Source: Mytilus trossulus (Eukaryota). Taken from it: a stretch of DNA of 64,000 bases. The notes under the pieces are model-generated. The model ran no database searches and had not been told where the DNA came from. It was given only the letters and a program-made list of their open reading frames with translations. Position numbers and translations under genes: made by a program. Of the stretch, positions 1 through 64,000 are shown piece by piece (within the stretch, counting starts at the first letter, position 1; every line of letters starts with the position of its first letter). Location of the stretch: positions 4,898,001 to 4,962,000 of the forward strand of contig NC_086380.1 in the NCBI RefSeq assembly GCF_036588685.1. The letters are read 5' to 3'.

Positions 1-44
1 CATTGATGCTGTAAATGCGGGTCTTTCATGTATTCGTCCAGGTT
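1..44 (-). CDS. C1qDC exon 2, 5' part only (runs off window edge)
   Basis: AG acceptor at 46-45, then (E)PGRIHERPAFTASM, clearly paralogous to the exon-2 starts of the neighbouring C1q genes. No matching exon 1 seen between 45 and 3136. Confidence 0.75.
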
Positions 45-580
45 CTATAATAGAATGGAAATAATAATCAAGGTATAGACATGTTACAAATAAAGGATAG
101 TTCTAAAATGATGAACAAATCATATTTTTACTGTCAAAACTGAATGCAACGACTCCTTCTAGAATGCTATACTTAATTATTACTTATGAACGCTGTTTTC
201 ATCTGATGAGTTAAGCTCTTTTCAACTGATTGCTATAGTTTGTTCTTATGTTGTACTGTTACATCACTTGGCCCAGCAATCATGTTTATTCCTGTTCAAA
301 CCTGTATGGCTTTGATCAAATTGGGAGCCTACAATTCAGTGATTTTAACTGTTGCTGTAATCATATTTTTTTGGTTTGTTAATTCTATATCAGCCAATAC
401 TGGCGTGAATGGTTTACATTTGTCATTTTAGGCATTTTTTGTATCTTATTATGCCATGTGGGATTTGCTCATTGTCGAAGGCCCAACGATGACCTCTAGT
501 TGTTAGCTTCAATGTTATTCAGTCTCTGACGGAGGGTCGTCTCATCGGCAATCATACTACTTCTTCTTATTTTGATATGT

Positions 581-795
581 AAAAAAACTCATCATAGATA
601 CCAGGACTAAATTCAGTATATACGCCAGACGTGCGTTTCGCCTACAAAAGACTCATCAGTGACGCTCGAATCTAAAAAAGTTAAAAAGGCCAAATAAAGT
701 ACGAAGTTGAAGAGCATTGAGGAACAAAATTCTTAAATGTTTTGCCAAATATAGCTAAGGTAATCTATGCCTAAGGTAGAAAATCCTTAGCATTT
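581..795 (-). mobile_element. Short hammerhead-containing repeat (Penelope pLTR/retrozyme-like), family H1
   Basis: Reverse-complement homologue of 7625-7856; contains a type I hammerhead core. Confidence 0.7.
622..665 (-). ncRNA. Type I hammerhead ribozyme (minimal)
   Basis: Minus strand reads GCGTCA-CTGATGA-GTCT TTTGT AGGC-GAAAC-GCAC-GTC-TGGCGT: conserved core, stem I, stem II, GUC triplet, very short stem III. Confidence 0.8.
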
Positions 796-1245
796 GTATA
801 ATGTATGTGTATATATCTGATATTAATTATGTCTTAGACATTTGTCGTGCAACGGGAAATCGATTTCATATTCTTAACTCTACTTCTCCTTAAGCCAATC
901 CTGTCAGTTCTCATGATATAAATCGCTTAGTATAAACTACTAGGATTTAGTTGATAAAATTAGTCAGAATGCTTATTTGATTGAACTAAAACTAAGGTTT
1001 TTATTACATTGAATGAGTTAAGCGTATATTTTTTAATCAGTTATGCTATTAACTTTCCCTGAAAAATGATACTGTATTTGTTTTCTGGAGCTAACCTAGT
1101 GAAAGTTAACATTGCACCCATCTCAGAAAATACTCATAACTTAGGTACCAGCTATTATGTTTTGATTATACTGGACAGAGACGTTTAATAAATGTTGTAT
1201 TTCGTTTGTCATTGTTTCCTAATGAAACAATTGTTTTTTAATGAA

Positions 1246-1609
1246 TAATTACATTAGATGTATGTTTCATTATAATACGTTATTCTGATTGGCTAATTGC
1301 ACATCACATGTTATTCCGTAAGCAATTGCATGAGACAATAACATTTCATTCATGATGACACGAGGTCCCACAATAAAGTGCACAGGTGAATTTAAACATT
1401 AAACTTCATGAAAATCGTGTTTTTATAATCCTAGCTAAAAAATGTAATTATAAGTATTGAATGCTTCTTTTTGTAACTTTATAGGGTTGTAAAAGCGTTG
1501 ACCGTGCGTACATTTTTAGAATGAAGCGCTTCCGCGCTTCATACAAAATGTACTTCGGTCAACGCTTTTATACCCCAAAAAATTTACAAAAAGAAGCATT
1601 CAATTCTTA
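1246..1609. mobile_element. Non-autonomous element: IR-bounded segment plus ~160-bp terminal hairpin
   Basis: TAATTACATT (1246-1255) / AATGTAATTA (1441-1450) inverted pair, followed by an imperfect palindrome at 1451-1609. Confidence 0.6.
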
Positions 1610-3136
1610 ATTAAAAGCTAGAGTTTTAAGTGTTTAATTATGAGCTGTAAAACAAAATTTTAAATTGGTTTCTTGATTACATTTTAATAAGGTCAAGAAA
1701 ACGTTTGTTTGTCCCCGGTATATTTTTTGCAATAAATAAACATTTAAAAAAAAAGATTTCAAAAGTGTATTATGAGTTTAATGAAATACAGAATAGTTGC
1801 ATAATTTTCCAATACAAATAGCAAGATATGTCTTAGTCAATTTTTGATAGACTTTATCGTAAATAACAGGAAGTCGAGTTTTTCTTCTAAACATGAGATA
1901 AATCATCATTACACTCAATTAGGAAGTCTATAGTAAAGTAAAGGTAAAAGAAGTATACCGCTGTTCAAAACTCGTAAATCTATTGACAAAAAGCAAAATT
2001 GGGGTAACAAACTAAAACTGAGGGAGTAGATTCGTTTCACTGGATAAATATTGGTGCGTCGGGAGAATAAAGCAAATTTTGCTGCTGATAAACACTGACC
2101 AGCAATATTTTCTTGTAAAATGATTTAGATAAATAAAGAGAAATTTTAATATTAGTTACGTCTACAAACATTTAGGACAAATTTTCCTACCTCTAGTCTT
2201 AAGTATTCGTAATAAAATTAACATTTACGAGATCAAACAACGAAAGAAACGTGTAAATTATTCATGATAAGTAGGATTTATAATTTTGTCAAAAACGAGT
2301 TATTTCAGAGATATGGTGAGTACATTTTGACTTAAAATATGCACCTGTTTATACAATGTGTTTATTATAGATATAGTTTATATACACAATTGAAAAGTTG
2401 TCAATACTTTTACATGACAAAGCAAAAATATGAAGATATCTACAAATATCTCACGCATAGGAGAGTAGGCTTTATTAGCCGTATTCTTGTGGTTTTTTTT
2501 TAAAGATTTGAAAAAAAATATATATTTCATGTTTTATCTATCATATTCATAATCATCAATTTTGTTATCCCTTTTTTTATATTTTAGAGTAAAAGATATT
2601 TGCATTAGTAAAACCCAAAATGATACTCGGTTTTGATCTTTATAAAAATGATCCCGCCAAAATTCTCCCACTATTTTACATTCTATAATAAATTGAAATA
2701 GTGATTTTTTTCCATAAATAAAGTTACACTTCCTGTTCGCGCAATTCATCTTGTGTAATCTGCCTACCGCGTAAATTATATCATGATGTAATTTTCATTG
2801 AAATCGTTGCTCTCCTGTCTGCAGAATGTTTATTTAGAACATCCCAAGTATCTCCCCATGGTAGTTCCTTCCCAAAATGTAAATTGCAACCCAAGTGGTA
2901 GTAATATGGTTTAACATAGTATATTTGAGAGAAAAAATTGTGAGAGTGAAGGGTGAAAATTATAGAATCATGAACAATTTTAGAAGATTTTTATTGTTTA
3001 AAGACAAATTGCCAAAAACGATGTTATGTCACTTAGTTATTTCAACAGAAAAAAATTATAATCATGAGCCTAAATCAAATTTCGCCTAATTCCAATTCTT
3101 GCCAAAGTTGGCCAAACTCTAAAGTCCTCATCAGTT

Positions 3137-5344
3137 TCACTGTTCATTGATTAGAAATGCCGAAAACATGCTATAGTGCCTTCCTAACATATTTTCTCCG
3201 GACTTGTTGTCGTGTTTTATGTAGATTGTTTCCCCTTCCTCCAGAAGCATTGCACTATTTAGTGTTCCCGAGGAATAATCATGTCCAAATAGTGCGATTG
3301 TGTCTTGGTTGTCCTTGTAGAGACGACAGTGTAAGTTCCTTCCGTCAGCGGACATTAAAGTACCTGATACGAAGTACAATCCGTTTCTTGGAACTGTGAA
3401 CACCCCTGTAGTAGCATCATACCCATTGCCAACATACAGCCATACATGGTCAAATATTATAATTTCATTTGGTTCGGGCCAATCATCTGCACTGAATGAT
3501 GCTGTAAATGCGGGTCTTTCGTGTATTTGTACTGTTTCTACAATAAAATAAAGATAATATTCATATTATAGACGAAACAAAAGAATGCAATTAAAGTGGT
3601 ATAATTACTGACCATTGATTTTCTGCCGAACGAAAAGGAAAAACTTTAGATTCAAAAAGAAAAAAAAGATGTGGTATGCTTTCCAATGAGATAACTCACC
3701 ACAAGAGACCAACATGACACAAATATTAACAACTATAGGTCACCGTACGGAAAAGGCCATACCGCATAGTCAGCTTTAACAGGCCCCGAAATAAAAATGT
3801 TAAACAATTCAAACAGGAAAACTTACAGCCTTATTTATGTAAAAAAAAATTAACGAAAAACAAAGATGTAACACTTAAACAAACGACACCCACTGAATTA
3901 CAGGCTCCTGATTTGGGACAGGCACATATAAACATAATTTGGGGGTGAAACATATAAGCGGGATCAAAACCCTCCCCTAACCTGGGAAAGTGATATGAAA
4001 GTACAACATAAGAACGAACTATAAAAATCAGTTCAAAAAGGCGTAACTCATCAGATGGACAAATATACGAGTGGACGTGGCCGGGTACTTGTACATTCCA
4101 ACAAGGACTTATATATACGTCCCTGATTCCAACAACAAAAAGACACTATGTAAAGATCTTAGAGTACTCATAGTTAATTGACAGCTAGTTCAAAGCAACT
4201 AAAAACTAATAAAAAAAAATCATTCATCTAAGACTAAATTATCAATCCATACACATCCAACTTCCAATAGATTTAGTGTAAAGACGTCATAAACAGTCAT
4301 CAACATGGCCTTGTGCAATGCATAGATACAGGTATCGACTGATTGTAGATTCACAGACAAATGTGTACATGAATATAACATACTAGTAATATTTAGTTTG
4401 TTTTTAATTTACTGATAACAAAATCAATATTTATACCAATAAAAAAATATTCAATGATCTTTTTAGTGTTGAATTGGTAACCTTATAGATTAACCTTATT
4501 TAAAGGAGCGATAAGTTCACCAGGATCATTTATAAATTTCCAGACACAGTTCACAACATTCCCGTTAAAATAAGGATGTGCTATCCTGTTTGAAATAAGT
4601 TTCCTTACAACCAAACTTCATATCAAATCTTTATAAATAAAAATGAAAAAAGTCAGTAAAGGTTTTAAGTATGGTACGAAATCAATATTTTAACAAATAT
4701 CAATCAAAATATAACAGGTACATTTTAAGATTTAGTTACCAAAATATAAAGTGCTCTTAAGTAAAATCGCACAAATACTGAGTTCCAGGCATCAACCTGA
4801 AACGTGTATAGGTTGTTATTCTTAAAAACAGTTTGAAATTAAAATCAAAGATTCTAAGATATTGTTTATACTAGTGTTGAAGACCGTATTATGACCGATT
4901 ATGGTTTACTTTTACAAAAAAAGGAAAATCACACAAATAATGAACTCTGATGAAAACTCAAAACGAAAAGTCCCTATCCAAATGGCAAAAGCAAAAACTG
5001 AAACACATCAAACGAATGGACAAACCCAGTCTAGCGTTGACAACATTGGTTTTTACTGATCACGTTTAAACATTTTATTTACCATATCCAATATCTTCGA
5101 TGACAGCAGTTTTTATAATTGTAATTCTCTGGTCAGAAGCCTCATTAACTGTCTTTATGATAAAGTCCTTTAACACTTGGTTTAGTTTAGTAGTGTCAAA
5201 AAGATCTACTAAAGGCACCTGCTGCGTGTCCAAAAGAGAAACCTCTACTGTAGATTTTTTGTCGGGTTCCTGTGGCAAATTCATTGGTTGAACGCAACCA
5301 ATTAGCATGATAATAAAAAATGAAAACAACTTCGCTTGGTCCAT
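3137..5344 (-). CDS. Secreted C1q-domain-containing protein 1 (220 aa)
   Basis: Exon 1 5344-5083 (signal peptide plus PLVDLFDT motif). Phase-1 GT-AG intron. Exon 2 3537-3137 with gC1q motifs PAFTAS, IIFDHV, GNGYD..TGVFTVPRNGLYFVS, FSAFLI. Frame closes exactly. Confidence 0.93.
3654..4705 (-). mobile_element. Decayed 3' end of a Penelope-like retroelement (repeat family A) in the intron of C1q gene 1
   Basis: 4705-4395 translates, with stops and frameshifts, to ...RKLISNRIAHPYFNGNVVN...ELIAPLNKV..GYQFN...INIDFVISKLKTN*, resembling PLE RT C-termini. The following ~640 bp matches 58080-58710 in reverse complement and many partial copies in the window. Confidence 0.6.
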
Positions 5345-5446
5345 TTTGCCTAATTTCCAATGTTCACTCAGTAAAAGCTGCGTTTAACGTGTTCCGTTTG
5401 TCACAAATGGTATTTCAGTTTGAAAACCAGAAGGGCGAAGGTCTAC

Positions 5447-5454
5447 TTTATATA
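5447..5454 (-). promoter_or_regulatory. Candidate TATA box of C1q gene 1
   Basis: TATATAAA on the minus strand ~105 nt upstream of the ATG at 5344. Confidence 0.45.
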
Positions 5455-6207
5455 CTAGCGTGCATTTGGTACATCTTGGCACGTCATGGTACCATACTTC
5501 AACATTTTGATATTCGGTATCGGAATCATCCGAGGTGTACCAAATGCCGTATTATGCGCAATGAAGTTCATTTCGTATTTGTTTTGATAAAACATTTGTT
5601 CTTATTTTAATTTCAAAATAGATGCGGTGGTACGTGACACTTTTATGCAGTTTTGGTAATAAAGTTATCTTTAAATTTTACCATAAATTTTACAATAATA
5701 AAGAGTACACTAAATTATTTTAGAAGGAAAGGTTTTTTTTCTCTGTATATGGAGATCTTTAAAACAGTCTTGTTTGTTTGTGCACTTTGTAGTCTTGGAT
5801 GTGCAATTTCGGCAATAGTTTAATTATACATCAAAAGTTAAATCACAAATACACTGAACTTCGAGAAAAAATCCAAATGGAAAGTCCCTAATCAAATGAA
5901 AAAGTCAAAAGCTCAAATTCATTAAACTATTGGATAACAACTGTCATATTCCTGACTTTGTACAGTTATTTTCTTATCAATTCAAATCAGTTATTGAAAC
6001 AGCAACACGATATCACAAGCGTACACAAAGGTAACAAATAAATTGAACCTATTCAAATCGTTGTTCGATGATATATACTTCTATATACAATGAAGACAAA
6101 ATATGTAAGAACAGACAAGGCAGTACATAAAACATTAAACTATATCAAACCAACGTAAAACATCCACCGACGAGACATGGGCTCACGAATAACGATTTAT
6201 TTTGTCT

Positions 6208-6630
6208 TTTTATGCCCAACCTTTGATAGTAGAGGGGCATTATGTTTGTCTGGTCTGTGAGTCCGTTCGTTCGTCCGTCCGTTCGTCCCGCTTCACGTTA
6301 ATATTTTTGGTCAAGGTAGTTTTTGATGAAGCTGAAGTCCAATCAATTTGAAACTTAGTACACTTGTTGCTTATGATAGATCTTTCTAATTTTACTTTAG
6401 ACTTTTGACCCAAATTTTACGATCCACTGAACATTGAAAATGAAAATGAGAGTTTCAGGTTAAAGTTTTTGGTCAAGGTAGTTTTTGATGAAGTTGAAGT
6501 CTAATCAACTTAAAACTTAGTACACATGTCCCCTATGGTATGATCTTTTTTTTATTTAAATGCCAAATTAGATTTTTTACCAAATTTTACGGTCCATAGA
6601 ACATGCAAAATGATAGTGCGAGTGGACTTC
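6208..6630. mobile_element. Helentron-associated (HINE/pearl-type) non-autonomous element
   Basis: Subterminal IR ATGCCC/GGGCAT, a (GTCC/GTTC)n microsatellite, then two ~165-bp core repeats. Confidence 0.65.
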
Positions 6631-7122
6631 GCTTAAAGACAAAAGCTACTACAGATTTCTGTCGTCCACTATAATCATAGTTCATTTTTATATCTATATT
6701 GTGTATGGTTGATTATCTAGAGAATCACTGGAGCGGTCAGTCAGTGTACCTCTTCCCTTTAAGGAAGATTTCTTGATCTGCAACTGCAGTGCATTTGGCG
6801 GAATCTACATCGGCAGCTTATGCTGCCATTGTTGATCTGTGTTCCTTATAACAGGGATAATAAAATAAATGCACGAACTACACGTATTATTTGACCGTAT
6901 TGAAAGTTCCACTTACTTAACTAAAGCGGGTGATATATAGTAATTGGGAGTCGTTTTACTCTATACGATTACATTTTTTGTATCCGTAACTGCTCCTTAA
7001 CCGAGTTTAATAGTGTGTGATTTTTTTAAACAATAACGGCAACAGTCATACTAGCTTTTTTCTTTTCTTTTCCCAATCCTGTGGTCAGTGCATGTTTTCT
7101 CTACTTCTTATTTACGGTGCTT

Positions 7123-7580
7123 TTTGTGTCCCATTTATGGGCATTATGTATTCTGGTCTGTGCGTCTGTCCGTCTGTTCGTCCGTCCGTTCGTCTCGCTT
7201 CAGGTTAAATGTTTTGGTCGAGGTAGTTTTTGATGAAGTTGAAGTCCAATCAACTTGAAAACTAGTAAACATGTTCCCTATGTATAATGATATGATTTTT
7301 TTTTCTATTTTTAATGTCAAATTAGAGATTTATTCCCATTTTCACGGTCCCATGAACATAGAAAATGATAACGGAAGTTCAGGTTGAAATTTTTGGTCAA
7401 GGTAGTTTTTGATGAAGTTGAAATCCAATCAACTTGAAACTTAGTAAACCTGTTACTTATGATATGATATTTCTAATTTTAATGTCAAATAAGAGATTTT
7501 CCACCATTTTCACGGTCCACTGAACATAGAAAATTATAGTGCGGGTGGGGCATTTGTGTACTTGGGACTTATTCTTGTTG
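7123..7580. mobile_element. HINE/pearl-type element, second copy
   Basis: Same layout and sequence family as 6208-6630, with 3' end GGGGCATTTGTGTACTTGGGACTTATTCTTGTT. Partial copy at ~36915-37040. Confidence 0.65.
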
Positions 7581-7772
7581 TGTAGTACATTTTGTTGAAA
7601 ATTTTAACTTATTTTAACTGTTTACAACATTTTTGAAATACTAAGTCTACTTGGTATTCTACCTTTAAGAATACATAACCTTAGCTGTATATGGCAAAAC
7701 TTAAAGGAATTTTGGTACGCAATGCTCTTTAACTTCGTACTATATTTGGCCTTTTTACCCTTTTTTATTCGA

Positions 7773-7816
7773 GCGTCACTGATGAGTCTTTTGTAGACGA
7801 AACGAGCGTCTGGCAT
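7773..7816 (+). ncRNA. Type I hammerhead ribozyme (minimal), family H1
   Basis: GCGTCA-CTGATGA(7779-7785)-GTCT TTTGT AGAC-GAAAC(7799-7803)-GAGC-GTC(7808-7810)-TGGCAT, inside repeat 7625-7856. Confidence 0.8.
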
Positions 7817-8311
7817 AAATACAAAATTAATTCCTGGTATCTATGATAAGTTTATTCTAAAGAAATAGAAAAACATAATCATCTTTAAAAACAATCGTTT
7901 GACCTGCATTTAATCTAATATTGGGATCTCAGACATCGGTGTACTTTAAAAGACAACCTGATTATTAATTTTGTTTGATGAATATGTGTACTTTATTTCC
8001 GAATAAATAAAAAAAAACATCGTTTAAAAAATCGTTCCACTTGCATTAAGTCTAAAATTGGGTGCACAGAGATCAGTGTATTTAAAAAGATAACATGTTT
8101 GATAATTTTATTTGGTAAAGTATCTCTACTTTATTCTAAAGAAATAAAAAAAATCATTATTTAAAAAAATCGTTGCACTTGTATATAATCTAAAATTGAG
8201 TTCACAAACATCCGTGTACTTTAAGATACAATCACTTGAATACTATGAATGACAAAACTATTTTATTCAATAATACTACTTTTTCTGTTTAGTCTGTTTT
8301 TCATGATATAC

Positions 8312-8815
8312 ATTTGACGTGAAACTGTACTTATGTATCCCGTCATACTTTGAACCACACCTTTATTTTATTTATTATTACTACTTTTAAGGTTAAGTCT
8401 GGTTTTTGGTATATCTACTTTACGTGAGTCTGTATTTATGTATGCCGACATACGACAAAATTATTTTTATGTCTACCTGTGCGAATTTCATACGCGCTAT
8501 TTTACACCAGTAATGAAAACCTTCTATCATTTATGGGTAGACTTTACATAGATAAATTCAGCGTATTTGACGTGAAACTGTACTTATGTATCCCGTCATA
8601 CTTTAAAGCACACCATTATTTTATTTATTATCATTACTTTTACTGTTAAGTCTGTTTTTGTTATATAAACTTTACGTAAGTCTTCATTTATGTATGCCGT
8701 CATACGACAAAATTATTTTTATGTCTACCTGTGCGAATTTCATACGCGCATTTTTAAACCAGTAATGAAACCTTCTATCATTATGGGTAGACTTTACATA
8801 GATAAATTCAGCCGT
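8312..8815. repeat. Tandem duplication, ~253-bp unit x2
   Basis: ATTTGACGTGAAACTGTACTTATGTATCCCG recurs at ~8312 and ~8565 with near-identical continuation. Confidence 0.8.
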
Positions 8816-9713
8816 ATAAGAAAAGCAAAATGAGAATGTTAAATTAATGTATGCCTTTTTGTGCTTCTTTGTTACATTTGTTGTTTATGTAGAGATATTA
8901 AGATGATAACACAATATTGACTGTTGTACCCCTATTTTTGACATTTTTACTCTTTGAGTATGTTTGTTTTGTTCATGCATCGTTGACAATTTAATGGAAT
9001 TTGATGCGACTGTCATATAAGTGAGAGGTTTAGCTAGCTATAAAACCAGGTTCAATCCACCATTTTCTACATTAGAAAATGCCTGTACCAAGTCAGGAAT
9101 ATGACAGTTGTTACCCATTCGTTTGATGTGTTTGGACTTTTGATTTTGCCTTTTGATTTTTGATTTTCCTTTTTGAATTTTCCTCGGAGTTCGGTATTTT
9201 TGTGTTTTTACTTTTTGCTATCAGAATATCTGAAAAAAATTTATCAAATAAGACCTTGTAATGTTTCATTCAATTTAAAATGTTATGGATGTATATTTTA
9301 AATTTTTGTTCCTTTGAAAATTGTTACACGATGATGACTGATGTACCCATGTTTTGACTATTTTATTCATTATGTTGTTTAGTGCACGCATCATTGTAAA
9401 TATAACGGAATTTGATGATACTGTCAACAAAGGGAGAGGTTTAGCTCTATATGTCCAGGTTTTGTCCACATTTTTCTACATTTGAAAATGTCTGTACCAA
9501 ATCAGGAATATGACAGAGCTTGTCCATTTCCGGTTTGTTTGTTGTATTTTGTTTATATAAACTTAAGTCAATTTTCAGTAATGTACATGGTACACCACTC
9601 GAGACGATCTTTAGAGCATTAGAGTTGGATAGAGGTTTCCATATCGACTACGGTAACCTGGTTGCTAGTTTTTTATAGATTCGTTTATGGCAGAGATTTT
9701 TTTTTAAATTCGT

Positions 9714-10270
9714 ATTAAAAGCTTGAATATTGTTTATATCGATTTGGTGTCACGATATCACAGTAGCATGGGTTCGAATCCCGATGAGGGAAGAACCAAA
9801 AATTTGCGAAAGCAAATTTACAGACGTCTGAGTCAGTGACAACTCTTCAACAGATGTATCCATCGGATCGCCATCAATAATGGTGATACATGGCTGTGTA
9901 CATAATGTATATACAACTAGTCTAAACATCAACCCAACAATGTAACTACAGTACATGATATATAACATCTTCATGCCTTATATATCATGTACTGTAGTAC
10001 GCCGCTAGATTCAAACTGACGTGGAAAGGTAACACATGGCCAGCGAAAGCTCTATTATAGTAGAGCCCATGTGGTCGTGTGGTCTAGCGGGACGGCTGCA
10101 GTGCAGGCGATTTGGTGTCACGATATCACAGTAGCATGGGTTCGAATCCCGGCGAGGGAAGAACCAAAAATTTGTGAAACCAAATGTACAGATCTAACAT
10201 TGTTGGGTTGATGTTTAGACTAGTTATATATATATACATATATATTTAAACAATATTCGAGCTTTTAATA
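9714..10270. mobile_element. Rearranged tRNA-derived SINE-like element
   Basis: Pol III A box (TGGTCGTGTGG) and B box (GGTTCGAATCCC) at ~10070-10150. Duplicated B-box segment at 9740-9822. Nested inverted repeats. Confidence 0.65.
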
Positions 10271-12329
10271 TATAGATTTTATTTTCATAAAATTAGTATG
10301 TGTATTAATGATAGATTATTGAAAATTCCGTTGTCTTTCTTGTCTTGTGGTGGATCGGTAGTCTTGTAAGCGATCGGCGATTGGAATATTGAGTTTGAAC
10401 TGGTCTGAGTTGTCTTTCAAACCGGTCCATGCTGTCTCAAAAAATGGTCCAAGTTGTCTAACTTTCATTTTTTTTACCGATATTTCTTTGAAATCCCGCT
10501 ATTCAACAGTTTGCTAAAGAAAAGCCCATTTTTTTTTTAATCGACGGTTTAGATTTATATTTTTAAAACGACATGTCATTGTAATCCTAACTGTTGGTGT
10601 ATTACAGGTTCCGCAAATGTCTAATAATTGTGCATGTTAAAATAAATATTATTCCATTTAGGATACTAATATTATCATTTACGCATATAATTATAACCAA
10701 TTGGGGAAAACGGTCCCAACTTAGTTAATGTCTAAATGAGCAAGATATGGTCAAAGTCAATTTAACAGTAGTGTTGTTTGAAATAGTATGTTTTGATTTG
10801 AAAAAGTATGTTGTGATTTGAAATAGTGAAATGTTTTTTTTTTCTTTTTTATTCTAGTTTTAAACAGTTGTAGGGATGCAATGTTACCTTAAGGGGGGGG
10901 GGAGTAAAATCACAAAAATACTAAACTCCGTGGAAAACTCAAAACGCAAAGTCCCTAATCAAATGGCAAATTCAAACGCTCAAACACATCAAACGGATAG
11001 ATAACAATTGTCATATTCCTGACTTGGTTGATGCATTTTCGTATGTAGAAAATGGTGGATTAAACCTAGTTTATAGCGCTAAACCCCTCACATGTACAGT
11101 CGCATCAAATTCCATTATATTGACAACGATGCATGACCAAAAAAACCCAGACTCAATTGCGCAATAAAAGAACTACAAAGAAGCATAAAAAGGCATATAT
11201 CAAATTTAACAACTTCATTTATTGCTTTCATATATTTGTATCTTATTTATGAATGTTAAATCCACCAATAAAGGATGGAAAGATTTGTAGTACTGGGACC
11301 AATATCAAGCAGTTTCGAATTTAAGCGCTTCCCTTTGTTTTTTGTTACGCTAAATTCAATTACATTCCGGTCAAACGATTTTTTTGTCATGTTCTTCTCG
11401 TCAAAAAGTATTTGAAAGAACATGTGTAAATCATTTATAATATGGTGAGTAAATAATGACTTGAATATCAATTTATCTTTATAACAAATTTACTCCCGAC
11501 ATAATTTATGTACACAATAGAAAAGGTATCGTACATAATGAAAATTATTTACAATATTGAAGTGGTTATTACAATAACCTGATCAAGAAAAGATAAACAG
11601 ATACCTATATAAGTTCTTACACATAGAGTTGGCTTGACTGTTCGTATTCTGATTTTTTTTTAAAGATTTGAAAACTAATTTCGTTCATGTTTTATCACAT
11701 TTATAATCATCATTTGTGTTATCTCTTTTTATAGTTTTAAATAAGATATGTTTGCATCAGTAAGACCTTAAATGATCCTGAGTTCTGATTTTTTTTTTAT
11801 AAACATCCAATTCTCAATTGTGACCAATTGACCTCATGTTACATGAAACCTTTCCCACTAAACTCCTTCTAATAGTTTACATCATATACACAATTAGAAA
11901 AGTGATTATTTTCCATTAAGAAAGTGGCACTTCCCGTTTGAGCGATTCATCTTGTGCAATCTGTCGGCCGTGTAAATTATATTATGTAACTACCATTGAC
12001 ATTGTTTTGCTTTCCTGTTTGCGAAATTTGTTTTTGAAATGTCCAAAATGCCCCCATGTTAGTTTCTTCCTAAAATGTAAATTCCACTACACTTTGTGGC
12101 AATATGGCTTTAGCAAATATATATATAAAGGCAAAGTGTACGTGTAAAGGGTGAATCTCTGGAATCACAAACACTTTGATCAGATTTCATTTGTTTAGAG
12201 ACTAATTGCCTTTCTACAATTAGAAATATTTGCGTAGAATAACATAATAATGAAAGCAAATCAAATTTCAACTAACTCGAATCCTTGCTGAAGTTGGTCA
12301 AACTAAAACTCGCATAGGTTTCACCAATT

Positions 12330-13665
12330 TCACTGTTCATTAATAAGATATGCGGAAAACATGCTATAGTGCCTTCCCAGCATTGTTTCTTCGGCGTTGT
12401 TGTCGTGTTTTATGTAGATTGTTTCCCCTTCCTCCAGAAGCATTACACTATGTAGTGTTCCCGGGGAATAATCATGTCCAAATAGTCCGAATATGACTTG
12501 ATTGTTCTTAATGAGATGACAGTGTAAATTCATTCCTGCAGCGGACATGAAAGTGCCTGATACGAAGTACAATCCGTTTCTTGGAACTGTAAATACGCCT
12601 GTAATCGAATTATATGTATTGCCCACATTTAGCCATACTTGGTCAAATATTATTGTTTCTCTTGGTTTGGGATAAATATCTGTCTTCAATGATGCTGTAA
12701 ATGCAGGTCTTTCGTGTATTTGTCCAGTTTCTATATAAAAATAAAGATTATATTCACAGAACAAATGGATAGTTCTCAAATGACATAAAAGTGGTACAAG
12801 TCGGCTTCTGACCGCACGAAAAGGAATTACTGATTCCAGAAAGTCGAACCTTACAATATTACTCGGATTAAAAATGTTTGGCTTTGAGCGTTCCTGATGA
12901 AGGTAAATCCAGAAAAGCGCGTCGCACGCATTAAATTATTAAACGTGTTGTTCTCAATTATTTTTTTTATTATCATTACATTACAAACTTTGTTTTATGA
13001 TTACACTAATTAAGGAGCATTCTAAAAACATGACGTGAATATTAAAAAAGCAGTGTGGAACAGTCCATACTTAAGTCAGGTGATGAATATTATAATTTTA
13101 CTAAAACTTTGTCCACCCTTTTTAACATTTAAAAAAAAAATTAAGATTCCAAACATATTTTACCAAGTATCAATCGATACAAAAAGGAAAATCTAACACT
13201 AGATTTTCAAGATGAAGCTACCAAAACATTAAGTGTTCTTACGTAAAATCGTAAAAATACTGAACGCAAAGGAAAATTCAAAACGAAAAATCCCAAATCA
13301 AATAGCAATATCAAAACTTCAACATTCAAAAACGAATGGACAAACCCAAGTTTAGCGTTGACAACATTGTTTTTTACTGATTATGTTTAAACATTTTACT
13401 TACCATATCCAATATCTTCGATGACTGCCGTTTTTATCATTGGAACTCTCTGGTCAGTAGCCTCCTTAACTGTCTTTATGATATAGTCCTTCAACACATG
13501 GTTTAGTTTAGAAGTGTCAAAAAGAGCTACCAAAGGCATCTGCTGATTGTCCAAAAGGGAAACCTCTACCGTAGAGTTTTTGTCGGGATCCTGTGATCCA
13601 TTCATTGATTGAACGTAACTAATTAGCATGATCATCAAGAATAGATATAGGATCGTTTGGTCCAT
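12330..13665 (-). CDS. Secreted C1q-domain-containing protein 2 (220 aa)
   Basis: Exon 1 13665-13404 (MDQTILYLFLMIMLISYVQS...), phase-1 intron, exon 2 12730-12330 with a complete gC1q domain. Closest paralogue of gene 1 (identical exon sizes, 262+401 nt). Confidence 0.93.
12888..12929 (+). ncRNA. Degenerate type I hammerhead ribozyme, family H2 (intronic, antisense to C1q gene 2)
   Basis: GCGTTC-CTGATGA(12894-12900)-AGGTAAATCCA-GAAA(12912-12915)-AGCGC-GTC-GCACGC, with mismatches in stems I and III. A 3' remnant of the same family (CTTCGGACGCA...) is at ~22695. Confidence 0.55.
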
Positions 13666-13785
13666 TTTGAATTTAAACCAATATGTACAATAGAAAACCC
13701 GCCTTGAACGTGTTCCTCTCGTCACTAACGTGTTTAAGGTTGTTGATATCGTGCCTATGAGTGGCCGTTCATGTCATTTGCGCGA

Positions 13786-14070
13786 TTATATACGCGTATA
13801 TAATTTTCAACGCGTATATATACGCGTATATTGTGGTTTTCAACGCGTATATTGTGGTTTTCAACGCGTATATTGTGGTTTTCAACGCGTATATTATCGT
13901 TTTATACGCGTATATTGTTAAAATAAACACGTTTATACTTTATTCCAATTTATTTATCATATACGCGTTAATATACGCGTTATTTGCATAAATATACGCG
14001 TTAATATACGCGTTAATATACGCGTTATTTGTGTTAATATACGCGTAAGAAATCATTATATACGCGTTAA
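13786..14070. repeat. CpG-rich minisatellite built on the palindromic core ACGCGT
   Basis: Repeated ACGCGTATATTGTGGTTTTCA units, then ATATACGCGTTA units. Confidence 0.85.
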
Positions 14071-14350
14071 TAAACATTCGTTTGTCTTATTGTTTTAACC
14101 AATGAAAGCTGCGTTCTTAAACTGGTTTGTATTTTAAAATCAATCGGGTCCAGGACCAATCCAGTATATCTTATCAAAATCCTTCGTTTTTAATTCAATT
14201 TTCTATGTGCATACAACTAGAATAATTAAAGATGATAAATATATATTTCCGATTATTTAATATATTTTTTCAGCATTTGTTTTCGTATTTTTCTAGATAT
14301 ACACAATTGCATGTTTGTAGTTTAATAATTATTGTGTCTGTATTGAAAAA

Positions 14351-14477
14351 AGGTGTTTCGGTTATGGTCATGTTGACCTAGGCTTATCCTCGTCAGGTAT
14401 CCCTAGCCTATTTGTTTCTTCCTTTGTAATATGTAGAATAGTTTAAATTTGATTTCTCTTATTGGGATACGACACCT
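14351..14477 (-). ncRNA. Type III hammerhead ribozyme
   Basis: Minus strand: AGGTGTC / GTATCCC / 60-nt loop / GGGATAC / CTGACGA / stem II / GAAACACCT. Stem I is 7 perfect bp, stem III is 6 perfect bp, and the core is intact. Predicted GUC cleavage between 14471 and 14470. Confidence 0.88.
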
Positions 14478-14603
14478 GTTATACGTTTTAGTTCGTTTCT
14501 TTCTTTTTTATGTTTCATCTGTTATTTTGTTATTTATTTCTCTTCTAATATTTTAGCAGTGTTAAAATTTAATATGTGTGATATTTTTATCTTTTATTTG
14601 ATT

Positions 14604-15339
14604 TTAAATTATCACACTATTTTCTATTTTAGAATTCGTTAAATATTCTTTTAGATTTCTATGTTTTTTGTACGCAATAATTGGTGGTTTTGGAAACATC
14701 GTTTTAGTATTCCTGTTTTGTTCGATTAGGTGCCAATGTTTCCTTAACGCTCTTCCGATTCCTTTAAATGCTGGGTTAAATCTAGTTGCAAAAACGAGTG
14801 GTGGAGCCGCTTTCTTATTTTTATAATTGTATTTCAAAGTTTGTTTCCTTTCTCGTTTTGTTGTATTAGTTATAATGTTGTCAATCTCATTTTCGTAATG
14901 TCCTCTTTTAAGAAGTTTAGACTTAAAAAACTGGACTTCTCTATTGAAGTCATTTATGTTATTGCAAGATCTTCTAAAACGAATAATTTCTGCAGTAATA
15001 AATTCTTTGAAATTATTCGTTTTAGAAGATCTTGCAATAACATAAATGACTTCAATAGAGAAGTCCAGTTTTTTAAGTCTAAACTTCTTAAAAGAGGACA
15101 TTACGAAAATGAGATTGACAACATTATAACTAATACAACAAAACGAGAAAGGAAACAAACTTTGAAATACAATTATAAAAATAAGAAAGCGGCTCCACCA
15201 CTCGTTTTTGCAACTAGATTTAACCCAGCATTTAAAGGAATCGGAAGAGCGTTAAGGAAACATTGGCACCTAATCGAACAAAACAGGAATACTAAAACGA
15301 TGTTTCCAAAACCACCAATTATTGCGTACAAAAAACATA
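14604..15339 (-). mobile_element. Penelope-like retroelement RT C-terminal fragment with fold-back inversion
   Basis: Translates FITAEIIRFRRSCNN...LLKRG...PLVFATRFNP...LRKHWHLIEQ...FPKPPIIAYKKHRNLKEYL, a PLE thumb/linker-type signature. Arms 14660-14990 and 15009-15339 are reverse complements, which is why the ORF track shows the same peptide on both strands. Confidence 0.8.
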
Positions 15340-18039
15340 AGGGGGGTCATTAAAAAAACTATCTGAATTAAGTTTTTTATCCTACATTGAACTTTTGATG
15401 TTGTCCCTAATGTGTTGTCCTCTTGAAGAAATGAATTCATTAGGCAAGAAGTTTAAAAATTGAGGTTTTACACTTAAGATAATTGAAATCGCATACTTTA
15501 AGAAAGAAGATTTGATGAAGCACTTGTCAGAAAAGAGAATACGTCCTGTTTATATAACATATTTTGATGCTAACAGTTACTACACCTTACCGAAAATACT
15601 GATTATTTTCTTTCAAATGAGTGAAAAATTCGACTTCCAATAAAAATGTTGCTATGCATAATATTGTAGCCTTAATTCAGGTACTGTGTTGATTCTTTTC
15701 CATCAAAATGTGTTTCCTGCAGTCAATTCACATATACAGGAACAATGAGACGTGGAACGATTGCCTATGAGATAACTATCCACCAAAGTTCAAATGAAGT
15801 GGTTGTAAGCAATTATAGGCAACCATATGGCCTTCAACAATGTGAAAACCTCTTACCATATAGTCGGCTATTAAAAATTTCCACCTAAGAGAAATATTAA
15901 ACAATTAAATTGAGGAAACTTAGGGCTTAATCTATAACTAAACAATTACAAAAAGACTCAGGACAGACACACTAGTCTCTCCATACAATGATTGACAATA
16001 TTTTCTTGTAAGAATAGTTTTGTGTTTTGATTTTCGGCAAAGACAGTTATATGTAAAGTTTCAATGTTCTCTTATAATACAGGTAAATCTTATAGCCGAA
16101 CGTGTGAGGCTGTATAACCAGTCAAGGTAAATACAAATTACCATTATCGTGTATCTTATTTGTCGACTTTAAATGATTTCATAACAAGATAAGAGATCAT
16201 TTAAATTGCATAATCTAGTAAAGGAGATGCATTATAAGTGTTCACTGTTGATGATATGTATGATATGTACTTTGCATACGTGAGAATAACCTCCGTTATA
16301 CAACCCACTCTAAGTACTATAAGTTTTTACTAGACCTAAACATTATTATCCGAATGCTGGTTGTTTGCATCTAAAAAGGAGAAAAAAAACATACTATTAG
16401 TGTTTACTGTTGATGAAGTGTATGACATGTACTTTATATAAGTAAGAACAACCTTCGTTATAAAACTCACTATATGGAAGTTTTTACTAGACCTAAGCGT
16501 AAATATCCGGTTGCTGGTTGTTTTAATCTATATAGGAGAAAACCATGCTATCCGATAACAAATACATGCATGTCTAGTGACAACTATAATAGTACATTAA
16601 TCTAGGGAGTGTATAGATTGTTATTCTTCAAACAGTTTGAAATTAAAATCAAAGATTCCAGGCTTATATCGATTAGAATGCTGAAGGCCGTACTGTAACC
16701 TATCATGGTTAAATTTTATGAATTGTTACTTCGATTAAGATTTGTCGCATTGGCACTCATATCACATGTTCTTTATATATTTATTATTATTGTGTACGTA
16801 AGAACGTCCAGTGGGAGAGAAGGCCTGTTACGATGAATGCCACACATTTGATCGTTAGGAAGCTCTTGCAACAACTCTCTAATGAGTCATTGTGCTCCCT
16901 GTTGTACGACAACTGTAGGAAGCATACAATAAGGCATTACTCAGTCTTTGAAGTCGAAAAAATAGTATTATTTAGGTTATGTTTCAAATTGTACTCGTGA
17001 GTACAAAAATTTCAGCAAAAAATTAAACCTTTATTTTTTCATTACAAATTTTATTTATTACACTATTAGTTATTACTTTATGATATGGTACAAAAATCAA
17101 CCCAAAAGATCGATTCGGTTTGACCCCAGATGACTTTTAAAGTTTTAAAATGTTTATATCATTGAAAAGGCTCTAAATTATCTCCCTTTGGTGCAAAAAT
17201 GCAATTTTTTGGCTTTAAATTTGAAATATCTTTTTTAACTCATCAGTGACCAATATTGTTTATCATTGTTTTCAAATAAGCTGTACATAAACTAAATAAT
17301 TGTAAAATTTAAGCGATTTCTTATATAAGGTTATTTTTTATTTCGAAATTACCTCAATTTCGCCTATTAGTTCAACAGAAAAAAAGGACATTAACAAATA
17401 GTATGCTTCTTGCGGAGTCAGATTGTGAGCTTAAATGAACGGTGACCCCATTTTTTTATTTTCTTTTTCTTTTAAGTATATGATAAAGTTTATTTATAAA
17501 AAGATATAGCAAAATCCTTAATTACTTCGATGAATAAACAGGAAGATAGAATCTGCCACAACCTTTCAAAAAAACAATCCGTTGTGATTTAACTAAGATG
17601 CAAAACAAATTGAAGATAAGTAGTGAACCAAGATATCATCCTTCTACTTTACCACCTTTGTAAAAGACATCTATTAGCGAATATATTAATGGGTAAAGTC
17701 TTAGATGGTTCAAATTAAAAGTGTCTCTAGTCTTGAAATGATTATCTGTAGATTATATTTCGTTGTTCATATCTTTTTCAAGGCGATTATATTTAATTAA
17801 TTAATTAACCGGTGCAATAAAATCACAGTACTAGACCTTCTTCTTTCTATCCTTATTCTAAATACTTCATGTTGCATCAAATGAAAAATGTGTGTTTAGT
17901 TCTCGTCCTGATTATAGGTGGAATATTTAGCTCTAAACGTTAGGCAAGTGCCAATCAGTCAATCAATCAAGGTGGAAAATACCGGATATTTTTTTTTGTA
18001 TTTAAACATAGCTTGTGTAGATCATATTTTTACCACGTA

Positions 18040-19981
18040 TTAGCTTCCATCAATTTCATTTTCACTTATTAGATATGCAGAAAACATGCTCCAGTGATTT
18101 CCGTAAATTTGTTCACCGTCTTTATTGTCGTCATGTTTAGCATAAATTATGTCCCCTTTCTTCAAGGCCATTACAGTGTTTAGAGTTCCCGTAGAATAGT
18201 TAGTTCCAAACATTCCTACATCTGATTGGTTGTTCTTCCAGAGATGACAGTGTAAATGTATTCCTCCTGTGGCCATAACAGTACTTGAAACTAAGTACAG
18301 CCCGTTTCGTGGAACCATAAACACGCCTGTAGTAGGATTATACACATTGCCCATATTCAGCCATACCTTGTCAAATTTGAGTACTTCATTTGATTGGAGA
18401 GTTAAAGATGATGTCAGCGATGCTGTAAATGCAGGTCTTTCCTGGTTTCGTCCAGGTTCTTTGAAATAAATATTAAAAATTGTAAGAATAGTCTTGAATG
18501 AAATGTAAATTCAGTATATTTATGTCTTTATAACTGTTAATCAACAAATAAACACCTACAACAGTAACAACGTTGTCTCTCCATAAAACCATGTTAGTTA
18601 TATATATAAAGTGTTACGATACTGGATAGTTTTTAGATAGATTTATTCATTAATCATATAAATGAACTGGCACTTACATTGCAAATTTTGCTGAAACATT
18701 TATTCGTTTGTGCCTAAAAAACATTTTTCCAAGGTTTAAAACTAAGATTTTGGCTTTGACATGGACATCAACAGATGATAGTAAAATTCGACAAAAACAA
18801 ATACAAAAATGACTTCATTACAAAAAAAAATATACATTTATTCTGAGCCCTTATGCTTATCAAATACCTGTATCGTTTTTAAAATTTGATATGGTATGTC
18901 AAATGACAAACCCTAGGTACTGGCATCAGATTTAAAGCACTGACATATAGAGAATAATAGTGCATTGACTTGACATATCAACGATATAAGGATGAGGCTT
19001 AGAAACGGGGAAATACGAGGCTATGCCTAGCTATTTCCCCGTTTCGGGCCGAATCCTTATATCGTTGATATGTCAAGTCAATGCACTATTATTGTCTTTA
19101 TACTGCAATCTAAAAAAAATACATTAACAATTGTTGTTGAATGTGTTAATGTTTAATGTTGGTGAACTTCCCCCTTTTATAAAAAGGCCTCATATCATGC
19201 AGGCGGGGAAATATACAACACGGTGAAATCGACATTACCTGTTGAAATTCGCTATCGATGGTAACCGAATTGGTTTAAGAATGAACTGAAATATCAACAG
19301 TAAGCATAGAACATAATGATTTATATAGTTTGCAGACCAAAAATATAAACAAGTGAAATGTTTTTTTAATAAAATTTGCAAAAGAAATAAATTGAATAGG
19401 TCGTATGAATAATTAATTATAATTTCGAAAATTTCTATTTAAATATTCATGAGGAAAAGTGATATCATGTCAGTGACTGTATATGACATAAAAATATACG
19501 GTCAACACATTTTGACTGCTCAAATAGAACGAGTGCAGTATAAATTATAATATTACAACTTCCTAAACAACACTTATCTATAAGAGTATAGCTTAAATCC
19601 TTCGATTCAAACTTTAAGAAACTGTTTTAACAGGTGAATACAATGTTTGATTAGATTTTGTGGATAATGATTTGCATTAATATATCAAATTTCTACTGAT
19701 TATGTATCTTTTTTTTTCTTACCATATCCAATATCTTCGATGACAGCCGTTTTTATAACTGGAATTCTCTGGTCAGTAGCTGCCTCAACGGTCTTTATAA
19801 TATAGTCCTTCAGCACTTGGTTTAGTTTAGTAGTGTCAAAAAGAGCCACTAAAGGCATCTGCTGGTTGTCCAGAAGTGGTACCTCCACTGTGGAGTTTTG
19901 TGTAGTTCCCTGTGACGTCATTGACTGAACGCAACTCATTAGCATGAAGAAAAAAATGAGATGCAACTTTCGTTGTTCCAT
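18040..19981 (-). CDS. Secreted C1q-domain-containing protein 3 (225 aa)
   Basis: Exon 1 19981-19723, phase-1 intron, exon 2 18458-18040 (RPAFTAS...FDKVWLNMGNVYNPTTGVFMVPRNGLY...FSAYLI). Confidence 0.93.
18953..19544. mobile_element. Non-autonomous element: 140-bp hairpin plus IR-bounded segment (intron of C1q gene 3)
   Basis: Palindrome at 18953-19093, then TTTATACTGCA ... TGCAGTATAAA. Confidence 0.6.
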
Positions 19982-21120
19982 TTGAACTGGATATCAATAT
20001 GAATAAGAAGATTGTTTATTGAAGACAGACTCGCTCATGCGCTTCTTTTGAGACAAATTTCTTTAAGTTCATAAAGTGTGTGATGATCAAATAAATGATA
20101 CAGGAAAGACGAAGGTTAAGTATCACACTAATTTAGAGTGGTGATCTATATTTTCGTATTTTCTTCGTTACACAGCATCATGACACCGAAGCTACGCGAG
20201 ACATGCAAAGAAAACATAATGCACATCAGCTTGTGTACGCGGCCCATATTAAGTCATATCTGTGAGAAAATATGATCACGATGAAAGGGAATACCATCAT
20301 GTAATATTTTGTGAAGTGTCATACATGTACAACGTGAAATTGATAGTGTGTTTGAAAGTGTTCAATGTACAAAATCTTTAAAGGAATGTCATAGAATGTG
20401 TTAAATATAAAGTGTCTGTTTTACCAAATATAGTTTCATTAATTTCTTTATAAGTAGTAATCGCCACTATAAACTTGCGTTTTACGTTGTAAAACTGTGA
20501 TTTTATTTATTGTTATGCAAGATATCCTCTGAATTTAGAAAAAAATATATATAAACAAATGTTCAGTTGTCACAAGGCATGTTATAATTTTTTTTTACAA
20601 GACATATTTTAGTAAAACCTCTTTTCTTAGCCAACCCGTTGCTAAGATCTACATATCAATCTCCATATCTGGAACTGAAGCTGCCATTGCTAATTGTAGA
20701 TATTTTAAATAATTTTGTGTATTTCAATTTTAAGTGGGAAGTTAGCATTACCAAACATTTTCTTTCTGTCCCTTTCCTAAATACCACATTTTTAAATAGT
20801 AATCGAAATTTTTCGCACATCATCCTTGTCGATCTAACTTAGCACCTCTCTTCCTTTTCTCATTTTCATTCGAAGTTCATTCAGACATTTGTGAAATACA
20901 TGAAGACCAAAACAGCTAGATTATGTAATGTAAATACTAGTAGACATATCAATATAATGGAACTATAAACAACTGTCATACAATTGGAAGGTTAAGATAA
21001 CTATAATTGCGCAAAATGTCTGTACCAGGTCAGTTATAAGACAGTTGTTTTCTACTTGTTCCGTATATTGATAAAGTCTAAGGCTGTTTTTTTTCAGTTT
21101 TCGTGGACTTCCTTTCGTTT

Positions 21121-21825
21121 CTTAATTTACCTTATAGTAACTTCCCTTCTGTTCGTAATTTACCTTTGAATTACTTCCCTTCTTTTTGTAATTTATCTTG
21201 AAGTAACTTCCCTTCTTTTCTTAATTTACCTTTGAGTAACTTCCCTTCTGTTCGTAATTTACCTTGGAGTAACTTCCCTTCTTTTCTTAATTTACCTTGG
21301 AGTTACTTCCCTTCTTTTTGTAATTTACCTTGAAGTAACTTCCCTTCTTTTCTTAATTTACCTTGGAGTAACTTCCCTTCTTTTCTTAATTTACCTTGGA
21401 GTAACTTCCCTTCTTTTCTTAATTTACCTTGGAGTTACTTCCCTTCCTTTTGTAATTTACCTTGAAGTAACTTCCCTTCTTTTCTTAATTTACCTTGGAG
21501 TAACTTCCCTTCTTTTCTTAATTTACCTTGGAGTAACTTCCCTTCTTTTCGTAATTTACCTTGGAGTAACTTCCCTTCTTTTCGTAATTTACCTTTGAGT
21601 TACTTCCCTTCTTTTTGTAATTTACCTTGAAGTAACTTCCCTTCTTTTCTTAATTTACCTTGGAGTAACTTCCCTTTGTTTCGTAATTTACCTTGGAGTT
21701 ACCTCCCTTCTTTTCTTAATTTACCTTGGAGTAACTTCCCTTCTTTTCTTTATTTACCTTGGAGTTACTTCCATTCTTTTCTAATTTACCTTTGTGTTTG
21801 TTCCCTTTTCTTAATTTACCTTGAA
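21121..21825. repeat. 33-bp minisatellite, ~21 copies
   Basis: Unit TTAATTTACCTTGGAGTAACTTCCCTTCTTTTC. Confidence 0.95.
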
Positions 21826-22244
21826 GTTTTGTATTTTTGTTATACTTATTCTTTTTGTTCACGATTCTGCTCACTTCTTCGTAAACACAAATTGTGTGAT
21901 TGGGACATTTTTATCATTTATTATCATAGTTGGAGAATGCTTTTAGGATGCAACCTCGATGTTGTCTCTAAAGTTTCTTTTTTACCTCACATACGTATAT
22001 ATGTATATATCAATGACCAGTTCAAACTGCGTTTTATTAATATACAGAGCAAAACAATTCAAGATAAGCAAGTACAAAAAACATTTATTTCGTAATTCAA
22101 ATGCCTAAATGCAACTTCACTACATATTCCTCGTTCAGTGGTCATATTTCAAACTAAACCCCATTGTAGACAACCGTATACTAGTATGTCCAACAAAAAT
22201 AGCACCACAAAGATTAGAATTTTATTTAGGAGCAAATATTAATT

Positions 22245-23451
22245 TCAATTTATAAGATATCCAGAAAACATAGACCAATGACCTCCATATATAGACTCAT
22301 TATTATATACATCATGTTTTATATAGATTGTATCTCCTTTTCTTAATGCCATCACGGTATTCAGTGTTCCGGATGAGTAATCTGTTCCGAATGATCCAAC
22401 ATTTGACTCATTGTTCCTCCAAAGGTGACAGTGTAGGAATTTCCCCTTTGTTGACATAACGGTATTTGATATAAAGTAGATCCCATCTTTTGGTACTGTA
22501 AACACACCAGTTGAAGGCTCGTATCCGTTCCCAATATTTAACCATACTTTATCAAAAGTTAGAACTTCGTTCAGTCCGAGTGATTTTGACGAAGTCCTCG
22601 ATGCTGAGAAGGCTGGTTTTTCGTCTGTCCTTGAGAGGTCTGTAATATATATTTAACATTATATTTACGCTTTGATTCATAATTTCTACGGACTCTTCGG
22701 ACGCATGAATTTATAAAGTGTTATTTTGATTTTTTGCAAAGTTTGCAACATTAACACATTATTGACAAACAAAAATAAAGCATTATTCATTATTATTATT
22801 ATAAAATACAAAATGCTAAAAAATTAATCGAATATGATTGCTTACAGAAGCTGTTAATAACATATACAGATTCTAACACAATACCTCATTGGAGATGATA
22901 TGTATTCTACTCAAGAAGGGGAATGTCGAATTTCAAATACTATAGTAATTGATAAAAAAAGCGGGTGTTTACTTTTACAAATTGTGACTTGGAGGGAGAG
23001 TTGTCTCATTGGCACTTAAAATGGCACTTAAAATGGCAGTTGTTAACTTATATTTCGTTTCTGTGTCGTTTTGGTTGTTTGTTGCACTGAGGCGTTTCTT
23101 TTGTTTTCCTCTTATATTTGATGTGTTTCTCTCGGTTTTAGTTTGTGACCATTAGTATGTATTCTAAGTTAAAGACTTACCTTTGTTGATATCTTTCAAA
23201 AGATCATTTTTCATATTGGAAATTTTGTCTTCTGTTGTCTTTTCTACAGTTGAAGTGATATACGTTGTTAAAACTTTGTTGAGGTTTGTCGTGTCGAACA
23301 AGGCTACCAACGGCACATGCTGAATATCCAAGAGAGGTATTTGCACGGTTGAATTGTCCTTCCCATGCCCACTGCAGAATCCCAGAATCCATATCAACAA
23401 TATACTCAATAATTCAAAATATGAAGCCGTCAAATACTTTGCCATTGTCAT
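22245..23451 (-). CDS. Secreted C1q-domain-containing protein 4 (221 aa)
   Basis: Exon 1 23451-23181, phase-1 intron, exon 2 22639-22245 (KPAFSAS...FDKVWLNIGNGYEPSTGVFTVPKDGIY...FSGYLIN). Confidence 0.93.
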
Positions 23452-23533
23452 AGGTCCTGCCGAATTACTTTTTTTCTACGTATGATTCTACGTTATGATG
23501 ACCGAGAAAATTAACATGTGGAGAGGTTACAGT

Positions 23534-23544
23534 GGGGACTTTCT
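23534..23544. promoter_or_regulatory. Candidate NF-kB site upstream of C1q gene 4
   Basis: GGGGACTTTCT, one mismatch from canonical GGGACTTTCC, ~85 nt upstream of the ATG. Confidence 0.35.
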
Positions 23545-24629
23545 GTAGTTTTAATGAAACCTTGGTTAGATATTTCGTATTATCTCACTTTTGTTCATGA
23601 TCAACAAAAAACTCGATTGCTTTCCTGTACCCCTGGTATCATCATTGAAAAAAATCGTCTTTAAGTATTTCCAGACATATAAGTGTGGCAGTCATCCTTT
23701 CGGAGCTCAGGATGTTGTATTGAAACTTTTCCAGAAAGCAGCTAAATGTAACTTGTTATATGAACGTAACGTAAATACTGTAAACCAAATTACCCAAAAA
23801 TAAACAGTAAGAAACAGTACTTACGATAATGACGGTGGTACACATAACAAAATATATAACGTACAGCATTTCAGTAAACAAAAGATCAACTAAGTCAGTC
23901 TTCCAATAATCGTATAGATATTAAATAATATATGATTTTGAAAGTGTATTTTTTTGGTCAAATGCTTTAGTCTACTGTTTCTAATACACTTTTTTAAAAA
24001 GGTATTTGATTCGCATGGTTGTTACTGACACAACAAAGGAAACATTACCTGTTAAATATACTGATGATACTGAGATATGCCTCTATTTTTTTTGAAAATT
24101 TGAAAGTGTAATGCAAATGTGCAAAATCAAATAGCATTTTTCTTAAAATGTCCTCTACCCAGTCAGGAAAAAGCCATTGTTATATTATAGTTCGTTTCTT
24201 TGAGTCGTAGTTCTCCTCTTATATTTGATGTGTTTCTCTCAGTTTTAGATTGTAACCCGGATTTGTTTTTATTTCTATGGATTTTTGAATTTAGAAAAGG
24301 GGTATACTACTGTTGTAAATAAAAGATTATACATATATATACTTTTGTTTTAATTTATCGAAAACAATGTAATTTCAAACAATACCATTTTCAAAGATTT
24401 CCCACGTTGTTAAAATGGTATTCTTTACGAATAACTTTATTCGAATGATCAATGAGTTTGTATTGATTTTGTTTAGAATTTCGTGCTTTATAAACAACAT
24501 TGTAGTCAAAATTAGGTTGATATATCCAATTTTTTTATTCATAAGAACTGCATGGGAAACACATTCAAACGTCCGCTAATTGTATTTCTATGCGCGTAAA
24601 TAATAGTACAACTATGTAGTTTTATAACA

Positions 24630-26539
24630 TTATTCACCGATGAAGTATCCCGAAAACACAGACCAATGTCCTCCAAAAACTCCTTGTCCACTGTTTCGCA
24701 CAATTGTCACGTGATCACCCTTCTGTAAAGCTAATACACAGTTAACAGTACCAGCTGAAAAATTTTCTCCTCCGAAGATGTTTAAATGAGCTATATTGTT
24801 CTTCTTCATTGCGCAATGAACAGTCCCTTGCTTCCCACTGGACATTACAGTCGCAGAGAAGTGATATCGTCCATATCTCGGAGCAGTGAAGACACCCGTA
24901 TGTTTATCGTATCCGTTTCCGGTGTTGAACCATACTTTGTCAAATATAATGGTGTCAGCTGGCACTATTGAAGTTGTCAGGGAGGCAGTGAACGATGGGC
25001 TTTCTCGTAGATCTATAAAATAAATTGTTTAATATTGTATATCAGACAATTCATGCTATTGATTTGTAATTTGTTCGTCTTTTTATTTATACTTAAACGT
25101 TATTTGCCACGTTCGATTTATGAATTTCGAACAGCAGTATACTACTGTTGCCTTTATATTTTTAAAAGTAAATGACACATAGATAACCATGCCCTCCTCG
25201 CATTATTACATTTCTATGTTCAGTGAACCGTAAAATTCCGTAATAATACTATTTTAACATGTGTTTAACATACTCAACATGCGTAGTTTCAGATCGATTC
25301 CACCCAATACCACGGACAAAGTGTTTACCTTACCTTAATTAAGAAGTTGTACTCATACGGGGTAACGGATAAAATAAACAGTTTCAATGAGTTAATTGCT
25401 TACTTCATTTAATGTTTAAATTCTTTTTTAAATTTGATGCTCTATGTGAACAAACCCAAAGTTGCGATTCAAGAAAGAAAAATAAATGGAAATTTAAGGA
25501 GGTTCGCTTTCAAATCAACAATCGATAAATATAACTAAAAAAGTAAGGAAAAAATAATAGGTCCTTGTCTCTGCTTTTGATATATAACCCATTGACAATT
25601 TGACGGGAAATGAATCTATTAAGATTGTCATTGAATTTACCATTAGTATCCTTTGTCTTTCAAAAACTATGAAAAAAGTAAAAGGATTTCATGAGATTTT
25701 GAAAAATAGCGTTTTAAACTATATGTTATAAAATTATGAAAAGAAAAGTATGAGTAAGCGTGCACTACATGGATTAAAACAGAAAATGCCAAATATCTGA
25801 CAAAAAAAGCCCCCCCTCCCCCCCCCCCCCCCCCCCGCTTCAAAAAAAAAGAAAAAGAAAAAAAGAACATGGACTGTGAACAATAAAAGAAAATGTTTAA
25901 GGCCTCTTTAACCTTTAAAAAGAAAGAAGAAACACCTTAATATGAAGGTGTCGTGCCTGTAGCAATGCTATAAATATACAAAGTGTAAGAAAAGCACGAT
26001 ACTGTGGATTCATTTAATTTCGTGGGTACCAATTTTCATGGATCGAGGAAAACTTCGACATTTGATTTCGTAGTTTTGTCAAAGTCTCCATATAGAAAAT
26101 TTGTAACCCGTTGAATATTTAAATTCGTTGCCTACCAGTACCAATAGAATCTATGAAAATTGGAATCCCACGAATAAGAGCGAATCCACAGTACATTTCA
26201 TGTCTGTTTTAATCTGATTAAAAAATACTTACCAGTACGAATATTTTCTGTGATAGCATCTGTTATTTGGGGTAAAGCCTCCTTAATGCGTTTGTCGATT
26301 TCTTGTTGGTTGTCAATATCATCTTTCTCGCCTGTGACTCGGTAAACTGTATTGCTAATATAACTTTTAAGCTCCGTGTCTATTTTCGAAAAATCAAGAG
26401 TAGCCACGAGAGGCAGATTTTGTTCACCAATAAGTGGCGCATCAAATGAAAAATTTCCATTCGGCTGGTTTTGTCCAACAGCAGAAGATATCAAAATCAA
26501 CAAAGTAAACAGATTCATGACAAAGTTTGACAGAAACAT
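24630..26539 (-). CDS. Secreted C1q-domain-containing protein 5 (229 aa, most divergent)
   Basis: Exon 1 26539-26233 (signal peptide, PLVATLDF), phase-1 intron, exon 2 25012-24630 (SPSFTAS...FDKVWFNTGNGYDKHTGVFTAPRYGRYHFS...FSGYFI). Confidence 0.92.
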
Positions 26540-27161
26540 TATTTGAATTAAGATTTTTCAAACTAGTCTAAAAATGATTTTCACTTTGATTTGATCACTT
26601 AATAGTCATAATAGTGCAATGTACTGTGGACACAATTAAGTTCCCGCGATCAAAGTTACTTTCAACGACTATTACATAAGAGCTAGTGCCACTTAAAGTT
26701 TAGTTAAAAATATTCAATTTGTATGTGTCAAGTGGGACACTTTTCCGAAAGCCTTTTCAGAAAATGAAATATTTGCCTTAAAGTTACTACTTAATAAATG
26801 GAAAATAAAACAGAACCATGGCATATGAAATCTTTTTACGATGCTAAGGATATTAAGATTTCTCTTTTAATTATATTGGTCACGCTTACGATGAAGCATA
26901 GCGGATCACTTTAGTATTTATTATACTATTTGACCACGGACTATCTATACTAACATAACATATAGTATAGAAAGTCCCTGATTTGACAGCATGCAATTTC
27001 GTTAAAATGAAATTTGGAAGACAAAAACTTTGCGTTTCATATTGGATTCATTTAAGTTATTGCACCAATTCTTGTCTGGAGAAATTTTGAACGTGCTTTC
27101 TACGGAAATATGTTTACCGTGTTTGTTTAATAACTGCAACTTCTTGCAATGCACATAGCAC

Positions 27162-27558
27162 AATAGACCACTTTCGAGTTCGTCCGTCACCGGCAAAAAC
27201 TCGTCAATTATGCACGCCTTTATGACGTCATTTACCAGATAGAGGGGGTCGCCTGTATCCCTGCACTATTTACGTTCAACAAAGGTCTTAGTGATCGTCT
27301 TTGTGCAGGATAAACTAGAAATAATGGTTGCTCTGTAGGTACTTACTGGCAATTCCCTAATGACAGCAGTGTTGATTGTCAATTTTGAGAATTCAATTTG
27401 CCGAATAATTCGTACAATATAGAATTATAGTTTTCCAACCACTCGCTCAACATTGAAGGGAAGTGACGACGCCCCTAAACGCACAAATGATGGTGATAAA
27501 GGCGCGTATAATTGACGAGTTTTTTTCCGGTGACGGATGAACTCGAAAGTGGTCTATT
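27162..27558. mobile_element. MITE with ~60-bp terminal inverted repeats
   Basis: AATAGACCACTTTCGAGTTCGTCCGTCACCGG... / ...CCGGTGACGGATGAACTCGAAAGTGGTCTATT. Confidence 0.85.
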
Positions 27559-27697
27559 ATTTTGTTGTGTTCTGCAAGGCACATGCAGTTGTCGCAACGA
27601 AATGATTTCGATACCTGTGCTAAGTTATTAATGAATTTGAAATTTCAACTCTTGTTTCAATTACTAAAAAAAATACGTTTCTGTTCGGAAATCTGTA

Positions 27698-28295
27698 TAG
27701 GAAAAATTACCCTCGTATCCTGATTTTTCCGTATTGTATCAAGTACAATATAATTTTTCATTAGGGAATTTATTTTATGTTAATCTGTGTTGTAGATCCA
27801 TTGGTGGCCTTTGATTATTTTCTACCCTTAGTCTCTTTGACACATTCCCCATTTTAATCGTATTCATTATTTTGTATTTCCTTTCCAGTTTAACCAACAC
27901 AAAGGCTACTCTTTACACTTTCCCATTTTAATCGTATTCATAATTTTGTATTTTCTTTCCAGATTAACCAATACAATGGCTACTCTTTGACACATACCCC
28001 ATTCTAATCGTAGGAAAAATTACCCTCGTATCCTGATTTTTCCGTATTGTATCAAGTACAATATAATTTTTCATTAGGGAATTTATTTTATGTTAATCTG
28101 TGTTGTAGATCCATTGGTGGCCTTTGATTATTTTTTACTCTTTAGTCTCTTTGACAAATTCCCCATTTTAATCGTATTCATTATTTTGTATTTCCTTTCC
28201 AGTTTAACCAACACAAAGGCTACTCTTTACACTTTCCCATTTTAATCGTATTCATAATTTTGTTTTTTCTTCTCCAGAATAACCAATACAATGGC
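27698..28295. repeat. 313-bp tandem duplication with nested ~74-bp repeats spanning the acceptor and start codon of the LRR gene
   Basis: TAGGAAAAATTACCCTCG at 27698 and 28011. TTCCAG..TAACCAA motif repeated four times. Confidence 0.85.
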
Positions 28296-31200
28296 GATTG
28301 CCGATGTTATGGATGACGTAGATTACAAAACAATCAATTTCAACATAGAGGAAGCAGAATTCAGACACCCGTTATGGCTAACAGAATCACATTTTGTTTA
28401 TAACCTCTATAGAGACGATGAAGGTCATCTGAACTGTCATAGAAATGCTGCAGGCGATCCTATTCTTTCACCTAGGTACGTATAGTTCAATAACAACTAA
28501 TCCTCCAGTATAAACCTATTATAATGCTTTTTTTTTGTAGAACTGGTAATCGGATATACCAATTTAATACAAACATTTTAGTTACTTTTTTAGCTCTTGG
28601 TATTGTGTGGTTTTTTTTTGAAAATCAGAAATAAATTTAATATTAAACCTTGTATGTCAAACCTTATTGACAATGTTTTGATATATTGATAAAAATGGTA
28701 TTGCATACTCCGTATCGTGTGTTCTCTGTCACATTCTATTTATTGTAGCACACTTACAAATATTTGAAATAATTATTATTTAATAATTATTATTTAAATA
28801 TATAAATAAGTAATATTGTTGATTTGTTTTTATTGCAAAAATTTGCCACTGATAAATGCAAGTATTATATACTTTTTTTTTTAATTTCCAGACCATTGGC
28901 AAAAATGTGCATGAATGAGCTAGTCTGTGAAGGGAACCAAATATCAGTATTTGAAACAGACGCTATTCCAGCTGATCTGTATCCAAAATTGCTGGCGGAG
29001 GCCATTTTTCAACGACAATTGCAGACTATTGACTTTTTAGTATCAACATGGCCACACTCCATCCTAGATCTTCAAAGTGTTATGCCAAAGGAAGACCTAG
29101 TGGAAGCTCAACTGCTGACGATACCAATAGAGGGACATGACGGGATAACGTTTTTGGACTGTATAATGTGTGGACTTCTTAGACAAAAGTATTCTTCGAG
29201 ATTGAGAACAGTAAACCTATCTGGATTCAAACAAGGCAAACCATTTTTTTTTATTGAGACCAAACAACAACATATCTTATTTTCATAGTCCTCCTTCGCT
29301 GCTGTTTTTGCTTATTCTCGTGTCTTCCTATTTACCTCCATTCTATCGCGCGTTCTTCTTTCGATCAGCCTCGTTTCGATGAAAGCGGGACAAACGATAC
29401 CAGTTGAAAGTGTCATCCAAACTCTGAAATCAAAAATAAACTAACAACACCATGGCTAAAAAAAGACATACAGACAAACAACCAATAGTACATAAAAAAT
29501 ACATAGAAAAATAATTACTAAGTAAAATTAATCCAATCAAATTCTGGCCAGGGGTCATGTCTCGTGCTCCGGAAGAGAAAACAGTTCCTGCTCCACATGT
29601 TGCACCAGAAAGAAATGTCATATCAAACAAAGGGAGCTAGACTACAACCAGTAGTATTAGACCCACACAAAGCTATTATTCAGACTATTTTTGAAAATCA
29701 AAAATCTACAACCTTATTTAGTATAAAATTTCGTTGCAGATCGCACGCTTTGTCGTGATATCTGCCGTCTTCCATTATTGTGGATGCCACCCGCAGAAAG
29801 AGATACTGAAAAGATTTACGACATTTTATCACAAACTATAGGTAAGTATATCCTACAAATCTTGTTTACTTAAGAATTTTAAAAATAGGTTTTTAGTAAA
29901 TGAAAGAATAACTTAATTTGCATTTGATACACGTATGTTCCTACATTCTGTAGATAGTTGATACTTATATTTTGAATTAAACAATGGTATACTTATGCTG
30001 TTCCAATCCCCCATGCAGAGTTATCGGTCCTTTCTATCTCTCTGCATAGGAGATTGTACGTTTTCGTCCTTTTTATACGTAATAATAGATAGTTAATCAT
30101 TGATACATGATTGATTTAGTTATTATTTGAATAGAACTAGCTTTTAGTAACTGTCTAAATATATCTTTTGCCTTTATGTTAGTTGGTTTGTTTTGTGCTT
30201 TATAACCATATATCGAGTTAAATTGAAAGCAGATGTAGTATGATTGCCCATGAGCTCGAGACAACTCTTCACAAGAGACCAAATGACACATAAATCAAAA
30301 AAATATAGTCCACCGTACGGCCTTCAACAATGCGAAAAGCCCATATCGCACAATTAGCTATAACAGACCCGTGTAAAGGACGAAGCTATTTTTAATAGAC
30401 TTTTTTTTTTAACATACTTACTTACTTTAATGATTTAAATTTTCAATTCGAATCTTTAACTTAGTTATTAGTTTGTACCAACGACTACCAAATAATATAA
30501 GTAGATACTAGGTTGTGATGAACGATTTGTTTATCGTTGAAGACCTTCGAACAACATTAATGTTCAATAATAACAAAAAAATCGGTGTTATTTTCGCTAC
30601 ATCCTACTATTTCAAGAGGTTTTTTGTCTAATGTACACCATGCTTATCTTTTTATTTACTATAAATATCTGACGAAGCAGCTGTCGATTGCGTGAGAAAT
30701 ATTTGATATCATTTAAACACAATTATGTAATCATCATTCTTATCTCATATAGCAGATATTCTTCACAATAATTTCACTTTTTATGTTCTAAGCTGAAGTA
30801 TTGATGGAACTATATAACTCAGATGAAGTTTTGAAACGATTTATCACTCAAGTTTGCATTTTTATTATGCAGTAATTTTAGCCATAATATTTCAGATATA
30901 ACTGAAGAAAAGGTGCAGAAATATCTGAACAGAATAAAGTGCATTTATACAACAATGGACGCTCATGTTCCACATGGACACCAATTTCGTATGTTTTATA
31001 CTTTTATTAATACCACAGTAATAAATAAAAATAAAATTGTGTCAACAGTTCAGTTATGTCATTGTTAAGAACATACACAAAACCATTGTTTAATGACTAT
31101 CTTTATGGCATCTTTTATCTATGCAATGCATGATTTTTTTACTCCAGAAAAGTAAAACGAAGAAAATAATCTATCCAATACCAGACAATCTCACACCATA

Positions 31201-34200
31201 TATTTAACTAAATCTGTTATATAAAACCATTGTCGAATGAATCCATACTCGAGTTACACAACAGACGTACTTGTGCAAGAAATTGCTTACCAATTAGGAG
31301 CACTTATGTTCACCTCATGCTAGGTTAACAATTATACTCCTCTTTATTTTTAGCTTGCCTTTCCGTCTTTTCAAAATTTTGGTTAGTACAGTGTTATTGG
31401 TATGGTTTTTATTTGTATCCTCTAATTTTGGTTAGTGCAGTGTAATTGTTATGGTTTTTATTTGTATCCTCTAATTTTGGTTAGTGCAGTGTAATTGTTA
31501 TGGTTTTTATTTGTATCCTCTCATTTTGGTTCGTGCAGTGTTATGGTTTTTATTTGTATCCTCTCATTTTGGTTAGTGCAGTGTAATTGTTATGGTTTTT
31601 ACTTGTATCCTCTAATTTTGGTGAGTGCAGTGTAATTGTTATTGTTTTTATTTGTATCCTCTAATTTTGGTTAGTGCAGTGTAATTGTTATGGTTTTTAT
31701 TTGTATCCTCTAATTTTGATTAGTGCAGTGTAATTGTTATGGTTTGTATTTGTATCCTATAATTTTGGTTAGTGCAGTGTAATTGTTATGGTTTTATTTT
31801 GTATCTTCTAATTTTGGTTAGTGCAGCGTAATTGTTATGGTTTTTATTTGTATCCTCTAATTTTGGTTAGTGCAGTGTAATTGTTATGGTTTTTATTTGT
31901 ATCCTCTAATTTTGGTTAGTGCAGTGTAATTGTTATGGTTTTTATTTGTATCCTCTAATTTTGGTTAGTGCAGTGTAATTGTTATGGTTTTTATTTGTAT
32001 CCTCTAATTTTGGTTAGTGCAGTGTAATTGGTATGGTTTTTATTTGTATCCTCTAATTTTGGTTAGTGCAGTGTAATTGGTATGGTTTTTATTTCTATCC
32101 TCTAATTTTGGTCAGTGCAGTGTTATTGGTATGGTTTTTATTTCTATCCTCTAATTTTGGTTAGTGCAGTGTAATTGTTATGGTTTTTATTTGTATCCTC
32201 TCATTTTGGTTAGTGCAGTGTAATTGTTATGGTTTTTATTTGTATCCTCTCATTTTGGTTCGTGCAGTGTTATTGTTATGGTTTTTATTTGTATCCTCTC
32301 ATTTTGGTTAGTGCAGTGTAATTGTTATGGTTTTTACTTGTATCCTCTAATTTTGGTTAGTGCAGTGTAATTGTTATTGTTTTTATTTGTATCCTCTAAT
32401 TTTGGTTAGTGCAGTGTAATTGTTATGGTTTTTATTTGTATCCTCTAATTTTGATTAGTGCAGTGTAATTGTTATGGTTTGTATTTGTATCCTATAATTT
32501 TGGTTAGTGCAGTGTAATTGTTATGGTTTTATTTCTAATTTTGGTTAGTGCAGCGTAATTGTTATGGTTTTTATTTGTATCCTCTAATTTTGGTTCGTGC
32601 AGTGTAATTGTTATGGTTTTTATTTGTATCCTCTAATTTTGGAAAGTGCGCAGATTTTGTGATAGACTGAGGTAGATATAAGAAGATGCAGTTTAACGCA
32701 AATGAGACAACACTCCATCCAGGTCACAACCTGTAAAAGCAAACATTTATAGGTCACATTATGATCTTCAACACTGAGCCTTGGCTCACATCGAACAGCA
32801 AGCTATAAAGGGCCTACAAATGACTAGTTAAAAACCATTCAAACGAGAAAACCAACCGAGTCTAATCTATATAAAAAAAAAACGAGAAACACTAATGAAC
32901 CACATTAACAAAGGATAACCTATGAACATTAGGTTCCTGATTTAGAACTAGTATGCTATTGTAAAAAGATACGCATATGCAAAGACATCGATAGGGCAAA
33001 TCAAATGGAGGGTCGTACAGCTAGATCTCCGTAGACATTCATCCCAGTAAATAAAAAATACAACAGCATTGAATTTTCATTTTCAATATGTATTTCAGCA
33101 CCAATCACTATTATATTGGACTGTAAAATGACTTTAGACGATGTTCCTATTGGTTTGGCCTTACAGAATGAGACTCCATTCAGATTTGCTTGTCAGAGGC
33201 TGTGGACAGAACGTATAAGTGACGTCAATCTACCATTAAACTTACTACATAGAGTACTGGAACCGAGGGTAAGTAAAACAACAAGTGACGTCAATCTACC
33301 ATTAAACTTTCTACATAGAGTACTGGAACCGAGGGTAAGTAAAACAACAAGTGACGTCAATCTACCATTAAACTTACTACATAGAGTACTGGAACCGAGG
33401 GTAAGTAAACCAACAATTGGTAAAATATAACCTTATTGACTGCTATAGATCTAATGTGTTATGTAATCAAACTCTCTGTTCATTAAGTCAGTTACAAGTA
33501 TTGATCCTCTGTTATGTGGAATACACCAGTCAAAGGGAGTTAATTAAGATAACTTTCTTTTGTTTTATTTTTCGCACTGAATATATATGATATATTTGAC
33601 ATGCACACGTATAAAAATTGCGGTTTTTATCCAACGCAATCATAGGTTTGAACGTAGTTTTCAATTTAGACTCGTATATATATCATATTGAATATCTGTA
33701 ATTTCATGAGTGATTGTGAGGTTTTTATTAATGCGAGTTATGCAACAGCTGCGTATTGCAATAATGAAATAATATATATAAAACATATATTAGTATAAAT
33801 CTTTACTAAAGTTATAATAAATGATATCAATGTCAAAATTGCAATAAGTAATGTTCGCAACAAATATCTGGAATTTACATTAAAAGATCACCAACACAAA
33901 TACGATAATTGAATGAAAGTACAATATGTAATTTATTCCTCAATATCAGGTCAGTACACCATTTTCCCCGTTACCTTTCCTTTAGAAAATGTCCTCGGTT
34001 GCCACATTGTCGAAGTAGTTTGTCTGCAATCATTAATACCATTTCTACTCTGAGGTTGTGAGTACGAATCCCGATCGTATACTGCTCTGGTGTTAGACTC
34101 CTGTCTTAATTGACTGACAAGTGCTCCTAAGAAACGTCTTTGGTTCTCTCAGGATACTCTGATTGCTATGGTATATTCAAGAGCGACCGAAGGAGTATAT

Positions 34201-35206
34201 ACAACACATCACAAACGAACATACATATAATATAATGCATATTTGTTTGCTTTTAAAAAAAATAATTCAAGTTGGATATTTTCGAATTACTAATATTTAG
34301 TTCCGAGCGCCATGCATAGTTTTTATGCATGAAAAAGTGAAATTGCGCCTTGTAACTTCGGCATTTTGTAACTTTTGGAATTATTAAGTTCGTTCCCTAA
34401 ATATTTATTTTCAAATTCCATATTTATAATATTCAATTACATTTTTCACTAGAATAATTGTTTTTCAGGACCTAACTGAACTTGAAATAGAAGACCGAAA
34501 TCTCTGTACAGATGACGACAACATGGAGATTTTACTTGAAGCATTGTCATTGCTACCGAACATAAAATCACTAAGTCTCCCAAATACCATACACAGTAAC
34601 GAAAACGAGGCAGCAGTGAAAGGACTGAACAAAGTACTGAGAACGATGACCAATCTGAAGAAATTAAACTTTCCTCTTTGTAACTTAAAAGATAATTTAC
34701 GTGACCTTTTGACCGGACTGCAGCAGACAATGACGTTTTTGTCGCTTAGAGACTGTCGTCTGTCCGAAGCAGACGTGTTGTTCCTGCTAGAATGGCCGTT
34801 AACACGAGGTTTGTTTGACCTGAATGTAAGCAGAAACAATCTTCGGAATTCATACCAAAGTATTTTATCTCTTTTAGAAAAACTAGAAGAAATCCGATGT
34901 TTTTCATTGTCTTATTGTTGTTTTAGTCCTGCAGAACTAAGAAACATTGTTGAAGTTGCTTCTAAATGTACAAACATTAAAACTCTTGGAATCCAAAGTT
35001 TCACGCCATTATCAGAAGCCGATAGTCAAATGATTTTGAAAGGATGTTGTTTGTTGACAAACCTGCAGAAATGTCTTATGTTACCAGAATGTCACGCCTT
35101 TTTAGGGAGTAATGATTTAGATAGGTTTGATAACAGAGAAAAATATTTGGAATTTTGTGACAACATACTATCAGATTTAAAACGTGATGATATAGAACTT
35201 GAATAA
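28291..35206 (+). CDS. LRRC14: LRRC14/PRAME-family leucine-rich repeat protein (543 aa)
   Basis: Exons 28291-28475, 28892-29235, 29740-29841, 30896-30988, 33099-33268 and 34469-35206 total 1632 nt in one open frame. Family motifs: SPRPLAKMC, IPADLYPKLLAEA, LVSTWP, LDCIMCGL, RLRTVNLSG, plus C-terminal LRRs (LSLRDCRLSEAD, LNVSRNNL). Orthology to LRRC14 itself is not proven. Confidence 0.85.
31374..32642. repeat. 49-bp minisatellite, ~26 copies (intronic)
   Basis: Unit TTTTGGTTAGTGCAGTGTAATTGTTATGGTTTTTATTTGTATCCTCTAA. Confidence 0.95.
33216..33415 (+). repeat. 66-bp x3 repeat spanning an exon-intron boundary
   Basis: AAGTGACGTCAATC...GGAACCGAGG/GTAAGTAAAACAAC three times, giving donors at 33269, 33335 and 33401. 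Confidence 0.95.
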
Positions 35207-35719
35207 GTGTATATAACAAACAACTTTTATTTATTTTCTTATTTATTCTTTTATGAACCAAAGCTACCTCCTTTTTATTTTTACAAAGTCATCTCTAATT
35301 TGGATTCGGTAAAACAATAAAGGTGTTTCTAACCTTTTATGGTACATTTTTGCTGAAATGCAACAAGTATTAAAATGATAGTACGTCGAAACTGAAAGAA
35401 GTTATTGGAGCATACATGTATCATGGGATAGATGGACATCCCAAATTATGAATTCTGGGCCGTACCTGCAACATGATTGTTAATCGATATCAACAGATAC
35501 TGAATTACGCAAGACATCAGTAATGTGTTGATATGTAACAAATATTGAAAGTGGATGGACACACTTTCCTGAAAAGAAAACGTAAAAAAAATTGTGCTTA
35601 TTCAGCACATATCGAAAAAGGGTGCAAGTTTAGGAAAAATGAGGTGGAAGAATTTACTGTCCAATCCATTCATGTGTGAAATCGTTTGTATTATTCAGAC
35701 ACAATTTTGCTTGGCAAAT

Positions 35720-38380
35720 TATATATGTAAATCAGCTTTAGTTTCAGTTTACATTTCCCATGCATGATTTGAAAGCACATCCTTTACATTGTATAGACTC
35801 ATTAATTAATTCAAAAGAATCAGAACATCAAAGATGTCATGCAACCTCTCATTATTAATGTAACTTGTTTTATTTTGTACAATTAAAAATAAAAACATCA
35901 TGATAGATGTGTATTTGTAAAGTGAAGTCTTGTAATTGTTTCTTTTTATATTTTGTACAAAGAATAATGCAAAATATGATTCTGATATTTAGAGAAGTAT
36001 CAAATGTATTTCTGTTTCTACTTGTGGTATTGCAGAACATAAAAGCACAAAAATACCGAACCGAACTCTTTGGAAAATGCAAATCGGAAATTCCCTTATC
36101 ATAAGTCAAAATCAAAGTCTCAAACACATCAAACAAACGGAAAACAATTGTCATATTCCAGACTTGTTACAGGCATTTCTCTATGTAGAAAATAGCGGCA
36201 AACAATTGGATATTTGGAAAATAACACTAATAAGACTAAATTAGGAAAAACAGATCTCGACATAAAAAACGCTTGATTAATACATGCTCTAAAAAGTACA
36301 ATGAACGATAAAAAAAAAAATACGTGTTGAAGATCAAGCCTTATAGTGGTACGTTCGTTCTGGCTCTACGGATGCATTATAACATGCAGTCCAGAACTGT
36401 CAGAATGGGGAAGCTTTGTGGATACCAGGAGGTAGGCTCTAAAACAACCTCGTAAAAGCTCCTTGATGGGTCTATATTTTACCTGTTGCGAGGCAAATTG
36501 TCTGCGCTAACACCATAATTTCGTAATTCTACTTAGGCTAAAGTAACGGTTCCAATGACAATGAAAACAGATAATTACCTAGAAAAGTTGAATACTTTAA
36601 ATATATATTCTTTTATAGTTTTGCTTGAATTCAAAATTATATCATATAATTCGCACTCTGAAAGATAGACTTAAATGATAGTTATTGTTCTACTTGAAAA
36701 ATCAAAAAGAAATATGAAGTATTAAAAAATGTTGGAAGCTCACGAAGCATCCAATACATGTTATGCCAATTTAAATTCAACTATGGATTTTCATATATCA
36801 CAGAAAGATAGCTAGATATATCTCTCTTATCGACATAATGTTTTCCCCGTTCTATTTCAATTCTTTTATGGCATAATAAGTGTCTAAAATCGGGTACGGT
36901 TTTGGAAATCGACGTTTGTCCGTCCGTCTGTCCCGCTTCAGGTAAAAGTTTTTGGTCAAGGTAACTTTTGATGAAGTGGAAGTCCAATTTACTTGAAACT
37001 TAGTACACATGTTTTCTATGATATGGTCTTTCTAATTATATATGTAAATCAGCTTTAGTTTCAGTTTACATTTCCCATGCATGATTTGAAAGCACATCCT
37101 TTAAATTGTAAAGACTCATTAATTAATTCAAAAGAATCAGAACATCAAAGATGTCATGCAACCTCTCATTATTAATGTACTTACTTGTTTTATTTTGTAC
37201 AATTAAAGAAAAACAGTATGCAAAATATTAATTTGTAATGGAATTCTGAAATTCGTTCCTTTTGTTATTTTGTACTAAGAATATTGCACACAATTTTTAT
37301 CTGTAAAGAGAAATATTAAATGTTTTCCTGTTTCTACTTGATATATTGCAAAAAGTAAAAACACAAAAATACCGAACCGAACTCTTTGGAAATGCAAATC
37401 GGAAATTTCCTTATCAAATGTCAAAATCAAAGGCTCATTTTTTTGGCAAACACCAAGACTAACCAGTACAAGAACTCTATCTTTGTGCGCCCTGTGGTAG
37501 ATGGGAACCATCTAGAGGATTTGGTAGTGTGCGTCACTACAACCGTGGAGTTTAAATCAGACCAACCCGTCACACAATAGCCGAAAGGATTTCTGTGACG
37601 TACCCATCCATATACAGAAGTGGGAAATACAGATACAGAACACATCAAACAAACGGAAAACAATTGTCATATTCCAGACTTGTTACATGCATTTCCCTAT
37701 GAAGAAAATAGCGGCAAACAGATGGATATTTGGAAAAAAAACCCACTAACACTAAATTAGGACAAACAGACCTCGACATACAAAAGGCTTGATTAATACA
37801 TGCACTAAAAAGTTCAACGAACGAAAAAAAAAACGTGTTGAAGACCAAGCCTTATAGCAGTCCGTTCTGACTCTACGGATGCATTATAACATGCAGTCCA
37901 GAACTGTCAGAATGGGGATGCTGTGCATGTGAGATACTAGGAGGTATGTAAACGCTACATGCACTCTATATAATATACATGTATGTACTCTAAAACAACC
38001 TCTCAAAGGCTCCTTGTTGGTCTGTTTTTTACCTGTTGCAATTCAAATTGTCTGCGCAAACACCATGATTTCGTAATTCTACTTTGACTAAATTAAAGGT
38101 TCCAAAGACAATGAAAACATATAACCACATAAAATTGTTGAATACTTTAAATATATAATCTTTTATAGTGTTGCTAGAATTATGAATTATATCATAATTC
38201 GTATTCTGAAAGATAGACTGTACGATAGTTATTGTTCTACTTGAAATTTAAGAAATGAAGTATATAAAAATGTTTATGGACAACGATAACGAAGCATCTG
38301 CTACGGCCCTGTTTTATGACATTTAAAAAAAAATCAACGATGGATTTTCATTAATCGCCGTAAGATAGCAATATATGTTT
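35720..38380. repeat. Diverged ~1.3-kb tandem duplication
   Basis: TATATGTAAATCAGCTTTAGTTTCAG... starts at ~35722 and ~37019 and stays colinear for over 1 kb. Confidence 0.85.
37438..37638 (+). mobile_element. 5'-truncated LINE 3' end
   Basis: Absent from the other duplicate copy. Encodes KTNQYKNSIFVRPVVDGNHLEDLVV...EFK (compare the non-LTR ORF2 C-terminal motif SFFPRT..DWN.LP) and ends in a TACAGATACAGA tail. Confidence 0.7.
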
Positions 38381-40377
38381 GTTAAAAAAGGTTTGTATTG
38401 CAATTCTTACATGGCCAAGTAAGTGTGAAAAATCGGGTACGGTTACAGAAAACAACGTTTTTGTTGGTTTTTTCAACCATTCGCGAACTTTGTCGATTTT
38501 CACCAAGCTGTTTAAATCCCGTCAGCTACTAACATCTGCCAACTATGAATTTCCAGGAGCCTCACCTGGTTTACTATTATATATTGAATATAAATATGAA
38601 ACTCTTCGAATCTTTTTCAAGGATAATACTGTTCATGTTTCACAAACACGGAAATCATACATTTTTTTCTAGGTTTGGAAAATCCACCACCGCGGTCACT
38701 CAAGGTTCGTTAACGATACAAAACGTCAGTTGTTGTTTTTACGTGGTATTGGTAAAAGGAAATTAATATTTTTTCTTCTACTAATAAGTGTCAGTATTCG
38801 TTACCATCAATACAGACAAAAAAAATCTGGAAAACCTGATTTGCCGTGTTAATCAATATATAGATCATCATGATTGTCTCGGTTTCCTTCTTTTGTGTAG
38901 ATAATCTGTCTAAGCTAGATCGACAAATGAACTCACTGTTCTTATTTGAAACATTGTGTTTTATATACGCTTAATTTTAATATATGAGATACCGAAGATA
39001 TAAATAAAAAATCAACATATTCATAAAGCGACTAGGATTACTGAAAAAATATTATGAAATTATACATCGTGTTTAATGAAAGAAATCATGCAATAAAAGT
39101 ACAACTTTAGAATTAGAATGAGTAGAAAATTGATATTATTTCGTCTAAAATAAATTTTAAAATCCAAGCGTTCTTTTAATGTAAAGTCAGTGTAATCAAT
39201 ATATCTTCTTTCGAACAAAAGATATAATTATTACTTATTTGAATCATGCAGCTTTAGAGTTGTCAGAAAAGTGAGATACGCCAAACATTAGGCAAGCTTG
39301 TTTCGCGGAGTACAAATTATATATTTCGACAATGTTAAATTGTATTTCAAACTGCCACTAAATTTTGACGCTTCAACATCTCATGCTAAAAAGTTGCCCT
39401 TTTCCCATTGGCAATCATACCACATCTTCTTTTTTTATATTTAATATGAAATCGATACTGGTTGTCGTCAACGAGGACCTCTAAGAAGACACATGCATGA
39501 ACTGTTGCCATGCCTATTCCTGCATATACTTTTATTTATTGATATCGAAGTGCCAGTGTTATAAAGGGTTAATAAACATGTGGTTTGGTTCCAACTGTCC
39601 CTTTACTGTTCTCATCCCGTCTTTTCTATTCATATAAAAAAGGGACAAAAGATACCAGAGACAAACTCATAGATTAAAAATTAACTGACAACACCATTGC
39701 TAAAAATAAAAAGACAAACAGACAAATAAAACTTTAGTAGAGAAGACACATCTTAGAAAACTTAAGACTAAGTAGCACGAACCCCACTAAAAAATGGGGG
39801 TGGTCTCATGTGCTTCGGAAGGGTAAACAGATCCTGCTCCACATGTGGTACCCGTCGTGTAACTTATAATGTATTACACATACGTAAATAGTATAACTTA
39901 TAAGAACAAACTGATCATTGTTGATTGATTACTCAATGATTCTATAACTGCCAGTGGTAAATATTACTTTTAAGGACAAATAAAATATAATTAATCTTAT
40001 AGTAGGCTTTGCAAATTAGGTTAACCAACTCTAATGGAGTTCAGATAAGTTGAAATTCTGCTTCGAAATAAAGAGTATGTTTGATAGAAGTCAAAGTTTT
40101 GTCTTTCGAAAGGCCTTCTAAGAAATCCCCAAAAAATGTCCCAAGCGTTGTTTCTTAGCGTGTAGAGAAACTAGTTCTTTTGCAAAAAGTGACTTCCAGT
40201 TCCGAAAAATCTTGGTTTGTGTATGTTCCGTGCCGGTGTAGGTTTAAATACAATGAACAATAAAAATATTCCAAAAGAATCATAATCGAATGTTTAATAT
40301 TTTTTATTGCAAATTATCTTCTTTTTTTTTTATTAGGAACAAATGTTACAGACAATTGTATTTTTTTTCAAACCCGT

Positions 40378-40436
40378 CTATGGCATGGTATTGGTTGCAA
40401 AAATATCAAATTTTTGCAACCAATACCATGCCATAG
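40378..40436. other. Perfect 27-bp hairpin with a 5-nt loop
   Basis: CTATGGCATGGTATTGGTTGCAAAAAT-atcaa-ATTTTTGCAACCAATACCATGCCATAG. Confidence 0.9.
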
Positions 40437-42851
40437 TCTTGACCATTTATACATTACATTCATTAATTTAGTCTTATTACATTGATTTTCCTAATTATTA
40501 GATTATTTCAACATTATTTTTTTGCAAAAATACCATAATCAAATTTGCATTGTTAACAAGAACACCAACTAAATATGAAGTCATACGAAATAATAACAAT
40601 GTATAAATCATACACTGACAATAATATGATTTGGAAAATCCACTAATGATTTTGTAACAATATTCATTTTCATTTACATTGGCGCCGTGACAACAAACAA
40701 ATTACTATCATGGTAATGTATATACTAGCCTTGTTTTATAGACTATTGACCTCCGATCAGGACACCATTTATTACTGACCAAAGGTGCTAATTACTTTGT
40801 CAGGACATTTTGATATTTGACTAATGTCATATTAAATGTTTCATTATCGTGCATGACTTGATAACAATGAACCACAACCTTTAAGATCAAGTGTTCAATT
40901 TTATCTAGTACATTTTTTTTCTTTTTTCGGAAAAAAATAGTTTATATACTAGTAACTAGATTCAATAAAGCTGACTAAATGGTTATATTTAATGCTTCAT
41001 TTTTATCGTGCATGACTTATATGAAGAATAACCCTTAATATTTCTTAGGTTGTTTAATTTTATTCGGTATGGATTGCTTAAAATAGATATAGAAAGATGT
41101 GGTGTGAGTGCCAATGAGACAACTCTCCATCCAAATAACAATTTAAAAGTAAATGTCTTTCTCAAGTAAAAGAAGTTTAAGAAATGTTCAATTTATAAAC
41201 AAGGGGATGCTTGTGGTATGATTGCTATATGGAGACTTATTCATAAAGATATCAAATGATGTGTATGTAAATATGTATATATAAACTAAAGGTCATCACA
41301 TGGCCTTCAACCATGGGCAAAACCCATACTACATAGTTAATTATATAAGGCGGGATTTTTACATATCTTTTTTATGTTGTTATTGCAACAAGCACCTACA
41401 AGCGTAAGATGTAATGAAAACGCAACCACTGACGAGGTTCGTATTGATGGTCGGGGACGGGTCTGTCCGTTTAAAGTATGCTATACATATTATGATTAAG
41501 AACATTCAAGTTTTAAAATTAAGTAAGTTAAAAACCAGTTCTTGTACGCAATTTCCAATATCTTTAAAGCACAACTACTGTACTATGTACACTTTAAAAA
41601 AATATATAAAAAAATGAAAGAATAAAAATGGTGGAATAGAAAAAAATATCAAAGTAATTAACTTAATTGTCTGAAGACGCTTAAATGAAGGAAAACAATA
41701 TGCCAGTAATGTACAGGTGTCAGTTAAAATAAAACAAAGAAAAAAGATAGAATAATCGAGGGATTTGAAGAAATCCAATTTCTCGAAATACAAATGAAAG
41801 GCCGCTCGGAATCTTGCTATAACAATATTTGATTCATTAACTTTTGCTAATTATGAATCCCTTAGCGTAATTTTATGTTTTCTTTGATCATTTGACCAAA
41901 CAACGCAACCCTGCTGATATAAAGACTCGGGTATAGGTTTTATTCGAATTACTAAAAATATTCAACATTAAACCATTTAGATTGTGAGCATTCGTCTTTC
42001 GGCAAAGTTTTTGAAGTTTTGATATTTACAGGACATATTCACATCATAGTATTTTAATAGGTGGTCTGTATATTCGTCTTCCACCCTTGTACGTGTTTTA
42101 GGCACTGTCATATCAGTTTAGGTGACACTCTAGCATCAAGATTTTATTAATTTATGATTAATTATTATAATAGTTATCACCTATAACTGATGGATTTACC
42201 GTTATGTCTTAATAATGGAAAGTCTGTTCTGTTCGCGGAATTCCCAGGTCCTTTGATATGATAATTCTCCCAGCCTAATTACACACACGACTTATTATTA
42301 TCTGACATCTTTGCTAGTATTAGAATACCATCGGATGGTTTATTGCTATAGAGGAACCAATTAAGACTAGCGTATTTCGACATTGCAGTGGAAGAGGTTG
42401 TATTGAGTTTTGAAACTAGTTTGAAAAGATCAAATTAGAATCGCTATAGAAGTAGAAGCTATAGTAATGTTTGACATGCAAACAATACAGGCTGAAAAAT
42501 GTCTTTTAACCTTAATTAGCATGCATGAAAGAATTCAGTAGCATTGAATATTGATATCACGACGAAAAGAATCCGGATATAGTACTACAATATTTTGCAA
42601 TCGAATGATGTTTTTTGTTTCTGATCATAACGAAAACATTTATACTTAGACTGAACCCAAAGTCATCACTGTTTCGGATCCAATTTTATGTGATGGACCA
42701 AAAGGGGGGTGTGGTGTGTCATTCAGAACTAGGAATTATAGGACCTTATTTTAACACAAATTTGATGTCTTAAACCTTTGTTACATATTTTTTTATGGAA
42801 CTCTAGCATGTAAATCCCCTCACCCCACCCCGCCTATATTCACACCTGCAT

Positions 42852-42993
42852 CTGGGGTTGAAGTCATAAAACTTTGCTCAGTGCTCGGAGCACAAAAATC
42901 ATGCTCGAAACATGAAATCCAGTATTTTGATTGGTTGAATCTCGAGTCTGAGTACAAAAATCGTGCTCGAAAGTTTTATGACCGCAAGGCCAG
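42852..42993. mobile_element. Small MITE
   Basis: Imperfect TIRs CTGG...GTCATAAAACTTT / AAAGTTTTATGAC...CCAG. Confidence 0.6.
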
Positions 42994-44560
42994 CTCGGGG
43001 CTTTTTGGCGCGTGTTGCTGTCATCATTGTAAGATTTTTTTCTCTTGTTGGATGTCATAGGTGTTCTATAACTGCTAACATCCTAATCTTTAAGTATCTG
43101 ACAGAAAGTAGTAGTTATCCAATTGACAGTTTAACTTTTATATGCAAAATTCAAAGATGAAACAAATTAAGCCTTTAATCATATTGGAACGAAATCTGTT
43201 CAAATAAACAACTTTTTATAACAACTAATTGGTATGGGTTAAAGTATTTTTCGTTTCAAAAATTTAGAACAATTTGAAGAATAGATGTTGAAAGGTAAAA
43301 TAGTACAAACAGATTTTTGTAAAGGCAAGCTGTATAGTCCCTCCGGTAAATTATCATTAGCTTTAATGGGAAAACGTTTAAACTGAAATGATTATTACTT
43401 GAAGATTCATTTCAATTCCTGACAAAATATTTTCGATTAATTTGAAAAAAAGTGTATTCGCAGGAGTTAATATGCAAAATAAATGGTTGTTCCCCGATGA
43501 CTAAATTTCATCTTTTATTATTTGTTTTGTAACATGATAACGTATAGTGCAAATTAACATTTTATTCTTTAATTAGAAGATCATTTATTCCCTGTTAAAA
43601 TAGTTATTAAAATCAAATAAAACTATCACTCGTAATGGAGCGGAAAATAACAACCAACCATATGCTTTGTCGGTAGCGTGCTGATGTTCTTCGAGTGATT
43701 GGCTCATATTAGCATTAATACCTTAAATCAATGCGAGGCGACACTAAAAAAGTAAATCTTTTATTTTTTATGTTTCCCTGTATAAATTCTTATGAGAAAA
43801 AAGTAATTATTCGAAAATGAAGTTAAATTAAGATGTCATTGATAACCATGGATCAGATCCCTGTAGAGTCATTACTGACCTTAGGTGGAAAATCATGAAA
43901 AAGCTGTCGGAAAACGCGGTTATGATTCTGATTTGTAATTAGATAACAGCGTTTCAACTGGAAACCAGCTTAGTTAAAAAAGTAAATTGGAGTTTATTGT
44001 TAACTTCTTATAATTCCCTAAATATCTATTAAATGAAAATTAGGACGTAAATTTTGATTTGGTTCATTTTTTCGTACCCCCTTTTCTATTAATTTAGTTA
44101 TCAGAGTAAATTGTTCATTTTGCAAAAATAACGTGAAGATCATGTGACAAGCCTCACGCGTGTTGGGTGTTATCTTTATTTGAGCAACCACCACTATGTT
44201 AGTTAAACAAACATTTAAGCACAAATTCATAAAATGTACGCTTGCTACCATGTCAAAAAGTCAAACTGAGGCAAATTTTGGCATCAGATGTAAGAATTTT
44301 GAAACCCTTATACAAAATTAAAGATAATTTTACGAAAGTTTTATAGCTATATACAGTACTTTACATTATTTTCAGCAAGTATGCAAAATGGTTAACACAT
44401 ACCTATGACTCTTCTAACAAAGTTATATATTTTTTTAATTTCCCGATAATTACACTGTTGTTCCTTAACACAATTTGACAGTCAGTTTATTTGAAACAAG
44501 TTGTAACAGGGCAAAGTCAGAAATCCGGATTTAAAAAAAATCAGATTGAAAGATACCCAT

Positions 44561-44830
44561 AGATTATCATTGGTCATCTCAACGAGATTGATTTTCTCGC
44601 TTGAGCTGGTACAGCGAAAGTGAGAAAAGCAATCGAGTTGAGATGACCAATGATAATCTGTTTATCGCTATTTTACCTATGACAACGTTGTCAATTTCAA
44701 TGTCAATTTCGTTAGCAATGCACGTGCCTGCTTAGTTTCTAGCGATATTTTTTTCATCTCAGACAAGAAGCATGATATGAAAATTATCACAAAAAAAGAT
44801 CAAAAGAAAAATGCGCAAAATAGCGATAAT
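44561..44830. mobile_element. Non-autonomous element: 99-bp hairpin plus IR-bounded segment
   Basis: Palindrome at 44561-44659, then TTATCGCTATTTT ... AAAATAGCGATAA. Confidence 0.6.
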
Positions 44831-45599
44831 GTTACATATTTATTGTTCGATTGCATATATTTACCCTTGCTGTACTTTTCACCACGCTTTTCGTAAAGAA
44901 ATTAAAAGATCTTACATGCATCTTGTCATTGGTTGACCAAATTATGCTACAGAGCTAGATAAATAAACACAAAATTAAATAAAAATGTAACCAAAAATTA
45001 CAGCACTCAAATCAACTACGTATTCACTTACCAACAAAATACAACGCTTTATCAAAAAGACATAAATAGGCAGACAATGAACAACAACACGTGGTTAGAT
45101 ATAATTCGTCATACATAATTCAAACAATAAAAGTTCATCAAATCTAGTCGAAAGTACAGACTAGTTATTCTTATCTTCAATTCTATTTTAATTTTCAATG
45201 TACGTATTTTCAAACGTTATGTACTGTATTGGTGACTATCAGGACAAAGAGCTACGTTTGTACTTGGCCAGACAATGGAACTTGAAGAAGCACAAACAGA
45301 CGTGGATATGTTGAAAAAGTACAAATTAGAGTTAGAATTAAATGATTCCAGGCAATTTGTAGTATGCCTGGATTCTGTTGTTGGTAGTGATGAAATATCT
45401 TTATATCATCTTTTTTTACGCGTTTATGTAAAAAAAAATAATAGCTGCGCAAAATCGTAAAAAACTGTAAGCACAAATACGTGCAAACTTGATGAGCCCA
45501 ATGACCATCGTTCCTTTGGCATACATGGATTAAATAATTTTGAAACTGTTAAATACGAAAACTAATAATATTGTAAAAGTAGAAATACAGAGCTGAAAC

Positions 45600-47340
45600 C
45601 TGCTATGAAAACATCCAATGCCAAGTATGTGCTTCAGGGACAAATGCAGCAATCCATGAAAAGGCTAGACGTTCTGTACAGTGACAAAAGTAACAATACA
45701 AACAATGACAGGTATGTTCGTACAGAAACAAAAGTAACAATACAAACAATGACAGGTATGTTCGTACAGAAACAAAAGTAACAATACAAACAATGACAGG
45801 TATGTTCGTACAGAAACAAAAGCATCAATACAAACAATGACAGGTATGTTCGTACAGAAACAAAAGCATCAATACAAACAATGACAGGTATGTTCGTACA
45901 GAAACAAAAGCATCAATACAAACAATGACAGGTATGTTCGTACAGAAACAAAAGCATCAATACAAACAATGACAGGTATGTTTAATTCGAACAGAAACAA
46001 AGCAACAATACATGCAATGACGGGTATGTTCATTCAGTGACAAAATGCAGCAATGCATGCAATCACAAGTGAGTTCGTTCAGGGACAAATGCAGCAATGC
46101 ATGTAATCCCAAGTCCGGAGCCTCTGGTCTTTGTTAGTCTTGTATTATTTAAATTTAGTTTATTGTGTACAATTTGGAAATTAGTATGCATTCATTATCA
46201 CTGAATTAATATATATTTATTTAGGGGTCAGCTGAAGGACGCCTCCGGGTGCGGAAATTTCTCGCTAGATTAAAGACCTATTGGTGACCTTCTGTTGTTT
46301 TTTTTCTATGGTCCGGTTGTTGTCTCTTTGACACATTCCCCATTTGCATTCTCAATTTTAATAACAAAAATGTCCTTTCAGTGACATGATGCAGCAATGC
46401 ATGCAATCACAAGTGAGTTCGTTCAGAGACAAATGCAGCAATTAATGCATGCAATAACAAGAATATCCTTTCAGTGACAAAATTCAGCAATGCATGTAAT
46501 CACAAGTAAGTTTGTTCAGAGACAAATGCAGCAATGCATGCAATAACAAGAATGTCCTTTCAGTGATAAGATGCAACAATGCATGCAATCACAAGCCGTG
46601 AGATCGTTCAGAGACAAATGCAGCAATGCATGCAATAACAAGAATGTCCTTTCAGTGATAAGATGCAACAATGCATGCAATCACAAGCCGTGAGATCGTT
46701 CAGAGACAAATGCAGCAATGCATGCAATAACAAGAATGTCCTTTCAGTGATAAGATGCAACAATGCATGCAATCACAAGCCGTGAGATCGTTCAGAGACA
46801 AATGCAGCAATGCATGCACTAATAAGAATTTCCTTTCAGTGACAAAATACAGGAATGCATGCAATCATAAGCCGTGAGTTAGTTCAGAGATAAATGCAGC
46901 AATGCATGCTATAACGAATATATACAGTAATACTCACAATCACAACTCGATCCGTTTAGTGACATATAATGTATGCAGTAATTCAATGTCGATAAGTCGA
47001 TCCGTTCAGAGATATGCAGCGATAGATACATGTACAATTACAAGTCGGTTCGTTAAGTGACATGTGCAGCAGTACATACAATAACAAGTCGATTTGTTCA
47101 TTGACATGTGCAGCAATACATGCAATGAAAAGTTGGTCCGTTCAAATACATATGGTTCCATTATACAATTATATTTGTTCACTGTATAATAATATGTACG
47201 CGGTATAACAAGACGGTCATTTCAATGACATGTGTACCAATTGATACAATGTAAAACCAGTTACGTATGTAGCACTATACATACAATGACAAGTGGACTC
47301 CTTCTGTGACATGCGCAGCTATATGCATAAATGACAAGTA
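45600..47340. repeat. ~44-bp satellite with a homogeneous 44-mer block, a 92-bp higher-order block and a degenerate tail
   Basis: 44-bp period at 45690-45980, 92-bp (44+48) period at 46517-46860, interrupted by an unrelated insertion at ~46113-46360. Confidence 0.85.
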
Positions 47341-50300
47341 GCATACACTGCTGTATTTGTCTGCCGTTCGCAGACAGCAGTTTATGCTATGATGAATCGG
47401 AGGCTACCTCCTGTAAAATATACATATTTTTTCTTGCAGCATCAAGAGAAACTTAAGATTTCCGAATTAATCGTGTCACAGTATCTACATGTACTTTTAG
47501 CAGACACCTTCTGATAAGGTCATGAAACTCTCGGGCATAGCTTTACTAATTAGCAGTTTAACACATTGATTCAGTTACATTTGCCGGAAAATATCAGGAA
47601 ATTATATCTCTGATGTTTCTATACCAGATTAATCAAGTATAATCTATAATATTTAGTGTAACTAAAGATGTATCAAAATATATGATTTGGAATACATTCA
47701 AATTGTCAATTAACATTAACACAAATTCGGATGATGCCAACTAGAAACGTGGCTTTGAATTTAAGATAAGAAATATCACTTGAGCTCAACTTACTTTTCA
47801 CGGTCCTTTGTTAATTTTTTACATTTTCCAAATTTTTGTGTTCGATTTTAATCTTGTATCTCTAAACTTTGAAATCCACCCTATTGGTACCCTTGTAACC
47901 ATTACACATTGCCGTAATAACACGACCAAGTGTAGTACTACTGAATCTTTTTATAAACATATGATACAACTGAGAATGAAAATAGGGTAAATTTCAAAGA
48001 CACAGCAACCCGACGGTAAAAAAACAGACAAAAGCCGAAGGCCACAAATGGGTTTTCAACGCAGCGAGAAAAATCCCGTAAAACTGGAAGTCTCAGCAAA
48101 ATTGTGTACTAGTTCAGTGAAAATGAATGATACCCTAAACTTCAAAACATATAAATGAACTAAAATAAAAAAAAAACTTGCAAGACTGACAAAGGCCAGA
48201 GGCTCCTGACTTGGGACAGAGTTAAACATGTTTTGTGAAATCTCTACTCTCGATTTATGTACGTGCTTCAAGACAGAGTTGGATCCGTATTAATTTGGGA
48301 TATTAAAATTCATTTGCTGGAGTATACTAAGGTCTCTGAACGCCGAAACACATACTCTCGCTGAACTGAGCGCTTGTATATGTGTGCATGTGGGGTGTAA
48401 TCAATATATGCAGCTTAGCACGTATGTGAGATTGTGGTTTGTCCAAAGACCAATAGGACGGTGTCAAAGTTTGACAGTTACGCGAAACCAACGGTATACT
48501 GCACATGCACATGTTTCTATAGATAGGAAGGTCGACTATCATATGTATTTTTACATATGGGAAGGTCGACTATCATATGTATTTTTACATATGGATAGTC
48601 GGACCTTTTCATGGATACAAGTGTCTGTGGAAAGCTTGATAGGGCCAGACATTTTGCATGGCACACAGAAAACAGGCAACATCAAAGAGTTGTGGCAAGG
48701 TTTATTCCACGTGCGTGTACAATCTAATTAAAATTAAATATCTCGCTCGCTCATTTTTTGTGCTTGGTCGATGCGTGGGAGCAAAATCAAACGACTTCAT
48801 CAATCAATAGAACGAATAGAAAACTACTGCCAAACTCGGTACAGGCATTTTCAGACGGAAACTGTAGGTTAAACCTAGTTTTAAAGCTAGATTAACGAAA
48901 TATCGCCAATTGCATGGGTTTTACTGTCGGATAATACAATTTCAGATGGCCATATCTAAACTTAAATCAACCATTAGGCTAAAAAAAATCAAAACAAACA
49001 ATTAATTCAAACAAACAACAACAATAAAACTAAAACAGTATTCGGTATTTATAAACCTGAAACTATTTAAGACCATTTAACATTGTAGGCTGATTGAAAT
49101 GTGGAGAGTTAACGTCAAATCGGCACATGACGGCTATAGATAATATAGGATAAGAACTTTATTAATCTGATCAAGAACCCATAAAGAGCAGCTATAGATA
49201 CATGTACTAAAGAACAGTTGTAAAGTATTCTAGTAGTGCATGTATCAAAAATATACTAGAAGTAATTCTATTAGAAGATACAAAAAATTTTTAAGAAAAC
49301 TCATAATTTTAAGGATCAAATACCATGAATTATAACTAGTTAAAAAGTATTCCCAATCAAAAAATACAAATCAACAAACTTAATTTCAAGGATTAAATAC
49401 CAAATAAAACAAAAGTGTACACATCATTATAGAAAATGTTCTAACATACAGAATTTGTTTTTAGAAAAGTATATATACGAATTTCTTGTCTCAAAAGACA
49501 ATATGATTGTTAAATTCAAATGATTGTTAAAAAAGCCATTATCATTTAATATCATAAAAAAACTACATTGCACGTGGTTAACAAGTGTTTTAAAAAAACC
49601 ATGTCATTTTGACATTTTAATTTCAAATATTTTTTTTTCTTGCGGTCGCCGCACGTAACTCTTAAAATAGTTTTCATATAAATATAACCAATAACCACTA
49701 TTATAAATAACATTTAAGACGGTATTTCTCACCTTATTGTTATAGTATTGATCTATATATTATTAATAATTAATATCAACCTGTTAGTATGTCTCCGGAT
49801 CGCCAACTTGGGTAGTGGCCAAAGTAATTTTATCGAACGCAATAATTCGGTTAGTCTAAGATGGTCAGTGACTTTTAACGCATTAAAACAGACAATTACA
49901 TATGATTGTGTATTCATTTCGGATTAGAAACAATATAATAAATCTACTAAGTTGTACTTAATAGGGCTATTACAATATTTAATTGTGTTTTATTTTTGGA
50001 ATCAAGTACTTGATGGTACCGTGTGGAATAATTGATCTAGATAAAAGCCAAGTAATTAACAACACTCTCACCAAATGTAGATATGAATTCGTTTTTCGAC
50101 TGATGGACTGTACTATGAATTATTAACGTGGAAACTGTCTATATTTATAAACAGAACGTTAATATTATGATAAAAAAAGGACTCTGTCTAAGGGAGCTAG
50201 GACGAAAAATTTGCTCATGGTAATTGTCATCCTGCCTTTTTTTTACTCAAAACCCTATCCTTTCTTATATTTCGTCCTACCCCCCCCCCCCCCCCCCTCA

Positions 50301-50682
50301 AATACAAAGTATATAATTATATGGTAGCACCATAACAACTCTGCCTCTTTTTGTTGTTTGTGTTTCTTGGTAGCTGTCTCATTGGAATAAACCCAACATT
50401 CTACTAGATAGAGTTTAATGGCGACAACCCTTGCGGCTATTGTGCCATTATTTCCGTTTTTCCTTTATTTTAAGCATTCACTTACAAGATAATTTCTAAT
50501 ATAAAGAAATATAAAATAAACCCAGCAAGACTTCGAAAGTATGGAAATTACGTTGGAAAAGTTGGAGGTAAAAATGCTTCATCCAAACTTGAGTATCTGA
50601 AAATAATATGCAACACACACGCATCAATGTCTTAAAAATTATTAAAATAAAACTAAAACGTATAAAACACTGAAAGCTATGC

Positions 50683-50760
50683 AATAATAAAAATAATAAT
50701 AATAATAATAATTATAATAATGATTTTTTTTTAATAATACTAATAATAATAATGTTAAAA

Positions 50761-50818
<58 letters not shown>

Positions 50819-50850
50819 AAAAAAAATTAATAATACTAATAATAATAATG
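50683..50850. repeat. (TAA)n microsatellite
   Basis: Direct reading of the sequence. Confidence 0.95.
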
Positions 50851-51234
50851 TTAAAAGTGATAAAACAAATGTATCATCTAAAATTAATTGTATAATTGTA
50901 TAAAATCTCATATTTTATAAAAGTACAATAAAGTTCAATAAAGAAAAAGTTAAGAAAAGGTTCTGTTTCGATATTGCTTAGGAATATATATATATAATTA
51001 AATATGTATAAATGCAGCTATTAAAAGCTACTATCCTTTAAAGTGTTGCAGTGACCTTTGTGTATTTGGCATGAGTAACATATAAAAGATACCGTAACAC
51101 TTTCAATCAATAATCATTTATAAGCAGCTTAACCTGATCGAACCGTTTGCAGCTAGATATTAATATACGGGAGTCAATGTATTTATAACTCATGAATCAC
51201 AAGGTATCTTAAATTAATGCAGATTTCAATAACT

Positions 51235-51315
51235 AAAAATTCCCAATCAATTTCCCTTGTCTCTGCGCATGGTTTCGGAAACTAATATAAGTCGGAGGTC
51301 AACATCCGGAAGTGT
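51235..51315 (+). promoter_or_regulatory. Candidate promoter of the BH3-only gene
   Basis: Cluster of an ETS-like CCGGAAGTG, a TATA-like AATATAAG and kB-like AAATTCCC/AATTTCCC motifs ~200-280 nt upstream of the ATG. Confidence 0.35.
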
Positions 51316-51517
51316 GCAAGAAAGATCGACCATTTACTCCACCCAAGTCAAAGACGTATCAGGCAAATCGCCAGTGCTTTCTATACATATATTTCAACCA
51401 ATCAAATTCCGAGTTTTGTTTGACAGACTACCACAAATACCCGCGTTTTCTCAGTACATTTTTAATGTTAAGGATTAAATCGACAATTAAAGATCCGATA
51501 AAACAATTACTGACCAT

Positions 51518-51784
51518 ATGTGTATCTGTGAAAAAATTTTGCTGGCTACCTTTGGAATGCAAGAAAACGAAAATGAATCTTTACATGTCTCTTTTGCTAG
51601 AGAACAGGCTATTGTTGAAGTTGCAGCCAGGCTCAGATGTATTGGGGATGATTTGAATAAGCGCTATTCTGCTTCTAAATCTAAGGATGGTTTTCACCCT
51701 TTTCAGAATGCTATTTTGCAGGAGGTTCTTTTGGAAATGAAAAGACATTTTCTACATTTTGCAGGCTATTTACAACCTAAGTGA
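51518..51784 (+). CDS. Putative BH3-only pro-apoptotic Bcl-2-family protein (88 aa)
   Basis: Canonical BH3 motif VAARLRCIGDDLNKRY, with no BH1/BH2 visible. Strong donor AAG/GTACGT 11 nt after the stop (51796), acceptors at 51976/52037, a long AU-rich downstream region and AATAAA at ~53922. Confidence 0.75.
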   Translation: MCICEKILLATFGMQENENESLHVSFAREQAIVEVAARLRCIGDDLNKRYSASKSKDGFHPFQNAILQEVLLEMKRHFLHFAGYLQPK

Positions 51785-54700
51785 AATGACTTAAGGTACG
51801 TTGGTTTCGATATTACTGTAAAGACTTTTTAAAACGTATACTATTTTATTGCTAATTTTATGAGAAATGTTGCTTACAGTTGTAATTTAAAAAAAGTGAA
51901 ATATAATGATATTAAAATGCAAATTAAACTTGATGTATATTTTACCCTTGCATACTTCTTTTGCTTTTGTTTCTAGGAAGAATATATATACAAAACCTTT
52001 AAACACACATTATTTATTTATTTTTGTTTATTTTCAGATTCAAATGTGACGTTTTACATCCCAGTGAATGGAAGAATACACTTCCAAAAAAAAACACCGA
52101 AAAAAACAATGCCATGAAAGTCATCGACATCATATATTTTTCAAGCATTTTCTGATTTCATCTCTAGTCATCCAAAAAATAACAAGGAAAAATCGTAATC
52201 AGAAATTCAGACGAAAAAGTATTTATTCAGGTGGACCCTATGTGGTTACACAGATAACAACAGATAGAGAAGAGGGTCTTCCGGTACGGACGATGAACTG
52301 TTCAGAGACTGTCTGGTACTGCAATGTAATCACGCGGGAAAAGTTGATTAATAAATATGATCATTAATTCATACAGATGTTGGACTAAGTGTCACTGACA
52401 GATAATAATAAGATCAATTAAACATGAGAGAATAAGATCAATTAAACATGAGAATATTTACTAACAGAGAGTGTAAGTGAAGAATGGCGCCCGTTTCTAT
52501 GGTCTTATTCGATGCAATCTATAAAAAAAACGTTTTCGTTTTCCTGAATTTTTATAATTTTAACTTTTAATGTGCAATACGTTCATATATATTTTCAAGC
52601 TCTATTACTTTTGATTAGAGTTATTTTTGTGATATGTAGATAAACTTCTATGATAAGTATGATATTTTAGTTTTTAAACAATTCATGATCAAGTGTCAAA
52701 TTATATTATTCAGTCTATTTAGAATCTTATTTATTTCGTTTTCAATACACTTAAGTGGATCTAATTATATTAATGTTCTATACTAATATCTTTGAAAAGG
52801 TGTGAAGAACCTCGTTTGCTTTTATGTTGGATCGCTACTTCAAATTTTAATGCAACACCTGTTATGTTTACAAATCGAAAATCTACAATATTTAAGCAGC
52901 TTATACCCATGTAAAGCACTATTTTGATAAATAAAGTAATAAGAGTTTTAAACTTTTAAGTGAAATATAATATTTTCTTTTTGTGCAGTTAAACTCAGGC
53001 TAAAATGTTTAAAATTGAATCAATTTTCCATTAGTTATGTGGTTATAATAGTTTTTCTATTTAAAAATTATGTTAAATAGCATTATACAATTTCACATTC
53101 CAGTATATTTTAGTTTTAAAAACTCCATCGGAAATCATAATTTGTATGTCTTTTGACAAAGTTATTGACATTTAAGCATTGTTTTAATACTTTTGAAGTA
53201 CATTGTATGTGTTAAAATCAATTAAATCATTTGTGTATTCATGTTTATTTTGCCCTAGTATCAATGTAGGCAAACAACCCGGTGATAATTAATAAAACGA
53301 TCATTTTCAATTTAAATAAGGAAAATCAATCATCATATTTATTCTATAACTTATATGTATCGAATACATAATTTAAGTGCTATAAATTATTTCATTTTAT
53401 TATATACAGGGAATTTACTTGTGAATTATATATTGTTGTGTGTTAAAATATTTGTTTTCAATATTTTTTAATTCGTTTCTGAATTTAGTTATTTTTCCAA
53501 AAGATTTGTTTCTTTTGTAAATAGTAATTATTTTACAATTTTACAAATCTGAAAATTCTAGTATTTTTCATGAGTGAGCAAGATTGATTCATAAATTTAC
53601 AAAACGAAAAATTCAGTGTACAATTTTATAAGAGAGCGAAATAAAAGAAATGTCATGTGTTCCAAAAAAAATTAATACTTCAGTTCGATGAACTCGAGTA
53701 TGATGAGTTATTTGTGTGTGCGTACGTGTATGTGTGTGTGTGTGTGTTATAAAAGTTCTTTCTACAATCGATATACCTCAGAAATATATGTATTTCATGT
53801 GTTGAATTTTACAAAAAAACGTTTGTTAAACAAATGTTGAAAAATCTTTGAACTGTGATGATATGTTATGTATTTTCTACATTTGGTGCAATCACTCAGG
53901 TGCCATTATTGATATTATACAAATAAATATTTAATTCTTACATGTAAAGTGTCTTTATATTACTGACCAACCCCTAGAGACCCCACTAGACATTTATAGA
54001 TGAACTATAATTCCAAGAAACGTTGACTGCTGGCTTCATGTCTTTTGTAGCCTCAGTTTTCGCATATACATATATACGTGAAAACTATTTTTTTTTAATA
54101 AACAAGTTATTTAGTATGAAAGGGGGAGTCATGCACATGAGACAACTATCCACCAGGTACATAATGACGATTATAGGTTATCGTATGGTAATATATATTA
54201 CCATATATCGCGACTAGATACATCAGTGGCGCACACACATTTCCTGGATAAGTTTTACTCAGTATTTTGAGTTCATTTCCAGTATTATACAGATGGTCTC
54301 CAACAATTACCAAATTCAATATCGTAAAGTCAGCTCCGCCGAGACAAAATGTGAAGCAATTCAAATACACAAAACAAAAGCTTAACACAAAATCTTACAG
54401 TCAGCAACAAACGATTACCACTGGAGTTCAACACTCATTCTAAGATTGATTTTTAATGTTGAAGAAGTTATATTATCAAGCATTTTAGAAGCATCCCTTC
54501 TTACACTCGTAACTTAAACCCAGAAAACATGCGTATTTCGTCAAACAATCTGTAAACAAGACATTTTTAATACGTTTTATTTTATTTGGATTTCCATGCC
54601 TACAGTTATATAATGTTTCTCATTTATGTCCAACTTATTTTACCATCAACTTCCATTAATGAAATCAGACAAGGTTCTTCCCTGTTTTATTTAAAGGTTC

Positions 54701-55107
54701 CATGTAATTGTTGATCACCCATACATGCTTGAATATGTCCCCATTCTTTAATATGCACTTTTAAATTACAGTCGGGGATGGTTGCTTGAGAGAGCTGTCA
54801 AAATATTCTATTAACTTGATGTTCTATATTTCTTTTACTGTCATTGATCAATGTGGAGAGTGGAGAGCTGTCTGATTGGCGGGTTCGTTCTTATGTTGTA
54901 CTGTTATACCACTGTCCCGGGTTATGGGAGGGTTGGGATCTCGCTAACATGTTTAACCCCGCCACATTATTTATGTATGTGCCTGTCCCAAGTCAGGAGC
55001 CTGTACTTCAGTGGTTGTCGTTTGTTTATGTGTTACATATTTGTTTTTCGTTCATTTTTTTTACCTAAATAAGGCCGTTAGTTTTCTCGTTTGTATTGTT
55101 TTACATT

Positions 55108-58100
55108 GTCTTATCGGGGCCTTTTTTTAGCTTACTATATGCGGTATGGGCTTTGCTCATTGTTGAAGGCCGTACGGTGACATATAGTTGTTAATGTTTG
55201 TGTCATTTTGGTCTTTTTTGGATAGATGTCTCATTGGCAATCATACCACATCTTCTTTTTTATATGTCTCGTCTACTTATTTTTCTAATTGATATATATC
55301 TTGTCCCTCCGTAATTATATCCAAGGTTGCATACACAGAGATTAAAAAGAAGATAGGCTTTTTATGAAACAAAATTTCATCTCAAATGTATAACGGCAAC
55401 AGTTAAGATATCGCACGGCGTAAAGACGGGCCAATTGTCTTCTGACGGTCGGTATCTTCAGCCATTCAATTGTTACTTAAACACATTATTGGCAACAAAT
55501 TCTCGAGTTGAACTTTCTAACTTTCTAGTCCCCTTTATTCAAAATGACCCACTTTGCAGTAAAATGAACTTACTCTATAAATTAATTATAAATTTAAACT
55601 CGTCCCCGATTTGCATGAAATATTTGCCGCTGAATGAAAAAAAAAATATCAGTAGACGAATCATTTTGTTTGTCTCCACACAGTAACATTGTGCTACTGG
55701 GTCGGAAAAACATAACGCGATCAATCATAATAACTTCAAATAAATTAATTATGTTTATGACGTCTTTACACTAAATCCATTGGATGTTGGATGTGTACGG
55801 ATTGATAGTTTAGTCGAAATTGCATGATTTATTTATTAGTTGTAAGTGGCTTTGAACTAGCTGTCAGATAACTGCGAGTACTCTCAGATCTGTTCATAGT
55901 GTCTTATCGGGGCCTTTTATATTTGACTATATGCGGTATGGGCTTTACTCATTGTTGAAGGCCGTACGGTGACATATAGTTGTTAATGTTTGTGTCATTT
56001 TGGTCTTTTTTGGATAGTTGTCTCATTGGCAATCATACCACATCTTCTTTTGTATATGTCCCATCTTCTTATTTTTCTAATTGATATATATCTTGTCCCT
56101 CCGTAATTATATCCAAGAGATTAAAAAGAAGATAGGCTTTTTATGAAACAAAATTTCATCTCAAACAGTTAAGATATCGCACGGCGTAAAGATGGGCCAA
56201 TTGTCCTCAGACGGTCGGTATCTTCAGCCATGCAATTGTTACTTAAACACATTATTGGCAACAAATTCTCGAGTTGAACTTTCTAACTTTCTAGTCCCCT
56301 TTATCCAAAATGACCCACTTTGCAGTAAATTGAACTTACTGTATATATTAATTGTAAATTTGAACTCGTCCCCGATTTGCATGAAATATTTGCCGCTGAA
56401 TGAAAAAAAAAATATCAGTAGACGAATCAATTTGTTTGCCTCCACACAGTAACATTGTGCTACTGGGTCGGAAAAACATAACGCGATCAATCATAATAAC
56501 TTCAAATAAATTAATTATGTTTATGACGTCTTTACACTAAATCCATTGGATGTTGGATGTGTACGGATTGATAGTTTATTCTTAAATGCATGATTTATTT
56601 ATTAGTTGTAAGTGGCTTTGAACTAGCTGTCAGATAACTGCGAGCACTCTCAGATCTGTTCATTGTGTCTTATCGGGGCCTTTTATATTTGACTATATGC
56701 GGTATGGGCTTTGCTCATTGTTGAAGGCCGTACGGTGACATATAGTTGTTAATGTTTGTGTCATTTTGGTCTTTTTTGGATAGTTGTCTCATTGGCAATC
56801 ATACCACATCTTCTTTTTTATATGTCCCATCTTCTTATTTTTCTAATTGATATATATCTTGTCCCTCCGTAATTATATCCAAGGTTGCATACACAGAGAT
56901 TAAAAAGAAGATAGGCTTTTTATGAAACAAAATTTCATCTCAAATGTATAACAGTTAAGATATCGCACGGCGTAAAAATGGGCCAATTGTCTTCTGACGG
57001 TCGGTATCTTCAGCCATGCAATTGTTACTTAAACACATTATTGGCAACAAATTCTCGAGTTGAACTTTCTAACTTTCTAGTCCCTTTTATCCAAAATTAC
57101 CCACTTTGCAGTAAATTGAACTTACTGTATATATTAATTGTAAATTTGAACTCGTCCCCGATTTGCATGAAATATTTGCCGCTGAATGATAAAAAAAATA
57201 TCAGTAGACGAATCATTTTGTTTGTCTCCACACAGTAACATTGTGCTACTGGGTCGGAAAAACATAACGCGATCAATCATAATAACTTTAAATAAATTAA
57301 TTATGTTTATGACGTCTTTACACTAAATCCATTGGATGTTGGATGTGTACGGATTGATAGTTTATTCTTAAATGCATGATTTATTAATTAGTTGTAAGTG
57401 GCTTTGAACTAGCTGTCAGATAACTGCGAGCACTCTCAGATCTGTTCATTGTGTCTTATCGGGGCCTTTTATATCTGACTATATGCGTTATGGGCTTTGC
57501 TCATTGTTGAAGGCCGTACGGTGACATATAGTTGTTAATGTTTGTGTCATTTTGGTCTTTTTTGGATAGTTGTCTCATTGGCAATCATACCACATCTTCT
57601 TTTTTATATGTCCCATCTTCTTATTTTTCTAATTGATATATATCTTGTCCCTCCGTAATTATATCCAAGGTTGCATACACAGAGATTAAAAAGAAGATAG
57701 GCTTTTTATGAAACAAAATTTCATCTCAAATGTATAACGGCAACAGTTAAGATATCGCACGGCGTAAAGATGGGCCAATTGTCTTCTGACGTTCGGTATC
57801 TTCAGCCATGCAATTGTTACTTAAACACATTATTGGCAACAAATTCTCGAGTTGAACTTTCTAACTTTCTAGTCCCCTTTATCCAAAATGACCCACTTTG
57901 CAGTAAATTGAACTTATTGTATATATTAATTGTAAATTTGAACTCGTCCCCGATTTGCATGAAATATTTGCCGCTGAATGAAAAAAAAAAATATCAGTAG
58001 ACGAATCATTTTGTTTGCCTCCACACAGTAACATTGTGCTACTGGGTCGGAAAAACATAACGCGATCAATCATAATAAAATTATGTTTATGACGTCTTTA

Positions 58101-58235
58101 CACTAAATCCATTGGATGTTGGATGTGTACGGATTGATAGTTTAGTCTTAAATGCATGCTTGATTTATTAGTTGTAAGTGGCTTTGAACTAGCTGTCAGA
58201 TAACTGCGAGTACTCTCAGATCTGTTCATTGTGTC
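55108..58235. repeat. ~770-790-bp tandem repeat x4
   Basis: GTCTTATCGGGGCC at 55108, 55901, 56667 and 57453. The units are near identical. Confidence 0.95.
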
Positions 58236-58710
58236 TTTTTGTGGCGGGATGTATAAGTACGCAGCCACGTCCACTTGTATGTTTGTCCATCTGATGAATA
58301 AAGCCTTTTTCAACTGATTTTTATAGTTCGTTCTTATGTTGTACTGTTATACCACTGTCCCAGGTTAGGGGGAGGGTTGGAATCCCGCTAACATGTTTAA
58401 CCCCGCCACATTATTTATGTATGTGCCTCTCCCAAGTCAGGAGCCTGTAATTTCAGTGGTTGTCGTTTGTTTATGTGTTACATATTTGTTTTTTGTTCAT
58501 TTTTTTTTACATAAATAAGGCCGTTAGTTTTCTTGTTTGAATTGTTTTACATTGTCTTATCGGGGCCCTTTATAGCTGACTATGCGGTATGGGCTTTGTT
58601 CATTGTTGAAGGCCGTACGGTGACCTATAGTCGTTAATGTCTGTGCCGTCATTTTGGTCTTTTGTGGATAGTTTACTCATTGGCAATCATACCACATCTT
58701 CTTTTTTATA
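58080..58710 (+). mobile_element. Repeat family A, long copy
   Basis: Reverse complement of 3654-4295; ends CACATCTTCTTTTTTATAT. Confidence 0.8.
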
Positions 58711-59167
58711 TTAACATCGTCTCGATAGTATCGTGGTTGAGTGTTCGCTAGTGCACGGGTGCTGTCTGAGGTTGGTTCGATCCCTGTCAAGTCATTAAAA
58801 AATGGAGACTGATATTTGAATTATTTAAGGCATACTCGGCAGAAATATTGCCTTGCGAAAAGTAAAGTCATAAAAATACAAAACTCTGAAGAAAATTCAA
58901 AACGGGAATATAAAAAAGAAGATGTGGTATGATTGCCAATGAGACATCTATCCACAAAAGACCAAAATGACACAGACATTAAAAACTATGGGTCACTGTA
59001 CGTCTTCAACAATGAGCAAAGCCCATACCGAATAGTCAGCTATAAAAGTCCATAATCAAATAACAAAATCAACACTCACACACATAAAACGAAAAGATAT
59101 AACAACTGTTATAGTCCTGACTTGATACAGATTTTTTACTAAACCTGTCAATGGTATGGCAGTCGCA

Positions 59168-60462
59168 TCAAATTCCATTTTATTGACAACGATGTGTGAA
59201 CAAAACAAACAGTCATAATAGCTAAAATGTCAAATATAAGGGTACACAGAAAACATTGAGTTATAATCTTTATCACCATGAAAACAATCAAATATGTAAC
59301 AAAGAAGCACAAACAGGCATGTAGACACAGCACATTAGCAAATATGAAAGACAAGAATACGGCATAAACTATCATAGAACAATACCATAATGACGGGATG
59401 TATAAGTACAGAGCCACGTCAAATGAAATCGCAAAAAAAAACCCCAGATGTAACAGTAAAATACAACATTTGCAACAAACCACTTACAAACACAAACACG
59501 TGACATCGGTTGTAAAATCATCACAATTCTGAAAGGGGACGTAAAGGCGAATTTAAACATCCCACACATCGAATAAAACGCCTCACTTTGACATAGATTT
59601 TACTTAAGGTAGCAAGATGATTAAGGTGGCATAATGCTACATCCCTTTCATCCCTGGAGTTTCATTTTTTAAGAGTCTATATCATACACTCAATCATATC
59701 AATTGTAAGTCGTGCGGCACAATTGCACTACGACAAATTTACATAGATAGTTCATAAAAAATATACATTTTTGTGAATATAAGAAACTTATGAGATAGAG
59801 TATGCTCTGAGAAAATCAGAAAAAGAAAAAATGGTGTCACTGAACTTGCTTGCTTGGTACAAAATGAATTTTCACCGGATTTCAAATGATAAAATTATTT
59901 TAATATACGAGTTATTTCCCCTTAAATTTCTAAGTTTGAGAAATCATTCTAAAACACGAGTATTTCTTTTAACATTTTACATAATGCAATAAATCACTAT
60001 TTTATCTTTACATCAAATTTCATTTTATTGACAACGATGTGTGAACAAAACAAACAGTCATAATAGCTAAAATGTCAAATATAAGGGTACACAGAAAACA
60101 TTTTTTTTGTGTTATAATCTTTATCACCATAAAAACAATCAAATATGTAACAAAGAAGCACAAACAGGCATGTAGACACAGCACATTAGCAAATATGAAA
60201 GACAAGAATACGGCATAAACTATCATAGAACAATACCATAATGACGGGATGTATAAGTACAGAGCCACGTCAAATGAAATTGCAAAAAAAAAAACCCAGA
60301 TGTAACAGTAAAATACAACATTTGCAACAAACCACTTACAAACACAAACACGTGACATCGGTTGTAAAATCATCACAATTCTGAAAGGGGACGTAAAGGC
60401 GAATTTAAACATCCCACACATCGAATAAAACGCCCCACGTTGACTTACATTTTACTTAAGGT
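59168..60462. repeat. ~445-bp direct duplication separated by a DNA-transposon-like fragment
   Basis: 59168-59609 matches 60013-60462. Both copies end at CTTAAGGT. Confidence 0.85.
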
Positions 60463-62803
60463 TCCACTAAAGTCAAAATATAGGACACTTCATAAACATC
60501 TAAACTTTGCCTGTATTTTTCAACCTATAATGAATAAAGTCATAAACTATGAAAACATATGTTCATTTAAACATACTTTACATATACACACTGTGTAAAT
60601 TGTAAATAAACTTGAAATTGTTATGTTGTGGCCAAACCGGTTCTTGGGGTGAATACTAAATTTTCAAAAAAATCTGCAGGCCTGCAAGACGACTTAATTT
60701 GCTTAAAATTGGTATGGACGAATACTATTACATGTAATGCAAAAGAAACAGCGAGGTGATGGCAAACAAAAAATGCACTGGAAAAAGGGTTATTTGGACT
60801 GGTTAAACATACTGCATGCAACAGACAAACTAGAGATTAAACACAACGATTTAAAAAAAAAAAAAAAATAACGTACAGAGAACATGCGCTTGTTGGTCGG
60901 AGTCAGTCAGTGCATTTCTGTTGTTTTTCAGAAATATTTTTGCTGTATTTGTTGTTGCTATTTGTTTTTATTTATATTTGTTGCCGTAATACATTTGTAA
61001 GTGTACTATAGTACAATTTGAAGGAATCAATGTATTCGGAGATTTTGTTTTTACTTGCTTCCATATCTAGACAATGTATGCAATTTATTACATGTAAATG
61101 TCCTAGAAAGAAGACATAGGAAATGTTGAACCCGAGTTCTTGCTTCATGCACACAAATAATATATGATAATTCTCGGTCACTATTTATTCTTTCGAGTGC
61201 TTAACCGAATATAGTACAAATGTAACCGAATTTATATATGTTTACAAATTTCGTAAGTCTTTATCGACAACACCTAAAGGTGTATTCCATTTGTCTGGTT
61301 AAGTGGAATAATGTAGAATTACTAACTAAGTACTAACTAATTATTGGAAAATTGACAGTTGTCCATTGACCAATAACATTCGCGAATTAATTCTGGCCAT
61401 GGATATATCACACTCGTTCAACATAGAAAATACAAAGATATAGTCATTAATTTTGGATTGAAAAACTAAGTTTTCCATTTTTTTAAACTTTTTCATGATG
61501 AACATGAAAATAGTATAAGTGTAAGTAGTAAAAAATTAGCATATCAGTGCACTTTTAAAAGAAATTAACAGATAATGCTGAAAATCCTCTCAAGAATGTT
61601 TTGTATATAGTAGGCGGAGCTTTATTTATAATTACAAAAATGCCATTCAGTTTCATTTTAATCGTATTTAAATTTGTTAAGCGTGCAAACTATTTAGTAC
61701 GAACACAATACCTGCCATTTTAATCTCATTTGGAAAGCAGGGTATGTTAGTCGTCTGCTTGTGTCACTAGACGTGCGAAGAATTGACACACATGAATAAT
61801 TCTGTCTATTTGAAATTATATAGTAATTAAATATTCATAATGGTTTAAGAACAATGACCCGATGACGAATGAGGAACAATTTACGGACAGTAAACGATGA
61901 CCATCTATTTATTAGAATACATCAACAGTTCCAGATTGATGGCTAATTAAATAGTTGATACCATGCCATTGAAAGCATCCGGGACATGCGAATATATTAA
62001 AAATCAGGAATGTGTGGTTTAAAACAATTTGAAGTATGTTCTATGTTTATCTTTGAGTGTCCTCAAATTGATTATCTCGAATATATTAATATTGTAGTAT
62101 GCAAATGAAGTTTATTTCGTCTGACACTGTTGTCTGTTTTGGTTTTGTTTTTTTGTATTTAGTATTGTCAAAAAAGACTTGAAAAGATGATTTAAAATGC
62201 CCTTCACAATTCGATTTTGTTTGGCGTTCAAACATTTTTATCCGAGTTCCCGGATGCTCCATCGAGCCTCATAATGATGAAAAACTAATAGGGGTGTTAA
62301 ATAACCTCAACTTATGGTCTCGTCCAACAACAAGACGTAACACAAAAAAATGCGACGCCAAATAATGTTTTCTTAAATTTGACGTCGATTAATTTTTGTA
62401 AGTTTCATTCGATTTTTAATATGTTGTTGTTTGATTCTGTTTTCTCCTGGATCGTGTCAAAACAGAGATTTTTCTGCCCAATTTACATATTATTTAGTCA
62501 CGTGCTCCATGCAATAACATAGGGAGTCTCCGTATTTCAATTCAAGCGTTTTAGATACCACATCTCTTTGCGAAAATTTACATAATATAAATTATTAGGC
62601 AGAGATGACCCGAGATAAATTTGACTATTTTTTTTTTGAAAATATATCGTATGGTTGACAAAATTCCACTAGAGACTAAATATTGTCCAAGTTAACATAT
62701 ATAAATATAATAATAACATTTAATACAGACAGTGAAGAATTACAAATATAAAAAAAACATAGTTATAAATGGTAATTAATGTAGCCTTTGATGGACATGG
62801 ACC

Positions 62804-63395
62804 TCATTTTCGCAATTCTAATGATTGCTTTATAAAGTCACCAATTTCTGTCAAAAGCTCAGATTTAGGATTTAAAAGTTGTTTAAGCTTTAAAAGTGGT
62901 TGATAATTTGTAAAATCAGAATTTAAATTATTAATCTTTAGAAATAAGCAATCTCTTAAAGTTGAATTTAGTTTGCAGTATAGTAAAAAATGGTATTCAT
63001 CATCAATTTTATTACAAAGTTTACATAACCTTTGATCTCTGGGTACATTTTTATATCTTCCCATTTCAACTTCTAGGTTATGGTCACTAACCCTTAATTT
63101 AGAAATTAATTGTCTGGTTTTAAAATTTGATTCTTTTTATAAATAATTTTCAATTTTTATCTCAGTTCTTATTTGACCATATAGAAATAATTTCGAACTG
63201 TCTGTTATAGAAGAAAGTTTATTCAAGACTTTTTTTGTATAAGATTCATGTGATACCTGTTTAAACTTCATCTTTAAGGAATATTTAATTTTATTGTATG
63301 GTTTATCACAAGTTTCAAAATCTTTAGCATTTAATCCAGTCTCTTTAAAAATATTTAGAGCAAATGTATACCAACTATGAAAACCATCAATAATA
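62804..63395 (-). mobile_element. LINE ORF2 C-terminus with CCHC zinc knuckle (RTE-X-like), inactivated
   Basis: ...RQLISKLRVSDHNLEVEMGRY...RLCKLCNKIDDEYHFLLYC. In-frame stop at 63139-63137. Truncated on its 5' side by another repeat from ~63405. Confidence 0.8.
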
Positions 63396-63406
63396 TAGTT
63401 CACCGT

Positions 63407-64000
63407 AAGGCCCTTTAGGTGGTATGGGAGTCTAAAATAAAAATGATAGAATTTGTTCATACTTTGCCGAAACGTAGTATATATTGATATATGTTGAAAA
63501 TTAAATAAAAATGAGAGGACACCGCGCATTTTCTCGAGCTACAGAACGTGACAAAATGACACATTTTGTATGGATTATACAGGAAAAAACACCATTTTTG
63601 GATTAGAAACTAAACAAAATGATAGAATTGTTTTAAAATATTTAAGGAAAAGATAGCTTTCAGACAATGCTTTGAGAATATCAAAAGAAAAGATAGGGTC
63701 ACTGTACGTTTTCCCCGGCTAAAATACAAGATAGGAAAATTCCATGTAGATTCTTTCCGAAAATGCACTGTTTTAGAGTTACCTCCCCTTAAAATGCCAA
63801 TTTAAAACAAAAATAAAAACAACCAAAATTAATCAACATTTGCAAAAATATTAATATTTATAAGTTATTTTCTTATAAATTTGGTCCTTTAAATGAAAAT
63901 TCACATTAAATATCTGCGTTATTGCATCAAATATTTGCTGACTTGATAGAAAAAATCTAGACCTTTGGTTCTCTGTTTTTTTACAATCCAAGATGGAGGA
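63407..64000. mobile_element. Probable non-autonomous DNA transposon, left part
   Basis: Abrupt junction with the LINE; terminus TTTAGGTGGTATGGGAGTC. The right end lies outside the window. Confidence 0.4.

What the first reader, a model, noticed from the sequence alone, without database searches (positions are those of the whole stretch)
14351..14477. Intact type III hammerhead ribozyme with a built-in pseudoknot in a Penelope-like element
Seen (minus strand): 5'-AGGTGTC|GTATCCC-(60 nt)-GGGATAC-CTGACGA-GGATA-AGCCTA-GGTCA ACA TGACC-A-TAACC-GAAACACCT. Stems I and III are perfect and the catalytic core is complete. The 6-nt bulge AGCCTA in stem II is exactly complementary to TAGGCT at the end of loop I, which predicts a loop I/stem II pseudoknot. 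Known: hammerheads in animal PLEs and retrozymes are mostly minimal type I motifs, and stem I-II tertiary contacts speed up cleavage. Inference: this is an unusual, probably monomer-active type III variant ~130 nt downstream of the PLE stop codon, on the same strand.
Basis: partly seen in the sequence, partly recalled or inferred. Interest (0 to 1): 0.9.

Follow-up and report, generated by a model that had tools for sequence, protein, structure and literature searches.

The report
Type III hammerhead ribozyme in mussel-like Penelope retroelement
A complete self-cleaving hammerhead RNA motif of an unusual layout sits just after the reverse-transcriptase gene of a Penelope-like jumping gene. Many genomic copies of the element start exactly at its predicted cut site, so the ribozyme very probably cuts in the animal.

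Summary
Minus strand 14477-14351 holds a complete type III hammerhead: helix III 6 bp, GUC|G cleavage after C14471, helix I 7 bp closed by a 60-nt loop, CUGACGA and GAAA cores, and an interrupted helix II. A loose descriptor finds only this site in the window and none in 60 random windows. No Rfam hammerhead model detects it.

It belongs to a repeat family with at least 133 matches in this 1.3-Gb, probably mytilid, genome. The upstream ORF is the C-terminus of a 657-661-aa Penelope-like RT. That RT is homologous end to end with RT+GIY-YIG proteins but stops before the endonuclease. The window copy is a dead, 5'-truncated insertion with the inverted arm typical of these elements.

- **Evidence of function:** 26 of 57 aligned copies lose similarity exactly at the cleavage site, with 17 different upstream flanks.
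- **Evidence of selection:** a second young family (about 60% aa identity) shares non-coding similarity only in the two hammerhead halves and a 3' motif.
- **Pseudoknot:** the conserved 3' block begins exactly at AGGCU, the arm that pairs with the helix II bulge. This supports the pseudoknot but does not prove it.
- **Non-autonomous relatives:** ORF-less 1.9-kb tandem arrays carry the same ribozyme.

Earlier first-reader notes of this scan describe other hammerhead/Penelope cases on other DNA of this genome. A word search found none on this type III family. Verdict: a new variant of a known kind.

The parts
14351..14477 (-). Complete type III hammerhead ribozyme. Helix III 14477-14472 / 14356-14351. 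Cleavage between C14471 and G14470. Helix I 14470-14464 / 14403-14397. Loop I 14463-14404. Core CUGACGA 14396-14390 and GAAA 14359-14356. Helix II 14389-14360.
   Evidence: Sequence read and coordinates. Only descriptor hit in the window against 0 in 60 random windows. Best-scoring class of covariance model R1 (175 bits). RNAalifold on 5 variants predicts helices III, I and the distal helix II hairpin.
14405..14410 (-). UAGGCU at the 3' end of loop I: the proposed 5' arm of the loop I / helix II pseudoknot.
   Evidence: Exact complement of 14379-14384, -7.1 kcal/mol. AGGCU is kept at the same place in the divergent L096 family although the rest of loop I is unrelated. The conserved block starts exactly here.
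14379..14384 (-). AGCCUA bulge in the 5' strand of helix II: the proposed 3' arm of the pseudoknot.
   Evidence: In the L096 family it reads AGCCUU opposite GAGGCUU, giving up to 7 pairs and -8.0 kcal/mol.
14478..14603 (-). 126-nt A-rich spacer between the RT stop codon and the ribozyme.
   Evidence: It has no detectable similarity to the corresponding spacer of the L096 family.
14604..14990 (-). 3' remnant of the Penelope-like RT ORF: the last 128 codons plus the stop. This is the post-RT domain that in endonuclease-bearing relatives precedes the GIY-YIG domain.
   Evidence: At least 150 genomic matches, with intact frames of 657-661 aa ending at this point. RVT_1 is found in the longer copies L006, L005 and L096. 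There are 1489 library homologues, including RT+GIY-YIG proteins.
15009..15339 (+). Inverted arm: a 5'-truncated copy of the same ORF segment in head-to-head orientation. It is 331 nt, 100% complementary to 14660-14990, with an 18-nt spacer.
   Evidence: The same architecture occurs in sister copies L002-L009. This matches the Penelope insertion structure described in PMC8557442.
14132..14350 (-). 3' region after the ribozyme. It contains the conserved motif CTGGATTGGTCCTGGACCCG (14164-14145) and the family-wide 3' end ...GATTGATTTTAAAA (14145-14132).
   Evidence: Homology of most family members ends at 14131-14134. Tandem junctions read [..TTTTAACA][GTATCCCC..]. The 25-nt motif is shared with the L096 family.
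13756..14131 (-). Extension specific to this subfamily. It holds 21-bp ACGCGTATAT-type repeats and ends in ...CGGCCACTCATA. It may be a co-mobilised flank or a subfamily tail.
   Evidence: Shared only with the closest copies L002, L003, L004, L008 and L009, in which it also forms the outer end of inverted copies. Its nature is not resolved.

Best explanation
**What it is.** The stretch is an intact copy of a type III hammerhead self-cleaving ribozyme. It belongs to the 3' untranslated region (pseudo-LTR region) of a family of Penelope-like retroelements (PLEs). Their roughly 660-aa ORF encodes the PLE reverse transcriptase without a GIY-YIG endonuclease.

**How it works.**
- In a transcript, helix III (6 bp) and helix I (7 bp) clamp the CUGAYGA/GAAA core, so one molecule can fold alone.
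- The RNA cuts itself after C17 (window 14471). This leaves an upstream piece ending in ...AACAGGUGUC with a cyclic phosphate, and a downstream piece starting with 5'-OH GUAUCCC.
- Six nucleotides at the end of loop I probably pair with the bulge of helix II. This would tie helices I and II together as loop-loop contacts do in fast natural hammerheads. It would also keep the bulge GCC from mispairing with G10.1/G10.2.
- The cut RNAs are used by the element's RT. The 3' product (about 340 nt, from the cut site to the 3' end) has been copied into DNA many times. RT that reaches the cut 5' end also jumps to the 3' end of another RNA. This gives head-to-tail junctions, chimeric SINE-like elements and tandem arrays.
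- In arrays, every unit junction rebuilds a full ribozyme, so array transcripts can be cut to unit length.

**Shown here.** The motif, its family, the RT context, the copy boundaries at the cut site, and conservation restricted to the ribozyme halves.

**Inferred.** Catalysis itself, the pseudoknot, circular or rolling-circle intermediates, and which enzyme integrates an endonuclease-less element.

**This copy.** The window copy sits in a dead, 5'-truncated insertion. It would act only if transcribed by read-through.
For: - **Motif.** It is complete and lies beyond chance.
- **Family size.** Model R1 finds 133 matches at E<=0.01 among the 150 candidates scored, about 48 of them at 146 bits or more. 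Thirteen distinct intact sequences occur in the loci held.
- **Cut-site boundaries.** 26 of 57 aligned copies keep GTATCCCC but lose all similarity immediately upstream. They fall into 17 different flank classes. About four are the element's own 3' end, two are a composite repeat and 11 are unrelated. Only a few copies are truncated elsewhere in the first 40 nt.
- **Footprint between families.** The young L096 family has at least 40 copies at 99-100% identity, and its RT C-terminus is about 60% identical. It shares with the window family, outside the ORF, only three pieces:
  - TA(A/C)CAGGTGTCGTATCCC;
  - a 60-nt block running from AGGCU to the end of helix III (82% identity);
  - a 25-nt 3' motif.
  
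  The ORF-ribozyme spacer and loop I are unrelated.
- **Pseudoknot.** The arms are exact in the window and give up to 7 pairs in L096, with a U-A to G.U change on both sides.
- **RT context.**
- **Arrays.** Each unit of 1875-1976 nt carries one intact ribozyme, has no ORF above 137 aa and shows no RT similarity. Units are 86-99% identical between chromosomes.
- **Literature.** Loop I/loop II Watson-Crick pseudoknots are known in atypical animal type III hammerheads (PMC7936874). A role in cutting tandem PLE transcripts has been proposed before (PMC4209133, PMC8557442).
Against: - No cleavage assay and no RNA data were possible.
- No Rfam hammerhead model scores the motif, even at E<=10.
- Helix II is weak: two G-C pairs, then an A.A mismatch. 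Nested folding prefers a local GG/CC hairpin to the proximal helix II.
- In the L096 family the minimum-free-energy fold replaces helix I with other pairings.
- Covariation within the family is weak and uninformative. The copies are mostly decaying pseudogene-like insertions, and the apparent double changes in helix III come from non-homologous flanks.
- The two families share ancestry, so conserved pseudoknot arms are not independent evidence.
- No relatives from other species could be obtained.
Confidence: 0.8

Rival explanations
1. The motif is a fossil. It is a hammerhead-shaped sequence inherited by recent copies of a repeat, and it no longer (or never) cleaves in vivo. The copy boundaries at G1.1 would then arise from reverse-transcriptase stalling or template switching at a structured spot, not from RNA cleavage.
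For: No activity data exist. Rfam models do not recognise it. Helix II is imperfect and alternative folds compete. Many copies are near-identical, so identity alone does not show selection.
Against: - The boundary falls on the exact phosphodiester predicted by hammerhead chemistry in 26 of 57 copies, with 17 flank classes.
- At that point an RT moving 3' to 5' has already copied both strands of helix I and the 3' strand of helix III, so no helix lies ahead to stall it.
- Between two families whose spacer and loop I are unalignable, the conserved islands coincide with the two ribozyme halves.
Confidence: 0.12
2. The ribozyme is real, but the UAGGCU/AGCCUA complementarity is not a tertiary pseudoknot of the active fold. 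Either it forms an alternative, inactive hairpin that sequesters the 3' strand of helix I and the CUGAYGA box as a folding switch, or it is simply part of a conserved block with no pairing role.
For: In the L096 sequence the minimum-free-energy fold uses exactly this pairing as a nested hairpin while helix I is replaced. No compensatory double changes were seen among 57 copies; only one-sided changes, about half of them wobble. One otherwise intact copy (L019) has a G-to-A change in the loop arm.
Against: - The arms lie 7 bp (helix I) and 5 bp (helix II) from the core. This is the range where natural hammerheads make loop-loop contacts.
- Comparable GCCR/YGGC pseudoknots exist in animal type III hammerheads (PMC7936874).
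- Conservation of loop I begins exactly at the arm.
- The outer pair changes on both sides, U-A to G.U, in L096.
Confidence: 0.35
3. The hammerhead belongs primarily to a non-autonomous, retrozyme-like tandem repeat (the 1.9-kb ORF-less units) that parasitises PLEs. Its presence after the RT ORF would reflect chimeric capture rather than a function of the autonomous element.
For: ORF-less arrays of 1875-1976-nt units with one intact ribozyme each occur on at least two chromosomes. PMC8557442 raises the idea that hammerheads may simply parasitise PLEs. A 2026 preprint (10.64898/2026.07.22.740005) links animal retrozymes to PLE pseudo-LTRs.
Against: Two RT families only about 60% identical both carry the motif about 100-130 nt after their stop codon, with the same 3' motif. 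This indicates long co-inheritance with the coding element. The ORF-less units share only the last ~67 nt before the ribozyme and the 3' region with the PLE, as expected for derivatives.
Confidence: 0.15

Closest known systems
[quoted passage not shown]
   Same: A hammerhead core sits in the terminal non-coding repeat of a PLE. The elements are arranged in tandem or inverted, and the proposed role is processing of tandem transcripts.
   Different: - The known motifs are type I, with helix III reduced to 0-2 bp. They lack loop-loop contacts, are thought to act as dimers, and have poor activity in vitro.
- This motif is type III, with a 6-bp helix III, a 60-80-nt loop I and a candidate Watson-Crick pseudoknot. 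It is therefore expected to act as a monomer.
Atypical type III hammerheads with loop 1/loop 2 pseudoknots in HDV-like circRNAs of a toad and a termite, and in Drosophila pseudoobscura and other dipteran genomes (PMC7936874, citing Perreault et al. 2011)
   Same: Animal type III topology, an enlarged helix I domain, and a short GC-rich Watson-Crick pairing (there GCCR with YGGC) between the helix I loop and helix II.
   Different: - There the pairing joins the 5' side of an internal loop of helix I to the hairpin loop of helix II.
- Here it joins the 3' end of a large loop I to a bulge in the 5' strand of helix II, and GGC/GCC sit on the opposite partners.
- No sequence homology was tested.
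- The hosts there are deltavirus-like agents or unannotated insect loci, not PLEs.
Non-LTR retrozymes of animals, including those of Mytilus galloprovincialis (PMC7229834; 10.64898/2026.07.22.740005)
   Same: Non-autonomous, AT-rich tandem repeats with one hammerhead per unit, related to PLE terminal regions.
   Different: Described retrozymes have type I hammerheads and units of about 150-450 nt. The arrays seen here have a type III hammerhead and units of about 1.9 kb. Circular RNA was not tested.
Plant LTR retrozymes and viroid-like RNAs with type III hammerheads (PMC4918200)
   Same: Type III topology and monomeric self-cleavage defining unit-length RNAs.
   Different: Those motifs have a 6-bp helix I with a 6-8-nt loop and non-Watson-Crick loop contacts. 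Their context is GC-rich LTRs with PBS/PPT sites and Gypsy-type mobilisation.
HDV-like ribozymes at the 5' ends of R2, RTE and L1Tc non-LTR retrotransposons (cited in PMC7936874, PMC7761336)
   Same: A self-cleaving RNA fixes the 5' end of a retroelement RNA, so genomic copies begin at the cut site.
   Different: They are a different ribozyme class. They lie at the 5' end of the unit, whereas this motif lies about 340 nt from the family 3' end.

Membership tests
Hammerhead ribozyme | Conserved core C3 U4 G5 A6 N7 G8 A9 and G12 A13 A14 | tested here: met
   CUGACGA 14396-14390 and GAAA 14359-14356. Other intact copies read CUGAUGA.
Hammerhead ribozyme | Three helices around the core, with A15.1-U16.1, G10.1-C11.1 and a non-G nucleotide at the cleavage site 17 | tested here: met
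   Helix III 6 bp including U16.1-A15.1. C17 at 14471. Helix I 7 bp. Helix II starts G-C, G-C.
Hammerhead ribozyme | Match to a curated Rfam hammerhead covariance model at its gathering score | tested here: not met
   No hammerhead family is reported at gathering score. None is reported at E<=10 on the local stretch or on four other family members. The 60-80-nt loop I and the interrupted helix II are the likely reasons; this is an inference.
Hammerhead ribozyme | Site-specific self-cleavage giving a 5'-OH and a 2',3'-cyclic phosphate | not testable with these tools
   Indirect evidence only: 26 of 57 copies begin exactly at G1.1, with 17 different upstream flanks.
Type III topology | 5' and 3' ends lie in helix III; helices I and II are closed | tested here: met
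   The order along the strand is: helix III 5' strand, cut site, helix I with its loop, CUGAYGA, helix II, GAAA, helix III 3' strand. In the 1.9-kb arrays the alternative closure of helix III would span about 1.75 kb.
Hammerheads with a helix I / helix II pseudoknot | Watson-Crick pairing between the two domains, supported by covariation or mutagenesis | tested here: inconclusive
   Exact 6-bp complement. It is kept, with one double change, in the L096 family. There are no compensatory changes among 57 copies.
Penelope-like elements | PLE-type reverse transcriptase | tested here: met
   The window ORF remnant matches 657-661-aa genomic ORFs carrying RVT_1. The homologue P0004 aligns over aa 30-651 with RT+GIY-YIG proteins. 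The N-terminal LSKGLKF and ADKNS-type motifs in P0004 were recognised from memory of Arkhipova 2006 and were not tested.
Penelope-like elements | GIY-YIG endonuclease (C-terminal in canonical clades, N-terminal in Naiad/Chlamys) | tested here: not met
   No GIY-YIG was found in L006, L005 or L096 ORF pieces, nor in the ~650-aa homologues P0004, P0016, P0018 and P0056. All of these end right after the post-RT domain. Subclades without EN inside EN+ clades are reported in PMC8557442. About 1 kb upstream of the full-length ORF in the ~4.8-kb unit could not be read.
Penelope-like elements | Partial tandem (pseudo-LTR) and inverted 5'-truncated copy architecture | tested here: met
   A 331-nt perfect inverted arm. 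The same layout occurs in sister copies. Head-to-tail and head-to-head arrays are present.
Animal non-LTR retrozymes | Non-autonomous tandem repeats with a type I hammerhead in every unit, expressed as circular RNA | tested here: not met
   ORF-less tandem units with one ribozyme each exist. However, the ribozyme is type III, the units are about 1.9 kb, and circular RNA could not be tested.

The most novel reading that the evidence does not exclude
This would be a previously undescribed lineage of monomer-active, pseudoknot-braced type III hammerheads that is native to endonuclease-less Penelope-like elements of a bivalve and to their 1.9-kb non-autonomous tandem derivatives. On this reading the genomic copy boundaries record in vivo cleavage, which would give the first direct handle on what hammerheads do for PLEs. 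They would define RNA ends that the RT then copies, and from which it jumps to build tandem arrays and chimeric SINE-like elements.
Probability: 0.45. Interest if true: 0.75.

Novelty: new variant of a known kind. Interest (0 to 1): 0.62.

Why it matters
Hammerheads are a hallmark of Penelope-like elements, but the known ones are minimal type I motifs with weak, dimer-dependent activity, and their role is still called unclear (PMC4209133, PMC8557442).

This family offers three things:

- A canonical-strength, single-molecule ribozyme in the same genomic position.
- A genomic record of where the RNA was cut, in the form of copies, junctions and chimeras that start at G1.1.
- Autonomous and non-autonomous partners in one genome.

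Together these make the question of what the ribozyme does for the retroelement directly testable.

It also shows that standard searches miss such motifs. Rfam models do not score it, and published screens rely on type I descriptors. Reports that some element clades lack hammerheads should therefore be read with care.

Tried and rejected
- **Rfam.** cmscan of the whole window at gathering score, of the local stretch at E<=10, and of four family loci at E<=10 gave no hammerhead hit.
- **Covariation.** Pair counts on 57 aligned copies gave 85% of cells paired but no informative compensatory changes. The double changes counted in helix III come from non-homologous flanks of truncated copies.
- **Relatives in other species.**
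  - Two metagenome pattern scans gave nothing related: first 0 hits, then 120 chance 17-mer hits. One of those loci scored 22 bits with R1, away from the pattern site.
  - Contigs labelled human-gut metagenome were left out of the model search.
- **More genome copies.** The weakest, most divergent R1 matches and the second RT family could therefore not be read.
- **Pfam on the 184-aa window ORF alone** gave nothing. That ORF is half artefact of the inverted repeat.
- **Naiad-type PLE** (N-terminal endonuclease) was considered and rejected. The ~650-aa homologues start with a basic stretch and PLE N-terminal motifs and have no GIY-YIG.
- **Chance origin** of the motif was considered and rejected.

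Full report
**1. The observation**

Read on the minus strand, 14477-14351 contains every element of a hammerhead ribozyme in type III order.

- Helix III: AGGUGU (14477-14472) pairs with ACACCU (14356-14351).
- Cleavage site: C17 at 14471, followed by G1.1 at 14470.
- Helix I: GUAUCCC (14470-14464) pairs with GGGAUAC (14403-14397) and is closed by a 60-nt loop.
- Core: CUGACGA (14396-14390) and GAAA (14359-14356).
- Helix II:
  - GGAUA/UAACC forms two G-C pairs, one A.A mismatch and two A-U pairs.
  - It carries a six-nucleotide bulge, AGCCUA (14384-14379).
  - It also carries a five-base-pair hairpin, GGUCA-ACA-UGACC.
- Pseudoknot arm: UAGGCU (14410-14405), one nucleotide before the 3' strand of helix I, is the exact complement of the bulge.

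A loose structural descriptor finds only this site in the window and nothing in 60 random windows of the same composition. The single-sequence fold is not unusually stable (z = -1.1), but it contains helices III, I and the distal hairpin. RNAalifold on five variants predicts the same three helices. No Rfam hammerhead model reports the motif or four relatives, even at E<=10.

**2. It is a repeat family**

The window is contig 8 of a 1.3-Gb assembly with 541 contigs. There are 14 chromosome-sized contigs, about 32% G+C, and C1q-domain genes next door. I infer a mytilid mussel, but this was not verified.

BLAST of the 171-nt stretch finds at least 41 places. A covariance model built from 17 copies (R1) finds 133 matches among the 150 candidates scored, about 48 of them at 146 bits or more. 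Thirteen distinct intact ribozyme sequences occur in the loci I could read.

**3. The host element**

The 184-aa ORF that ends 127 nt upstream is partly an artefact. Positions 14660-14990 and 15009-15339 form a perfect 331-nt inverted repeat. Only the last 128 codons (14990-14607) are genuine coding sequence.

- That segment matches at least 150 genomic places. Several have intact frames of 657-661 aa that end at the same point.
- The longer copies carry RVT_1.
- In a library of 1.8 billion representatives there are 1489 homologues. Many are 643-672 aa long and end with this domain. More distant ones continue into a GIY-YIG domain.
- The 653-aa homologue P0004 aligns over residues 30-651 with a 906-aa RT+GIY-YIG protein (31% identity, E 1e-84).

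The element is therefore a Penelope-like retroelement of a lineage without a detectable endonuclease. PMC8557442 mentions such subclades inside endonuclease-bearing clades.

The window copy is a 5'-truncated insertion with an inverted 5'-truncated arm. This is the layout drawn for PLEs in that paper. Sister copies share it.

Array spacings of 4793 and 4971 nt suggest a full length near 5 kb. An additional open frame of at least 286 aa lies upstream of the RT ORF in one copy. I could not read that unit completely.

**4. Evidence that the ribozyme works in the animal**

*Copy boundaries.*

- Of 57 copies aligned to R1, 21 have the full motif.
- Another 26 keep GTATCCCC but lose all similarity immediately upstream, at the predicted scissile bond.
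- Those 26 fall into 17 classes of upstream sequence:
  - about four are the element's own 3' end (...GATTGATTTTAACA directly joined to GTATCCCC);
  - two are a composite SINE-like repeat whose 3' module starts at G1.1;
  - eleven are unrelated single-copy flanks.
- Only a few copies are truncated elsewhere in the first 40 nt.
- An RT copying the RNA from its 3' end would already have passed both strands of helix I at this point. A structural stall is therefore an unlikely alternative.

*Conservation between families.*

- A second, very young family (L096 type) has at least 40 copies at 99-100% identity. Its RT C-terminus is about 60% identical.
- Its motif lies about 97 nt after its own stop codon.
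- Outside the ORF the two families align only in three islands:
  - TA(A/C)CAGGTGTCGTATCCC, which is the helix III and helix I 5' strands;
  - a 60-nt block from AGGCU to the end of helix III (82% identity);
  - a 25-nt motif near the 3' end.
- The ORF-ribozyme spacer and the rest of loop I (60 against 80 nt) are unalignable.
- Selection has therefore kept exactly the ribozyme.

**5. The pseudoknot**

Points in favour:

- The pairing is exact in the window (-7.1 kcal/mol).
- In the L096 family it reads GAGGCUU with AAGCCUU, up to 7 pairs (-8.0 kcal/mol). The outer U-A pair is replaced by G.U through changes on both sides.
- The conserved 3' block begins exactly at the loop arm.
- The arms lie 7 bp (helix I) and 5 bp (helix II) from the core. 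This is where natural hammerheads make their loop-loop contacts.
- Watson-Crick GCCR/YGGC pseudoknots are described for atypical animal type III hammerheads (PMC7936874).
- Nested folding pairs the bulge GCC with G10.1/G10.2. A pseudoknot would remove that competitor. This last point is my inference.

Points against or unresolved:

- Among 57 mostly decayed copies there are only one-sided changes, about half of them wobble.
- One otherwise intact copy has a mismatch in the loop arm.
- The two families are related by descent.
- In L096 the minimum-free-energy fold uses this pairing as an ordinary hairpin while helix I is replaced. A switch-like alternative fold therefore cannot be excluded.

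I put the pseudoknot at about 0.55-0.6.

**6. Non-autonomous relatives**

Tandem arrays lie on contigs 10 and 4, some of them head to head.

- Their units are 1882, 1875 and 1961-1976 nt long.
- Each unit has one intact ribozyme, no open frame above 137 aa and no RT similarity.
- Units are 86-99% identical between chromosomes.
- They share with the autonomous element only the ~67 nt before the ribozyme and the 3' region.

These arrays are retrozyme-like, but they carry a type III ribozyme and have far longer units than the 150-450-nt type I retrozymes described in animals, mussels included (PMC7229834).

**7. Comparison with what is known, and novelty**

Hammerheads in PLE terminal repeats are well known, but they are described as minimal type I motifs that act as dimers (PMC4209133, PMC6155905, PMC7761336). 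A 2026 preprint still defines animal retrozymes and PLE motifs as type I (10.64898/2026.07.22.740005). Type III hammerheads with pseudoknots are known in animals only from HDV-like agents and some insect genomes (PMC7936874).

In the library searched I found no report of a type III hammerhead in a PLE or in a mollusc. One key paper (Lunse et al. 2017) was not held.

I therefore class this as a new variant of a known kind. It is interesting mainly because the copy boundaries give a readable record of cleavage.

**8. Limits**

- There is no biochemical or RNA evidence.
- Metagenome scans gave nothing related.
- Earlier first-reader notes of this scan list other hammerhead/PLE cases on other pieces of this genome. 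One of them describes repeats that start at a hammerhead cut site. I did not test those notes, and a word search found none on this type III family.

Noticed in passing
G000 contig 10: 4877420-4900230; contig 4: 42123441-42145545 (loci L048-L056, L033-L036, L014-L017, L027-L030): Head-to-tail and head-to-head tandem arrays of ORF-less units of 1875-1976 nt. They are 28% G+C, each carries one intact type III hammerhead, and they are 86-99% identical between chromosomes. They look like retrozymes but have a type III ribozyme and unusually long units.
   Followed up: partly
L078-L083, L088, L091 (contigs 8, 4, 10, 5, 7, 1, 14): A dispersed composite repeat. Its 5' module ends ...AGAAAAGGGGGGTCTAAATC.GCCTCTGGA and is fused exactly at G1.1 to the post-cleavage part of the element. 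Most members have a degraded CUGAUGA box. It looks like a SINE-like chimera born by template switching at the cut RNA end.
   Followed up: partly
G000 contig 8: 12976537-13003178; contig 13: 33905720-33912460; contig 12: 49648507-49668280; contig 14: 3513704-3520558 (L096 family): A very young sister family with at least 40 ribozyme regions at 99-100% identity. It forms arrays with spacings of 4971, about 2240 and 2204 nt, some head to head. It is probably still active.
   Followed up: partly
G000 contig 12: 18454812-18465433; contig 27: 510-6003; contig 4: 94540503-94548093: A third RT family (659-aa frames, 34% identical in the C-terminal domain) lies in regular 2564-nt tandem arrays. Some of these are interleaved with L096-type ribozyme copies. 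Whether it has its own ribozyme could not be read.
   Followed up: no
L006:4-861 (-), i.e. contig 5 about 85376761-85377618: An open frame of at least 286 aa, with an RGG-rich end and no Pfam match, lies between a ribozyme-bearing 3' end and the full 661-aa RT ORF. It may be an ORF1 of the ~4.8-kb full-length unit.
   Followed up: partly
window 14145-14164 (-); L096 minus strand, twice: A 25-nt motif (ATATA..GGATTGGTYCTGGACYCG) close to the element's 3' end is the only non-ribozyme, non-coding island shared by the two RT families. It may be the RT recognition or priming site.
   Followed up: no
window 13801-14076: A block of 21-bp tandem repeats built on ACGCGTATAT, with internal inverted symmetry. 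It lies inside the 375-nt extension that only the closest sister copies share.
   Followed up: partly
window 12330-12779 (-) and 18040-18354 (-): Two C1q-domain open frames (Pfam E 3e-18 and 1e-10) flank the insertion. They are probably exons of host C1q-domain genes, as expanded in bivalves.
   Followed up: partly
RT ORFs of the family (P0004, P0016, P0018, P0056; L005, L006, L096): The RT lineage has no detectable GIY-YIG endonuclease, yet it is dispersed on many chromosomes and recently active. How it integrates is unexplained.
   Followed up: partly

Follow-up and report, generated by a model that had tools for sequence, protein, structure and literature searches.

A Penelope-like element fragment joined to its own inverted copy in a Mytilus trossulus C1q gene cluster: probable self-priming, a candidate RT-only parent lineage and a predicted type III hammerhead

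We find that a 64,000-nt stretch of Mytilus trossulus DNA (hereafter the window) holds a long palindrome built from a Penelope-like element (PLE). In the reading that we favor and hold to be probable, the 3′ fragment of a PLE became joined head-to-head to its own inverted copy through snap-back self-priming, and its parent reverse transcriptase (RT) lineage lacks an endonuclease (EN) in the open reading frame (ORF) and carries a predicted type III hammerhead. This reading builds on direct observations: the two arms, a frame that continues across the spacer, an ORF that stops after the thumb, the family membership and the base-pairing potential of the hammerhead. The palindrome itself is ordinary, head-to-head palindromic junctions having already been described as a PLE by-product (PMC3846280, PMC8557442). 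What is added to this known kind of palindrome is an RT-only clade and a predicted long-loop, pseudoknotted hammerhead; an earlier reading of the locus (the original prediction) overlooked both the missing endonuclease and the hammerhead.

The palindrome, its family and its setting

A repeat search over the whole 64,000-nt window, which contains 0 N, bears out the original prediction of two 331-bp arms without differences around an 18-nt spacer. The inverted-repeat arms, at 14660-14990 and 15009-15339, are 331 nt each and 100% complementary, and the 18-nt spacer lies at 14991-15008. Among the 127 inverted pairs that the search gave, none is longer than the palindrome; the runner-up measures 170 nt at 84%. 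The features of the insertion and its surroundings are as follows.

14660..14990, minus strand: left arm, PLE ORF in its original orientation, thumb region (repeat search, translation, protein match)
14991..15008, minus strand: 18-nt spacer, the 5′-most bases kept from the element and its point of 5′ truncation and fold-back (main family contigs depart at 15008)
15009..15339, plus strand: right arm, derived inverted copy that ends within the ORF and lacks the element 3′ tail (repeat search, translation)
14604..15008, minus strand: end of an RT-only PLE ORF (C-terminal ~134 aa), with its stop soon after the thumb (protein match, frame scan)
13757..14129, no strand assigned: left flank, a repeat from a different family that shows high depth and contains TA/CG-rich tandem units, start approximate (tandem-repeat list, public contigs)
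15340..15410, no strand assigned: right flank, a piece of a very high-depth repeat (public contigs)
12330..13665, minus strand: neighboring C1q-domain gene, with its ATG at 13665 and a C1q exon within 12330-12935 (Pfam, cluster layout)

The minus-strand frame reads FKEFITAEIIRFRR across the spacer (FKEFITAE) and continues beyond the left arm until a stop codon at 14606-14604. The fragment in the window matches the Mytilus edulis protein P0001 (FKGFITAEIIRFRR) with 94% identity over 135 aa, and the 90% cluster of P0001 has six members, each named M. edulis. The frame kept through the spacer and the match to P0001 therefore identify the plus arm, which ends at 15339 inside the ORF, as the derived copy, in agreement with the original prediction. 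That prediction also saw a PLE reverse-transcriptase fragment; the PLE assignment stands, and the part of the RT protein represented is the thumb and C-terminus, not the catalytic core. The minus-strand piece spans 15008 to about 14134 and is the 3′ part of a PLE. In the insertion as a whole, the final ~875 nt of the element are joined to an inverted copy, 331 nt long, of their 5′-most part.

Contigs related to the left-flank repeat run beyond 14129 into different sequence. No target-site duplication longer than 6 nt was found between the two boundaries; matches of 5-6 nt, either A/T-rich or GGGTC, were considered and rejected as not credible. The palindrome lies ~1 kb upstream of the C1q-gene ATG at 13665 and sits between two same-strand C1q-domain genes, Pfam recognizing C1q in both exons scanned. 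We infer the exon pairing of the gene at 12330..13665 from the repeated layout of the cluster. No telomeric array occurs among the 33 tandem-repeat rows in the window, and the copy is interstitial, inside the C1q gene cluster.

Other parts of the window were noted in passing. About five secreted C1q-domain genes stand in tandem at 3137-26557 (minus strand); their first exon carries the signal peptide/coiled coil and their last exon the C1q domain. At 28806-35206 (plus strand) lie exons of a leucine-rich-repeat gene that look PRAME/LRRC14-like by eye, the exon scanned having no Pfam match. An exon-like ORF at 51491-51784 (plus strand), likewise with no Pfam match, holds an LxxIGDxL stretch that resembles the BH3 motif consensus and may belong to a BH3-only or Bcl-2 family gene. 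Four head-to-tail units of ~790 bp with an inverted partial copy (58908-59002) occupy 55170-59002 and are related to repeats at 3660-4295 and 15750-15930. A 3′ fragment at 62804-63538 (minus strand) resembles, by eye, the C-terminus of a LINE-type ORF2, with a cysteine/histidine motif.

Public contigs from four of the 24 listed runs were mapped on window 13400-16400. In run X1, the unique flanks on both sides have a depth of ~50 and 0 differences, while depth, which is not equal to copy number, reaches 280-480 across the ORF part, ~2900 across 14309-14510 and ~5700 at 14177. Family contigs cover 14186-14469, 14235-14442, 14451-14782 and 14719-15008. The two main ones cease to match the window at 15008 and extend from there for another 126 and 990 letters into upstream element, and one diverged contig matches as far as 15011.

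The original prediction named a fold-back sequencing artefact as the way in which it could fail. The flanks match exactly in X1, and no contig in the four runs crosses the hairpin tip (depth 0 at 15016-15116). An artefact, whether a fold-back or inverted chimeric read or a polishing step that homogenized the arms, would account for their perfection and for X1 contigs that match the flanks exactly yet include neither a tip-spanning contig nor the private alleles of this copy. Contigs drop rare repeat variants, however, so that an absence is uninformative; as the X1 contigs also lack the private alleles, the missing tip-spanning contig may reflect pruning. Moreover, the arm is short and gives way to unique host sequence that preserves the same-strand C1q gene array, and the arrangement is known as a biological one. 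We consider an artefact quite unlikely.

A predicted hammerhead and the element 3′ tail

Two further features lie on the sense strand of the element, downstream of the ORF.

14477..14351, minus strand: predicted type III hammerhead (descriptor search, pairing check, contig conservation)
14134..14350, minus strand: remaining 3′ tail, pLTR-like, the element end near 14130-14137 being approximate (public contigs, folding)

The predicted hammerhead lies 133 nt past the ORF stop codon. Stem III (14477-14472/14356-14351) has 6 bp, with predicted cleavage after C14471, and stem I (14470-14464/14403-14397) has 7 bp and a 60-nt loop I. The core at 14396-14390 is followed by a stem II of 2 bp plus a 5-bp hairpin (14378-14374/14370-14366), and a 6-bp pseudoknot (14410-14405/14384-14379) would connect loop I with the stem II region. 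Every pair is Watson-Crick. The CUGAnGA / GAAA / UH core, together with closed stems I and II and an open stem III, places the motif in type III.

A generic hammerhead descriptor, composed after the motif had been spotted by eye, gives this single match when both strands of the window are searched, versus 0 in 200 order-2 Markov simulations. Rfam reports no hammerhead over 13700-15800 or 14100-14600. Its 47 sub-threshold matches in the former interval, mostly miRNA hairpin models on the tip and on TA-rich repeats, were rejected as generic hairpins, and the single match in the latter was judged to be due to chance. Stems I and III appear in the minimum-energy fold, whose stability is no better than that of shuffles (z = -1.2).

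The public contigs show an island of conservation here. Contigs with unrelated flanks match solely 14347-14475 (X1) and 14348-14480 (X14). The changes listed come from 40 substitution rows out of 200 and from 12 indel rows out of 20. All six that fall within 14392-14444 lie outside paired or core positions (chance ~0.02), one of them occupying the free N7 position; the seventh is an insertion (14374) that makes the accessory hairpin shorter. No compensatory pair in the stems is found among these listed variants.

The pairing predicts a hammerhead that acts as a monomer and cleaves transcripts of the element 133 nt past their stop codon. According to PMC11167929, the one PLE studied in vitro shows an internal RT start on uncleaved RNA and a protein-assisted hammerhead. 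The insertion described here keeps ~340 nt beyond the predicted cut site, which agrees with reverse transcription starting internally on uncleaved RNA, as in that work.

Published PLE hammerheads, as far as the available texts describe them, are of type I, and in metazoans they are minimal and dimeric (PMC4209133). The hammerhead table of PMC8557442 lists no motif other than type I, and the Mytilus retrozymes belong to the same type (PMC7229834; 10.64898/2026.07.22.740005). The window motif resembles those of metazoan PLEs (PMC4209133) and Mytilus retrozymes (PMC7229834) in that the core sits in a PLE 3′ tail and hammerhead sequences outnumber ORF copies. In contrast to their tiny palindromic stem III, thought to act as a dimer, the window motif is of type III, with stems of 6-7 bp, and predicted to be monomeric. 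Pseudoknots are a known hammerhead contact: in PMC3088659, a pseudoknot between loop I and stem II enhances activity and is present in all three types and in ~40% of representatives, and it recurs in the window motif. Plants and prokaryotes account for most genomic type III motifs (PMC6155905), and those of plant LTR retrozymes are type III like the window motif, with none tied to an animal PLE in the sources at hand. Our literature search found no type III hammerhead in an animal PLE, an absence that is weak because Repbase and subscription journals lay outside its coverage.

Beyond the hammerhead, the 3′ end of the element carries a motif near 14134-14215 that reaches high depth and includes an 11-nt near-palindrome. 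This motif may be an RT-recognition/initiation signal common to non-autonomous relatives. PLEs are marked by tandem pLTRs and a 30-40 bp tail, and the window holds a single truncated copy. Two joints in X1 contigs, 14411 to 14137 and 14240 to 14134, point to an element end near 14134-14137 and hint at tandem tails elsewhere. We note that the X1 joints link the 14134-14215 motif to the hammerhead at varying spacing, in tandem. Folding of the tail at 14100-14345 gave no convincing ribozyme structure.

An RT-only lineage of Penelope-like elements

Membership of the PLEs is supported at several levels. The alignment of relatives shows a telomerase-like RT with GxKF, DKx, KxHK, RT core and thumb motifs, and the window fragment has 48% identity to the full-length relative P0002 (666 aa). 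Pfam detects RVT_1 in the relatives and does not recognize the 135-aa window fragment. The top nine fold matches of an AlphaFold model of P0002 (pLDDT 90.7) are telomerase RTs, while the ESM Atlas returned generic RT/DUF8422/HTH clusters only. The window copy also displays the PLE trait of a 5′ truncation with an adjoining inverted copy.

The C-terminal GIY-YIG endonuclease of canonical EN+ PLEs (Penelope/Poseidon, Neptune, Nematis, Hydra) is, by contrast, missing from the window ORF, and no GIY-YIG is present downstream of the stop at 14606-14604 in the three sense frames. Relatives were taken as the 150 best hits of P0002, the set P0002-P0153 amounting to 152 proteins. The KxHK..RP spacing could be parsed in 133 of the 152, and 38 have an insert of at least 20 aa there. 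None of these 38 long-insert proteins has a GIY-YIG motif, which is found in 49 of the 95 short-insert proteins. All long-insert proteins that reach the end of the thumb (28/28) stop within 35 aa. The full-length ones (n=18) measure 612-704 aa, begin with Met and have 18-121 residues before GxKF. The 54 matches of at least 780 aa include none with a parsed long insert; the sole one above 35% identity is a gene-model chimera fused to cadherin exons.

A FastTree phylogeny of 123 sequences groups these proteins. It contains the 122 of 152 proteins that pass a coverage filter (30 omitted) together with P0154, an M. edulis family member that stands for the window family; the tree is midpoint-rooted, without named reference clades, and leaves out the metagenomic locus L001 described below. 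The tree places P0154 within a clade of 28 tips (support 1.0), in which 27 tips lack an EN tail and one is undetermined. Among 23 proteins scanned with Pfam, those that belong to this clade show no GIY-YIG. The species named in the 20 clusters looked up are Mytilus edulis, Pinctada imbricata and Saccostrea echinata. In the P0007 cluster (Pinctada imbricata), 10 of the 14 listed named members lie on one 115-Mb contig, which suggests local amplification of the RT-only family. On the evidence of these predicted proteins, the parent lineage appears to be a telomerase-like RT of ~645 aa without an endonuclease in its ORF.

A missing C-terminal GIY-YIG would already be explained if the element were a Naiad, or another PLE with an N-terminal or detached endonuclease. 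According to their description, Naiads end after the RT and abound in Mytilus, and the EN-RT contact can be lost through a frameshift in the KR-rich block; the long-insert proteins start with a KR-rich block. Indeed, Naiad_Mgal and Naiad_Mcor share with the window lineage an ORF that ends after the RT, bivalve hosts and a KR-rich block before the RT. However, the described Naiads have an N-terminal EN, CxC, DKA and an IFD, whereas the window clade is without EN, CxC and IFD: the full-length long-insert proteins start with Met in 18/18 cases, have CxC before GxKF in 0/18, DKA in 1/18 and DKN in 12/18, and the motif A-B spacing, 63 residues versus 58 in an EN+ control, shows no IFD of ~20 aa. 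Naiads are also ~1010 aa long and, in the text available, without canonical hammerheads, in contrast to the ~645 aa and predicted hammerhead of the window lineage. Six short motifs of the window element are absent from a supplement with Naiad, Chlamys and Hydra sequences. We therefore regard an identity with Naiad or a similar PLE as distinctly improbable.

Loss of EN in PLE offshoots is described as not unusual (PMC8557442). The EN-deficient Athena and Coprina and the EN-less offshoots MjPLE01 (shrimp) and PLE-X (Selaginella, Chara) likewise combine a telomerase-like RT without GIY-YIG with a hammerhead near the 3′ end, as far as the texts at hand report. Athena and Coprina attach to telomeric repeats, whereas the window copy lies inside a gene cluster. 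The literature search, which did not extend to Repbase and subscription journals and whose negative outcome is accordingly weak, yielded no account of this RT-only clade.

Relatives were also sought outside the protein databases. A metagenome scan yielded 10 loci, of which L001 alone is clearly near the clade: its ORF also ends after the thumb, with 43% identity to P0007 versus 30% to the EN+ control. L001:109-241 holds a hammerhead of type I whose stem III has 10 bp, with an 8-bp hairpin in a long loop and a 5-bp pseudoknot. It lies upstream of the truncated 5′ end of an RT-only PLE and is the sole type I match in the 10 loci. The lineage may thus be characterized by hammerheads that are large and pseudoknotted but vary in topology. 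Two viral protein scans, one viral pattern scan and a first GTDB scan gave no relatives, and a second GTDB scan gave one locus, an EN+ PLE contaminant. L011, a whole contig of a Poribacteria MAG, carries an intact-looking EN+ PLE and a minimal hammerhead-like core near position 173, and is likely a eukaryotic contaminant.

A broader reading of these data, which we offer tentatively and with more doubt than confidence, is that the window copy belongs to an unnamed, widespread invertebrate clade of RT-only PLEs. Such a clade would be EN-free, would spread intrachromosomally and independently of telomeres, and would carry monomer-active pseudoknotted hammerheads (type III, and type I in the relative) that standard searches miss. 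Its elements would integrate at breaks by self-priming, and the palindrome would be a snapshot of normal second-strand synthesis.

Origin of the palindrome and its significance

In the proposed mechanism, reverse transcription would begin near 14134, pass through the hammerhead region and stop at 15008; since it would pass through that region, the template would have been an uncleaved, multimeric or circular RNA. The truncated cDNA end would then fold back over 18 bases and prime on itself with a putative 0-4 bp of microhomology; the two main family contigs end their match at 15008, and one diverged contig alone extends to 15011. The self-primed strand would copy 331 bases and then join to host DNA. 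A slightly decayed copy, mobilized in trans, probably served as the template. For their integration, elements of the parent lineage would use nicks or breaks that already exist or would depend on a borrowed endonuclease, and integration without an endonuclease of its own fits the missing target-site duplication.

Several observations support a fold-back. The inverted arm duplicates the adjoining 331 nt, begins at a distance of 18 nt from where the element is truncated and has no 3′ tail, family contigs depart at the tip at 15008, and unique host sequence lies on either side. Two independent insertions fit this arrangement worse than snap-back, as the inverted arm duplicates adjacent sequence and comes without a 3′ tail. 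Twin priming of the L1 type inverts upstream sequence without duplicating it; it was rejected on the grounds that an inversion without duplication would be expected and 331 nt are duplicated here. The right arm may formerly have been longer.

The original prediction stated that 5′ inversions are frequent in PLE insertions. According to PMC8557442, inverted 5′-truncated copies beside the 5′ end are typical for PLEs. Palindromic head-to-head junctions have been read as self-priming, the authors favoring an antisense RNA template (PMC3846280). Adineta vaga Pen2a and Pen3a (PMC3846280) and the PLE scheme of PMC8557442 offer close parallels, with an inverted 5′-truncated copy at the 5′ end, a junction palindrome, proposed self-priming and a target-site duplication that is sometimes absent. 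In those cases a pLTR usually forms the inverted copy, or the copy extends to the 3′ end, and the elements carry EN, whereas the window arm is pure ORF that stops 331 nt out and the window lineage has no EN in its ORF.

The timing of the duplication is less simple than the original prediction of a very recent template-switch product: the fold-back origin fits, but recency does not follow. Three X1 family contigs differ from the window copy at 8/696 positions. The arm changes relative to the family majority, at 14665, 14930 and 14931, are each present in both arms, and three of four examined changes are non-synonymous. With 0 differences in 331, the divergence between the arms is bounded below about 0.9%. 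For a copy at 1.1% divergence, ~7.6 arm-arm differences would be expected if the changes arose after insertion, the probability of none being ~5e-4. The changes common to both arms therefore indicate that the arms were copied from an already diverged template or were homogenized later, and arm identity therefore does not date the insertion. Judged from sequence comparison, either the donor was already decayed, or the inverted arm is younger than the insertion, or the arms have been converted.

The second and third of these options correspond to an element that inserted and decayed, the inverted arm being added later by a host fork template switch or break-induced fold-back with 5′ deletion, or the arms being gene-converted. 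The three shared changes, with the low probability of perfect arms, speak for such a later event, as do the missing target-site duplication and flanks formed by different repeats. The changes, being mostly non-synonymous, look as expected for post-insertion decay, which would place the duplication after the insertion. Yet a decayed donor mobilized in trans would give the same pattern, the excess depth of the hammerhead region over the ORF in X1 (~2900 versus 280-480) suggests non-autonomous relatives, and this architecture recurs in PLEs (PMC3846280). We consequently judge a later host event rather unlikely and retain snap-back self-priming as the preferred reading.

Finally, the original prediction envisaged read-through dsRNA and a cruciform that promotes rearrangement of the cluster. 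A transcript across the palindrome would indeed give a 331-bp duplex, a potential source of siRNA or a substrate for ADAR or RIG-I-like receptors (the computed fold of the arms as a DNA hairpin is -399 kcal/mol), the palindrome lies amid two same-strand C1q-domain genes, and rotifer PLE copies yield small RNAs (PMC3846280). Against such a role, run X14, taken to be RNA merely by guess, shows a depth of zero from 14511 to 15318 and hence over the arms, the minus strand holds six AATAAA from the last exon of the upstream gene to the palindrome, and the arms target the element alone and no host genes. For turnover of the C1q cluster by cruciform extrusion there is evidence in neither direction, no sign of selection or of rearrangement at the tip having been found. 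A functional hairpin RNA or cruciform is thus very improbable, and the window copy is dead, without demonstrated function.

In sum, the palindrome alone is a known by-product of small importance, and the interest of the locus lies in what surrounds it. The hammerhead result suggests that long-loop descriptors of type I and type III be applied afresh to 'HHR_half_core' entries and to PLE families regarded as hammerhead-negative. A monomer-competent hammerhead would ease tests of the role of PLE hammerheads, compared with the weak dimeric or protein-assisted motifs studied so far (PMC4209133, PMC11167929). If the lineage is truly endonuclease-free and yet dispersed and multi-copy, it would depart from the published general restriction of EN-minus PLEs to chromosome ends, and would provide a compact (~645 aa) telomerase-like RT for the study of nuclease-independent integration.

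Follow-up and report, generated by a model that had tools for sequence, protein, structure and literature searches.

The locus examined here raises the question of whether a short open reading frame (ORF) in a 64-kb stretch of Mytilus trossulus DNA, analysed over its full 64,000 nucleotides and hereafter called the window, encodes a BH3-only protein, as an initial annotation made from the letters alone had proposed. As far as their available text goes, papers of 2013, 2017 and 2022 know of no molluscan BH3-only protein. The accessible portion of Suraweera et al. 2022 (PMC8998228) describes such proteins as 'potentially present in Lophotrochozoa', and the legend of its Fig. 5 names 'potential', unvalidated candidates from octopus, two oysters, scallop and limpet. 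That portion gives no evidence of selection or function for them and mentions 'Mytilus' 0 times. In the excerpts at hand, squid BNIP3 is called BH3-only and Bid is absent (PMC9389742), and the corresponding gap in Drosophila is described as closed only in 2023, with sayonara (PMC10107002). Within the partly accessible literature outside subscription journals, neither this gene nor a tested molluscan BH3-only protein was found, and no publication in that coverage paired 'BH3 motif' with 'Mytilus'. As regards novelty, the initial annotation is corrected by the unvalidated candidates of the 2022 legend. The gene described below is a strong, unannotated and canonical BH3-only candidate backed by selection, although not the first molluscan candidate in print.

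The reading frame, its motif and the nearest in-frame stop codon upstream are located as follows:
51518..51784, plus strand: coding sequence, 88 aa, single exon, ATG to TGA.
51599..51670, plus strand: BH3 helix, residues 28-51 (h0 I32, h1 V35, small residue A36, h2 L39, h3 I42, G43, D44, h4 L46, Y50).
51488..51490, plus strand: stop codon TAA in frame with the ORF, inside the apparently spliced contig 51481-51795.

Both the 88-aa single-exon ORF and the textbook BH3 claimed for it are present as described. Residues 35-50 (nt 51620-51667) read VAARLRCIGDDLNKRY, that is, V35-A-A-R-L39-R-C-I42-G-D44-D-L46-N-K-R-Y50, and the protein contains the four hydrophobic anchors, the invariant Leu and Asp and the small groove-contact residues that define a BH3. 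Because the TAA at 51488 lies within the apparently spliced contig, the ORF begins in that exon. Translation may start at Met14 (51557), yielding a 75-aa product, since this methionine is invariant in 8/8 aligned sequences and has a G at position -3 both in the window and in the orthologous locus described below, whereas Met1 has C or T. A strict BH3 pattern, formulated with the motif already in view, has a single match across all six frames of the window (GC ~32%), whereas 150 simulated windows average 0.007 matches each, and in 0/150 of those simulations does it fall within an ATG-initiated ORF of at least 60 aa. The looser core pattern has 8 matches where 4.3 are expected, the core alone being uninformative. 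No paralogue of the ORF is present within the 64-kb window.

Relatives of the protein come from three sources. Eight near-identical 88-aa proteins, all from Logan, form a cluster in which residues 35-50 are unchanged in seven; none of the eight has a name or annotation, and the gene is absent from annotated proteomes. A search of 1.84 billion representatives returned a 79-aa relative, P0010 (49% identity, E 1.9e-14); the other four of its five matches (P0011-P0014) were long repeat proteins with patchy alignment and were dropped as spurious. Metagenome contigs supplied a genomic orthologue locus, L001, whose 88-aa product is identical at 56/88 residues (64%). Relatives made up 1/446 pattern matches among metagenome contigs, 0/132 in viral contigs and 0/124 in prokaryote genomes, and a search with profile A1 added no new relative (2/17 candidates). 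The orthologues of the window ORF are P0015 and P0010, and the stop codon stands at the same place in three lineages.

The window and L001 align without gaps over all 88 codons, and their differences are distributed 23/14/42 by codon position. From this one pair, with dS near saturation, we obtain dN = 0.255, dS = 1.289 and omega = 0.198 (Fisher p=3e-8), and omega reaches at least 1 in 0/2000 bootstrap resamples. The other five frames of the interval contain 1-9 stops each, in the window and L001 alike. Judged by these substitutions, the ORF at 51518-51784 is a real, conserved protein-coding gene. With region boundaries set when the motif was already known, omega falls to 0.075 in residues 28-51, compared with 0.30 before and 0.22 after them, and 16/24 columns of the BH3 helix are invariant across three lineages versus 14/51 elsewhere (p=0.002). 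V35, A36, L39, R40, I42, G43, D44, D45 and Y50 are invariant in 8/8 aligned sequences, position 46 is always L or M, and position 41, which sits between anchor residues, varies (C/L/H). By these measures conservation within the protein is highest in the BH3 helix, which bears out the selective conservation of the BH3 on which the initial annotation had made its reading depend.

The structure of the transcript was assessed from contigs of 4/19 sequencing runs, none of the 19 being on record as RNA, and comprises two further features:
51796-52037, plus strand: 3'-UTR intron, 242 nt, GT..AG, beginning 11 nt past the stop codon.
52038..53298, plus strand: non-coding second exon (3'-UTR), extending at least to 53298 if the RNA-like contigs represent one transcript.

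Contig 1 of X1, a run only presumed to be RNA, aligns to 51481-51795 with 2 differences, and the alignment ends exactly at the donor AAG/GTACG. By depth arithmetic, the 118 letters left over in this contig fit 52038-52154 (117 nt), so that the 51795/52038 joint is deduced from the alignment end and this arithmetic. A polypyrimidine-CAG acceptor immediately precedes 52038, and L001 has the same donor context 13 nt past its own stop. Counting against splicing, the depth in the intron bin is 3.6 for X1 and 2.4 for X3. A 4063-nt contig of run X17 retains a gap of intron length (235 vs 239 nt), and differs from the window at 25/784 positions without gaps over promoter and coding sequence and at 106/1614 with 62 gaps downstream. 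The second exon is covered patchily by X1, X2 and X3 contigs (52134-52495 and 53002-53298), and contains an island conserved with L001 (52771-52825, E 5e-4). Transcription of the ORF is thus indirectly supported, by an apparently spliced contig from an RNA-like run, and the gene is likely spliced. The intron that had been proposed for the 3'-UTR is retained, with a donor common to L001; as for the polyA signal also claimed, six AATAAA hexamers occur in the 3 kb downstream and are uninformative in so AT-rich a region.

Upstream of the ORF lies a conserved block with several sites common to the window and L001, the kB-like, CCAAT, TGCGCA and ETS-type names being consensus labels:
51231..51430, plus strand: non-coding block, promoter or 5'-UTR, conserved with L001.
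51235-51244, plus strand: kB-like site.
51243 and 51398, plus strand: CCAATCA.
51264, plus strand: TGCGCA.
51306, plus strand: ETS-type CCGGAAGT.

The promoter motifs reported initially are thereby recovered at both loci. Over 51294-51430, 122/137 nt are identical to L001 (89%), against 70% in the coding sequence. The differences in the block, at 16/11/18 by codon position versus 23/14/42 in the ORF, show no codon periodicity and include frame-breaking indels; together with the lack of a stable RNA fold (z=+1.22) and of any Rfam match, this indicates that the block is regulatory DNA. Patterns for a p53 half-site, FOXO, CRE and ISRE are absent from the 530 nt upstream. One upstream ATG within this block is kept at both loci, but the frame that it opens runs for 69 codons at window 51268 and for 5 at L001 1047. 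The L001 lineage has an ORF of 110-128 aa (L001 996-1352, proteins P0016-P0029) across the conserved block, and changes in the length of an A-run shift its frame with respect to the BH3 ORF; this upstream ORF could modulate translation there.

The window holds other elements besides. At 2500-27000 its minus strand carries C1q-domain genes arrayed in tandem, whose first exons resemble signal peptides and for which the best ESM Atlas cluster is labelled 'commonest Mollusca' (phylum known for 11/96 members). These genes and the GC content of about 32% suggest a molluscan source, and the expansion of C1q genes and a dispersed repeat suggest a mussel in particular. A perfect 331-nt inverted repeat (14660-14990 and 15009-15339, 18-nt spacer), possibly due to chimeric assembly or to a recent fold-back, gives rise to mirror ORFs at 14604..15101 (minus) and 14898..15353 (plus) with near-identical translations. 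On the plus strand, 28905-35206 contains two ORFs of 127 and 227 aa that have no Pfam match and resemble exons from a PRAME/LRRC14-type leucine-rich-repeat gene. Between 55117 and 58245, a unit of about 786 nt is present in four tandem copies, each with a very high-copy dispersed repeat, and the repeat at 54880-55270 dominates the matches of sequencing-run contigs to the window.

Beyond the BH3, the protein is predicted to form one further conserved helix:
51695..51769, plus strand: amphipathic C-terminal helix, residues 60-84, from helix prediction.

The amphipathic C-terminal segment noted initially is evident in a hydrophobic moment of 0.40 over residues 68-85. Its best 19-residue Kyte-Doolittle mean is 0.49 in the window, a value that does not denote a transmembrane segment, and 1.22 and 0.70 in the other two lineages; 9/27 columns of residues 62-88 are invariant across the three. 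The helix is not transmembrane but may well target the protein to a membrane. Residues 52-88 have no PDB match at E<=10. AlphaFold2 models a largely helical protein, with a BH3 helix and a C-terminal helix and no confident globular fold (pTM 0.37-0.42, mean pLDDT 65-68), and a fold search with this low-confidence model returned nothing at E<=0.001.

Similarity searches were made against PDB, Pfam and the ESM Atlas. All 36 PDB sequences matched by profile A1 at E<=10 are BH3-bearing, as are 40/43 of those matched by profile A2, the other three being interleukin-22; with a single sequence, 10/12 matches are natural BH3 peptides and the top match is a designed repeat protein. The profile matches comprise PXT1, BAK, BID, PUMA and BIK, with a best E of 0.044, and their rows repeat a small set of proteins many times over, each match being weak alone. 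The matched segment is almost always confined to the BH3 stretch. In Pfam, the BID family is matched by 4/8 members (best E 4.8e-4), PMAIP1 at E 0.058 and the Bim BH3 family PF08945 at 12 bits against a cut-off of 25 (E about 0.2), and the 88-aa protein has no match to a Bcl-2 family domain. The named look-alikes in the ESM Atlas are PXT1, Bim, Bmf, Noxa and Bik, with scores of 0.78-0.89, every one below the 0.9 under which scores rank as leads only. Through individually weak matches, the PDB profile, Pfam and language-model searches point to BH3 proteins only or mainly. At the top of the ESM Atlas results are two unnamed, chordate-dominated clusters (72-75 aa, 125 and 66 members, score 0.91), which may themselves be unannotated BH3-only proteins.

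Taken together, we consider it probable that the product of the gene is a BH3-only protein, a ligand of the Bcl-2/Bak groove that promotes mitochondrial apoptosis, with its amphipathic C-terminal helix as a probable anchor. Residues 28-51 would form an amphipathic helix that docks in the groove of the host pro-survival proteins Bcl-2, Bcl-xL or Mcl-1, with I32, V35, L39, I42 and L46 in hydrophobic pockets and D44 paired with the conserved arginine of the groove. Such occupation would free Bak/Bax, and possibly activate them directly as well, leading to cytochrome c release, while the C-terminal helix would keep the protein on the outer membrane of the mitochondrion. Expression would be set by the conserved upstream block, possibly in response to stress or infection. 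Groove binding, Bak/Bax release, membrane targeting and inducible expression are here extrapolated from Bcl-2 family biology. The available text of one oyster study reports that Bcl-2/Bcl-xL bind Bak/Bax through the BH3 and that cytochrome c is released (PMC5550854), which to that extent places the partners and the downstream pathway in bivalves.

A more ambitious version of this proposal seems doubtful to us. It would make the protein a direct activator of Bak/Bax that supplies molluscan mitochondrial apoptosis with its missing third arm; the protein would be induced through the kB-like/ETS block and homologous to the small chordate proteins that head the ESM Atlas results (the two 0.91 clusters and PXT1 at 0.89). 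If that homology held, one BH3-only lineage would date to the bilaterian ancestor, in place of convergence.

Several rival explanations bear on the apoptotic reading. We think it unlikely that the protein, as a true ligand of the Bcl-2 groove, has a main role other than killing, be it control of autophagy or mitophagy in the manner of Beclin-1 or BNIP3 or a weak modulation like that of ApoL2. The CCAAT, ETS-type and TGCGCA motifs upstream are typical of constitutive promoters, a p53 half-site is lacking and the conserved C-terminal helix is unmatched by known BH3-only tails; on the other hand, every anchor position of the motif is canonical, its closest likeness is to activator-type BH3s, and the protein, similar in size to Noxa and Hrk, has no other domain. 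As far as the accessible text of the sources extends, BH3 motifs also exist in non-killing proteins (PMC7022251, PMC4611713, PMC10298792), and ApoL2 illustrates that a BH3-like motif can be without killing activity (PMC4611713). It is quite improbable that we are dealing with a small helical protein that has an unrelated partner and resembles a BH3 by coincidence. No single match is significant, a designed repeat protein leads the single-sequence PDB search, interleukin-22 accounts for 3/43 profile matches and the two best ESM Atlas matches are unnamed clusters, yet conservation peaks on the BH3 anchors and G-D instead of on the faces of a generic helix, the strict motif seldom arises by chance and the three types of search converge on BH3 proteins.

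The extent and the very existence of the gene can be questioned as well. The ORF might be the end of a longer protein, either one exon among those of a multi-motif Bcl-2 gene or part of a form of 190-200 aa with the upstream ORF in frame; 2/15 members of the L001 cluster (P0027, P0029) are indeed such fusions, and 6/15 consist of the upstream ORF alone. We hold this to be very unlikely. The fusion hinges on A-run length. The upstream reading in the window is broken up over three frames with two stops before Met1, and the X3 and X17 contigs are gap-free there, so that assembly error does not account for the break. The stop position is common to three lineages with no BH1/BH2 afterwards, and no longer relative was found in the 1.84 billion representatives or, in a weak search, among 4013 longer candidates (0/4013). 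Given its absent codon periodicity and its frame-breaking indels, we rejected the idea that the upstream ORF extends the BH3 coding sequence. In this lineage, then, the ORF is not an exon of a longer protein, an outcome that the initial annotation had itself named as refuting. That a chance ORF happens to contain a chance motif is practically inconceivable. Absence from annotated proteomes would be expected of such an ORF, but an omega of 0.2 at a dS of 1.3 without an indel in 88 codons, stops in the other five frames and conservation of the splice donor and upstream block all contradict it, and the comparison of the window with L001 has in effect already refuted it.

The gene opens the question of BH3-only proteins in molluscs to a test with one peptide and two point mutants. 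Confirmation would mean that molluscs possess the three-part Bcl-2 switch, and would give studies of mussel stress, immunity and haemocyte death an upstream sensor that is now missing.

Among known systems, the closest individual resemblance is to PXT1, a vertebrate non-canonical BH3-only protein (PDB 8GSV, 7WJH; described as testis-specific in the accessible part of PMC10298792), which is the best PDB profile match (E 0.044-0.054) and the best named ESM Atlas cluster. The anchor spacing is the same in the two proteins, I32/V35/L39/I42/D44/L46 aligning with PXT1 I79/L82/L86/I89/D91/I93, a set that includes Bak-contacting residues according to the available text (PMC10298792), and the LRHIGD of PXT1 recurs in orthologue P0025. 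The likeness is nevertheless limited to about 22 residues, and the mussel protein has no Pfam PXT1 match. Noxa/PMAIP1, PUMA, Bim, Bmf, Bik and Bid share with it a lone BH3, small size and a conserved tail after the BH3, as well as the weak Pfam and ESM Atlas matches; it has no orthology to any single canonical BH3-only protein, its tail is unmatched and it lacks a Bid-like fold. For PXT1, Bid, Bim and Noxa in particular, we found neither significant similarity outside the BH3 nor a profile score shown to exceed its cut-off that would mark an orthologue. The BH3 of BAK has a nearly identical ending, I-G-D-D-(I/L)-N-x-R-Y, and derivation of the gene from a truncated Bak-like gene is possible. 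Unlike BAK, a multi-helix Bcl-2 fold, the 88-aa protein has no BH1, BH2 or transmembrane helix, and a multi-motif Bcl-2 protein (Bak/Bax/Bcl-2) was rejected as its identity, there being no BH1/BH2 and no helical-bundle fold match. In being lineage-restricted and overlooked by homology searches it is like EGL-1, the schistosome BH3-only proteins, Drosophila sayonara and the candidates of Suraweera et al. 2022, as these are portrayed in the accessible portions of PMC8998228 and PMC10107002.
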